Shown one piece after another: positions 1 through 56,675 of a DNA stretch of 56,675 nucleotides. Location of the stretch: positions 1-56,675 of the forward strand of contig JALAGF010006401.1 in the NCBI GenBank assembly GCA_030167865.1, in the 5' to 3' direction. A model generated the notes under the pieces. The model saw only the letters and a program-made list of their open reading frames with translations, had not been told where the DNA came from and ran no database searches. The translations under genes and the position numbers were made by a program. How positions within the stretch are numbered: position 1 is the stretch's first letter; every line of letters starts with the position of its first letter. The DNA is from Craspedostauros australis (lineage: Eukaryota).

Positions 1-1677
1 TTGATTCCCTCCATGCTGATGACTACTGCACCACTGCCGTGGTCTTAACGCGTGTATCCAACCTGCTTCAACTCAAACAATGGAATCCGAGAGCCAGCTC
101 CAACCACAGCCACTGCTTCATGGTCGTCACTGCCACATGCCATGATCTACACTGCAGTGTATCTACGTATGTGGAGAGCAAGGCGCTGTAATGACTGTAT
201 ACCCTGTAGCACTGAACCAAGTACATCAGTGCAGGGTCTCGCCAAGTTGTGTGGCATCGTTTCTTCACCCTACTAACACTACAAGCTAACTCATAATAAA
301 CACAGACAAGGATTAGCTACAAAGCACTCATCTACTCATCGTTACAGTAACAACTCTTCAATCAGTACACCTCTCTTGAACTGCATCACACGGCTATCCC
401 GAAGCTGGCAGATTCAAGAGACATCCTCCACCGATTCGCGCCGACTACGCCCGAATCCTAACTGGTACGAACGAAACGAAATGAAACTAGATGAGACGAA
501 GTGGAACAGAAGAAGAGGTACCGATCTGGACATGTCGAGAAAAGGGTATCCATGACTGGTGGGACCACCAAAGTCGACGGAGCGTGGGTGTGATGGGTGT
601 GGAAGAACAAGGAATGAAAACCATCCTTTCGTGGACAACACACTACTCCAGCAGGGAAATAGACCGACATGCGTATCGCTAATATAACGTCTAAACAAAA
701 TCAAATTATTGCTTCGCCACGAAGTTTGGTTATGCCGGACTCGATTCGAAACGTCATTGGGTTCTGTGGGCAGTCTGTCCGTCATATGTATCCATGACTA
801 GCAACAGTACCGGACGGTGCAGTGTGATGCGTGTTTGCACACAGCCGTACACAGGCCAGACTGTAATACACAAGACTTCAAAACTGGTTGTGCATGGACT
901 TCTGTCCGCATCGAAACATTTCGAAACCCCAAACTGGTGGTGTCAAAAATGGGAAGAATTGCCACCACCACCACAACAAGCGGGAAGGCGCCGCCAAAAA
1001 GAGACGACGCAGCAAAACCCGCAGGCGACACAGCACAGAGACGCACAAACAGATTCAGACAGACGTGAAGCCGAGGAGACCAAGAGCAACAAGTCGCTGC
1101 TGTGAACGTGCGTTCGTACGACCACCAATCAGCCACCCTCTCGAGACGTTCCTCGCTCCACACTCGCAAACGCATCCAAGAGAGCACAGCCATCATCATC
1201 ATCATCATCAACAACAACACGGCGCTCCACCACCGGAACCGGCCACGCCCCGTATTGGTATTGGTAGATCAAAGAGTAATAGTGGAACAGTGCCACTGCC
1301 ACAATACAACACAACAGCATACGATAGCATACGATAACACACGATAGCACACGATCTGAGACGATCCGAAGGCAACCAAAGGAATCAAAGCTGAACGGAG
1401 CCTGACTGGAGTCCTCACGAAGGCAGAACAACACAACACAAGACAAGGTGAGCAGAATCAAACATGGTCGTCACTATTGATAGCATCAACACTCATAGCA
1501 ACACTCACACCAACACCAGAACTCCACGGTTTCTTGTTGCTGTCGCCCTTTCGCGTTCAATCACTTCCGCCGAACGACTGTCAACAGCAAGATGAGCGAC
1601 GACGCGGCGACGGGAGTCGACGACGCTCGAGGGTCAACGACTGAAGGCCTACCGATCTCGACTCAATCTTCAACAAT

Positions 1678-4600
1678 GTGGATTTCTGGGCCAACAAGTC
1701 GAGCAAAGTACCCGAAAGATTCAAGGAACTTCTGAAGGCAAAGGTCCAAGAGTTGCACGAGGAAGAGCAGAAAGAGCAGGAAGAGCAGAAAGACGATTCT
1801 GACGACTCTGACGATTCTGAGGACGTCAAGCGCACACTTCAGCGCTCACTTGACGAGAAGATTCGCTCAGAAAAAAAGTGCAAGGAGCGCATTCTTGAGC
1901 GGGTCCGTAGTAGTGACAAGGTCCGACGTTTGAGAAAAACCCTCGGCAAATGCACCACGGATTATGGCCCAACCTTGACCGGAAAATGGCTCTCGGATTG
2001 GCTTGATGTCAAGAATGCAATCCCCCAGTGCATCCTCGACGCTGCGCGGACATCCAACGACGATAGCGAAAGCCCCAATCTCAACAACCCACGCCAATCA
2101 ATTCTCAAGAAATTGGCCGAGATCCGCGGTCATCACCTCAATGGCTTTCGTGGTCTGCAGTACACCTCAACAACCGACAACCCAGACAATACTGGCTGCG
2201 CACACTACATCGGCGACCCCAAGTTTCGACACCAAGGAATCAATACTAGGATTCCTCCAATCGTCTTCATCCAAAAACGCGGTGATTCAGACGGCAAGAT
2301 CGACCGGGTTCATGTGTACCACCAGGAGAGTGGTAGCGGGAAAACCGTGGAGCTCGCGGCGAGCGCATACACCAGAGACGCTCTTTTCACCATCGTGACA
2401 ACCTTCAGTGCGGATGTGGCGTTGATCCCTGATGGCCACGAAGGTCTCGATGGCGTCCGCATCAAGAAGACTCGGGATGATACCAGGAAAGACTATCGAC
2501 GCAGAGATGCTTTGAGCGCCCTCACCTCTGCCGTCCGAAGGACTTGGAGGAAGGGACCCAGATGCGGCGAGCTCATCAAATTCATACACAAACTGGACGA
2601 CGAGCGCAACAAGAAGGGTATACGTAAATTGGAGACTCTCCAGGTTGTCGTTGCGATCGACGAAGCAGGTAGTCGCCCAAACCTCGTTAGGGCCGTCATC
2701 AGCGACTACGCCGGGTTTGGGACAATGTTGGGGGCTTTCATCATGAGTGGATGCGACCCTGACGGAAGTCTTCACATAAACAACTCGGTTGACGAAGGCG
2801 CAACTCCAGCGAAGCTCAAGGTGGAGGTTTTGGAAAACCCTTTGAAAACTCTCACCGTCAACGTCCTCTTCTCGATCGCGGGCACCGGTGCTTCGCACGG
2901 AACCGTGGGATCTGTATCTGAAAACTTCGCCCACTTGAAACCCTCCGCGAAGGTCGATCCTAAGCAAGTCTACAACATTCTTCGCCAAGGATTCACAAGC
3001 GGCGGAAAGGCCAACATCATACCACAGTATGGCGAGCTCAAGCAGTTCCCTCTGCTCAAGGCTCTAGTCGATTCCAACGCACGGATGATCTCGATCTACA
3101 TGGATTGCGCCAACTCGATTCGAGACAACAACGAGAATACCAACAAGAAGGCCAATGCTCATGCACAAGAGCAGAGTGCCGTTCTTTCCCATACCTTCGT
3201 CAGATTCATAAAAAGTAACGGTATGTCCGGTTTGAAAGACAAACCGTACTTTGCACGGCTCACAGCACTTCGAGCGATCGCGGTTCTCCTTTTCCAACAA
3301 ACGGCACCCTTCCCACGCGGTCTCAAAGATATTCACGTGAGCGAAATGGATTACGGGATCAGCTTCGAACGTGTCGAGGAGGACTACAAGGACAGAACCA
3401 TCATGCAGATGCTGGTCGCCAAGTATGGCTTGGTGACTGCAAAACCATTCCAAACCGAATTCGAAAACATGCCGGAGGCAGAACCATTCGAGCTCAGTGG
3501 TGCCATGCAGCTCCTTTGCCTTTGGCTCATTCAAGGCGGCACACAAGCTCCGACGGACAAGTCGTTCCTGGGGACAACCTCGACCAGTTTCGAGACTCTC
3601 ACCGGACTGCTGGTCGGTGCTGCCATCGGCGCGTCCGCCGTCATCAAGAAGGACAAGAACGGGCGCGTCCTTGCTGCTCCCGCCCTTGGCTACGAGCATG
3701 GCGAAACTGCCCAACAGGAAGCAGATATCTTTTCTGCCCTCCGCAAGGTTGGAATGACCGTCACCAGGACTAACGCCGTGGCTGGTGCAGCCGCTGCGCC
3801 ACCTTCCCCCTCCTACACGTGCGGAACGACGCGAGGTCCGAAGCCTGTGGAGAGCGGCACCGGCGATCTGTTTTGGTCTCTCAAGGGTGCCCACGCCGTC
3901 TTTCGCTTGGAAGGGCCGGGCATTCCTGGGGTTCACTTCCACAAGTCCATGATGACTTGCATCACGACAGTCGCAGACAAAGGCCGCATCCAGGCTGTTG
4001 TCAACAAAAGGGAGGACGCTGAATTTCGCAAAATGAACGAAGTTCAGTTTGGTGAGGATGGAAACTTACAAGTAACTCCGTTGCGTAAAGTTCGTTCCAA
4101 CGCGATCGAACAGTCGTTGCATTCCAACCATTCAATACTGGCCGATGAGGAGCTGCTCCGCATCCACTGCAAGCTCCTAGGGCTCAAAAATCAACTCTCT
4201 GGCTCCCCCGGCACATCTCAACACACAACCGGAGACGCCGTGAAAATTAGTTTCTTCTTGCCATTCATCAGCATTGCAGATGGCAACAGCAACTTCGCAG
4301 ACGCGTATGTCACTTTCCTTGTGGAGTCGCCGATGGACGAAACAGATAAGAAGCGCTACAGTTTGCGAACAATCTGCATCCAAGCCAAAGATTACGCAAA
4401 GGGCACAAGTCCAGACATGCAAGAGTACAAGAAAAATCTCGACGCAGTGATGACCCCCGGACTGGATACTCTCTTTGGGGGAGACCGGATCTACACCGTT
4501 GCAGGAACGCGAAGCAAAGTTGCTTGGGGCTACACAGGCGGAGAATTCCCATACGTTCCTTTCGTGGTGGACGACAGTGAAATCCTGAAGAATCAGCTGA

Positions 4601-4827
4601 CAGCATTGAGTCAGGGTCGTCAACAAACTGCAAAACAAGGTGAGTACGCCGCATTCCTGCCCGGACCAACAACAGATGCGACATCATCCACACAAGACGC
4701 GGACGAAAGCCTCAACGCACAATTCGATCCCCCCGGAGAAACCAAGAAAAGAAGCAATGAACGTGGGCAAGATGCCTCAGACAACGACAATGTCAACCCA
4801 CCAAAAAAGCAAAAACCAAGCACCTGA
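1678..4827 (+). CDS. Large P-loop NTPase with C-terminal putative restriction-endonuclease-fold (PD-(D/E)xK) domain; Crinkler/RHS (CR)-effector-like; true 5' end unresolved
   Basis: 1049-codon open frame. Walker A-like HQESGSGKT (~2320-2346), Walker B VVVAIDEAG (~2644-2670), downstream SIAGTG strand (~2872-2889), C-terminal FADAYV...ICIQAKDY (~4294-4395). Listed start is GTG, an in-frame TGA lies at 1642-1644, and the first in-frame ATG is downstream of Walker B. Confidence 0.6.
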   Translation: MDFWANKSSKVPERFKELLKAKVQELHEEEQKEQEEQKDDSDDSDDSEDVKRTLQRSLDEKIRSEKKCKERILERVRSSDKVRRLRKTLGKCTTDYGPTLTGKWLSDWLDVKNAIPQCILDAARTSNDDSESPNLNNPRQSILKKLAEIRGHHLNGFRGLQYTSTTDNPDNTGCAHYIGDPKFRHQGINTRIPPIVFIQKRGDSDGKIDRVHVYHQESGSGKTVELAASAYTRDALFTIVTTFSADVALIPDGHEGLDGVRIKKTRDDTRKDYRRRDALSALTSAVRRTWRKGPRCGELIKFIHKLDDERNKKGIRKLETLQVVVAIDEAGSRPNLVRAVISDYAGFGTMLGAFIMSGCDPDGSLHINNSVDEGATPAKLKVEVLENPLKTLTVNVLFSIAGTGASHGTVGSVSENFAHLKPSAKVDPKQVYNILRQGFTSGGKANIIPQYGELKQFPLLKALVDSNARMISIYMDCANSIRDNNENTNKKANAHAQEQSAVLSHTFVRFIKSNGMSGLKDKPYFARLTALRAIAVLLFQQTAPFPRGLKDIHVSEMDYGISFERVEEDYKDRTIMQMLVAKYGLVTAKPFQTEFENMPEAEPFELSGAMQLLCLWLIQGGTQAPTDKSFLGTTSTSFETLTGLLVGAAIGASAVIKKDKNGRVLAAPALGYEHGETAQQEADIFSALRKVGMTVTRTNAVAGAAAAPPSPSYTCGTTRGPKPVESGTGDLFWSLKGAHAVFRLEGPGIPGVHFHKSMMTCITTVADKGRIQAVVNKREDAEFRKMNEVQFGEDGNLQVTPLRKVRSNAIEQSLHSNHSILADEELLRIHCKLLGLKNQLSGSPGTSQHTTGDAVKISFFLPFISIADGNSNFADAYVTFLVESPMDETDKKRYSLRTICIQAKDYAKGTSPDMQEYKKNLDAVMTPGLDTLFGGDRIYTVAGTRSKVAWGYTGGEFPYVPFVVDDSEILKNQLTALSQGRQQTAKQGEYAAFLPGPTTDATSSTQDADESLNAQFDPPGETKKRSNERGQDASDNDNVNPPKKQKPST

Positions 4828-5842
4828 CGGCAGCGATGAATCACAACAACGACGGGGCAACTGCGGGCATCGTGCCGTGAATCAACAACCAGGCAGCGGG
4901 ACCAACGCCGCAAATGCCGCATGCCTCACGAAGGCGTCGTTCATTGCTGACGCCAACCAAAGGAGCACACCGAAAAGGGGTTCGGTGTTTCCAATCTATG
5001 CATACACCCACCCGTCCCTGCATACATGCGTCCTCCAGGACGTCTAGTGGTTCTGACGAGTTGTGCAACGACACTCATGTGGGTACCGATGCATGGCACT
5101 TCGGAAAGAAAGGCTGCGTTGCAGTCTTACCAATATTACACGTAAAGAAAATCACTAGTACCAAATGCACGAAAACATGCAACACTACAAGACAAGCGCG
5201 ACCGCGAATGCCGCGCCGGCATGATCTTCACGTCGACACATCGCTTCCATTGTGCGCGGCACAGTTCCAGTTCCGGCATCAGTATCAACGCCATTCGAAC
5301 ATCCATGGGCGGTGTGCAACACGATGGCATCAACGTACGAGTAAACGCAACGCAGAGCTCTTCTCCTCAAAATGACATGAGGCAAGCGGCACGACAGTCT
5401 TGGCACCTGATGATTCCGGTTGTGAGAGTGGATGTTGCTCTCCCGATGCTTCGATCGACATGTTGCGTAGTGTAAAAGTTGTCCATGTCGCTGCTGCGAC
5501 AAGCACGAGCATGCTGGAAATGTGGAAGCGGAGGCAGTCCACTCGTACTCAGATGTAACAGATATCGATATCGATAGCATCATCGTCATCATGGTGATCA
5601 TAATGGTGCGTATAGTCATTGGCAAAGTGCACAGGTAACTCTGGTAGGCGCATTGGTCCGTACTGCATGCCATGTTTGGAGATCCGCGTTTGTACACGCA
5701 ATTGGGAGAGTTGCCATGGTGGCGACATGACGAGTAGAGTACTGCCGTCACAATCAATCAATCAATCATCTCCGAGGCACCGCCCACCCGTCCACCGCAC
5801 CATCTGACGAGCGATGAGCTTTGGCAATGTTGGCGACGCCGC

Positions 5843-5894
5843 AGACTGCATCATAGACTGCACCACAGACTGCACCACAGACCGCGTCATAGAC
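5843..5894. repeat. Short 12-bp tandem repeat, ~4 imperfect copies (AGACTGCACCAC-like)
   Basis: agactgcatcat agactgcaccac agactgcaccac agaccgcgtcat agac. Confidence 0.6.
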
Positions 5895-6654
5895 TCCATC
5901 GCAATCTGCAACAGAGCAAACGCAAAGGCCAATACCAACGTTCACACTCGTATGTACAGAGTAAACATGTTGTGTCGCGACATGGGTCATGAGCGTCAAT
6001 TTCTTGTGTTCATGCAGGGCGTGGACTGGCTCCGTGGTTCGATTCCGCAGCGCGCTATTTTGACACAGTTGCAGTGGAGTCCGACGATCCATGCATGACA
6101 CCAGCGGATACCACCTTCTGTGGGAATATTCCAATGACACGCATACTTTGTGACCTTGAGAGTGATCAAATTGTGTCGTGACTGAATTTTGTTCCTCAAT
6201 CAAATCAATCACGACTCCAGGAACAATGCGCGCCATTTTTTTCAACAATGTTCCTTGTGTGTTATGTTCAATCAAAACACGGCGAAGATTCTGGATCGAT
6301 CGTGGATCTGGATAACTATCGACCAACCGAGCACGACCTCGGAGTGCCATCGCAACCCAAGACCAAATGAAGTACAACACAGTGTATTGCGAGGACCCAA
6401 ATCGAATGAGGATGATGATCACGACGACTTACACGGGAGATGCTGCTGACCCTGCAACTTGCATTCTGACAGAACAACATCTCGTCATCATCTCATAAAC
6501 CGAGAGTTCAATCAACTCAACAACGCAAACCAACTAAATCGACAACTAACGATTACCAATTTACCTCCAAACCAGAGCCCACGATCTCACCACTGCATAC
6601 GCCGGTCTCACAGTGCTGACATCTGGAACCAATATCACACCTTCCTTTTCCACA

Positions 6655-6926
6655 CAATTCCTTCCACACAACTCCTTTCACATCATTGAAACCAACGAAC
6701 GCGGAAAGCATTTGATTGGCGACGACGATCTCGGCGACAACAGCGGTGGCCAGACCATCGTCGTCATGCCACACTGCCCAATGATGCTGTATGGTACACC
6801 AACGTGCTGTTCACCAACCAGGATCATCTGCTGCTCAGCGGCATGATCATCAGAAATGTATTGGCCAAAGAGCATGCCTTGCTGTCCAGCCAGTCAGGCT
6901 GCGCTGCGAACGATACGGTCGTGCAT
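6655..6926 (+). pseudogene. SRR1-like (sensitivity to red light reduced 1) domain fragment, frameshifted
   Basis: One frame reads QFLPHNSFHIIETNERGKH...QTIVVMPHCPMMLY; after a frameshift at ~6790-6797 the next frame reads YTNVLFTNQ...MIIRN...AANDTVVH. This matches recalled SRR1 motifs NExGK, TLFYMPHC..LY.NLL..NW and AFNDTSVH. No N-terminal half is seen. Confidence 0.5.
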
Positions 6927-7100
6927 AGAACAGCACGCTGCGCGAGTCACCAAAGGCAAGATCCAAGATTTGCCGGGCGCACCATTGGATATATCACTGA
7001 TAGCTATCTTACGAAATATGGTGAAGTAGTTACTTCTCTGATTACAGCCTATTCATTTCCTCTTCTTCATGACGCGCTCACTTCTGTCTACTGTTGTGAT

Positions 7101-9507
7101 TCACTCCTCTTCTCCAGCGGCAGCGCCATCGGCCTCAGCCACCCTGGAAGGTGCGACGGACCGCACGAGGTTCATCAACGTTGTACGATCCATGTATGAA
7201 TCCACTTGCGCAGTACCCTCACTTTCATCCACGACCTTGTACAAATCCATCATGGACATGGCACTGTACTCGTCATCAACTTCATTGCTTGCCGCTCCCC
7301 CATTGCAGATGGCATGGATGCCCCCCATCAGTTGGGGATGTAGAATCAGCTTGCTGCAATCTGGATGAGTGAAGAAGGTCTGTATGTTTCGAGCTGCCAT
7401 CCTCATCGACGCATCTTTCAACACCACGCAGTTGTGTTGATCAGCGAAGATCACCATATCTACCATGGTGTCGTCTGTGAGATGAGTGCGGGCCAACTCT
7501 GCTTCAAGAACAAGCTTGAGTCGCCAGAAGCCGAACTCGTTGGCCACAAGGATCAGCTGTTGTAGATCGTCCTGTCCATGGAGGGTGGGAGTTGGCTGGT
7601 CAGCGCCATCATCATCGTCATGAGCGCCATCGCGGGTATCAGTATCGTTGTCCGGAGCGCTGTGNNNNNNNNNNNNNNNNNNNNNNNNNNNNNNNNNNNN
7701 NNNNNNNNNNNNNNNNNNNNNNNNNNNNNNNNNNNNNNNNNNNNNNNNNNNNNNNNNNNNNNNNNNNNNNNNNNNNNNNNNNNNNNNNNNNGTCATCGAC
7801 ATGCTGATGTTGGATTCCCGAGTCGATCAATGTCTGAATGGACGGAACAGTGACCATGAGGACTCCGGAGTTTGCCTTGATTGGCTGTTGTTCGTCGCCT
7901 TGTCCGCACAGGAAGGTGATGTCTGCCTTGGCCTCAGAACGAACAGCGCTGCGACGATCTTGGNCGATGCTGATGTTGGTTGTTGTGTGGATTTTAGGAT
8001 TGTNGTGCTTGGTTGGTGTTGTGATGGTGTTTGTGTGTCTTTGCTTGCGCACCTGCATCTCTGTTTGCAGCTGTGTCTGCGGTTGCAAGTTGCGACGACT
8101 GAGATGACCGAGACGCTTCATGATTGATCTCATCATCTTGACCTGATATTTCGCTTCGATTAATTTGAAGGGTGTTCCATTGTAGTTTTGGATGCTGATA
8201 TTGACCAGGTACTCGACACATTCAGACTGGCCATGGCAGCATGCATAGTGAAGTGGAGTGTAGCCATCGTTGTCTTTGCAGTTGACATCGGCGTTGCATG
8301 TTTCGATGAGGTACTTCACACATTCCAGGCTGCCTCCAACGCATGCCCCATGAAGTGGAGTGTAGCCATCGTTGTTCTTGCAGTTGACATCGGTGTCGCA
8401 TGTTTCGATGAGGTACTTCACACATTCCAGGCTGCCTCCATAGCATGCATAGTGAAGTGGAGTGTAGCCATCGTTGTCTTTGCAGTTGACATCGGCGTTG
8501 GTTGATTCGATGAGGTACTTCACACATTCCAGGCTGTCTCCAACGCATGCTTTATGAAGTGGAGTGTAGTCATCGTTGGCTTTGCAGTTGACATCGGCGT
8601 TGGCTGATTCGATGAGGTACTTCACACACTCCAGGTGGCCGTTGTAGCATGCCCCATGAAGTGGAGTGTAGCCATCGTTGTTTTTGCAGTTGACATCGGC
8701 GTTGCATGTTTCGATGAGGTACTTCACACATTCCAGGCGGCCGTAGATGCATGCCCGATGAAGTGAAGTGTAGCCATCGTTGTCTTTGCAGTTGACATTG
8801 GCGTTGCATGTTTCGATGAGGTACTTCACACATTCCAGGTGGCCGTTGTAGCATGCCCCATGAAGTGGAGTGTAGCCATCGTTGGCTTTGCAGTTGACAT
8901 CAGCGTTGGTTGATTCGATGAGGTACTTCACACATTCCAGGCTGTCTCCAACGCATGCCCCATGAAGTGGAGTGTAGCCATCGTTGGCTTTGCAGTTGAC
9001 ATCGGCGTTGCATGTTTCGATGAGGTACTTCACACATTCCAGGCTGCCCAAGATGCATGCCCCATGAAGTGGAGTGTAGCCATCGTTGTCTTTGCAGTTG
9101 ACATCGGCGTTGGCTGATTCGATGAGGTACTTCACACATTCCAGGCTGCCTTCATCGCATGCATAGTGAAGTGGAGTGTCGCCATCGTTGTTCTTGCAGT
9201 TGACATCGGCGTTGCATGTTTCGATGAGGTACTTCACACATTCCAGGCGGCCGTAGATGCATGCCCCATGAAGTGGAGTGTCACCAATGTTGTTTTTGCA
9301 GTTGACATCGGCGTTGGCTGATTCGATGAGGTACTTCACACATTCCAGGCTGCCTCCATAGCATGCCCCATGAAGTGGAGTGTCGCCACAGCTGTCCTTG
9401 ACCGTGTTGACATCACGTCCTTCGTTCTGCTCCTTCCATTCCTTCAACACCGACAGATCACCTGTAACAGCAGCACGAATGAGTTGATCGTCTGAGACAT
9501 TCGGCAT
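7101..9507 (-). CDS. Ankyrin-repeat (12 repeats plus N-cap) and C-terminal BTB/POZ-BACK-like protein; putative Cullin-3 substrate adaptor; spans the assembly gap
   Basis: ATG at 9507 (MPNVSDDQLIRAA), 12 TPLH..AC..G.LECVKYLIE..NADVN repeats, then BTB start ADITFLCG...IKANSGVL before the gap. After the gap: LILVANEFGFWRLKLVLEAEL...MVIFADQHNCVVLKDASM (SPOP-like BTB end/BACK), stop at 7101. Joining across the Ns is inferred; the two halves are in different frames at the given gap length. Confidence 0.8.
7665..7791. other. Assembly gap (127 N) inside the BTB domain of the ankyrin-BTB gene
   Basis: Run of Ns in the sequence. Confidence 0.99.
8200..9384 (-). repeat. Coding tandem array of 12 x 102-bp ankyrin units
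   Basis: The + strand motif gtggagtgt (gtgaagtgt at 8763) recurs at 8253, 8355, 8457, 8559, 8661, 8763, 8865, 8967, 9069, 9171, 9273 and 9375, an exact 102-bp period. The core ttcgatgaggtacttcacacattccagg is almost invariant. Confidence 0.97.
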
Positions 9508-10001
9508 GTTGGTCGTTGGTTGTTGAGCTGTTGGTAGACAAACAATTGTTGGATGATTGCTCAATGTGTTCACGGTCTTATGATGAAGATGCTGACTGAT
9601 GGTATGAGACCAAACTGTTGCAAGGAATAGCAAGGTTGTCGTTGTCTTGTTCGCACGTTCTGTTTCTCTGTTCCATGATCGCACCCTGGTTTGCCGTAAG
9701 ATCTTTCTCGACATCGACACACACAAACAACACGAAAGAAACACGAAGAAGGAATGTGTGCGATCGAACTCGATGTTCTGTAGTCCATTGAGTCATTCGA
9801 TGGTCCCTGCGTGTGTGTTGTGTGCGACCATGACGGCTTTTGCATCGTGTTCGTTTCGCCAAGAGTTCGCATGCATCACGATTGAACTCCATCTCGATCA
9901 TCGCCGGGATGGCTCGACACGAACAGCATGGTACCCAATACTATCATATCACAGACAAGAATAATCATGACGCCGGATTGCGTGCTCTAAACGACGTTGC
10001 A

Positions 10002-11468
10002 TTAAGTTGCGGCGAGCGCGTTCTGTCTCTGCGTCTTGAGATCCAGGATGCACTCCGTGAGCTTGGTCTCGAGACGTTGCTGGTACGTGTACTGCGATTC
10101 TAGCATGGAGCTTTGGATCTTGGTGAAGGGGACGCCGTTGTGGGTCAATCTGTCGTAGCGTTCCGTTGCCGTCAACGGGACGTAGTTGTGATTGTAGGTG
10201 CTGTAGATGGTGTCCGAGGCGGTGCTGTTGGCCAACGCCGGCGGTGGCTTGCCGCTCCTGTTGCGCATCTTGGCAGCGTGCTTGACGTAGTCGAGGTAGT
10301 TGTCGATCTGCATGACCCAGTGACCTGACGCCTTCCATTGCATGGTGAGCGCCGGTCCGCCCGGGACAGGTTCCACGCCGACCGTGGTGGGATGTTCGAA
10401 GACCTCCACAACTGAGAATCGAACGGAAGGACGCACTGTCTTTGGCTTGCGCATGCTTCTGCGCGATGCTTGCGTTCGCTCGTCATCTTCGTAGGAGTAT
10501 TGCGAGCCGTTGTNGTGCGCGTATTGGTTGTAGACATCGTACTCACCGATGGCATTGTCGAGATTCGCATGGTACACCTGTCCGTAATCCNGCGCGCAAC
10601 GCGGATCGTTGATGACCGGGGGACCGTTTCTGAAGTGCTGCGGTGGCAGACGGGGTCTCATCTGGTTTGCAGGATGGGCGCGGTTGTGCATGTGGTACTG
10701 TTGCTGCAGCTGCTGAAGCTGACGCGGATCGGAATGGGCGCGATGAGGCACCGCACGACGTCCCATCATGGCGGATGGGTGGTGTCGCTGTGGTTGCTGT
10801 TGTTGCTGGTATTTCATCATCATCATCTGCTGTTGTTGTTGTTGCTGCTGCATCACGGTCAAAGAATCGGAATGAAACCGCTGCGGCGGCTGCCTGCGTC
10901 CCACACGTCGTTGCGTGGTGCTGCGGCGCTGCGTGGGACCGGGTTCGCTGAAGCGCACTCTGGGTCGAGACGTGGATCGGCTGTCACTGGATGCGTACGT
11001 GCTGCAGGTGGATGCCGTGGTGGCCGTCGTCTCGCTGCCTGCCACGCTGGTGTTGCTATCGAGCTCGGGTTGCTGCTGCTTTGATGTGCTCGTCCTCTTG
11101 AGGCGTCGGCGCAGGGGCCTGGGTTCGCCCGGCCGCCGGCTCTTGTCCGCGGAGGTGGATCGGTTGCGGCTGGGACGGTCCGTGCGTTGCCTTGGTGCGG
11201 CTCCGGAGGATCGGGATCGTCTGCGCTGCGTCTCTGGTTGCGATGAAGTTGTGGAAGCCTCCTCGTTGAGAGGCAGGGTCGCTGGCATGTCCGTTCTGGA
11301 TGATCTGCTTGATCTGGATTCCTTCTTCTGCTGCGGACTGCGGTTGAGCAGGCGTTGGACGTTCTTCCTCAGCTTGCCTGGCGACAGCGACATCGACTTG
11401 TTGCCGGACGATGAGGAGGAGGCCACTGTTCTGCTGCTTCTGGGAACAGCGCCATGGTGGGTTGGCAT
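10002..11468 (-). CDS. Low-complexity protein with C-terminal RVxF/CSRNP-N-like domain (paralogue A)
   Basis: 488-aa ATG-initiated ORF. SVRFSVVEVFEHPTTVGVEPVPGGPALTMQW...PLTATERYDRLTHNG...QQRLETKL is shared with three other ORFs in the window. Confidence 0.8.
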   Translation of the reverse strand: MPTHHGAVPRSSRTVASSSSSGNKSMSLSPGKLRKNVQRLLNRSPQQKKESRSSRSSRTDMPATLPLNEEASTTSSQPETQRRRSRSSGAAPRQRTDRPSRNRSTSADKSRRPGEPRPLRRRLKRTSTSKQQQPELDSNTSVAGSETTATTASTCSTYASSDSRSTSRPRVRFSEPGPTQRRSTTQRRVGRRQPPQRFHSDSLTVMQQQQQQQQMMMMKYQQQQQPQRHHPSAMMGRRAVPHRAHSDPRQLQQLQQQYHMHNRAHPANQMRPRLPPQHFRNGPPVINDPRCAXDYGQVYHANLDNAIGEYDVYNQYAHXNGSQYSYEDDERTQASRRSMRKPKTVRPSVRFSVVEVFEHPTTVGVEPVPGGPALTMQWKASGHWVMQIDNYLDYVKHAAKMRNRSGKPPPALANSTASDTIYSTYNHNYVPLTATERYDRLTHNGVPFTKIQSSMLESQYTYQQRLETKLTECILDLKTQRQNALAAT

Positions 11469-13552
11469 GGTACTGCTGCTGCTGCTACTTCTTTTTATCC
11501 TAGCGGAGCTGTCCTGTTCTGGTGGATGTAGCAGTGGATGTAGCAGTGGATGTGGATGATTGAGAAGTTATGAGGTTGCCGATGTTGTTGCTATGATGCT
11601 GTACGACTGTTGTTCCACTTGGTGGTCAACTTGCTGGTGAGATTGAAGTGTTGGTGCTGACGTTCCAGAGAAGGAAGGAAGGAAGGAAGGAAGGAGAGCG
11701 ATGCGTCTCTGTTTGGCTCTGCGTTCGCTGGTGTAGCAGCAGCAACTCGTGCAAAGCAATGGATCAACTCCGATCCAATTCCTCTGATCGCAAGACCGGA
11801 TCTCGATGCGGCAGATCAGGCAATTCAGCACCTTCCGTGAAAGATTCGATCGCTGAGGATAATTGAAGGAACGAGAACGGCAATGAGGCCCACGGAGATG
11901 GACATTGACAGAATACAGTAAGCACACAAGCACACAAGTACGCGATGAACAGACAAAGACTCGTGTGAGTTGGGAAGTGGCGGACGCTTGCACCAATACG
12001 AATCGTGCGTGGGTATGTGCGTTCGTTCGAGTCTGCGGAATGCCATGACCCGCGGATGTTGTCAACGCCATTGTCGATGTCTCCTCACTGCGCTGCCCTG
12101 TGCTGCAACAACCGAACCGTCTCTGCTCCTCGTGGTGTGGGCTGTACGAGTCGGCTGTGAACCACTCGGTCTTGCTCGTTGGCTGTCTTGCTGGCCTGTC
12201 TTGGTGTGTTCTTACCTCAGCGGATCTCGCGTTGTTGGTTGCTGACCTTGTCGTGTTGGTATGTATAGTACGCTGTGTTGTTGGGATGCAATGGGATGGA
12301 CGACGACGATGGTGGCAATGATGGTGGCAATGAGGGTGACGACGGAGAAGTGGTTGGAGTGTTGGCGACTACGAGTATGAGAACTTCAGAGTGGAGGGTG
12401 CGATGTTATGATCGGTAAACATGTCTTTGTCGATTGTGGATGAAGTGTGCATCGTTGCCGTTCTTGTCGTTCTTGTCTCTGTTGTCTCTGTTGTTGCTGT
12501 CGTCTCTGTCGCTGTCGCTGTTGCTGTTGTTGTTGTTGTCCTCCTCTCCCTTCTTGTTCGTTGCTTCTTGGCCTCGCTGCTTCTTGTTGCACATCGTCAA
12601 CAACCCACAATTTCGAAAATCCGTCTTGTCCCTGTCTCATTCACTGGTTGCGCTTCGTTGGCATTTCTCCATAGTACCTTTGCCGTTGCCCTTCTTGGGG
12701 CAAAATGCTCTGTTTCCAAGGTGGTCTTGGGGCTTGTCTCGCCATCGCGATACAATTTGTCCATAATTTCCAACCTCCACTTATCGCTTGTGACCGCTTT
12801 GCGGCGGGGTGATTTTAGTGGAAGCCGCGCGATTTTCGATCCACGAGCGATTGTGTGACGCGTTTCTGTCCTTTGCAGTCTCTGTGACGATGCTTTGTAC
12901 GTACAACCTTCGAATCTGTGTTGTCGTTGACTTTCTTCTGCTTGGTGCACTTGCGGAGTGTACGAGTACGCACAAGTAGTAGGACCTCATGTCACGAGAG
13001 TCAAACACGCTGATCCGCCAAGTCCTCCACGCATCTCCTCCACGCCACCCAAGGTTCGTTGACTGCAATGTATCGCGTATGACCTGCTCAGTCCTTCTGG
13101 ACAGACACAGTGACCGCAACCGCGTCTGTTCGCTTCCTTTGTGTCCAACGAAGGGAGTGATGAGATTTATGGACTTAAGCTCTGTGCCATTGGCATTCAC
13201 GAACGGATTTAAGCTATGGCGAGGAAGTGTCTGTTTTGTCCACAAAATACGGACAAATGCGGAGTGGCTTTCTTGGTTCGTGCAGTTTTCGTGATTGTTG
13301 TTGTTGTCGTGGTGTGCAGATTCGTGACAGAGAACATCACGCAGAGACGCATTGCCGGATCCAAACAAAAGAGCGGCTAAACCAGTACTATCGAGAGATC
13401 TTGACCCAACCGTCATTCCACACTCAGAAATTGTGACGGTCACGAACCACGACCAAACATGCAGCCACTTGTGGAAGATCCACTCATCAGTCAGGCTCAC
13501 AGAGCCGAGAGCGATGGCTTGTGATCTATCATACTCACTTGTACTCTCCTCC

Positions 13553-14756
13553 ATGGCACGACCTCACAACACGAGTGCTTGCAGCCAGTCCGATGCCATG
13601 CGTTCGGTCGCGTCCATCGCGAAAGCCAACAAGACCGTGATGGTGGCCGCTGCCTTCACAATCATGTGCGCAATGAATTGGCGCATATCCTTCCGCATGC
13701 TGCATGCCACTTCTTCGGAACTCCGTTCGCGCTGGGACGATGGCGTGTCCAAGGCTGCGATACCGGCACAGGACGCTGCAGAGCCAACGCCGGACCATCC
13801 ACTTCGATGGAGCGCCAACATTACGGCATTCCCTCCTTTCATGATGCAATGGCCAACGGATCCTTTGAAGCCCAAGGGATGCAGCGTCTTCAACACTTCG
13901 CTGCCGCACACCGTCAACGTCACGCGCTATCCCACATCGTACAGTTTGGAGCATGTGTTCAATGTAACGCATGGGAATCTTGTGCAGGTATGGGAACAGG
14001 CCGACGCTGCACAACCACACGGCGATCACACGGACGCGGCTGCATCGCAAGGTCGAATCGCACCCAATGTCGCTGTGGCGGCACTTCCCACATGCTGAGC
14101 ATCTGCTCATTGTTGACAGCTCTGCCTTGTTCAAGACTGGGAGCACCTTCATCCGGGGCATGGCCAAGGTATTGGAAGCGAACAACGTGACGATCCGGGT
14201 CTCGACCATGGAGGTGGTCGTCAAGCAGTTTGAAGATCGCCCCCACGAGCTCCTCTACGTATACCCGGAAATCGTCCGCATGCATGGCTATCGGACGGTT
14301 TACGCTGATGACATGCAGCACCTGAGACGGCATACCTTGCCTGTTTTCGGTCTGCAGCGTTACGTGGAACCATCCTGTGGCGCGACTCCTGCGTCGAACG
14401 CCCCAGATACCAACTTCTCAGGAGCACAAGCATCAACGACTGATGCGGATGAAGCAGCAGCAGGTGATGCTGTGGACGTTGGCAACGACCAGATCCTTCG
14501 CTCACCACCCCGCATCGCCATTTCCAATCGCAAGGACTCGCGACGGTTATTCGGTGGGCACAACATCTCCGCTCGTTTGCAGGAGGACCTTCATCTGCCG
14601 TACCGACCGCCCGTGTTCTTCCATGCCGTTCGAGAAGCAGCTGGAGATATTCAACAACATCGACATCCTGCTGACGGCGCGCAGCTGGCTCCGTTGGTGG
14701 AAGCAGTGAAGGTTCAGATCAATCGATGGCATCACTGCTGCGGGTTTGCAGCATAG
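13553..14756 (+). pseudogene. Glycosyltransferase family 61 paralogue, disabled by frameshifts and internal deletions
   Basis: ATG at 13553 (MARPHN...) is colinear with 15431-16897 (NITAFP.FMMQWPTD, VLEANNVTI, DDMQHLRRH, PPRIAISNR, VEAVKVQI.RWH.CCGF). The segment encoding CGFTRNWFLHHFPHQMQNIYPCW is replaced or deleted with a frame change at ~14040-14070. FEKQLEIFNNIDILLT is out of frame at ~14620-14675, and the region between GAQL and APxVEAVK is missing. Confidence 0.8.
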
Positions 14757-15430
14757 GTGTGTGCACGTTGGTTGTTCACGGTACGACCAATGTTCTGTAC
14801 GAGTATATTCGTACATGGGGCGTACGTATGTACTTACTTGATATTTACTTGTCTCCCACACGAGCATACAGACAGATATTTTGCATACTTGCAGGTGTAC
14901 CATGTAGTACGAGTAGCATACTATTCTATTATACACCATCGCTGATCCCGGCGCGTTGATGAAAGCGGGGTTCTGCCATTGAATGCCACAATCGTGTGGA
15001 GCACCCCTATGTTTGATGCAATAGATTTCTCTCCCGACTTCTTCGATTACTTGGAGAATGGGTTCGTTGTTTTCGGAAAAATGAGCTTCGCGACAACCAC
15101 AACCCTCCATCCGACAAAACTCAACGGATAACAGTGGGTGCACTCCACAAAACCAGCCAGAACACCGCGATCATTGGTGACCACCAGCATCCACCACAGG
15201 ATCCTCTGCGACACAACACAACAGGCATCCATGGCATCGATTACGACCGATGGCTTGTGCTGCATCCTGCCAATGCTCCATTCGTGCCGATACATGGATC
15301 ATCCTGTTGTACTACTCGGAGCAAGAGCGCACGCAGGTACCATCCGATCTATCATATCAAATTGTATCATAGTGTATTACATTGGACTACTCATACACTA
15401 TCCTGCCAATAGTGACAGTAAGGAGATAGC

Positions 15431-16897
15431 ATGGCACCACCGCAGAACATGAGCGGCCGGCCCAACACCAAGGCTTCCAACAAGCACGCCGTGAACGCCA
15501 AGCACGTGCTGGCTGCTGCCTTCGTCCTCACTTTGACAGGGATGAATTGGCAAGCCTCGCTCAGCGTGATGCAGAACTCCAATTACTACGACAGGGTGCT
15601 GGAAGATGCCATCAACAACCCCAGAAGGCCAACTCCGGACCATTCGCACCGGTGGAACACCAACATCACTGCGTTCCCCTCCTTCATGATGCAATGGCCA
15701 ACGGATGCCTTTGGACTGGAGGGATGCAACGTCTTCGGTCCAATCGCGTACACTTTCAACGTCACGCGCTATCCCAAGGCGTACGATGTCGAGGAGGTCT
15801 ACAATGTCATTCATGGGAATCTCACGGAGGCGTGGAACCAGGTCAGCGCTGGACAGCTCAACGATACCAGCGGAAATTCGGGTGAGCGGCGAGGTCGAAG
15901 ATCTCCCGGCGACCAGATCAGGACGGCGGCATGCGGCTTCACGCGCAACTGGTTCCTGCATCACTTTCCGCATCAGATGCAAAACATATACCCGTGCTGG
16001 TCGTTCTGGCGGCGCTTCCCCAACGCGGACCACGTTTTCGTCGTTGGCAAGCTCTACTACAAATGGTTCACAACTGGCAGCGCCTTCACGGAGGGCATGG
16101 TCAAGGTGTTGGAGGCGAACAACGTCACGATCAAGCTCAGGACCGTCAAGATCTTCACCCAAAAGTTTTTGCGCACGCCCATGAAGCTTCTCTTCGTGTA
16201 TCCCAACACGACCCTTATTGACGGCTATCGAACAGTTTACGAGGATGATATGCAGCATCTGAGACGGCATGCCTTGCCCGTCTTTGGTCTGCAGGGTTAC
16301 CAAGAATCATCCTGCGGAGTGCCTCCCTCGCACAATACGGAGCGCACGCAGCTGCTGATAACGTCGACACCCGGCGCCAACGCAACTGCAAACGACACCA
16401 CCAATCAGACCATCCGCCCACCTCGCATCGCCATTTCCAATCGCAACACGACGCGGCGCATGTTCGGTGGGATCAGCGTCGCCGCTCGCTTGCAGGAGGA
16501 CCTGCATCTGCCCTACCGGCCGCCCGTATTTTTCCTCGAGCATTTGTCGTTCGAGCAGCAGATCGAAGCATTCAACAATATCGACATCCTGCTCACGCCG
16601 CACGGTGCGCAGCTCACGTTGATCCCGTTCATGCGTCGTTGCAGTTCCGTCATCGAAGTATTTCCGCGCGCCTATTCGGAGCAGGTCTTTTTTGGGAGGC
16701 TGGCAGCGCTGTCCGGTGTCAACCATTCCTACATCTACCTGGGGACGGATGTGGTGGCGGAGACGGAGCCTTACAATTCATTCGAAGGGCAGAAGATCCC
16801 GCGGGCGTACAATGTTTGCGCGCCGGTGGCTCCGATGGTGGAGGCCGTCAAGGTGCAGATCGATCGATGGCATCAGTGCTGCGGATTCACGGATTGA
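15431..16897 (+). CDS. Glycosyltransferase family 61 (DUF563) type II membrane protein
   Basis: 488 aa, N-terminal hydrophobic anchor, HHFPH motif, PRIAISNR, and the GT61 signature LSFEQQIEAFNNIDILLTPHGAQLT...SSVIEVFP. Confidence 0.88.
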   Translation: MAPPQNMSGRPNTKASNKHAVNAKHVLAAAFVLTLTGMNWQASLSVMQNSNYYDRVLEDAINNPRRPTPDHSHRWNTNITAFPSFMMQWPTDAFGLEGCNVFGPIAYTFNVTRYPKAYDVEEVYNVIHGNLTEAWNQVSAGQLNDTSGNSGERRGRRSPGDQIRTAACGFTRNWFLHHFPHQMQNIYPCWSFWRRFPNADHVFVVGKLYYKWFTTGSAFTEGMVKVLEANNVTIKLRTVKIFTQKFLRTPMKLLFVYPNTTLIDGYRTVYEDDMQHLRRHALPVFGLQGYQESSCGVPPSHNTERTQLLITSTPGANATANDTTNQTIRPPRIAISNRNTTRRMFGGISVAARLQEDLHLPYRPPVFFLEHLSFEQQIEAFNNIDILLTPHGAQLTLIPFMRRCSSVIEVFPRAYSEQVFFGRLAALSGVNHSYIYLGTDVVAETEPYNSFEGQKIPRAYNVCAPVAPMVEAVKVQIDRWHQCCGFTD

Positions 16898-17349
16898 GTA
16901 TGGTAGCGGCATTGGAATCGCCTCGCTGGTTGGGAACGCCCGGCGCTCATCTGGAGTGCGTGCCCGATCGCATTACTCTGTTATCACAATTGTGCACACG
17001 AGTACGATTGTTTTGGCAGAAGTTGCGTGTTAGATGGTGCGTGCATGGAATGGTCGGGTATCGGAGACACCGTCGCTGTTTGCAACAGCTCATTGTTGCT
17101 GCGAGTAGTCTCGCAATGATATCACACCCCATGCACGCAACCAATATGTATGGTACAAACGTCACAACTGCGTAAAGTAGAGTAGAGCAGAGTAGAGAAG
17201 ACGGAACGAGTACGCAGAATATCCTTCCGCAGCGTGCCATATTCGTATGTATTATTCGTACGATCTATGGTCCCATAACATAACATAGCAGAGCGTACAT
17301 AGTATCACATACTCGTGCAATCGTGCCATACTCGTATTTGTACACCACC

Positions 17350-18406
17350 AATTTCCACGCACCTATGAGGAAGGAGTCAATCCATAACATCGATGGCACT
17401 GCCCCATCTGCATCTTCGCAGGCTCTATCACAGGTTGCACTGGTGAACATACGTTCGCTCTGTGCGCCACATCTTGCGTTTCCAATGTTTGGGACAACTG
17501 GGCCTCCGCAGCCAAATCTGCGCCAGGGACAAGTGATGCAGACCAGACAGTTCCGCCAGCGTTCCAAAGTAGTCATTCCAGTCGCAGCCGCAAGGGAACA
17601 GCTCTTGCAACGAGCCGCACGAACGGAATTCCCGTCAGCCTCGCACCATGCTGCGACAACAGAATGTCGACGTTGGCGAACAGCGTCACGTGCTGTTCCA
17701 ATGGCATGTTGCTCCATAGGGCTGTTCGATGTAGTGTTCCATGCCGAGCCTGGACACGGTACTTAATTGCCGCTGTTGCATATCATCTTCGTGGATCGCT
17801 CGATAAATAGTGCGATGGGCCACGTTTCCGTAGGCAACGAGGACCTTCATCTTCGCACCTTCGAGCTCTCTGAGGTGCCGCCAGACACGCTCGTTCGAGA
17901 CTGTGATATTGCTTGCCTGCGACAAATCGAATATCCCGTCGATGATGTGTTCGTGGGATGAGTTTGACTCATGATGGCAGCAACTTGATCCAGTGCTCGG
18001 GCAAGAATTCCGTAAGTAACGATGAATGCGTGGCCTACCCCGTACGATCTCGGATAGTCGCTGACGGCAAAGGTTGTGCGGCATCGAGGAGTTCATGATG
18101 TCGCATGGATGGGCTCTGAACGGATCAGTCGGCCACTGCAACATGAAAGTCTGTGATGTTGCTGTTCCATCGTTATTCACCGATAGCAGCCGTGGCTGTG
18201 CCGTTGATGGTTATGCTGGCTGCGCCATTCACGGCATCTCCGATCACACCATCCGTCCGTGTCTGGGAGAGCCTCACCATGCGCGCAGACGAGCTTCAAT
18301 CCATCAGTGTGATTGCAACGGAGAGGACAAAAGCGACCAACAGCTTCGTGGCGATGCTGCGCACGGATGAGTTCGGAAGCGGGGTGATAGTGCTTGATCG
18401 CGCCAT
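17350..18406 (-). pseudogene. Third, heavily decayed GT61 paralogue in inverted orientation
   Basis: ATG at 18406 reads MARSSTITP...TLMD then TGA (18298-18296) where the paralogues have MNW. Later fragments TFMLQWPTDPF and MKVLVAYG...YRAIHEDDMQQ align to the intact copy across several frameshifts. The 3' limit is approximate. Confidence 0.75.
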
Positions 18407-19287
18407 GATGTCGAGATGCTTGCTGGTGTCTCAGAGCATGCTCGCACGTGCAGTGCCTTCCGATGCATCCGCATCTCCACAGGAGACGGTTGGATCGTAT
18501 CTTGAGCGGTTGTTGCGTCCGTTGTTTGCCCTCATTGGTCTGGAGAGAAAGAAACGGCGCTTGATGGTGACAAAGGTCTCATTCTTTCACTCACATGTGC
18601 GTCATTGTTGGATCGTATTTGCGCGTTGTTGCTGCGGGTTTTCGAGCGAGGACGCTAGGACAGTTAAATATACGTTATATTGAATCAATTCAATGCAAAA
18701 AGACGTTATCATCCAAACAAAAACAGTTGAGCGGTATTTTCAAAATAGCGCCAAACCGCGTGGTGACTTGTTGCCTCTTGCCTCTCTCTCTTTCTTTCTC
18801 TCTGTTTGGGTGGAGGGGGTTCGATTGTCATGACAGCATGGACAATGCGGTCTCAAGGATCCGGTTGCGACTATCTCTCTCTCGAGACGCAGCTCTGATG
18901 GCATGAATACGCGCACACAAAAGGGCCGAGCGGATGTGACTCAACAAGACCTCTGGTGTCAAAGAATGGGTCAAGCGGTCAGCAGCACATCCGTGGTTCC
19001 GATCTCTCTCCTGTGCATGACGCTGTAGACTTTGAACTGAGCTTGCTTGCTCGTATCGGATACTATGCAAAGTATTGTGGATTACGAGCTCTTATATGTG
19101 TTTACAATGGGACCCAATGATCATCGGTCTCATCACGAGTTGCGCATTTGATGTTGGAAGGATGGACCCTGAATGAGAAGGAGGTTGAATTACGTAGGTA
19201 TGGTACATGTACAATGAAATGATGATGCTACTCGTATACTATACGAGCTATGTATTGGTTGTCTCGATGCATGCCGCTCGCGTCCCT

Positions 19288-20346
19288 TCAAGAGATGACG
19301 AACGCCGATCGAGGACAGGCCGTGGCGAAGGCCTGCTTCTCCCACCTCCGGATCTTGATGGCAGCCAATTCCAAGTTGATACTGCCGCAGTCCATGACAA
19401 CTCTGTCGTTGTTGTTGTTGTTGTTGTTGTTGTTTGCGGGAGGTGTAGATTGTTGTTCTTCTTTGGAAGATGCTGATGCAGGTGGAAGCGTGGATGCTAC
19501 GTCATCCATCGTCTTCTTGTCTTCATCCTGGGTTGTTGCATTGATTGGCTTCTTCTTGGATTCCAGTGTTGTTGAAGACGTTTGTGATTGAGTGACATCA
19601 TGCTCGCTGCGATCACCTTCCTTTTCTGCGACAGGAACGATGGACGGACGCGATGTCTGTTTCGCTGGAATAGATCCGCCCTGCATCAACGTCGCGAGCT
19701 TATCCAACAGGCGCGTCTCCAATCGCTGCTGCTTGGTGAAGGTGGCCTGCGTCACGGCCTCCTGAATGTCCTTCTCGCTGTGTCCATTCTTGGCCAGCAG
19801 ATCGCGTCGCCGGCGGTCCGACAGAGGTCGGTAGCGACATCTCGAATGCAGTCTCTGATAGCGTTCCATGTCGGAGACGGCCACGGTCATGACTCTTGTG
19901 GGTTTGGATGGTGTTATTGTTGTTGCTGATGGTGTTGACGATGGTGACGATGGTGACGTTGACGATGGTGACGTTGTTGATGGTGATTGCGGTTGCGATA
20001 TGATGTTGGTATTGCTCGTACTATTGCTCGTACTATTGCTCGCACTCATACTACAGTCGTCGTCGTTGTTGGTGAGGTACCCCAAAGCGATGGGAGGACC
20101 CGAGACGCTGGCCACGGTGTTGCCACCAGGAATGGTGGGGAACTCGTAGATGCGAGCATCGGAGAACCTGACCGTCTTGTGCTTCTTGGCCATCGAGTCC
20201 GTCGACGACAGAGACGAAGACGATGGCGAATGCGGCAGCAGGGCAGTCAGCGCCGTGTCATCCGAGGTCCGTCTCTCCGCCTTGCCGAAGCTGAAGCGCT
20301 TCGTCCGTGGTTTCCGCTTCAGTTTGGAGGTGATCGATTCCAGCAT
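19288..20346 (-). CDS. RVxF/CSRNP-N-like domain protein (paralogue B)
   Basis: 352 aa. KTVRFSDARIYEFPTIPGG...SGPPIALGY...RPLSDRRRRDLLAKNG...QQRLETRLLD. Confidence 0.82.
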   Translation of the reverse strand: MLESITSKLKRKPRTKRFSFGKAERRTSDDTALTALLPHSPSSSSLSSTDSMAKKHKTVRFSDARIYEFPTIPGGNTVASVSGPPIALGYLTNNDDDCSMSASNSTSNSTSNTNIISQPQSPSTTSPSSTSPSSPSSTPSATTITPSKPTRVMTVAVSDMERYQRLHSRCRYRPLSDRRRRDLLAKNGHSEKDIQEAVTQATFTKQQRLETRLLDKLATLMQGGSIPAKQTSRPSIVPVAEKEGDRSEHDVTQSQTSSTTLESKKKPINATTQDEDKKTMDDVASTLPPASASSKEEQQSTPPANNNNNNNNNDRVVMDCGSINLELAAIKIRRWEKQAFATACPRSAFVIS

Positions 20347-22658
20347 CTTCGTTTGCGTTTGTGAGTCTCTGATGGTCAGAGAGTATGTTTCGATGCTTCG
20401 GAGCTTGAGATGATACGTATGAATGTGGAGAGGGATGGATGGATGGATGGATGGATGTGTGTCTGCAGACCTGTCTCGATCTCGTCGATGCCCTTCGCCT
20501 CTGCCGACCTGTGTCTCTGTCTCTTTCTCTCAGTGTGCTTCTTCCTGCCTGCGATGACGACATGGGCAAGGTCCAAGACGGGTCTGCAGGAAAAGAGATG
20601 CCATTCGCTTGATCGCAGTCACAACAACGCAGCCGGCCACGACAATCCAACACAACAGAAAGGAAGCAAGACAAGTCATACATTGGTGTCGTGCTCAACG
20701 CGCGGCTAATTCCGTTCATGTTGCAGGGACCACGTCTTTCTGGCGATACACACACAAACACAAACAACCAGACGCACATGTGAACAGCCAACACAAAAAC
20801 GGTAACATCTGTATGAACGGAGAAGAAGAAGCTGTTTCAACGAAGTTCGGCCGAAGCGAATGCCGTGTTCGGGTTCTTCGTTCTGTCCCGCAAGGCGCAA
20901 CGGTGTGACGATAACTCGGCAAACACTCACTTTCTGTGGGAGTGGTGGCGTATTCAGTTTGGCGCATTGACAAAGAATGAAGAAGCTGCCTGTTTATGAT
21001 GATTCGTTGTTGGGACTGATCGTATGTCGCAGAATGCACCCCGACGCTAAGCCTCGTATTCGTAGTTCCCGGCTTTGCTTGCTTCTGCTATGCCTTGGTC
21101 GTGAAATCGTGGTCGATTGCAGTCACGCAGGACACCTGACAGGGCTTGGTGAAGACCAACCCACCAACAGAGCCAATTGTATTGATCACAATTTATCAAC
21201 CACGTCACAAAATCATGCTCGGATGCCTGCGTTGTTGTATCGTGCGCACAGAAGACGAATTTGTGCGTCAAACAACCGCAATTGATGCTCTGATTTGGCG
21301 AACGAGTTGATGGGAGAGTGGGTTGGTGAGTATCGACTCGTCACGAAACTGCATCATCGTGTCCTGTATTGCGTGTGCGTGTGGTGGCAGCGTTTGGAAT
21401 GAGATCCTGCTCTTCCTCTGCACCGAGGCGTCTCTCATCTGTTGCTGCGTTACCGTTGTTGCTGTGTGTTTGGAAGACAAGGACACAGACGATGTGACCA
21501 CAATCATGTCGTTGTGGCGCCAACCAAGATGACTGTGTGTTGTCATGTGTGGGAGTGCTATCCACGATTTGATGCACACCTTGCTCACGGACAACGGACA
21601 CACTCAACTTCCCATCGGAGTATGGGCAGTTCGGAATTCTCGCGAGCGCGGAAACTGATTGGACACTGAAATAGTCGGCTTCCTCACGCACTTGCGACGA
21701 ATCAGCGAACAGTAGTCGAACCGGTCGGCTGTCTCATTGTTCGACACGTTTTCGCTGTTGCCATCTTCTGTCACGCACAACGGGATGACATGCGACTGTC
21801 GCCGTTCTTCCTTTGTTAAACACAACAACTATGACATTGTGTCATTGAAACTCCGATGGGCAAGGGCAGATCTATGCCGCTTGGCAGTGGATATGTCACA
21901 ATCCACGACAACACACAAAAGACATCCGCGCCGCGTGCAGACCAAACGCGCAACCTTTTTCCACACGCGTCCAATTTTTGGGAGATTCTCACCACAATCA
22001 TTCGCACAACTCAAACGAACGGTTCCAACCATAGTCTCGGAGTGCTCATTGTTGTTGGCATCGATTGTGTGTGTGCATTGAAGACAGAGCGGAGCGGAGT
22101 ATAGCTGAGTGCTGAAGGGTAAAGACAACAACAACGCAGACGCAACCGAACAAGGAAGGAAGGAAGAGGAGGTATTCATCGGCATTCGTCATCGGCTTCA
22201 GCATCGCATCTCACTCCGTTGAGCACAAACAATCCGTTTCGGGTTTCGAAGCAGAGCAAGTTGGCAGATCTTCATTGATCAAGGAATCGGTCGTTGATCC
22301 ATCCATCGATCACAACTCTTTGTCCTTCCCATCATCGTCGACGTTGCATCCATTGTGCGGCATCGTTCGATCGCTGTGCCTGATTGGATTGGAAATCGAA
22401 GCAACGGCGCGCTTCGTTCGCACAAGTGCGAGCAGAGCTCTTCTCTCTGTGCAGAGAGTGGACGTGTTGCATCGCAGACTGCTCAGAGTCAAAAAGTGCG
22501 TCTCCACTTGTGAGATCCGCAACACATAATTCATACTCAAACGAAACGAACGAACGACATCGAAGCAAGGAAGTAAAGGAAGTAAGGAACGACATCGAAG
22601 CATCTCCACATCCACAAACAAACAATCAATAAAGCAACGAAGGTAGCAACATCCAACC

Positions 22659-25154
22659 ATGAGCATGCACAGAAGGACCGTAGAGGATGCGTACGGCAGT
22701 CCACCAGCAACCTTCGATCAGTACCCTCATCAGCATCAACATCAGATGCATCACAATCGACAGCAACAGCATGGCTTGAATCCAAACTACGACCGCAACC
22801 AGCGAGACTATGATCGTTATGATCCCAGCCATCAGTATGACAACCAGAGCAACAACTACGATCCTCGTCATGATGCCAGCTACGCCAACACCTATGACAA
22901 CAACTATGATGGCAACTATGACAACAACTACGATGGCAACTACGATGGCAACAGCAGCCCCAGGGACAGCAACATGAACAGGCCTGCCATGCGCAACAAT
23001 CAGCACAGAGGCTTCCATGATGAGTCCAGTCCAAGCAGCCACAGCAACAAAGGCCAGGTCAGCCAGAACTACCGAACACAGAGCCGCCAAAGCCGTCCTT
23101 CGCATGTGGATGATGGGGATGACCGCCATGTCGGAATGATGATGAAGAAGCCCTCCAACGCGCAAACTGCCCGCGGTCCGAATCGCCCCAGGACCAACAG
23201 TGCCAATGCCATGAACACCAGTAACCACAGCAACACCAGAAGCAGAGACAACAGAGATGGCATGAACACCAGTAACCACAGCAACACCAGGGGCAGAGAC
23301 AACAGGCACAGAGGCATCCTGGTGGATCCGGATCGCCCAAGGCGCCGCATCCGCGATCGCAACGCTTCACTGCGATTCTCCAACGTCGAGCTCATCTTCT
23401 TTCCCACGACGGTCGGCGACACTCCCGTCATGCTGGGCCCGCCCATCACGATGGCATGGATTCCCAGCGATCTCTGCGTCCTCTCCATGGACGAGATGGA
23501 CCGCATCCAGCGCAATCCATCGGCCGCAGCCGCACCCGAAACGGACTTCGATGCCGACGACCTTGCGTACGGCCGCGGCACCATCCCGGACTTTGACGAT
23601 TACTACTCCGAAATGCACATGCAAATGCGTATCGACGGCCGACGTGACACGGCCGACAACGAGGTCGAGTGCATGCCGCTGTCGGCCAAACAGCGACAGC
23701 GCATACTGCGCAGCAACGGCGTCACGTGGGAGGCCATCCGCGAGGCCACGATGCAATCGCACGTCGTGCTGCAGCAGCGGTTGGAGACGAGGTTGCTGGA
23801 TCATCTCGATAACGTCTCGCAGTTCAAGACCCTCTTTTCTCCCACGGTGTTGCAAAGGCCCAAGCTGTCGCGCGAGGCCTTGTTGCGCCGGCGGCAGGCG
23901 CGAGAGAAAGAAGAAGCCATGCAGCAGATGAGTCCCAATGAGCCAATCATCACGGCGCGCCGCAATTCGGAGTACGATGAAAAGAAGATCGACGATCGTT
24001 CGCAGGATGATTTCAGCAGTCGGCCCTCCAAGCAGCAGCCCCTGTCGCAGTCCGAGTTGCTGTATCAAAAGATTCAGCAGCAAAAGCGTGAGCATGAGAT
24101 GCTCAAGAATCAGCAGCAGCAACTTTATGATCAGCAGCAGATGCAGTATGAGCAACAGCAAGCGCAGCTTTATGATCAAGAGTACGAACAACAGCAGCAG
24201 CTGCAATACGAGCAGGGATACGCGCAGGAATATCCGCAAACGCAAACGCATTACGATCAGGGTTACAACCAGGAATATCCAAACCAGCAGGCCTATGCAC
24301 AGGACTATCAGCAGCAACAGGAACAGGAGGAGCTGTACCAATATGAACTGCAACAGAAGCAACAACAGCAGGAACAGGAAGAGCTGTACCAGTATGAACT
24401 GCAACAGAAGCAGCAACAACAGGAACAGGAGGAGCTGTACCAGTATGAACTGCAGCAACAGCAGCAGCAGGCTGCCAGGATGATGAAGCCCATACTGTCG
24501 CCAGTCGCAGCCTCCATGGGAAGCAACGACGACGGCTCCTCCTCGCATGGAAGAGGAAGATCGTCCGGGCAACCGCAGGAGCGATCCAGAGGAAGGTCCC
24601 GCTCACGTCCCCGCAACGCCCGCCCCAAGACCATGAACAACGCCGCCAACAACCAGGATCTCCTGACCTCCTCCTCGCACCACAGGAAGGAGTTCGCCGA
24701 CGAGGAACCAACGCGCCCGCAGAAGCGCAATCAGAGCCGCGGTCGTGGACGCTCTCGCAGCCGTGCCGGCAAGCGCCTCGAGGTGGGTGTCAACGCGCGA
24801 CACAAATCCCCCGGCCGCACGAGACCGGATGCCACGCACGTGTCGGGAGGCGGCAGATCCCGATCGCGCGCACGACGCCGCACCTTGGTCTCATCCTCGG
24901 CCAAGGCCACCTTGAACAAGCGCATGGACGATCGCAGCAACGGATCGGATGAGTGGACCTTCGGTGGCGATGAAGTCGGCGATGTCTACGAGGTGGACAT
25001 GCCGCAACCGCAGCAGCAGCAACCACCACCGCAACGCGATGATGATACCGTCGGGATTGCCAGACGCATGCGGACCCAAAAGCGCATGTCGAAGCCACGA
25101 CGCGATCGCAGCGCCGAGCCGCGGTATCGTCCACGTTCCGCGGCCAAGTCGTAA
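22659..25154 (+). CDS. Q/Y/N-rich protein with RVxF/CSRNP-N-like domain (paralogue C)
   Basis: 831 aa. SLRFSNVELIFFPTTVGDTPVMLGPPITMAW...MPLSAKQRQRILRSNG...QQRLETRLLD, plus an RS-rich C-terminus. Confidence 0.85.
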   Translation: MSMHRRTVEDAYGSPPATFDQYPHQHQHQMHHNRQQQHGLNPNYDRNQRDYDRYDPSHQYDNQSNNYDPRHDASYANTYDNNYDGNYDNNYDGNYDGNSSPRDSNMNRPAMRNNQHRGFHDESSPSSHSNKGQVSQNYRTQSRQSRPSHVDDGDDRHVGMMMKKPSNAQTARGPNRPRTNSANAMNTSNHSNTRSRDNRDGMNTSNHSNTRGRDNRHRGILVDPDRPRRRIRDRNASLRFSNVELIFFPTTVGDTPVMLGPPITMAWIPSDLCVLSMDEMDRIQRNPSAAAAPETDFDADDLAYGRGTIPDFDDYYSEMHMQMRIDGRRDTADNEVECMPLSAKQRQRILRSNGVTWEAIREATMQSHVVLQQRLETRLLDHLDNVSQFKTLFSPTVLQRPKLSREALLRRRQAREKEEAMQQMSPNEPIITARRNSEYDEKKIDDRSQDDFSSRPSKQQPLSQSELLYQKIQQQKREHEMLKNQQQQLYDQQQMQYEQQQAQLYDQEYEQQQQLQYEQGYAQEYPQTQTHYDQGYNQEYPNQQAYAQDYQQQQEQEELYQYELQQKQQQQEQEELYQYELQQKQQQQEQEELYQYELQQQQQQAARMMKPILSPVAASMGSNDDGSSSHGRGRSSGQPQERSRGRSRSRPRNARPKTMNNAANNQDLLTSSSHHRKEFADEEPTRPQKRNQSRGRGRSRSRAGKRLEVGVNARHKSPGRTRPDATHVSGGGRSRSRARRRTLVSSSAKATLNKRMDDRSNGSDEWTFGGDEVGDVYEVDMPQPQQQQPPPQRDDDTVGIARRMRTQKRMSKPRRDRSAEPRYRPRSAAKS
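24318..24470 (+). repeat. Coding 51-bp tandem repeat x3 (QEQEELYQYELQQKQQQ)
   Basis: caggaacagga units start at 24318, 24369 and 24420. Confidence 0.9.
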
Positions 25155-25804
25155 AGTGAAGTAAAATCTATTGTGTTGCAATGTAATCAATGTACAATCA
25201 TGTATTGGAATGCAGTCCGAGCAATGAGGCAGATTGAGCAGAGCATGACATAGTTCGTACCAGCATCCAAGAGCGGTCCATCTGCCAGTTGAGTTACACG
25301 TGGCGACTGACCGTTTGTTTGGACCGTTTGATCAATGACGGTTTGAAGATACTATCTGCGCACGAAGCCTTCTTCGTAATTGGCGCAGAGTAGACTCGTG
25401 ACAAACAGGGCGCTTGTGACGTTTCGACGTAAAGCCTCACACGGATCCTGTTTGGATCCTGCTCGCGGCGAACGGCTTTTGAAATGTGCAACGAACGCGC
25501 ATTGAAGTCGCCAGTCGTCAAGGATCTCTCGAGTATGAAACAGCTCACTTCATTGGCACCGCAGCTGACACCTTCCTTGTGGTGGCGCCCGTTTTCACAA
25601 CTTGTTCGTTGGTGATTGCGCAGAGACCGGCGACTGGAGTATGTACTTTGCATGTACTCTATGCGGTCATGAGTGGCTCTCTCTCTCTCTCTCTCCTTGC
25701 TCGTCACTCGCTATGTCCACACATATCGCATAAACCACAGGACTCTGCTGTTCTTGTAGTATAACACTCTGTTCTCTCCACTCAATCTGTGTCAAACCAC
25801 CAAC

Positions 25805-26992
25805 ATGTATCAGCCTGCATCTGCCAAGTCTGCCTCTCCAAGACAGCCGCACTACGGCGACGACGGCGGCTTCATACGCGCCTCGCCATCCCATGACGGC
25901 AGCTTCGATACGCTCAGCGTGCTCGATGTCATCGGCGACGGTGACGACGACTATAACACGTACAACGACAGCGACGACAACGACACGCTGCCAACGCAAC
26001 GCACCTTCCATACGAGTACCAGCAACGACAAGACATTGCTCATGCCCACCATGATACGCCTGCCGTCAGAAGCCTTGCTCTCGTCGCCGCTGCGGCAAAA
26101 GCGATCGCCCGTGGCCGTCCACGATTTCGTCGACGCATGTGCCATGAACCAATCCAAGGACAATCTTGGATGCTGCGAATGGAATGCCGACGTTGGGCCC
26201 CTATCGGAACCACCATTTTGGGACCAACGGCAGCTGTCGGAGGAGCGCATCTGCGACGCTCTCGATAACGAGCATGAGTATGACCTGCACCACAAGGATT
26301 ACCAACACCGTCCTGTCGCTACCATCCACTTCCACGCCGAACGCCACGAAGACGATCCGCTTGACATTCGCAGCGAGAGTTGCGATGATAGCATCGACGA
26401 CAGCCACAGCGACTCCTCTTGCAGGCCACAGCTCGTGCGAAGGGATCCCGTGATCAGGCTTTGGCCGCAGTCAGACTACAGTCAAGTTGATGGTTCGTTC
26501 GCCACCATGCCGCAAACGTGCCCGCCACCCGTTCACTTCTCAACCGTCACGGTGCGAGAGATGCCGACCACTCTTGGAGTGGAGGAAGTCAAGGAAGGTC
26601 CTGCGCTTACCTTCGACTGGATGCCGCTTGCACAGTGGACCACGACCATCGACGATTACGAGTCGAACTACCACAGCCAGACGCACTGCGAGCATGACGC
26701 AGATCGTCTTCAAGAGGAGTCTGCCTGCGCCCATGGCTCCCGAGAAGGCGACGATGGAGACAAGGGGATCGGCAACTCTTGCGTCCGGCTCACCGCACAG
26801 CAACGGTACGACATCCTCATCGATCAAGGCATTCCAGACGATCTGATCAAGATGGGCATGGTGCAGTCGCAGGTCCTGCGCAATCAACGCACACAGACGA
26901 ACCTCCTGGATGCGATACAGGGTAGCGATCGGTCAATGCCCAGCTGCTTCGCAAGTACAACACAGCTGAACTGCGACATGGCGCGCACTTGA
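25805..26992 (+). CDS. RVxF/CSRNP-N-like domain protein (paralogue D)
   Basis: 395 aa. PVHFSTVTVREMPTTLGVEEVKEGPALTFDW...TIDDYE...RLTAQQRYDILIDQG...NQRTQTNLLD. Confidence 0.82.
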   Translation: MYQPASAKSASPRQPHYGDDGGFIRASPSHDGSFDTLSVLDVIGDGDDDYNTYNDSDDNDTLPTQRTFHTSTSNDKTLLMPTMIRLPSEALLSSPLRQKRSPVAVHDFVDACAMNQSKDNLGCCEWNADVGPLSEPPFWDQRQLSEERICDALDNEHEYDLHHKDYQHRPVATIHFHAERHEDDPLDIRSESCDDSIDDSHSDSSCRPQLVRRDPVIRLWPQSDYSQVDGSFATMPQTCPPPVHFSTVTVREMPTTLGVEEVKEGPALTFDWMPLAQWTTTIDDYESNYHSQTHCEHDADRLQEESACAHGSREGDDGDKGIGNSCVRLTAQQRYDILIDQGIPDDLIKMGMVQSQVLRNQRTQTNLLDAIQGSDRSMPSCFASTTQLNCDMART

Positions 26993-29900
26993 GCGCAAGG
27001 AGGAAATGCCCTGCGCACAAGCGGCTGCCTCTGCACTCGTTGAGAGAGGTAGACTCGGGTAGAATGCAGCAACACGCCACTTGTGCGGACGCACCCAAGC
27101 CTACAATAAGATAAACTATTCTAGAATGTGCGGAAGTTAGAGAGAAGCGAAGATGTTGCCTCTTGTATTATATGACCTAAGTGCGGTAACGAGAGCATTT
27201 GAGCAATCTCTCTCTCTCTGTCTTTGGAGAGAGTACCATGGGTTGCGGTGGATGGACGAGGTATGCCTCTCACTAGACAAAGAAATATGCTATTGTGTTC
27301 TTAAGTCTTGTATATTAGTGATTGGATTATCCACGACCTGTTTTCGCGCCAACAACGAATCACCTGCGATGCTCGCCACTCAACCAACATCGGCTGGTTC
27401 CAGGACAACCATCACACAGAGTGAACGGAGCGTTGTCCCAATTCCGAATCAGAAATGTCAACTCGGATGAACCGACAAGGACGAGAACAGCGGGGACGAT
27501 CGCGCGGAACTGTTTGGCGCTTCGTTCCAAAGAAGAGAACAAGCCATCAACTTCGCCAAGAACTGCTCGATTCACGAAGGCGCCACCATCGCCAACGCTC
27601 GTTGCGGCTGGCGCTCAAGCACAAAGGTCGCGCAGTGATACGAAAGCATCACGCCTTCGGGCCCAAGGTGAGCCGATCGTGAGTGATCATGACACCGCAA
27701 GAGATGCGCCCTTTTGGGACAACTCAGCGGTGTCGCATGTCACAAATTGAAGCGTGCGCATTGCGCCACAGGGAGCTGCTGTTCTGTGTTGCTGTTTGTC
27801 GACCATCGGACCCGTCAGCAACGCCCATTGTTGGATCATTGTCGTTGCCAGACGCCGTGGGTATGTCACGTGAACACGGGTACGTACTCGTAGTTCACTT
27901 GTTGTCTTTCCAGGCGCATCCATCCGAACGCAAACAGTCAGGTCAAATGCTGCGCCATTTACTGTACTGACGCATTCGGGTGCGCGCACTCGGCAACACA
28001 GCAGCTCCGCAAACACAACATCAAGAACCACTGATCTCCGAGCATCAGTTTCCCTTGTGATGGCTTCATCAGTCATTGAGTGAGGGCGACATTGGGAGTT
28101 GGTCCCTACGCCAAATCGGTTGAGTGGGGCTGGCAGGAAACTGAATTTCTGGGTTCTACCGCCCCAGGCTTCAGAGTATTCTACTCATTCTGTACTTGGT
28201 GTTGCATCACGCCACCGGACCAAGGTCACCCAAGCAGGTGGTGGGAAGAAAAGACGATGACTGCGTATAGCCATTGTGGACAGTAGAAAGCGCTTGTGGT
28301 ACATGTGCACGCCGAAAAGGCTTCGAGTAGAGAGAGAGAGAGAGAGAGCAGTTGTGCAAGGATTCCTCGATGTGCATTCAATCACAAGAAGGGCAGGACC
28401 ATGGAGGTGGGCGAGCAGGCATAGCGACTTCGTCAACTCATCCAGTGCGCGTCTTTCGGGGTTCTACGCGTACGCAGGAAGCGCAAAGTTCAACGTTGAT
28501 CATGAGATGTGCAAGGTTGAACGTGATGGTGCAGCCACATGTCGCAAACACATTTTGCACCCAAACCATGACGATCACGTCCAATGACCAATCCTCCTTC
28601 ACCACCATACTCACAATGTATCACAAGGAGGGACGACTGACTGTTGGGCCCATTCGAGGGATTGTATTTGCATGCGGACAAGAACCAAAGCCAAGAACGG
28701 CACTGTCATCGTCACTCACGGTTGTCTTCTGCCATGCCGTTTGGGGACTCGTTCATGGACATCCGATTCTGGACATGCTTGAACAAGCGCACAGGTGCAG
28801 ATTGTGTCTTAAGTGAATGTTCTGAATAGGAAAAGAGAATTGGGCTCCGATCTATGAGGGCATCCATCTCGCCTTTGGTGCCGTTTCTGGACAGGGAACG
28901 AATTTGTCGCAACCCAATGCAGATTCGTTCCATTCAGACTTTCGTGTTCTTTCCACAAGATGAATGATGAACTACAGGATGGAGAGAGCACTGAATGTGG
29001 ATCATGTCACCATTCGACGAGCTTCATTCATCGACACGAAGATGCCCAGATGCGTGCTGTAGCACAAATCAGCTTTGTGTACTTGCCGACATTCACCCTC
29101 GCCATTCGTTGGCGATGCGAGCATACTGTAGGTGATGGCATCCAAATGGAGTTCTCCTCCTGCCTGCGAAGGCATCACTCAATTCGGACAAGGAGGTCAT
29201 CTCTGCGATAGCTCGAGATCCTGCCGCGGGGCGAGAAAGATCCTTTCTTTACTCTGTTTCCAGTTTGCTCTCCTGTCGTACTAGACATGTACTACTATGG
29301 GTAAGATTGGGCATACGAACCACAGGTGGAGATCGATGTCTTCCAAGTTTGGAGATCGTTGGTTTGTGCCGCATCTCTCCGTTCCCCATTCTTGAACGCC
29401 TCCATGTCATACCGGCAGTCGTTCAGAGTTGGCATAAATGAATGGCACCCTTGCTCGGCGAATCGAATGTACCTGTGTCTTCATCTCGTCGTCGATGACC
29501 TCTCGAGGAACGTCTTTTGGAATTGATTGGGCACCGATGGTTGCTTCTGCGTCCGCTGTGGATGGAAGCCCCAGCATTCAGCATGCTTTCGTCTTAGCTG
29601 CAACTCCTCATCTCCTTCACCTTCTCGGAGGGTGATAGAATAGACGGCAGTGCACTAATGCTCTTCCACACCGCGGAAGTTCACGAGTGCCTTGGAATTG
29701 GATGCTGTTCGCCTTGGGCAGGGCCGCCTACTAGTTGATTGACTTGGCCGATGTGTATGGTATCACTGCAGGCTTGACTCTGCGGTACACAGGGAACGCT
29801 CAGCGATCGGCTGGTATGGGATGATCGCCATTTCATTGGGCTTCGGGCACGGAAACTTGTGATCTGTTCCTTCCTCATGGCTGCATTCGACTGTCGTTTG

Positions 29901-30542
29901 CTTCTCCTCATCGCTTCCGTCGCCCTCTGGTTTTCGTTCTCCTTCACTGAACGTTTCGTCTCACCGACCATCTCATTTCGAGCTTTTACTTCATGACCCT
30001 GGTCATCACTCAATGCTCCCAATTCGTAGATTCTTGTGGGTATCGTACCGAGCCATGAGGTCATCATCGAGAGCATTGACGATCAGGCCGACGAGCTTCA
30101 CTTGTTCAGCTGCATGCCATGTCAGGGTCTTCTCCAGTGTGCGCGGACGAGCCATGATGCTGAAACATCTCCAGTCCATGCGCGACATCTCCTTCGGTGA
30201 TGGATTCATCATTTCAAAGCTGTTTGGTCTCATAATATTGGATCGCCCAACACTAATCGGTGAGTCGCTGATGAGGGGCAATGATTCAGCCGCACGTATC
30301 AATAACCATGTGGCCGATCGCGATCGTCTTACCCAGCATGAATGCGAGTGCGAATCATTTATCATCTGACGGCGAGGATGGGAACGCTGGTGGGTGCTCG
30401 TCGTCAGACTCCATCGAGCACAAATGCGGCGTCATGCTATCACTGCCCCCAACTGTGCCGATCATCCATCTACCCGCGAATAGAAGTTGGTGGGCCATTG
30501 ACTTTCGCACAGCAGCGTGGCTTCGTCCCTCTTTCCATCTCA

Positions 30543-30620
30543 TCAATGTACCAATGTGTCAATGTACCAACGTGTCAATGTACTAACGTGTCAATGTACT
30601 AACGTGTCAATGTACCAATG
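30543..30620. repeat. 16-bp tandem repeat, ~5 copies (TCAATGTACYAAYGTG), ~230 bp upstream of the GMC gene
   Basis: Units start at 30543, 30559, 30575, 30591 and 30607. Confidence 0.9.
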
Positions 30621-30850
30621 CACCGCTTCTCACCATCCCCATTGTTTCCCCACTCACCCAATACTCCAAATCCTGCCATTACCATCACTCTCACTCTCAC
30701 CGTCTCCATCTTCATCCTCGCCATACAAGGATACAAACAGAGGACCCTTACCTTCGAGTAACATCCCTCCACTTCCTTCCCATACTCACCTCACCTCACT
30801 CCACCACACTGCACCGCACCGCACCATAACACACCAGACTGCCATCAAAT

Positions 30851-32521
30851 ATGACCTTCAAGCCATCTCCACTCACCACCATCATCGGATGGATCGCCGC
30901 CATCTCCGTTCTGTCCCTCGTGCCCATCAAAACGGTCAACGCCAACATTCCAATACAGGAGTACGACTACATCGTCGTGGGAGCCGGTAGCGCTGGAAGC
31001 ATCGTGGCCTCGCAGCTCGCCAACCAAGGCAACGACGTGCTCGTCATCGAAGCCGGCGGGGATGAGTACGACCCTGCCATCGAAAACATGAGGCAGTACT
31101 TCAACGTGGCCTTCAACACTCCAGACTTCGGATACCTCACCTGGCCGTACCGCAGCACCGAGCAGCAGCCATTCGGATCCACCAACAACCTCACCTTCGC
31201 CTTGCCCCGGGGCAGACTCCTCGGTGGATCCCACTCCATCAATGCGGCCGCCTTCACCACGGGACATAGGGATGACTTCGACATGCTCGCCGCCACCCTC
31301 AACGACGATGACTGGAACTGGCAGTCAATCGTCAAGTTCGTGAAGCGCCTGCAGCGCAAGCTCGACATCGTCCGCTTCGACGAGAACAACCAGATCGGTG
31401 GTCAGGAGTACGTGGAGTCAGCCGAGAGGGTGCTCGGCTTCAACTTCAACAGGAACAAGTGCGAGCGTGGAAAGCAGAACGGTATCTGCCCCGCCTTGTG
31501 GACTGGATCCATCGATGAGAACGGCCTGGCCACCCGCAGCACGTCGTACGACGCCTTCCTGGAGCGCCTCGTTGGCGGCAACAAGGTCGATCTCGTGACC
31601 TTCCATCAGGTGGAGAAGCTGGTGTTCGACAACGTGGATCTCACCAAGGTGATCGGCGTCAAGGCCATCAACACCCGCTCCATGTTCTCCACCGAGTTCC
31701 GCGCCCGCAAGGAGGTCATCCTGTCCAGCGGGACGTACAACACCCCGCAGATCCTCATGCTGAGTGGCATCGGTCCTGCCCAGGCCTTGCAGCAGCTCAA
31801 CATTCCAGTCGTCGTGGACTCGCCAGGCGTGGCGCAGAACCTCCGCGATCACTACTGCACCTTCACCACTTGGAATCGCGTGACGTTGGCTGAGGATTCT
31901 CCCTTCCTCTTCCAAAGCCCCGTCTTCAACTTCTTCGGTCCCGAGACTAACACCCAGACCAAGTACCAGTTCCAGATCTCTGGCACGTTCGGCTCCGTCC
32001 TTCACTTTCGTGCGCAGAGCGTCGGCGAAGTCAGGGTGCTGTCCACCGATCCGATGGTGCCGGTGGAGATCGATCCCAACGTGGTCTCCACCCCTGCCGA
32101 CCTCCAGGCCCTCGTGGATGGATTGAAGGACTTCATCCTCCCGTTCTTCGGCGACCTCGTGAACAAGGGGATCCTGTCCGTCGGATCGTTGGATCCTGCC
32201 TCCACGGAGCAAGAGATCCGCGACTACATCCTGAACGGCAACATCCTGAGCAGCCACCATGCTGTCGGCACGTGCAAGGTGGGACCGGACAGCGATCCGA
32301 TGGCGGTCGTGGACTCTGACTTCAAGGTGCGAGGTGCCACGAACCTCCGTGTTGTGGACGCATCCGTGTTCCCCGTGGTCCCTTCGTCCAACACCAACTC
32401 TCCCACCATGTCGATCGCCTTGTTGGCTTCGGAGAAGCTGATGGGTGGCGATTTCTACAATGCCATCAATGGTGTAAATGAGACTGAGACCAGTGGCCGT
32501 CGCCACTTGCGTCGCGCATAG
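30851..32521 (+). CDS. Secreted GMC (glucose-methanol-choline) oxidoreductase
   Basis: Signal-peptide-like N-terminus, YDYIVVGAGSAG FAD motif, RGRLLGGSHSIN, EVILSSGTYNTPQILMLSGIG, NLRDH, catalytic HAVGTCKVG, and LRVVDAS...SSNTN. No intron. Confidence 0.95.
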   Translation: MTFKPSPLTTIIGWIAAISVLSLVPIKTVNANIPIQEYDYIVVGAGSAGSIVASQLANQGNDVLVIEAGGDEYDPAIENMRQYFNVAFNTPDFGYLTWPYRSTEQQPFGSTNNLTFALPRGRLLGGSHSINAAAFTTGHRDDFDMLAATLNDDDWNWQSIVKFVKRLQRKLDIVRFDENNQIGGQEYVESAERVLGFNFNRNKCERGKQNGICPALWTGSIDENGLATRSTSYDAFLERLVGGNKVDLVTFHQVEKLVFDNVDLTKVIGVKAINTRSMFSTEFRARKEVILSSGTYNTPQILMLSGIGPAQALQQLNIPVVVDSPGVAQNLRDHYCTFTTWNRVTLAEDSPFLFQSPVFNFFGPETNTQTKYQFQISGTFGSVLHFRAQSVGEVRVLSTDPMVPVEIDPNVVSTPADLQALVDGLKDFILPFFGDLVNKGILSVGSLDPASTEQEIRDYILNGNILSSHHAVGTCKVGPDSDPMAVVDSDFKVRGATNLRVVDASVFPVVPSSNTNSPTMSIALLASEKLMGGDFYNAINGVNETETSGRRHLRRA

Positions 32522-32924
32522 TGGTCGCTATATTGGTCGAAGGCGGTGGCCTTGTGGTCGTTGTGGTGGTGATTGGATGTGACCTGTTGTTTCGTTCGCA
32601 ACTTCAACACATCACCCTGTGAAGGAAAGAAGAAAAACAACAACAACAACAACGGGAACGGCACAAGTGCCAATCACCATCACCATCACACCACCACTCT
32701 GCAACATTTTCAACCACAGGAACAGCCACACCACCAACGGCGAAATCGCGGACGAGAATCGACATGTCACACAAGAATGAGAACATGATGAAGTGTTGGA
32801 CAAAGAATGTCAATGGAGGACAAAAAAAGAGAAGTTCGGTTCGCTTTGTGTGGATCGAAACGAACACAGAATCCGAAATGAATAGGTACATGATTAGTTT
32901 TTTAGCTGTTGTCGATATGTGTGC

Positions 32925-32966
32925 CACGAGCTATGTATGTGTATGCACGAGCTATGTATGTGTATG
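32925..32966. repeat. 21-bp direct duplication (cacgagctatgtatgtgtatg x2)
   Basis: Two adjacent identical copies. Confidence 0.8.
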
Positions 32967-34311
32967 GCGTTGCCGCTGCATGGATACAGACAGTCATTTC
33001 GATCAGCAAACAGACATGGACATGTTGCTATCAAACAGACATACCAAACAGACGACAAAGAGTGTCCTACTTGGATGGACCAAAGTGTAGTTGTTTGTCC
33101 AGCTTTGTGGAGGACCTTTGTGGATGGAGATTACGCCGAGGCGCGGGGGAGGGATCAGGATGTCAGTGTCGACCTTATCTCAGCCTCTTTCATTCGCGTT
33201 TGAGGCGATGAGCCAACATTGATGCCAGGAAAGTTGAAATCGCTTTGGTTGTCTTCGTTCAGGCTGTTCTTCTCACGGCAGGTCGGAACAGGATGTCGAA
33301 GCGATTGCATTGTTGGAGATTCTGATGGATATAATGGAACTGTCCACTGCGAGACGAAGAGATATTGGTGGAGCACGCGCATGGGTACTTTGCCGTAGAG
33401 AAGGACTTATTGTTCATCAAATGAGTCGGGAACAATTGAATGCAATCATGCGACATTGCAACGACCGATGCGCGTGGCGAAGGAAACTGGGCCATTCGCG
33501 TCGCGAGTTTGCATGCCACTGCATCCCAGCACAAGGTCAGGAAAGTCGGTGGGTCGGGATGATACCGGCGCTAAGCGCACATCTTTGGTTGATGCAGACA
33601 TGTGACTCCCTAATAGGTCGTAGTTTGGTGCTCTTGGGAAGTTCGAACATTGGGTCCATCATTTTCTCGCGGAACGTACGAACAGGTACGACTATGCATA
33701 ATAAATAGTCAATGACGCGACCAATTTCGCTCCCTTTGAGTCTTCCGTTATCGCCACCACGATCATTATGACTAATGACTCGTCCCCACTATCGTTCCCA
33801 TCATCGTCATTGGCGCATTGGCGCATCGGCACACAGTGATCCATTGGCCTTTCGGTCCGTCTTGGGATTCTATGAAGATGTTTTGGCAGTTGGCACGAAA
33901 GAAAACAGGAAGCGCCACATTATTCGTCCATCCTCTGAGCATCACAACATCCGATCCACTCGCAATTCTAGTAGTTGCCACACGGACGTAATCAGTTGTA
34001 CACACAAGTGAGGCTTCGATGTGCATCCGTAACTCTCTCGTGCTTTACACTCCGTACTTTACACTCTCCATACTCATAGTCATACTCTTGCAGTTCCAGT
34101 GCAAATAGTGATCAATCCAAGAAGAAAGGCAACAGTCTCACACTCCGATCAAAAGGCTCATACTGTTCTATTTTATATCGCAGCACTCGTGCGAGTACTT
34201 GTGCGTCCGACACCGCAAGGAAGAGTCCCCCATACCACACCCACCAACGCAGCACCTCACGCACAACCATCACACACACGCCTCCGATCCGACACACCCG
34301 CTATCGCCAAG

Positions 34312-35637
34312 ATGAGCACCGCACAATATTGGCACGAGAGCCCGCATCCGGAATTCCCGGAATGGCAGCAGATCGCTCTCGTTCTATCATCGGGCATCAC
34401 GGGTTTCCTCTCCCTGGTGGGTTCTTCGATCATCCTCTGGCTCATCTTCTCCGATCTCAACCGCAAGTTCAAGCGGGTCAAGTACCGCTTCCTGCTGGGT
34501 CTCTGCATCTCAGATATCGTCATTTCCATCACGTACATGTTCTGGAGTCTCCCCATCCCCGAAGGCACACCCAATGTCTGGGGTGCCATGGGCAACGACA
34601 CGACATGCTCCGTCCAGGGATTTGCAATCGCATTGGCGTTAACGGCGACGATCTACAATGCAGCACTGTCCCATTTCTTCTACAGGTCCGTGTGCTACGG
34701 CGTGACGGACGATGAGTACTACTTCAGCGGCTGGGAGCTGGGATGGCACCTGCTGGCGATATTCTTCCCATGCAGCACGGGGCTGATCGGAGTTGCGATG
34801 GAGGTGGCCAACTTCGCAGGTTTCGGATGCTGGTCCGGACCGTACCCACCGGACTGCCTGCACGAGGAGGATATCGAATGCATCCGCGGTGAGAATGGCT
34901 ACATCTTCGGCTGGTTGGTCACCGGTTTGCCGACATTCATCCTGCTGGTGGTCGTGGCCTACTGCATGTGGAGGATCAAGCAGGAAGTGGCCACCGTCGT
35001 TGGCAGTCTGAAAACGATCCCTGCCATCGAGCAAAAGCAGAACGGCAAGGCCGGCAACACCAGGGACAGCATCGTGACGACGAAGACGAATCACAACACG
35101 GATGACAGCTCCATCCTCGATGACGACATGTCCATGGAGACGGACGGAAGCGACGGTGAACCTGAAGCCGTCGACCCCAGCGACGTCTCCGACCAGTCCA
35201 GCCTCGGACTGGAGCGCAAAGTCACGGAGGTGGCGCAGCAGGCGTACTGGTACTTTGCCATCTACTTCGTCACCCACATCTTTGGCTTCCCCGCCTTCTT
35301 TCTCGAGTCCGTGGGAATCCCTCAGAACTTCTGGCTCTCATGGCTCTTCATGCTGACATGGCCGTTGCAAGGGCTGGGGAACCTGTTCGTCTTCATGCGA
35401 CCGCGCGTGCTGATCGTCCAGAGGAAGTATCCGTCGTACTCCTACCGGCAGGCACTGTACGTGTCGATCTTTCGGTACGATCGGCTGTTCACGCCATCCG
35501 AGAAGGAATCATCATCCGCCGATGATGTGCCGCAGATACCGAGCGCTCACGGGACGAGCGGTGATGGGCAGCATCAAGCGCGTACGATCAGGAATGCGGG
35601 ACGCTCAAGCAGAAGTGGTAGCAAGGAATTCACATAG
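34312..35637 (+). CDS. 7-TM G-protein-coupled receptor, cAMP-receptor/Git3-like
   Basis: First ATG at 34312. LSLVGSSIIL, YRFLLGLCISD, GNDTTCSVQGF, GCW...PPDC...CIRG, a long acidic third intracellular loop, and WPLQGLGNLFVFMRPR; seven hydrophobic segments. Confidence 0.88.
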   Translation: MSTAQYWHESPHPEFPEWQQIALVLSSGITGFLSLVGSSIILWLIFSDLNRKFKRVKYRFLLGLCISDIVISITYMFWSLPIPEGTPNVWGAMGNDTTCSVQGFAIALALTATIYNAALSHFFYRSVCYGVTDDEYYFSGWELGWHLLAIFFPCSTGLIGVAMEVANFAGFGCWSGPYPPDCLHEEDIECIRGENGYIFGWLVTGLPTFILLVVVAYCMWRIKQEVATVVGSLKTIPAIEQKQNGKAGNTRDSIVTTKTNHNTDDSSILDDDMSMETDGSDGEPEAVDPSDVSDQSSLGLERKVTEVAQQAYWYFAIYFVTHIFGFPAFFLESVGIPQNFWLSWLFMLTWPLQGLGNLFVFMRPRVLIVQRKYPSYSYRQALYVSIFRYDRLFTPSEKESSSADDVPQIPSAHGTSGDGQHQARTIRNAGRSSRSGSKEFT

Positions 35638-36175
35638 AGTCGATTACGGCAAACTAGTGATTCCCAGCGCAATCACTCGCACATGTACATACCATAAAAT
35701 GAAGCTACTCTACTCTATACAATTGTTTCTTCTTTCAAGCATGTTGCGTGGGATAGTGGCCGTCCATCTTCATTGAATTCACACATCTCGTTTCTCCCGG
35801 TCTCTCTCGCTCTCGATCTCTCTGGCTTTCTCTCTAGAGACCTATCTTGCTAGCATGTGATTCACACGCTGGACTCAACGGAATGAGATCAAAGGATTTG
35901 ATTGGTCGACACCAGCACACGCCAACCACCAATTTTCGATTCTCTCACTTTTTCGATCGCTCGATTCGTCTTTGTTCGGCAGTAGCGCAAAAGAACGGCA
36001 GATCTTCTTCTTTTTCTTTGTTTCGCACAAAAGAGAGCCAACGCACGCACAAACATCTCGTCATCCATTCTCAGCTTGCTCTCCTTGCGTTTGTATTTGT
36101 TCCATTGGACATTAAGGTCAAGGTCAAGACCAAGATCAACGTCACATACCACAATACCTACAAACAGAAGCAATC

Positions 36176-38472
36176 ATGAAGGCGAAGGAGGCATCGTTGG
36201 AGAAGAAGGCCATCAAGGTCGCCAGAAAGCACCTGAAGAAGGGAGCCGGTGGCGGAAAGATCAAGCTCAAGGAGCTGTCCAAGCTCGTTGTCGATCGTCT
36301 CTGCGGCAAGGAGGACGGTGATGCCAAGGATGCGGAGATCACGCACAAGCAGGTCAAGGCGTGGATCCAGAAGAAGAGCGATAAGTTCACGATCTCCGGC
36401 AAGTACGTCGCACTTGCGGCTGGTGATGGCGACGCCAATGACAAGGAGGATTCTGGAGAAGGCAGTTCCGACAACAAACGTCCCAGACCAACGGAGCAGA
36501 GTGAGAAGCACATGATCAGTGATGAGGATGAGAATGACAACGGCAACGGAAACGGCAAGGAGGAGAAGAAGCCAAAGAAGGAAAAGAAACAGAAGAAAAA
36601 GAGCAGGGATGGCAAGGATAGAGACAGCCCCTCAAAGAAGGCACGCAAGGCGGATGCTGCTCCTGCATCGGGTGTCGATGGCTGGCGCAAGGAGAATCGC
36701 ATCGTCCTCAAGGCAACTCGCCTCGGCGATGACAACGCCAAGGAGGTGGAATCGAAATTGACCAAGGCCATCGATGCCAATGCCATCTACCATCCCTTCC
36801 AAACCTTCGAGGACGGGCGTTGCCTGGAGCTGCTGCATGCCAACCTCATCCGCCAATGCACGGTGCAGAACAAATTCACAACGCCGTCCCCCATCCAGGC
36901 GCAGTCCTGGCCCATCCTCATGGCCAAGGAATCGTCCAAGACGAACGCCGTCAACAAGCTGCAGGACCTCGTCGGTATCGCCGAAACGGGATCCGGCAAG
37001 ACGCTGGCGTTCTCCATCCCGGCCCTTTCCTCAATGGCAAGCACGCCCAGCAAACAGCGCCGTCTGCCCCGCATGCTCGTGCTGTCCCCCACGCGTGAAT
37101 TGGCGATGCAGTCGCAGGACGTGCTGGAGGAGTTCGGTGCGGCCGTGGGGCTGCGATCGGTCGTCCTCTACGGTGGCGTGCCGAAGCACACGCAGGTGGC
37201 GGACCTCAAAAAGAAGAACGTCGATTGCGTCGTGGCCACGCCTGGGCGCATCAAGGATCTCATCAACGACGGTTCGTGCGATCTGAGGGAAATTCAGCAT
37301 CTCGTGCTCGATGAGGCCGATCGAATGTTGGTGAGTGCTTAACTTGTTTCTGCTGTTGCTATTGCTGCTGCTGCTGTTGTTGTTATTGGGGGTGCGTGAT
37401 GGCTGGTGCTATGGCGATTTCGTTTCATCTGATGGATGGATCTGCTCGTGTTCGTCGGTGAAGCTCTGCCTCTTTACGAGTGAGTATGCATGCCCAAGGA
37501 GCATGTGTGCGGGATGCTGCCGACTATTCTACTGTGTACTTTCATCTCATTCTCTTTCTTTCGTTCGCACTCTCACACTAATATGCTTTTTGCGATTTGA
37601 CAACACGCGATCCTGTCACCGTTGAACTCGTACAGGACATGGGATTCGAGCAAGATGTGAGGTTCATCATTTCGAACTGCAAATCGAAGGACGATGGACG
37701 CCAGACCGCCATGTTCTCCGCGACGTGGCCCGCCGTGATCCAGAACATCGCCATGGAGTACATGATCAATCCTATCCGTGTCTACGTCGGGTTTGAGGCC
37801 ATCGTGGGCAGCAACGGCGAGAACGAGATCGACGATTCCCTGTCGGCCAACAAGCGCGTCGAGCAGCGCATCGAGGTCCTGGAGGACCGCGCCCGCGAAC
37901 AGCGGCTTCGCGTCCTGCTGCGACAGCATCAGAAGAAGACCAAGAAGAGCGTGGAGGACCAACGCATCCTCATCTTCGCCCTGTACAAGAAGGAGGCCGA
38001 GCGCCTGGAGCACTCCCTGAAGCGCGATGGCTTCGACGTCTGCTCCATCCACGGCAACAAGAACCAGCACAGCCGCACGGCCGCCCTGGCCGACTTCAAG
38101 TCCGGCAAGTGCCCGCTGCTCGTGGCCACCGACGTCGCGGCGCGCGGTCTCGACATCCCCAACGTCGAGGTCGTGATCAACTTTACCTTCCCCTTGACCA
38201 TCGAGGATTACGTGCATCGCATCGGCCGCACGGGACGCGCCGGCAAGACGGGGATCAGCTACACCTTCTTCCAGCCGACGGACAAGTCGCACGCTGGGGA
38301 GTTGCAGCAGGTGATGAAGCAGGCTGGGCAGGACGTGCCGGAGGACCTCATGAAGTTCGGCAGCACCATCAAGAAGAAGGAGCACAAGCTGTACGGCAAC
38401 TTCGGACCGCGCGGCGGTGGGCCCATGAAGAAGGCCACGAAGATCACATTCGACTACAGCGACGGAGAGTGA
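36176..38472 (+). CDS. DBP3: DEAD-box RNA helicase DBP3 (exons 36176-37330, 37636-38472)
   Basis: Q-motif PSPIQ, AETGSGKT, PTRELA, TPGR. DEADRML|DMGF is joined by the phase-0 intron gtgagt...tacag (37331-37635). SAT, ARGLD, HRIGRTGR, Lys-rich N-terminus, and the C-terminal KFGSTIKKKEHKLYG typical of Dbp3. Confidence 0.93.
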
Positions 38473-38998
38473 AGTGGGTGTTGTGCGGCATGTGAATGTA
38501 CGACTTTTGTCCAAACAACTGATGGAGACTGCGCTTACCAGTATGCACGCTTACTCCAATTTACATGTTCATGTACATGCACGTGTCCAGTGTGTACAAA
38601 GGATCTTGCGTTATTGGCTACGAGTAATTTGAGGAAGTGGGTATTCTCTAAAGTAGTATTGGTCTCTTCTCGATTGGCATACCAGTCTCCGCATGAGGAG
38701 CTCGGGGACAGGACCGGACGATGCGTCCGATAGGAATACCCGCGGCTAAACTGCTCCATTCTACATTTATTTCTCATAGACTGTGATGTGATGTGTTCTT
38801 TGCCAACGGTTCGCATGACGTTGGCGATGATCGTTTGCAATCGTGGGAACGCTTCCGCAAGCGTTGTGATGTGGTGAAGCCAACCAACGCACAAAACGCA
38901 GAAGAGGAAGTCAACAAGACTTCGGCATCACCTCAGTCCACCATTGTATTTCCTCTCATCTTGCATCCCAGGACAGCGGAGGAGAGCGCAGCGGAAGA

Positions 38999-39573
38999 AT
39001 GGGGAACTGCTGTGGCAAGGACGACGCAGTTGCTGCATCGGGCACACGTCCTGCGAGGTCGTCCAACAAGGCATTCCAGGGTGAGGTGAGCATACTCAGA
39101 AGGTTCGGTGTGGCACTGTTTGAGGGGAGAGGATGATATCTTCTCCCCTGCCATGCTCTCTCATTCTCACCTCTGCCTGGCACTCGGTCCATCGTTCGGC
39201 CCATCCCTTTGTTCCATGCATTTCATACGTCAATACAATGCGACGTCACGCAACGCAACGTGATACAATCCTGCGCCCCTTTGAATGAGCACAGGGACAT
39301 CGATTAGGCACAGTCCATGAGCAGAACTCGCCTCTCATCCACAACAACAAGGCCGCCGCAACCACAGCCAACAATGATATTCCGAAACCCAAGGTCGATC
39401 CATCGTTGACTGGTGACGATCGGGATCAGCTGCGCAACGAACGCGTGGCGGCCGCGGAGGCTCGGATGAAGAAGCAGGGACTGTCGACGAAACCCAAGAA
39501 GAAAAAGACGGATCCCAACGCTCCGCTGGTGGGTCCCAACTCCAAGCCGACCATGACCTGGCAGATGGGATAG
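38999..39573 (+). CDS. Small SVIP-like p97/VCP/Cdc48 adaptor, 121 aa (exons 38999-39085, 39295-39573)
   Basis: MGNCCGK myristoylation/palmitoylation start. The phase-0 intron gtgagc...cacag joins FQGE|GHRLG (SHP box). VIM motif RNERVAAAEAR (Rx5AAx2R); ends MTWQMG-stop. Not in the ORF track. Confidence 0.85.
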
Positions 39574-40542
39574 GTCGGAGTCGGTTCAGCGCGTTGTCCT
39601 GATATGCAGTGTCGTGAACCAACAAAGAAGTCTGAAGACAACTCCTCAGTGGCAGCCAAAGCATCTTCGTCAAGTGCTGTGTGGATTGGATGGACAATCT
39701 CTCGAGAAGAATGGCAGATTGAGACCGTCTGACTTGCAGGAATTGCCAGAGGAGCCCCAATGAGTTGACATGCCCTTGACAGGATGGAAGATGAACCAAC
39801 CTGGTCACGGTGGCAGAGAGCGCCACTGCATGATGGATGTAAAGGCAGCATGTCCAGTTGCACAGAACAGACGAAGCAAGTCGAAGTGAATTGGGTCAAA
39901 TGGAATGGAATGGAATGAAAGAGTGTAGTAGTATGGTATCAAGAGACTTCTATTGCTGTGTGCGATTGGGAAAGCATACCACCAACGTTAAGGCAACATC
40001 ACGGGGGTAATGAATTATGCCATGCCAAAGATCCCACATAATGACATCATTCCACACGGATGAGGGATCGTGAATGACACGACAGCACAATGAAGTGCAA
40101 GGTCATTACACTGAACAGTCTGCAAGAGATGGAGCAATAGAATCTGTAGCGCGCGCTCTCATGAGTTGCCTGTCATGGTAATGCATTGCTCTAGAGTCTG
40201 GCGTAACGTCAAGAGTGGATGCCTTTGCTTTCTCATCTGTAATTGCACGCTTCGTCTTCGTTGGTGTTTCCAAGTTTTCTCGTAGTGCTTGCATGCGTCC
40301 TCCACAAACCTCGTCACCATGAAACACATGCCATGGAGTATCAACAAATGCTGTCTCTTGTCTTGATGTATTTGCAGACTGACTCAACCCGTTCTGTTGC
40401 TCTTCCAACTTCTTCCATTCAATCCTGTTCCATCTTCATCCACACTGAGTTGCATCAAGTACATCCATCGCACCAGCCCCAGCACCAGTTGCAATACCAT
40501 CGAAGCCCACACACGCATGCATGTGCGCTTGCAGCAACGCAT

Positions 40543-41649
40543 TTATTGCACCCAATCCAGACCTTCCGACTGCGCCTTAGCCTTGGCGAGCTTCCAGGCC
40601 GGTGGGTTCTCATCGATGAAATCATGGAGTTCCCGCACAACCTGATCGGCAACCGCCGCTGTGTCCATGTCGCTGGAATCAATCTCGATGCGCAAATCTG
40701 CTTGGCTGTACTTGTCCTTGCGCTCTTGCAGCAGATCCTTGAGCTTCTGCAACGGATCGTCGCACTGCAGCAAAGGACGGTCGTTGTCGCCGTTGTTCTG
40801 CAGACGCTCGTAGATGATCTCTGGCGTGGGATCCAGCCAGATGACGACGCCCGATTGCAGCTTGGCCCAGTTCTCGAGCTTCGTGATGAGGCCGCCACCC
40901 GTGCTGACGACGCAGCGCACGTAGGAGTGCACCGAGGCAAGGATCTGCGATTCGACGTTGCGGAAGCCCTCCTCGCCTTCGCTGTCGAAGATCTCCGGGA
41001 TGGTCATGTTGGTGGCCTTCTCGATGATCTCGTCCGTGTCCAGAAAGTTGTAGCTGCCCATGCCTGTTGTTGTTATTGCGGTGGTGGTGCAGACGACGAT
41101 GGCGTAATTATCAATGTGAGTGCCAATGTGAGTGCCAATGTGAGTGCCAAGGTGCGTGCCAATATCAACAACGTCCATGCATCACCAACGGAAGCCAATC
41201 CAATGCAACAAAACCTGCGCATGAACACAGAAGAGCACTCTATTCCAATCCATTCTGCGCCCATCCAACTTACGTCTCGCAACGACATCTCCCACGGCCG
41301 TCTTGCCCGATCCCATCATGCCGATGAAGTAGAGGTTGGCACCGTTCAAGCGAGGACCGAGCAGACGCGCTGGATCGATCTTCATGGCCTCATCTCCCTC
41401 AGTGGTCTCCTTGCTGATCATCAAATCGGGATTCTTGAATGGATTCTCCACGCCTTGATCGTAGACCTCGGAGGTGGGATCCTCCCATTCGAAGCCACCT
41501 GCGAATCGAGTCTGCAGGGTGGTTGGCTTGGTCTGCTGCAGCGGCTGGAAGGCGGAAGTCAACGACGAGGACAGCAGGGCCAGCATCATCACGGCAACGG
41601 CAGATGCCGATGCTTTTGCGGAAGGCATCGGAAGCGTGGATCGGCTCAT
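40543..41649 (-). CDS. Plastid-targeted shikimate kinase (exons 41649-41274, 41063-40543)
   Basis: Bipartite presequence ...LTSAFQP, P-loop GMMGSGKT. The intron gtaagt...aacag (41273-41064) joins VVARR-MGSYNFLDTD. Also GEEGFRNVE, VVSTGGG, RPLL and R..KY.QAD. Confidence 0.93.
41113..41150. repeat. 12-bp tandem repeat x3 (aatgtgagtgcc) inside the shikimate kinase intron
   Basis: Direct inspection. Confidence 0.8.
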
Positions 41650-42525
41650 CTTGTTGTTCACGATTCTGCTGGATTCGTTGTGTTCGCTGATTCTCGTCCT
41701 TCAACTCTCTCGGTATGCTTTCGCTTGGCAGTCAGATACAGACAATGGTGATTGGTGATGACTGATTGATGTGTGCTGATAGATGGGCGACGCCTGATTC
41801 TCGGAGAGGCATCGGCGATTGGAGGCAACGCGGATGTCTGCGTACGTTTGGTGGTTGGTGGAGTTTCGTTTTGTTCGTTCGTTTTCTCGCGTTGATTGAT
41901 GTCTTCAACACGGCAGACGTCACTGCGATGATGTGTGCGTGTTTTCACGCCATGCGGAGGACGGACAGACGATCACGCTGAGAAAGGAACTTCTCTACAC
42001 TCCTGGTAGTGGCCTTTCTCGTGTACCGTGGACGACAGGTACCGCGATAGAGCACCAGGGCTCTCAATGTCCCTCCAATAGAGTAGAGTACTGTACAGGA
42101 CTATGCTCTTGATTTTGGATTATGTTTCTAGCACTCTCGACAAGGTCTACCCCATGCCATGTGATGATACCATGCCATGCCACGCTATGATGATACTCAA
42201 TGCGTACAACCCGCAGAGTACGAACAGCGTGCACTTCAGGTCCCCCACCCCTGTGTCCCGGTGCTTCTGTCGGCCAATGGGATTGCGTCTGCCTGCACTC
42301 TTCGTCCGCCGGAATGTTGCAGTGGTGCCAGAGTAGCGTAAATAGCATTGGTCCACCATACATTCGAGTCCAAACAAGAGAAGTGGGCCGTGCACGTTTT
42401 CAAAAGTTGTCCCAAATTGTGCGTCGCCTGCTTTGTCGCTGCTTCTTTCTCATAGTAGATGCAGTGCATGGAGTAGAGTAGTCAACTACCGCACGCAATT
42501 CCTGCGGCGCAGAGTCCACGCAAGC

Positions 42526-45500
42526 CTAAGCATCGCCATTGCCGTCATCATCATCATCGTCATCCTGCGATATAGAGTCCTCTTCCTTCAGCTGTCCCTG
42601 CGTGTCCTTGGCCTTGGCCTCCTCCTTGGAAAGATTCTGCCAGTACTCTAGATTCTCCTGAACGATGGGCAGCACCTCGATCTGCATCACGGGAACTGCC
42701 GCGGCCAAGACTATGAACGCCGGCTGCACGACAAATTGCAAAAACCCGATCTGCGACTGGCTGCGCGACGTCGTCTTGCGATCGCACAAGGGTGAGATGG
42801 CCAATCCCCGTTCCATCTCCTGATCGCCCTGCATGAAGAACTCTTCAAGACAGCAGTCGGCCCATCGCACGAAGGCCGGGTGCGGCTTGGCGGGGTTGGA
42901 AATATCCGCCATGTGAAGCATGAAGACCAGGAGCTTCCACCCGTGCTGCTTGTACAATCCCTCCAGCGATGCGTTGGCAACCATCTCCCGCTGTCGTGCC
43001 TGCTGCTGAGCATTCTTGCGTCGTGGGACGGGTGAATCGTGCGCAGGGGGCAGCGGCTCGCCACAATCCCCGATCTCGTCCGCGTCGTTGATGGAACTGT
43101 TCTGCTGCAAAATCTGACGGCTGCCGCCCGTGGAGGATTCGACGGTCCCGTCGCTCATGTTCTCGTCATCCGACGGCCCCTCCTCTTTGATGGCTTCCAT
43201 CTCCGTCCTGGCCGTGGTTTCCGCGGAGAGGATCATTCCCTTGATCTCGCTGACGGCGGTGAAATGCTTGGACATGTCGGTGTGTAGGACGGCCTCTATG
43301 GTGAGCTTGCGGATGGTGAGGATCTGGTCTGGCGTGGCGTTGCGGAGGATATTGCATTCTATGTTCTTGCTGCGGTCAATGTTGACGTTTGTGTTTGGAT
43401 CCGCGTCGCTGAGCATCTTGACGAAGGCATGGGAGGCGTGCATGTGCTCGAGCACGCTGAGGTCGTTGTACTCGAGGGCCACGTTGGTGCGCGCGTTGAC
43501 CTGGAAGTTGTTGTTGGTGCCCGGGTGCTTGACGTCGTGGATGGTGGCGGCGAGGATGATGGAGAATAGTTCGATGCTGGAAACGTGCTCGAGGAGGGCG
43601 GGGGCACCTTGCTTGTTGCTGTTGGCGCTGTTGGTGCGATTGAAGGAGTGGCTGCGACCATCAACTGTCGTTGTCGGGGTTGTACTTGTCTCCACATTCG
43701 CGCTTGCATCGGCAATTGGATTGACAGGAGCGTCGACGTCGACGTCGACACTGGCATCCGCGCCCACTGACGCGGCGCAATTGGCAGGATGCGAGTGCTC
43801 CGTCAGCTGCAGCATGACATGCATCGTCTGCACGACGTCTGCCGCATGCACGGCGTTGTGATATGGATTTGAGGACTGGTAATCATTCTCGATGGAGGAT
43901 AGATAGGCCACGAGCGTGATGGGCGGAATGCGGAATTGCTCCATGAAGTGGTACCCCTCGAAGGAGAAGAAGTCGACGCCTGATAGATTGAGGGCGCGAT
44001 CCTGTTCCTGCTGCTGCTTTTCGTAGTCCACGGAACACTCCATCCAGTACTGCGCGTGCGGCGATGCGATGATGGCCCAGCTGACGAAGAGCAGAGCGTG
44101 GCCCTTGGTGAGATCGTCGATGCGGAAGACGTCGTAGGTCCAGTTGCGCAGCGATTCCCAGGAGAGGAGACTAGACAGGTGCTTCTTGGCATCCGAGGAG
44201 AGGTCGTGCCATATGGGCGGCAGGGAAAGGTTGACCGTGTTGATGTCCATGGCGTGGTTGGCCCTGGGGTCTGCGGCGTCGGCATCGAGAGCAGCGTCGT
44301 CGTCCATATCCCCGGCGGCGATGGCGATGCCCATGAGAGAGGAGGTGCGATGCTGCTTGGAGAAGGAGGAGATGGATGCCGCGAAGCTCTTGCCGCGCTG
44401 GGCCCTTCTGGAGGTCTCGCGGGAAGAGGTGGAGGTGACGCCGCCGTACTCCGTGGCGATGTGCTGCGAGGTCTGGCGTTTCGTCTTGGAGCTGACCGTG
44501 GCGTCCTGATCCCCGTCCTCGATGGCGATCTGACGCAGGAGGTCGGTGGGTATGTGCGCCGTGTTGTTGTTGCTGTTGTTGCTGCCCTGCTGCAGGAGGA
44601 GGAGGTCGCGCACGGACTTGAGTCCCTGGACCTGATCCTTGCTGAGGGCCTTCTTCTTGGTCCGCAGGATGGACTCGACGATCTGGATGCCTTCGTCCCA
44701 CTGGCTGTTGCCCAGCAGAAGCGCGGAGGCTGACTTGGTGATGCCGAAGCGTCGCTCCTGCCTGTGGGGGTGCGGCTTCTTCTTCCTTGGTTTGAGCGGG
44801 GTGGCCGCCGCGCTGGCAACCGCCGAGGCGATCTTCTTGGAAGACTTGGCGATGGAGAGCGCCATGGTCTTGGTGAGCGTGTTCTTGCGCTTTGGCTTTT
44901 CGTCGCTGCTGTTGACCTCCTGCTGTCTCGATCTGGATCTGGAGCCCGACTTGGACCTGTGCCACGATCTGTGTCTGGACCTGCGTCCCGAGGCGGACTT
45001 GGACCGTTGCTTCTTGTCTTTCTTCTCCTTCTTATCTTTGTCCTTCTTCTCCTTCTTCTCTTGCTGCCGGCGATCGCGGCTGCCACCAATGTTGCCAGCA
45101 GTGTTGGAATTGGAGTTGGAATTGCCGTGGGCATGGACGTTGTCGTAGCCATACCCGTAGCTGTTGCTGTTGCTGTGGCTGTTGCTGTGGCTATTGCTGT
45201 GACTATCATCGTCTTCATCATTGTGAGTGTCCGTGTTGGACCTTCCGATGGCCCTGAAGCTCCTGCTGATGCTGGCACCGATCGATGCCCCGATGTTGCT
45301 GCCGCCTGTGCTGCTTCTGTAGGTCGGGTTCTGCCTGTTCGTCTGAGCGTGGTCGTTGCGGTTGACGTGGCTTGGGCCTGTCCGCATGCTGGTGCTGGTG
45401 AAGGCCTCGGAGGGAGTCCTGTCGAAGGAGGAGGAGTGGTTGTCGGAGCGCAGGCCTGGCCTCAGAGTGAACTGCTCCGACAGCGAAGACCTGCTCTCAT

Positions 45501-45576
45501 GGTCTGGGTCGTTCGTCCTGCGGCTGGCGCTCACTCTCTTGGTGCTGGCGCGCTTGGCGCCGCGTCTGCTCATCAT
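42526..45576 (-). CDS. Class I 3',5'-cyclic-nucleotide phosphodiesterase with long disordered N-terminus
   Basis: PYHNAVHAADV, HDVKHPGTNN, YNDLSVLEHMH, HTDMSKH, HMADISNPAK, EEFFMQGD.E, SQIGF. Confidence 0.95.
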   Translation of the reverse strand: MMSRRGAKRASTKRVSASRRTNDPDHESRSSLSEQFTLRPGLRSDNHSSSFDRTPSEAFTSTSMRTGPSHVNRNDHAQTNRQNPTYRSSTGGSNIGASIGASISRSFRAIGRSNTDTHNDEDDDSHSNSHSNSHSNSNSYGYGYDNVHAHGNSNSNSNTAGNIGGSRDRRQQEKKEKKDKDKKEKKDKKQRSKSASGRRSRHRSWHRSKSGSRSRSRQQEVNSSDEKPKRKNTLTKTMALSIAKSSKKIASAVASAAATPLKPRKKKPHPHRQERRFGITKSASALLLGNSQWDEGIQIVESILRTKKKALSKDQVQGLKSVRDLLLLQQGSNNSNNNTAHIPTDLLRQIAIEDGDQDATVSSKTKRQTSQHIATEYGGVTSTSSRETSRRAQRGKSFAASISSFSKQHRTSSLMGIAIAAGDMDDDAALDADAADPRANHAMDINTVNLSLPPIWHDLSSDAKKHLSSLLSWESLRNWTYDVFRIDDLTKGHALLFVSWAIIASPHAQYWMECSVDYEKQQQEQDRALNLSGVDFFSFEGYHFMEQFRIPPITLVAYLSSIENDYQSSNPYHNAVHAADVVQTMHVMLQLTEHSHPANCAASVGADASVDVDVDAPVNPIADASANVETSTTPTTTVDGRSHSFNRTNSANSNKQGAPALLEHVSSIELFSIILAATIHDVKHPGTNNNFQVNARTNVALEYNDLSVLEHMHASHAFVKMLSDADPNTNVNIDRSKNIECNILRNATPDQILTIRKLTIEAVLHTDMSKHFTAVSEIKGMILSAETTARTEMEAIKEEGPSDDENMSDGTVESSTGGSRQILQQNSSINDADEIGDCGEPLPPAHDSPVPRRKNAQQQARQREMVANASLEGLYKQHGWKLLVFMLHMADISNPAKPHPAFVRWADCCLEEFFMQGDQEMERGLAISPLCDRKTTSRSQSQIGFLQFVVQPAFIVLAAAVPVMQIEVLPIVQENLEYWQNLSKEEAKAKDTQGQLKEEDSISQDDDDDDDGNGDA

Positions 45577-47035
45577 GGTTGCTGTCTGTTTGTTGTGCTT
45601 CAGAGCAATGGAGCAATAGCAATGATGTCCCTACTGCCAGTGCCGTGGTTGAGGATAGCCTCGCTCTCTATACCTCCTCCTCCTCTGCTTCGCTTGCACC
45701 TATTCGGAAGAGCGGAAGCAAGTCCGCAATCGCGATCACCGCCACAACAGTCACAGCAACGAGTAGTCGTACTACTATATCCACAAGCCCAACCGGTTCT
45801 TCACGTGTCCTCTGAAAGCCTTCCCCTGGTGAACCACCTTTGATCCCATGAAGGGATGAATCGTGTCGCAACTTCTTCCTTTGTTGTTGTGTTTTGGTGT
45901 TGTCGGGATCACCAAATGGCGCTTCTGCTTTGTGTTGCTATGATGTTATGCTTTTGTGATGTTGTAATGTAGTATTGTCCTGCGTTGTAGTGGTGTCCTG
46001 CGCTCCACCGCTGGCGCAAGTTATCTCTTTCTTGCTATCTCTTGCTCTCTCACTCTGCTGTCTGCCGGCATCAGAGGTCAACAAAGCCAAGGATCACCAA
46101 GTGAAGTTGGGTTCAGTTGAGGTTGTCAGCGCGTCTCCAGGATAGGGAGCAGACTAAATGTACCATGCATGCAACTGTAGACGTACGGCCTATTGCTATT
46201 CGTGCTCTGAGGGAGCTGCTCTCCGGAAGGTCTGAAGAGCAAGAGCAGGAGTACCAGATGCGGTCTACTGGTGCCAAACAATTGCGCGCGCTCGGTGGGT
46301 GCTTCGTGCTCTATTTCGGCCTTCGCCGCGCCTTTTGTTGCTTTGTTCCACGCTGCAGTCGAGTACTTACTCTGTGGCGTTCGCGCCACCCGCACAACGA
46401 GATGTCGTCACGTGTCACACACAACCACCCAATTCCTTTGGGTCCTCCTTCGATTCTCGATCCTTCCTTGACGACGGTTCCGTCCGCCGTCGTGCGTTGT
46501 CAGACACTCGTTGGCGAACCGACACAAACTCCACTGTGATAGCGCTTCTGTTTCGTAGTATCTTCGATTCGTCCGACTGCTTGGGCGGTCATTCTCCAAA
46601 TCCGCGCGCGAAATTTCGAATGCCAACAAAGGAACCTTCATTTGCGATCACACGCACAACAGAGACAGACAGGAAGGACAATGGATTGATTCCGTCTCAT
46701 CATCACATTTCCATACTACCAACCATACTCGTGTGCAGGTCGCAGCATGGTATCATAATAATACGATCTGCTCATAATACTCACAATACCACATCATACC
46801 ATATCACATCATACGAGCACACGGACGATTACGGGCGCAGTTGACATGCGACCATTCAGCACAATCCAACGACCCAAGTCAAGTGTCAGAGGCTGTGGCT
46901 GTGGCCAGAGCGCTCTTCATTGCATGACGTGCGACTACAGAACAGAGCACTCTACTATACTCCAGCCAACTATATTCTACTCTGACCTGTGAAGAAAGGC
47001 AAGAACATCCCGGAGCTGACAGCAACAAGGTCAAC

Positions 47036-49576
47036 ATGTTGGATACTTCCACCCAAGGCATGAGGAAGACGAATGGAAGCAGCACCAAGAGATGCAACGC
47101 TTCCCCACCTCCGTCCTCGGCTCCGTCCTTACCTTCGTCTCGCCCACCTGCACGCATCCAGAACCATGCGGACAAGCGCAAGAGCAACTCTCCATGTTCG
47201 AGTGCATGTGAAGGTACATTCGGCTCCAAATGCCTGGCTGGCCTCATGCTGGTCATCTGCATTGCTTGCTCCTACCTTCAGGCAGCCAGCTTCATGTCAC
47301 TCTCGACCTTCTGGGAACCCTCCATCGCGGAGGAGGAGAGCTACATACCAGCGTACATGGACGGGTGCCGGTTTAATCCTACGTACCTCACCGGCGACAT
47401 TGGTCAGATCAGCTCTATCAACAGCGAAAGAGTACTCAACAGGTACGATTACTACAAAGACAACGAGGTTTACGTTGTCAATGAGTCATGCTACAAACCG
47501 CAACAGCTTACCCGCTCGCAGCTGGCCACGCTTGCCGTCATCCATCGTCAGGCAATCTACGAGCGCAACAACGCGCAACAGACCTTCCTCCTGCGCGGTA
47601 TCGGCCATCTCTACATCGAGCGGAAGATTGTCCTCATGGCCGAGTCAGAGAAACCTCACGAGGATCCAGGTTTCCATTCCATCAAGGTGTACAACGTCTA
47701 CGATCCGCGTGACGAGCAGGAGGATAGCCCCGTGTGGAGAGCGTTCGATCAGATGAGGTTGCGGAGGCCCAGCCTCAAACCATCGATGATGGCATCCGGA
47801 TCATCAGCAACAACGTCCCAGGATTCGGCGTTGCGCAACGATTGTCACAGACTCACGATCTGGATGCGTGTCATGGGTAAGGAGATCTTCGCGGGCAATG
47901 CCATCGCCGTCAACGCGACGGATACAGAGGCCTGCCACTGGGAATTCCCAGTCCACCTCCAACTCGAAAGCAGGTACGAGATCGATGCCAAGGTCATCAT
48001 GTGGGACCGGCATCACTCCGAATCCTCCATCCAAGCCAACGCCAAATGCAACACCGAGACGGTCCTTGTGGGAGACCAGTTCCGCCTTGCCAAGGGTGAC
48101 TGGCGCGTGCTTGGTCCGACATTCAAAAAGGTCATGGCCCGCAACAACAACGCCATTCTCCATCAAGGCTTCAAGGGTTTCAAGCTCTACCATCCCGACC
48201 GCAGCTGCTGCCAGATCTGCGCGCGCATGAAACCCTACTGCATCTACTTCCTCACGCCTCCGCTTCACATGAACGACACCAACCGTCTCAACAACGGCTG
48301 CGAGCTCTTTTACAGACATGACACGCCCGATCATTACATCCTCAAATCCCGCTTTGTCCATCAGCCTCGTGCGACTAACATGACGCAACGACCAAAGCGT
48401 GGCACCAATATCTTCCCCGCCTTGCCCTTGAAGGGTGGCGTTGCGCTATCACACGGCACACCGTACCCAGACGACCGCCCTCTCTTCTTGGGATGCGGGT
48501 GGAGCAACTGGCATTCCCTGGATTTCCCGTGCCTGTCCGGTGCGCTCGACGACCGAGTCTTCATTCCCTACCGGTACTTCGGTGTGGCATTTGAACAAGA
48601 TTGTGGTGGCACTGCTTGCGGCGGCCACGACACGGCTTTGATGGACTCTGAAGACTCAACCACAGCAATAGCAAAGCGCCGACAGGACGGACTCCCGCCA
48701 TGCACGTTGGAGCATGAAAAGGTCAGCTTCGACCCGCGCAAACCCAGCGGCAGATGGATGAGGTTCGATTTCAACGATACCCACTTATGTCCGTTCCCCT
48801 TCGATTTCGCAATCCGCAAGTACGAATCCAGACGCATACCCGTCACCAGCGTACAGCCGACGCATCCAAAGTGCTGGCACCGCGGTGATTTTCGAGAGTT
48901 TGGAAACTTTTGTGCGGAGATGAACTGCCAGTTCATTGATGGAGCCAGCCAGTACCGCTCCTCTTTGCACAACGAGTCGGAGTTCATGGGCGTGTACCGC
49001 AACTACGCCTGCAATTACATGGAGTACACCCTCGCGCAACGCCAGGAATGTATCACGAAACGCAAGATCACAGGGATCAGCACGAACGGTCGTTCCATGG
49101 CGGCCTTCTACGCTATCTACCTCAAGTCGATGGTGGAAGGCATCGATTTTTACAAGGACGACTCTGCAGATCAGACGGATGGTCTGCACGTGATCCTCTC
49201 TTCCGCAAGTTACGCCCACCGCATCGTCCTGCCGATGGACGTGGCACGCGAACGGTTCCGCAAACGCTCCGAGCACCCCATGGCGAGCGAACGCGTCGAA
49301 GTGTACTCCACCACCTCCTCCTACCTGTCCAGCGAACGCGACACCAACGCCCACCTCGGCAGCGCGATGCTCCGCGAACGCGCATTTGGGGAGATCCTGG
49401 AGCAGGAACTTGGCCACAAACTTCTGAACTTCATGGAGCCCAGTCAGGCCTTCACGTTCGACACAGCGGCGCAGCATGACGGATTGCACATCGCGGGACC
49501 GCCCATGAAGATGGTGATCACGAAGCTGTTCCATCACATGTGTCATGAGGTCGTGAACGGCGGCGAGCAGCTGTAG
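47036..49576 (+). CDS. Type II membrane, Cys-rich lumenal protein with C-terminal SGNH/PC-esterase-like (NXPE-like) domain
   Basis: 846 aa, single TM (LAGLMLVICIACSYL), many Cys, and C-terminal HDGLH (DxxH) followed by a helix ending in C. GRS sits at the expected GDS position. The family assignment is tentative. Confidence 0.6.
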   Translation: MLDTSTQGMRKTNGSSTKRCNASPPPSSAPSLPSSRPPARIQNHADKRKSNSPCSSACEGTFGSKCLAGLMLVICIACSYLQAASFMSLSTFWEPSIAEEESYIPAYMDGCRFNPTYLTGDIGQISSINSERVLNRYDYYKDNEVYVVNESCYKPQQLTRSQLATLAVIHRQAIYERNNAQQTFLLRGIGHLYIERKIVLMAESEKPHEDPGFHSIKVYNVYDPRDEQEDSPVWRAFDQMRLRRPSLKPSMMASGSSATTSQDSALRNDCHRLTIWMRVMGKEIFAGNAIAVNATDTEACHWEFPVHLQLESRYEIDAKVIMWDRHHSESSIQANAKCNTETVLVGDQFRLAKGDWRVLGPTFKKVMARNNNAILHQGFKGFKLYHPDRSCCQICARMKPYCIYFLTPPLHMNDTNRLNNGCELFYRHDTPDHYILKSRFVHQPRATNMTQRPKRGTNIFPALPLKGGVALSHGTPYPDDRPLFLGCGWSNWHSLDFPCLSGALDDRVFIPYRYFGVAFEQDCGGTACGGHDTALMDSEDSTTAIAKRRQDGLPPCTLEHEKVSFDPRKPSGRWMRFDFNDTHLCPFPFDFAIRKYESRRIPVTSVQPTHPKCWHRGDFREFGNFCAEMNCQFIDGASQYRSSLHNESEFMGVYRNYACNYMEYTLAQRQECITKRKITGISTNGRSMAAFYAIYLKSMVEGIDFYKDDSADQTDGLHVILSSASYAHRIVLPMDVARERFRKRSEHPMASERVEVYSTTSSYLSSERDTNAHLGSAMLRERAFGEILEQELGHKLLNFMEPSQAFTFDTAAQHDGLHIAGPPMKMVITKLFHHMCHEVVNGGEQL

Positions 49577-50196
49577 CGCGCTCGTTGTTGTGCTCGTACT
49601 TGTGTGGTGAAATTGATAGCAGGTACTCTGCTCGAAATGAATAATATAATATAATACAATATAATACACTCTCTACATGATTGTAGAATGTAATGGAATG
49701 TAATTGAGGCGGATGGAGCGTGCGAGGTATTGTACATGATGAGTATGGACTACTCGCATGCCACAATCTGCTCTGTTCCGTTGATGAGAATGGAGCGAAG
49801 TCCACAAGAAAAGAAAAATGAGGAAATGAAAGTCCCAGCTGCAATCACGAGTTCATTCGCGTGTCAAACGAATCCTGCGTAATGATGAATCACGAGAAAG
49901 AAAACGACTGCGTGCGAACAGACGGACAGACGATGCGAAAGAACCCGATGGAAAATGTCGTGACGCGGGATGGTCATAAATTGCCCACCGCCAAAACGAC
50001 ACAACTTCGCGTGTCCGTCTTTGCACAGACAGGGCAATTTTTGAGCTTGTTCATTTGTTCGTCTTTGGTCTTTGGGCATCACATCAACGCACCATACAAA
50101 CATACCAGCAGTCGTATCACATCATCGCACATCGCACCCTACCATCATCGCATAGTGCATACGAGGCGTCGGAAAGCGGGAGGCTGAGCCCGGAGA

Positions 50197-53100
50197 ATGG
50201 ATGCGAAAGAGGAGGGGCACAGGCATCAGCAAAAGGTGAATAGTCGTTCGGATAAGAGGAGACGTACGATTGAAGAGAGAAGCAGTGCGATCATGACGAG
50301 CAATGATCATGAGGAGAAAGCCGCCGACGGCAGCTGTTCGCAGGGCGCCAAGTGCGAGGAACAGATCATCAGGGCATCCAAGGCCACCGCCGATGCTTGC
50401 GTTGAAGGAGCAATAGACGCAATTGGAACGGGAAGCCCAATGACGGCATCGGAAGAACAAACGGAAGCTGCGAAGGTGAACGAGAATGGGATGGTCCCAT
50501 CAGACGCCAACGCAAGCAATAGCAGCAATGGTGGTGGCAGCAGCAAGAGGCAGGATGACGAGATGAAGCAGGTGAAAGCATCGCAGCAAGCAGGTGAGAT
50601 GAAGGACAAAACTGTGATTGGCGACGACGACAAGAGCAGAAAGCCACTAAAGCCAACATTGGCAGCTGACGTTGGCAATGCTGCTTCGGTCACTGTTGTT
50701 GTTGTTGCTGCTGTTGCCAACAAGGATGCTGCGAAGGATGTTAAGAGCAGCAGTAAGGAGGTTGATGACAACAAACAACCCACTGATGATGATGAGGACG
50801 AGGACGGAGCGTGCTGCATGTGTCACTGTGCGATGGACTGCGCCGATCGCTCTCTCTTCTTTGAGAAGGATCGCGAGAAGGAGATCCAGGACGATGAGGA
50901 CTACTACCTCACAAAGGAAGACCCTTACGTGCCCGAGATGTTCTACGACCGCTTCAACACCCTCGTCTACTGCGATGGCTGCGATCGGCTCTACCATCAG
51001 AAGTGCCACTTCGTGCCCATCCTTGCCGTGCCGCGTGGAAAATGGTTTTGCCTTCTGTGCTCTGCCAATGGCCAGAAAGGCAAGAAGGGCAAGAAGACCT
51101 CGGCCAAGCGCAAGAGGCCACCCAAGTTCCCCATTAAGGATGATGTTGCTGGCAGCACCACACAGATGCAGATGCAGAACCAGACGCAGAAGCAAAAACA
51201 AAAGAAGAACCGCAAGCAAGGCAAGGACCTCCTGCCTCATTCGGTCAAGTTTGACGCGAGAGAATGGGATCCGACCGTGCTGGAACACGTCTTCCAGTCA
51301 CCTCCATCCTTCGCTATCGCACCTGAACAGACGACGCAGAAACAGCAAAGCGTCAAGCAGAATGGGATCGTTGCAACAAAGCCAAAATTCACGCAAGCGC
51401 AAATCGAGTCCTACGAGCGGCAGATTGAGCTGCAGCTTTACGATGCCAAGGCTGCTGAATGGAATCACCAATGGAAGCGACTAAGGCAGGTCATGGACTC
51501 TCAACTATCCACGCTTCGGCAATGCCAGGCCAACCTTGATGCCTTTTCTTCCAGCCGCAAGAACCGACAATTCTTTCTCCAGCCGGCGACCACCACCACC
51601 ACAATAACAACAACAACGGACAGCAAGGGCAACAGCCAAAGCAATAAGCAAAGCAACACCGCCAAAGACAAAACAAATTCCAAGCGATGGCACAAGCGCC
51701 ATTCGCAGGAACTGGCGCAGACTATCGTTCGCTACACCACGTCGCAGCTCAAGTTGCGAGAGATCCTTCACAACGTTGAGCAGCTGCGCACCGACGCGGG
51801 AAGTATCCGCCACGAGGGAGAATTCATCCGATGGTGCCAGCAGCAACTCCATTTGCCCGACTTCTGCCGCCATTTCTTCCCCGGTGGCGCCATGGAATTG
51901 TACATGCACCACCGACGCATCGTCCCCAGAACGCAGGAATTCCAAGAGCGCGTGGATGAGATGGCCGCTATGGCCCAAACCACCGGCGTGCCCGCGACCA
52001 TCACGATCACGGACAACGAGGAGTCCACGAAAGCGGTCGTCGACAGTCCCGCCAAGCTCAAGAAGAAAAAGTGCAACAGCAGCTGCGGCAACAGCTGCAA
52101 CAGCAATAAAGGCAAAGGCAAAACCAAAGGAAAGACTGGCAGCAAGGAAGCGAATGAGAACCATAATGGCAATGATGACGACTCGGGCATTTCGCTGGAC
52201 GACCTGCGATGCTGCGTTTGCTTCATCGGTGACTCCACCGACGAAAATGACGTCCTCCTCTGCGACTGCCAAGGCTGTTACCGTGCCTACCACATGAAAT
52301 GCGTCCGCCCGCACATCACGCAATCCGATCTCGAGCAGGATCACTGGTTCTGCCCGCTCTGCACTCACGTCTCCCAATCCGTGCGCCACGTCGATGTCAC
52401 CTTCCGTGATATGAAGGGCATCGAGAACAACCCTGACGATGACAACCGCTCCACGGACTCTGGATGGAGCCAGGTCCATCAGGTCTTTCCCGAATCGCAA
52501 AACGATCAGGTCCTCGCGAATCAATTTCTGCGACAGCAACAGCGCACGGAAGATGTTCAGATCATGCTGCATCGGTTGCTCGACATTGAGTACGTCGCGC
52601 CAACGGCCCATGGTGACGGGAAGACCAACAAATTCGGACATCCGATTGGATCGGATTCGGAAGATGAGGAGGATTATAGTCTCTTTGATGAGCAATCCTT
52701 TGAGGAGCGGAAACGCAACGCGAACGGCACCGTGAATGAGCGTGGCCATGGCAAAAACTACCAAAACCATGAGAAGGATAACGATGAGGACAACAACGAC
52801 GACGACGATGATGACGACGATGACGACGACGAGGAGGATGACGACGATGCTTCGGAGAATGGCGATGGCAGCGTCTCCACGCGATCTAGCCAAGCGACTT
52901 TGGTGGACATGTCGAGCGTGGAGTATGACATCAGCAAGGACGAGCTGGATGCGCTGTCGTTGGGGAGCAACGAAGACGACGATGTCACTGAGCGTGGTGA
53001 AAATGAGAAAATGGGAGGGGAGAATGACGCAGCTAATATTAATGCTGATGCTGATATGAACGCTGGTGCCGACGCCGGCAGCGGAGATGATAACAGCAGT

Positions 53101-53502
53101 GCGAAGACTTCTGACAACGAGAATGGCGCCAAACAGAATAACAAAAGAATCCGACGAAGTCGACGGTTGAAGGCGATCGTTGGCGACGCCGCTGACGACG
53201 GCAACAACAACCAAGATAACGACGAAAATGCCAGCTCGGCTTCTTCTCTGGGCGCCGACTTTGATGAACGCAACATCATCCATGGCAAACGCCGCCGCAC
53301 GCGCGTGGATTATCGCAAGCTCAATGATGCCTTGTTCGGTGATATCACCGAGTCCGAGAAAAAGAAGCTGGATGGTGGTGCGGACTACAAATCAACCGCG
53401 GGAGCGAAACGAAAACGTGCGCCCGCGAAGAAGAAGAAGCAGGCGGCAGGCGCAAGCAAGCAACAGACATCATCGAAACGGAAGAAGGCGACTGCTGCGT
53501 AA
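50197..53502 (+). CDS. Double PHD-finger nuclear protein (plant PRH/HAT3.1-like PHD region)
   Basis: PHD1 CCMC...CDGCDRLYHQKC...WFCLLC; PHD2 CCVC...NDVLLCDCQGCYRAYHMKC...WFCPLC; acidic tracts, KRRRTRVDYRKLNDALFG, and a basic NLS-like tail. Confidence 0.88.
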   Translation: MDAKEEGHRHQQKVNSRSDKRRRTIEERSSAIMTSNDHEEKAADGSCSQGAKCEEQIIRASKATADACVEGAIDAIGTGSPMTASEEQTEAAKVNENGMVPSDANASNSSNGGGSSKRQDDEMKQVKASQQAGEMKDKTVIGDDDKSRKPLKPTLAADVGNAASVTVVVVAAVANKDAAKDVKSSSKEVDDNKQPTDDDEDEDGACCMCHCAMDCADRSLFFEKDREKEIQDDEDYYLTKEDPYVPEMFYDRFNTLVYCDGCDRLYHQKCHFVPILAVPRGKWFCLLCSANGQKGKKGKKTSAKRKRPPKFPIKDDVAGSTTQMQMQNQTQKQKQKKNRKQGKDLLPHSVKFDAREWDPTVLEHVFQSPPSFAIAPEQTTQKQQSVKQNGIVATKPKFTQAQIESYERQIELQLYDAKAAEWNHQWKRLRQVMDSQLSTLRQCQANLDAFSSSRKNRQFFLQPATTTTTITTTTDSKGNSQSNKQSNTAKDKTNSKRWHKRHSQELAQTIVRYTTSQLKLREILHNVEQLRTDAGSIRHEGEFIRWCQQQLHLPDFCRHFFPGGAMELYMHHRRIVPRTQEFQERVDEMAAMAQTTGVPATITITDNEESTKAVVDSPAKLKKKKCNSSCGNSCNSNKGKGKTKGKTGSKEANENHNGNDDDSGISLDDLRCCVCFIGDSTDENDVLLCDCQGCYRAYHMKCVRPHITQSDLEQDHWFCPLCTHVSQSVRHVDVTFRDMKGIENNPDDDNRSTDSGWSQVHQVFPESQNDQVLANQFLRQQQRTEDVQIMLHRLLDIEYVAPTAHGDGKTNKFGHPIGSDSEDEEDYSLFDEQSFEERKRNANGTVNERGHGKNYQNHEKDNDEDNNDDDDDDDDDDDEEDDDDASENGDGSVSTRSSQATLVDMSSVEYDISKDELDALSLGSNEDDDVTERGENEKMGGENDAANINADADMNAGADAGSGDDNSSAKTSDNENGAKQNNKRIRRSRRLKAIVGDAADDGNNNQDNDENASSASSLGADFDERNIIHGKRRRTRVDYRKLNDALFGDITESEKKKLDGGADYKSTAGAKRKRAPAKKKKQAAGASKQQTSSKRKKATAA

Positions 53503-54101
53503 TCGGAAGGTAGATCGGACATTGGGTCAAGGGAAGGACGATGATCAAGTGTTGGTGGAGAGCGGCATACTTGCGCGTACCAACATGCCCATCGCGTAGA
53601 TGGAGTAATTGACTTCCTTGGGGAAAGCTGCGCATGTGCTGCACAAAGGGCAAGTGCTATGCCGTAACACTCATGCGTGGCTCAGCGACCTACCGTACAT
53701 GCGTGGTCAAATAAATCAACCAATGGAAGTCTTGCGATTTCAAACATGGTTCGAGTAAGGTAGAAGATCAATGCTACTGTTGCTCTAATGTAACTGTGCA
53801 TCGTCCATGTTACCTACAGAGAAGACTCGCGTAGACAGAATGCGTAATTTACCGATGCAAAGGTTGCATCAGGAAACCGCCGACCTGCCCACCAGTCTAT
53901 CCATCTGCCCACGCGTACTTGTAGGTGTATTCAGTCGATCGCTGCGTTCCATACTCTGCGACCGCTTCAAGGTCTTGTCTTTCAGTTCCAGAGCAGCGCT
54001 GTGCATCTGCCATCTCGAAACCGTTTGATGTGTTCTGGACTGTTCTTGAGTGTTGGTCTGGAGGAAAGAAGGCGACCGGAACCGCAATCAGCCAATCCGC
54101 T

Positions 54102-55316
54102 TCATGCAACGAATCGGTTGTTCTTGAACTTGCCCTTGATCAGGGTCTTGTCGTCGAACACTAACGTCCCCTTACCTTCCAGCTTGCCGCGTCGAAACTC
54201 TCCGATGTAGTAGTCGCCGTTGTTAAATCGCATGACACCGACACCATGCGGCAACGGAGTGCACGTGAATTGGGACGGCTCCGATTCCTCATCATCTGGT
54301 GTGAAGGCCTTGGTGGACTTGTACCGCGCTTCGCCGGAGTACCGCGCGTTCTCCGGATACTTTCCAATGGCCATGGTGACGACACAATCTGTCACGCGCC
54401 CAGCCTTGGCATGTCTGTTGTTGACGCTGTCGTCGTCGCTGTTGCTGCTGGTACCGCTGGCGTCATCCGCCTTATTGCGGTCGGAGTTGGCGACCAACCG
54501 GAGTCGCTTTCCGGAGTGCTTGATCTTGAGCTTTGTTTGCGGGTCCAGGGTCGACAGCTGACACAGGTCCAGGGCCAAGGACTTGGAAGATTGCCGGCTC
54601 AGATTAGCGAAAGAGTGCTTTCCGACGCTGCCACTGCTGTTGCCGCTCTGGATACTTTCGCCATGCATGCTGCTTCCAACCGAAAACCGGTTTCGGCGCA
54701 CGGCATCCGCAATGATGTTGTAGATATCCATCGACGACGGGCGTTTCTGCTGCTGTTGCTGCGGCGGTGGCTGCATATCAATTTGCGGCACTGGCAGCTT
54801 GGACCTTCGGCGTGCCGCGTGACCATGGTGACGTTGCTGATCGTGACGACCGACGTGGTCGGATGTGCGACGGTGCCCCAAGGATGAATCCGTCAGACTG
54901 GAAATGTCCCGCTGGATGGTGATCGTCTCAGGGATCTTGTCTTGATCACGCGCAGACCGTGGCTGAACCTGCTGCTCGACGATCGTCTCCACCGGCTGAC
55001 GTTGTCGTACGTCTCTTTGCCGCATCGGCGAGCCCCGCTTGAAGTGGGGGTCCCTCATATTTCGATCGCCAACGTCCGTGGTCGACGACTCCTGCGAGGA
55101 CATGCGTGTGGTGGATCCTGTGGTCATGCTGTGCCCACTGCCGCAGGCGTAAGATCTACTGGCAGACTTTCGGAGGCTGCAGCAATGGATTGGCTTGCTG
55201 GCAGTGTTGCACAGCGGGTTCTTCTCGCAACCTGTATCCGCGACGTTGCAGACAGCATCGAACACGACATCCGTCTCATCGAACAGCAGGTCAGTGAGGA
55301 TCGTGGTAGCGTTCAT
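54102..55316 (-). CDS. Protein with C-terminal MORN repeats
   Basis: YSGE...PHGVGVMRFNNGDYYIGEFRRGKLEGKGTLVFDDKTLIKGKFKNN. Confidence 0.8.
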   Translation of the reverse strand: MNATTILTDLLFDETDVVFDAVCNVADTGCEKNPLCNTASKPIHCCSLRKSASRSYACGSGHSMTTGSTTRMSSQESSTTDVGDRNMRDPHFKRGSPMRQRDVRQRQPVETIVEQQVQPRSARDQDKIPETITIQRDISSLTDSSLGHRRTSDHVGRHDQQRHHGHAARRRSKLPVPQIDMQPPPQQQQQKRPSSMDIYNIIADAVRRNRFSVGSSMHGESIQSGNSSGSVGKHSFANLSRQSSKSLALDLCQLSTLDPQTKLKIKHSGKRLRLVANSDRNKADDASGTSSNSDDDSVNNRHAKAGRVTDCVVTMAIGKYPENARYSGEARYKSTKAFTPDDEESEPSQFTCTPLPHGVGVMRFNNGDYYIGEFRRGKLEGKGTLVFDDKTLIKGKFKNNRFVA

Positions 55317-56502
55317 CTCGTTCTGTCGTTGCTGCTGGTGGAGGGATGAACTTAGTCCGACTGCGAGTATACGTACTGTAGGAGACTGTTCACTCTGTGC
55401 GTACGACTACTGTGTCGAGTGAAATGTCCTCTACTCCTATCCTACTATTGTATGTATAGATGCAAACGTCCTTGTAACACGTCCAAGAGTCTTCGTATGA
55501 TAACGTCGACCGTGAGTTGGCTCGAGTTGAGTGGTGTTGAGTGGTGATAGCTTGAGCGACGTTGGGTGGAGGAGCAGTGTTCAAAGGTTGTGAGCAGAGC
55601 CTGTACTCGAAGCAAAGCACCGAAGCATCCAAGATGGGTACCGCAAACCACCATGTCTTCTTCCAGGGGAGCCACATCGGTTTCAAAATTTGTCCGTCTC
55701 TCGCGACGCAAAGCCTGCCTCGCACTGCACTGTCTTCCCTTGCCCCATTTAGACACCTTTGCACGACAAGATGACCAACAACAGGAGGAATGGATGCCGA
55801 TCGGCGTTATTATCCACCTCGTGGGCCTCCGTTCCTTGACGAAAGTGGCTTTGGTCCTTGAAGACGTCCATGACAAGATGCGTGTTGACTGCAGCTGCGA
55901 GGATTTCAATGACGAAATTTTGGCTTGTTTTGTGAGCAAACGAACAGACACTTTTGTGAGGTCTCGCAAAAATCGTCGAGCACGCCCATGTCTTTCCGGC
56001 GAACATACTTAACGCACGCGTGTCGTACTGAACGTTTGAAAAATCTGTGACGGACTGAGTGCATCGACTCGTTCGAACACAACTTTGCTGCGACCATTAG
56101 ATAGCAAGAGTAACGTCTGGTTGGAGTAAGACACAGAAAGAGGATTACTCATCATGAGTGAAGTCTGACGACTGCATCCGTACGTCACATTTCCGTTGAA
56201 CACCTCGATCCCGATTTGGATGTGGTTCGTTGGTTGGGACTGTTGTTGTGATGACGCAAGCGTGACTTGAATCCTGCATACGTTTTTATCGCCACACTTG
56301 GCGCGAAAACGCACGAATGCTTGTGGAAGAACGCATTACGACCTGCACTCAATGTAAAACGGTGTCGCGATAGCACTAGTTGTGGAGTGTTTTTTGAGTT
56401 TTACTCGTGATGAGTCGTGATAAAGTAGACTAAAATAGAGCACATCCAAAACCATCCAAACAACTGCTTATGATGTTATATCTCAACAACACATCGTTTA
56501 AA

Positions 56503-56587
56503 ATTAAAAATAAACAGTGCATCCGGACGAGTGGCTATCAGTGATTCTGAATATTGAAGTTAAATTTGTATGCACTTTATTTTTAAT
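56503..56587. repeat. Imperfect AT-rich inverted repeat (18/20-bp arms)
   Basis: attaaaaataaacagtgcat (56503-56522) pairs with atgcactttatttttaat (56570-56587) with a 2-nt bulge. Confidence 0.55.
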
Positions 56588-56675
56588 GTCGTTTTGGCTT
56601 GCTGTCTGTCAGGTGGTGGGTGCGAAAAATTCTCGATGGCACCATGCTGCCCTCCCTTCAGCACCCATGATCATC

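Follow-up and report, generated by a model that had tools for sequence, protein, structure and literature searches.

A diatom gene joining a near-uniform, mosaic ankyrin array to a BTB module related to MATH-BTB adaptors

Introduction

Conserved ankyrin repeats with a hypervariable binding face are already known from the NOD-like receptors (NLRs) of fungi. As described by Dyrka et al. (2014, PMC4986451), genes of this class each carry near-identical ANK, TPR or WD repeats that are reshuffled by recombination, with few hypervariable positions on the concave face, located in the inner helix and the beta-hairpin. The same paper proposes a rapid diversification of the recognition surface and describes, for Podospora, positive selection at five positions of the ANK repeats and a repeat number that is polymorphic between strains.

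A second group of relevant proteins combines a substrate-binding domain with BTB. The MATH-BTB genes of grasses are described as expanded. For the expanded MATH-BTB genes of nematodes, Thomas reportedly found in 2006 that the substrate-binding domain is under positive selection, and a targeting of foreign proteins is said to have been proposed for them. SPOP and BPM, which are MATH-BTB-BACK proteins, are described as CUL3 adaptors (PMC4091423, PMC6883508), while Btbd11, an animal protein with ankyrin repeats and BTB, is described as a synaptic scaffold.

Here, we analyse a window of 56,675 nucleotides, i.e., the whole stretch of DNA under study (contig JALAGF010006401.1 of GenBank assembly GCA_030167865.1), from the diatom Craspedostauros australis. 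A preliminary description of this window had pointed to a tandem ankyrin array fused to a BTB domain and had suggested a recombination-diversified, possibly immune-type receptor family. We report a single nuclear gene of this raphid pennate diatom, here called Ank-BTB, and compare it with the systems named above. In the titles and abstracts of the literature on diatom ankyrin and BTB proteins, the supplements of which might list such a family, we found no description of a diatom Ank-BTB family.

Results

The Ank-BTB gene is located on the minus strand, with the ATG at 9507-9505 and the stop codon at 7103-7101 (Table 1). Its start agrees with the N-termini of two relatives (P0121 and P0198), and its C-terminus aligns with P0107 and P0122. 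A single open frame from 9507 to 7792 spans the array together with the N-terminal half of the BTB domain, and the full-length relatives (P0107 and six more) join ankyrin repeats and BTB in one protein, which bears out that both parts belong to the same gene. The minus strand had been overlooked before, as had the run of N that interrupts the BTB domain at 7665-7791 and across which the reading frame shifts. The array is flanked by predicted capping structures, with N-cap helices at residues 6-15 and 18-27 in the AlphaFold2 prediction and with helices predicted at residues 428-441 and 447-468 in the C-cap region. Alignment showed that the C-terminal tail is kept in P0107, P0122, P0129, P0130 and P0135, and Pfam SAP matches were obtained for 2 of the 16 family members.

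Table 1 Features of the Ank-BTB gene, in positions of the window.
Feature	Positions	Strand	Basis
Ank-BTB gene, full coding region	7101..9507	-	ORFs and translation
N-terminal capping helices, residues 1-31	9415..9507	-	AlphaFold2; same cap in P0121 and P0198
Twelve ankyrin repeats of 34 aa / 102 bp each	8188..9414	-	Tandem Repeats Finder, in-frame reading, Pfam Ank
Internal highly similar units 2-11 (n=10)	8290..9309	-	Pairwise identity, mosaic structure
Degenerate C-terminal capping half-repeat and helix, residues 441-468	8104..8187	-	Predicted helices; alignment to the last P0107 repeat
Low-complexity linker, residues 469-528	7924..8103	-	Translation, alignment; single N at 7964 and 8004
BTB domain, N-terminal half, residues 529-572	7792..7923	-	Alignment with the BTB region of P0107 and P0121
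Assembly gap inside BTB, 127 N	7665..7791	.	Relatives carry about 30-70 residues there
BTB C-terminal half and BACK-like helical region	7272..7664	-	Subthreshold BACK scores; phmmer to MATH-BTB
Conserved family C-terminal tail, possibly SAP-like, then acidic end	7104..7271	-	Conservation in relatives

Tandem Repeats Finder recognised one array at 8249-9388 with a period of 102 nt, 11.2 copies, 87% matches and 1% indels, and no second array of this period within the window. In-frame reading of the minus strand gives the 12 units of 102 bp that had been proposed, the first with one residue extra and the last divergent past its helix 1, and the frame is open through all of them. That the framework DNA is nearly invariant, as previously claimed, is reflected in a 27-nt framework stretch that occurs 11 times (with at most one mismatch), always within the array, compared with none expected from 100 shuffles. 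Pairwise identities among units 2-11 averaged 88% at the nucleotide and 80% at the amino-acid level, and against their own consensus these units (340 aa) showed 79-97% amino-acid identity, with a mean of about 86%. Repeat-to-repeat identity inside the gene was 0.78, versus 0.34-0.61 inside nine relatives, and comparison with P0198, a fragment of a paralogue, gave 0.63. In no relative seen are the repeats nearly as similar to one another as the ten internal units are here.

The assignment to the ankyrin clan (PF00023/PF12796) is based on the PF00023 profile, which scored 385.7 bits (cut-off 21.1, E 2.7e-120) over 12 stretches, on the helix pair in each modelled unit and on the solenoid fold of the predicted model, which resembles long natural ankyrin arrays with TM 0.58-0.61. 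Among solved structures, designed ankyrin proteins (DARPins) were the best sequence matches (5le2, E 9.7e-122) and ranked among the best by fold. When proteins of 314-1001 aa were searched with the ankyrin part, generic ankyrins dominated the result with a best identity of 50%, and no close paralogue appeared among the 120 best listed of 8000 scored. The framework 27-mer had no exact match in metagenome contigs.

Across units 2-11, variation affects 30 of the 102 nucleotide columns, 18 of which fall in nine codons. These are codons 6 and 10 in the beta-hairpin, 15, 18 and 19 in helix 1, 20 and 21 in the turn, and 31 and 32 at the end of helix 2. The hot spots listed in the preliminary description were recovered exactly, comprising the residue after TPLH (G/Y/R/K), the beta-turn K[N/D/A]N[I/D]G[D/Y] and the four-residue cassettes after AC (YGGS, IYGR, DEGS, ILGS, VGDS, YNGH, IYGR, YNGH, VGDS, YGGS, VGGS and CHGQ); codons 31-32, a variable pair (SA/TC/ST), have to be added to that list. 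P0198 has two full repeats; of the four positions at which these differ, three are 15, 18 and 19, and to judge from them the P0198 gene appears to have the same hot positions as the gene in the window.

The changes are clustered as had been stated, but the selection implied by their mostly non-synonymous nature was overstated. The pN/pS ratio was 1.07 overall, 0.28 in the framework and 2.05 at the nine codons, which were picked as variable after the data were seen, and a minimal-change count gave a ratio of 1.34. An overall ratio of about 1.1-1.3 is near absence of constraint, not strong positive selection. At the nine codons pN reached 0.40 versus a framework pS of 0.084, a difference of about fivefold. 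In a crude Poisson test against the neutral rate, codons 15 and 19 passed Bonferroni correction (corrected P 0.02 and 0.003), with 5.5 and 6 minimal nonsynonymous changes versus 0.65 and 0.71 expected, a third codon was nominal and 32 of the 34 codons were not above the neutral rate after correction; the nonsynonymous counts are inflated because multi-base codon changes may be single conversion events. The hot positions also track generic ankyrin variability (Spearman 0.49 for the family, 0.39 for ankyrins in general), and since they vary in ankyrins at large, relaxed constraint could yield the pattern.

The internal units are mosaics of one another. Identical cassettes recur in non-adjacent units (1/10, 2/7, 5/9 and 6/8), each recurring pair being identical in DNA, and 98 of the 190 informative site pairs were incompatible, with a PHI-like permutation P of 0.0004. 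The mosaic pattern that had been read as cassette shuffling is present; any tandem array would acquire it through unequal crossing-over.

The array units exist beyond this assembly. A public sequencing run yielded 110 contigs at ≥99% likeness to the array, covering 29 of 30 bins. Among the public runs it was the one listed as containing this sequence (share 0.31), with no RNA run listed, and two others yielded no contigs. The contigs over the array were 63-118 nt long among the pieces shown, 71 of 317 could be placed at two sites, and one connects 8652 to 9065. Within the array, the longest exact repeat measures 73 nt and 4 of 1155 70-mers recur; reads of at least 100 nt can place every unit because no exact repeat exceeds that length of 73 nt. 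The unit number and order given here are those of the draft assembly, the public-run pieces shown being short contigs. The transcript-derived relatives P0198 and P0121 stop short or collapse within their repeats.

Neither BTB half in the window reaches the Pfam cut-off (PF00651), the domain being split by the run of N. In P0107, with which both halves align, BTB reaches 28.9 bits (cut-off 20.5) at residues 356-482, and six further Ank relatives lie above this cut-off. Of the BTB-BACK module proposed earlier, the BTB part is indicated by the relatives, but BACK in the window stays under the Pfam cut-offs, with 18.7 versus 27.4 bits for BACK_BPM_SPOP (PF24570) and 17.2 versus 20.9 bits for BACK (PF07707). 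BACK_BPM_SPOP was found in 11 of 16 family members at E≤0.5 (best 2e-6), and a BACK cut-off was passed by P0147 (28.3 bits, PF24570), P0136 (26.2 bits, PF07707) and P0140 (21.3 bits, PF07707). A long loop that varies across the family separates the BTB halves and falls in the gap of the window; the CUL3-contacting loop of solved complexes presumably lies in or near this gap, too.

In a phmmer search, the C-terminus encoded in the window matched 72 proteins at E≤1e-3. The 19 of these that were scanned comprised six with Ank and BTB, eight with MATH, four with BTB only and one with BACK only. The relatives are diatom proteins, as had been assumed, and all named ones come from C. australis. Homology to the BTB-BACK module of SPOP is indicated by the matches to the MATH-BTB proteins P0133, P0134, P0137, P0138 and P0140 (E 2.2e-19 to 3.0e-10). 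A family profile matched SPOP with E 6.7e-45, a score that is partly built in because the profile contains MATH-BTB members, and P0122 alone had no match among solved structures at E≤1. By sequence, the closest non-ankyrin kin of the BTB and BACK-like module are the MATH-BTB adaptors of the SPOP/BPM type. The Pfam scan detected no MATH domain in the window protein, which has ankyrin repeats in that place. Searches of metagenome contigs with P0122 gave 64 pattern matches and of viral contigs with the C-terminus one pattern match, none of which was confirmed; with no confirmed match in viral contigs, there is no sign of a viral origin.

Discussion

The Ank-BTB gene shares with the fungal NLRs its uniform repeats, its mosaic units and a variation at the inner helix and the beta-hairpin. 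Measured against the approximately 85% conservation over at least 100 aa used for the fungal repeats, the diatom units are borderline, with 80% identity pairwise and about 86% to the consensus, values obtained with means other than the program of that paper. Unlike the fungal receptors, the diatom protein has no Pfam match to NACHT or NB-ARC, and its output module consists of BTB and a BACK-like region. With SPOP and BPM it shares the homologous BTB and BACK-like module and a putative substrate-binding domain N-terminal to BTB, but it differs from them by 12 ankyrin repeats in place of MATH, by an additional conserved C-terminal tail and by long inserts in BTB. The animal proteins ABTB1/BPOZ, ABTB2 and BTBD11 likewise have ankyrin repeats followed by BTB. 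In these animal proteins the repeats are few and diverged. No specific sequence relation to them was found, as they were absent from the 72 C-terminus matches (19 checked, by domain content).

DARPins resemble the array in their near-uniform framework with variable surface positions, while the diatom protein is natural and its units comprise 34 residues. The claim that the hot positions form the surface randomised in DARPins was partly upheld when we mapped the variable sites through predicted secondary structure, alignment to designed ankyrins and library position numbers. Of the clustered positions, three (10, 18 and 19) align with what we take to be positions 5, 13 and 14 of the libraries; position 31 presumably corresponds to position 26, where the libraries are restricted. 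In the beta-turn, positions 5, 7 and 8, whose library counterparts we take to be 2, 3 and 33, show no variation here, and the presumed equivalents of the DARPin framework positions 1, 10, 15, 16 and 27 vary in the diatom units.

We consider it somewhat better than an even chance that the gene encodes an ankyrin solenoid (N-cap, 12 repeats and C-cap) joined by a linker to a module of SPOP/BPM lineage and acting as a rapidly changing Cullin-3 target selector. In this diatom subfamily, an ankyrin array stands where SPOP-type adaptors hold their substrate-binding MATH domain. The array was probably amplified recently, its uniformity being kept by unequal crossing-over or gene conversion among the units, and selection, or at least tolerance, may retain differences on the ligand-binding face. 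As a putative dimeric Cullin-3 substrate adaptor, the protein would pick another protein by its ankyrin groove for ubiquitination. The partner is likely to be fast-evolving; candidates would include selfish elements as well as factors from pathogens or factors acting in mating or meiosis.

A young tandem amplification under relaxed constraint, in which slippage or unequal crossing-over multiplied the units, neutral changes accumulated at exposed sites and purifying selection kept the framework, with neither diversifying selection nor a role in recognition, would agree with the overall and framework pN/pS values, with the 32 codons within the neutral rate after correction and with variable positions that are the generically variable ones of ankyrins. 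We judge it unlikely all the same, as codons 15 and 19 carry far more nonsynonymous changes than expected, nonsynonymous divergence in the hot codons reaches about fivefold the level of synonymous divergence in the framework, and positions 5, 7 and 8, which are equally exposed in ankyrin folds and vary in other ankyrins, do not vary here. The array might also be an assembly product in part, consisting of real units whose number, order and cassette combinations are chimeric or collapsed, so that the shuffling is exaggerated. The draft state, the 127-N gap 400 bases off, the single N at 7964 and 8004, the short and partly two-place contigs of the public run, including the one joining distant sites, and the broken or collapsed repeats of P0198 and P0121 point in this direction. 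The placement of all units by reads of at least 100 nt, the independent contigs over nearly all bins and the frame that is open across the 12 units make such a distortion distinctly improbable.

Two further alternatives concern function, and both seem to us rather remote. Meiotic functions are found among the MATH-BTB relatives in other organisms, and the Ank-BTB gene could have a sexual-stage or meiotic role in which fast change stems from mating or meiotic conflict and not from defence. This would match the raphid diatom Seminavis robusta, in which BTB/POZ families are described as expanded, sexual-stage-biased and among the genes with high piN/piS (PMC7335047), provided that those families are linked to the Ank-BTB subfamily. 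Alternatively, BTB could serve for oligomerisation only, in a scaffold or regulator that works without Cullin-3, as is thought for some animal ankyrin-BTB proteins. The subthreshold BACK scores, the long variable loop within BTB and the scaffold role described for Btbd11 are consistent with this reading; the nearest non-ankyrin relatives, however, are of the SPOP/BPM type described as CUL3 adaptors.

Returning to the Cullin-3 target selector, a more far-reaching version would see a family of SPOP-derived Cullin-3 adaptors in raphid diatoms, whose ankyrin surface, diversified through recombination of near-identical repeats, might bind rapidly evolving non-self or conflict proteins (viral, bacterial, mating or selfish-element) for ubiquitination. 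We see little chance of this version being correct as a whole. If true, the diversification logic of the fungal NLR repeats would be wired to degradation rather than to a NOD switch.

To our knowledge, there is no well-described intracellular recognition system of diatoms against viruses or bacteria. A uniform framework with a varying binding face marks recognition systems in fungi, and the same signature on a SPOP-type adaptor would, if the reading holds, point to degradation-based recognition and provide a testable candidate in a diatom that can be transformed. Should the pattern reflect no more than a young, drifting repeat expansion, the gene would be a BTB adaptor of an ordinary kind, specific to its lineage. 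In both cases, a diatom BTB family with ankyrin repeats in place of MATH adds, modestly but clearly, to the known architectures of adaptors.

An in-frame ankyrin array upstream of a BTB module

The tandem array claimed in the preliminary description is real: Tandem Repeats Finder reported a period of 102 with 11.2 copies and 87% matches at 8249-9388, the only period-102 array in the 56.7-kb window, and the array is coding on the minus strand, where its in-frame units correspond to 12 ankyrin repeats in Pfam (PF00023, E 2.7e-120). The residue lists given earlier (four residues after AC, the one after TPLH and those of the beta-turn) all agree with the translated units, and so do the cassettes, i.e., groups of variable residues, that recur in units 1/10, 2/7, 5/9 and 6/8; unit 1 carries one extra residue, and unit 12 departs from the others after helix 1. 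Pairs among units 2-11 share on average 88% of their nucleotides and 80% of their residues, and the units are 79-97% identical to their own consensus; within each of nine relatives, the repeats are 34-61% identical. A 27-nt stretch of the framework occurs in 11 copies with at most one mismatch, all within the array, versus 0 expected. Among solved structures searched by sequence, designed ankyrin proteins matched best (5le2, E 9.7e-122). A single-sequence AlphaFold2 model (pLDDT 71) builds each unit from a pair of helices and leaves the hairpin loops poorly defined; in Foldseek it resembles long ankyrin solenoids of natural proteins as well as an extended DARPin (TM about 0.6).

Features of the ankyrin-BTB gene and of the neighboring sequence
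Feature	Coordinates	Strand	Basis
First open frame, from ATG through the array	9507 to 7792	-	ORF calling and translation
12 ankyrin units, 34 residues each	8188-9414	-	in-frame translation
N-run, 127 N, within the BTB domain	7665-7791		sequence
Second frame, to the stop	7664 to 7101	-	ORF calling and translation
Conserved family C-terminal tail, about 40 residues, then acidic end	7104-7271	-	relatives
Adjoining 488-aa ORF, Ser/Arg-rich, poly-Q/M tract, no Pfam match	10002-11468	-	
831-aa ORF, no Pfam match, containing both 51-bp repeats	22659-25154	+	
51-bp coding tandem repeat, 2.0 copies (both 51-bp repeats, 89-93% matches)	23206-23305	+	
51-bp coding tandem repeat, 3.1 copies	24309-24466	+	

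The assembly around the gap, with its 127 N and single N bases, is of low, draft quality. The reading frame shifts across the gap, and four isolated N bases lie near it (7964, 8004, 10514 and 10591). We assign the BTB domain because the halves on both sides of the gap align with two related proteins, P0107 and P0121, and the BTB of P0107 exceeds the Pfam cut-off (28.9 vs 20.5); roughly 30-70 BTB residues are hidden. In the piece after the gap, the sole Pfam matches are to BACK and fall below cut-off (18.7 bits vs 27.4 and 17.2 vs 20.9). The C-terminal tail of the family may be SAP-like, with Pfam SAP matching two of the 16 members, at best with E 1.5e-6 for the relative P0147, and not the window protein. 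The ORFs nearby are ordinary eukaryotic genes (glycosyltransferase 61, GMC oxidoreductase, DEAD helicase, phosphodiesterase, PHD, MORN).

The longest exact repeat within the array is 73 nt, so reads of at least 100 nt could place each unit. One public sequencing run, X1, matched the stretch (share 0.31), with 317 contig placements (110 at 99% or above, 71 at 95-99% and 136 at 90-95%), of which 71 fitted two places, and with depth in 29 of 30 bins; the pieces listed were 63-118 nt long, none of those listed spanning the whole stretch. The X1 contigs confirm the units, while unit order and number rest on the draft assembly; they also show many variant units in the X1 organism, which differ, e.g., in the residues at codons 10, 18-19 and 21. 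One contig joins 8652 to 9065, skipping 412 bases with four other letters in between; an allele or a paralogue with its units arranged differently could explain this junction, as could an artefact of the graph.

Exchange between units and variable positions

The recurring cassettes stand in different flanks, as the preliminary description had it, and their copies are identical at the DNA level. Testing for recombination or gene conversion was positive: 98 of 190 pairs of the 20 informative sites failed a four-gamete type test, and neighboring sites were more compatible than permuted ones (0.365 vs 0.532, P 0.0004, 5000 permutations), which shows that the units have exchanged sequence. Such mosaics arise in a tandem array by unequal crossing-over or by conversion, and no special cassette mechanism is needed. 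One other gene behaves like this array: P0198, a transcript-derived Craspedostauros australis fragment, has the same N-cap, and four positions, 15, 18 and 19 among them, distinguish its two full repeats. Repeat identity is 0.78 within the window gene, 0.70 within P0198 and 0.63 between them; such an excess within genes is the mark of concerted evolution or of recent amplification in each gene independently.

The clustering of non-synonymous changes is borne out in part. Among units 2-11, pN/pS was 0.28 for the 25 framework codons and 2.05 for nine variable codons picked after the data had been seen, but only 1.07 for all 34; with the same post hoc choice, pN at the nine codons (0.40) was about five times the framework pS (0.084). 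Minimal changes per codon totaled 32.5 nonsynonymous and 6.5 synonymous (rate ratio 1.34). Codons 15 (5.5 changes vs 0.65 expected, corrected P 0.02) and 19 (6 vs 0.71, corrected P 0.003) exceeded a neutral Poisson rate, codon 18 only nominally, and these tests are generous because one conversion event may account for a whole block substitution, e.g., the linked change at codons 14-15. Diversifying selection on the array is weakly suggested.

Variability in the array correlates with entropy both across the family (43 repeats from 10 proteins, rho 0.49, P 0.0035) and across generic ankyrin proteins (1189 repeats from 119 proteins, rho 0.39, P 0.02); the variable positions are therefore the usual ones of the fold. 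What sets the array apart is its frozen framework, together with the lack of variation at positions 4, 5, 7 and 8, all of them freely variable elsewhere. The claimed match to the surface randomized in DARPins holds for some sites: in the alignment with DARPin D12, and in what we take to be the library numbering, library positions 5, 13, 14 and 26 fall at positions 10, 18, 19 and 31 of the units. By this numbering, the counterparts of library positions 2, 3 and 33 show no variation in the array, and positions 6, 15, 20, 21 and 32, which do vary, belong to the framework of the designed proteins.

Relatives of the BTB module

Searches with the ankyrin part were dominated by generic ankyrins (best identity 50% among the matches listed). 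The 187-residue C-terminus found two longer proteins, P0121 (C. australis, 68% identity) and P0107 (51%), and, against 1.84 billion representatives, 72 proteins at E<=1e-3, 19 at <=1e-10 and eight at <=1e-30. Among the 19 of these 72 taken into a Pfam domain scan, six had an Ank+BTB architecture (seven counting P0107), eight a MATH domain, mostly also with BTB and/or SPOP-type BACK, four a BTB without a recognized N-terminal domain, and one was a BACK-only fragment. The named relatives are all from the diatom C. australis, and a 64-residue fragment from a eukaryote proteome set (P0124) is 100% identical to the window, so that the window very probably derives from Craspedostauros or a near relative. 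No viral relative was found when the C-terminus was compared with viral contigs. A 16-member family profile matched human SPOP across MATH-BTB-BACK (E 6.7e-45); as this profile includes MATH-BTB members, and the relative P0122 alone had no match in the PDB, the independent link to SPOP is given by the phmmer matches of the window C-terminus to MATH-BTB proteins (E 2e-19 to 3e-10). By these matches the BTB module belongs to the SPOP/BPM lineage, with the ankyrin array in the usual place of MATH.

P0121 (366 aa) has an N-cap like that of the window gene, a single repeat resembling the last unit of the array, and then linker and BTB. Two origins would fit: a short paralogue that exists in nature, or a transcript assembly with the internal array collapsed. 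Three near-identical Ank-BTB proteins of one 90% cluster, which include C. australis transcripts (P0126, P0195 and P0196), have 4, 4 and 6 repeats by repeat profile. By eye, the differences between them appear to consist of entire ankyrin units plus one hybrid unit, a pattern resembling in-register recombination or variation in repeat number, but one that could also be an artefact of transcript assembly.

Discussion

It is well supported that the window gene encodes a SPOP-lineage BTB adaptor in which an ankyrin array was amplified and homogenized, with the differences on the binding face. A putative Cullin-3 adaptor mechanism is reasonable by homology, and an immune role is speculation. Thomas in 2006 reportedly found positive selection on the substrate-binding domain of expanded nematode MATH-BTB members, for which a role against foreign proteins was proposed. 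PMC4091423 and PMC6883508 describe MATH-BTB proteins as CUL3 substrate adaptors; a lineage-specific expansion has been described for grasses. For fungal NOD-like receptors, excerpts of Dyrka et al. 2014 (PMC4986451) report that 10% of ANK repeat domains are internally highly conserved and differ in repeat number between Podospora strains, that five ANK positions are under positive selection, and that these and other polymorphic sites lie, with one exception, on the concave-face inner helices and hairpin; such repeats are rare overall, making up 0.4-1.2% of the repeat proteins of plants, animals and dikarya. A non-immune reading is offered by the diatom Seminavis robusta, in which, according to excerpts of PMC7335047, BTB/POZ families are expanded, sexual-stage-biased and among the high-piN/piS genes.

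We found no description of the diatom Ank-BTB family in literature searches on diatom ankyrin/BTB proteins and diatom MATH-BTB ubiquitin ligases. Rather than opening a new category, the window gene joins two known themes.
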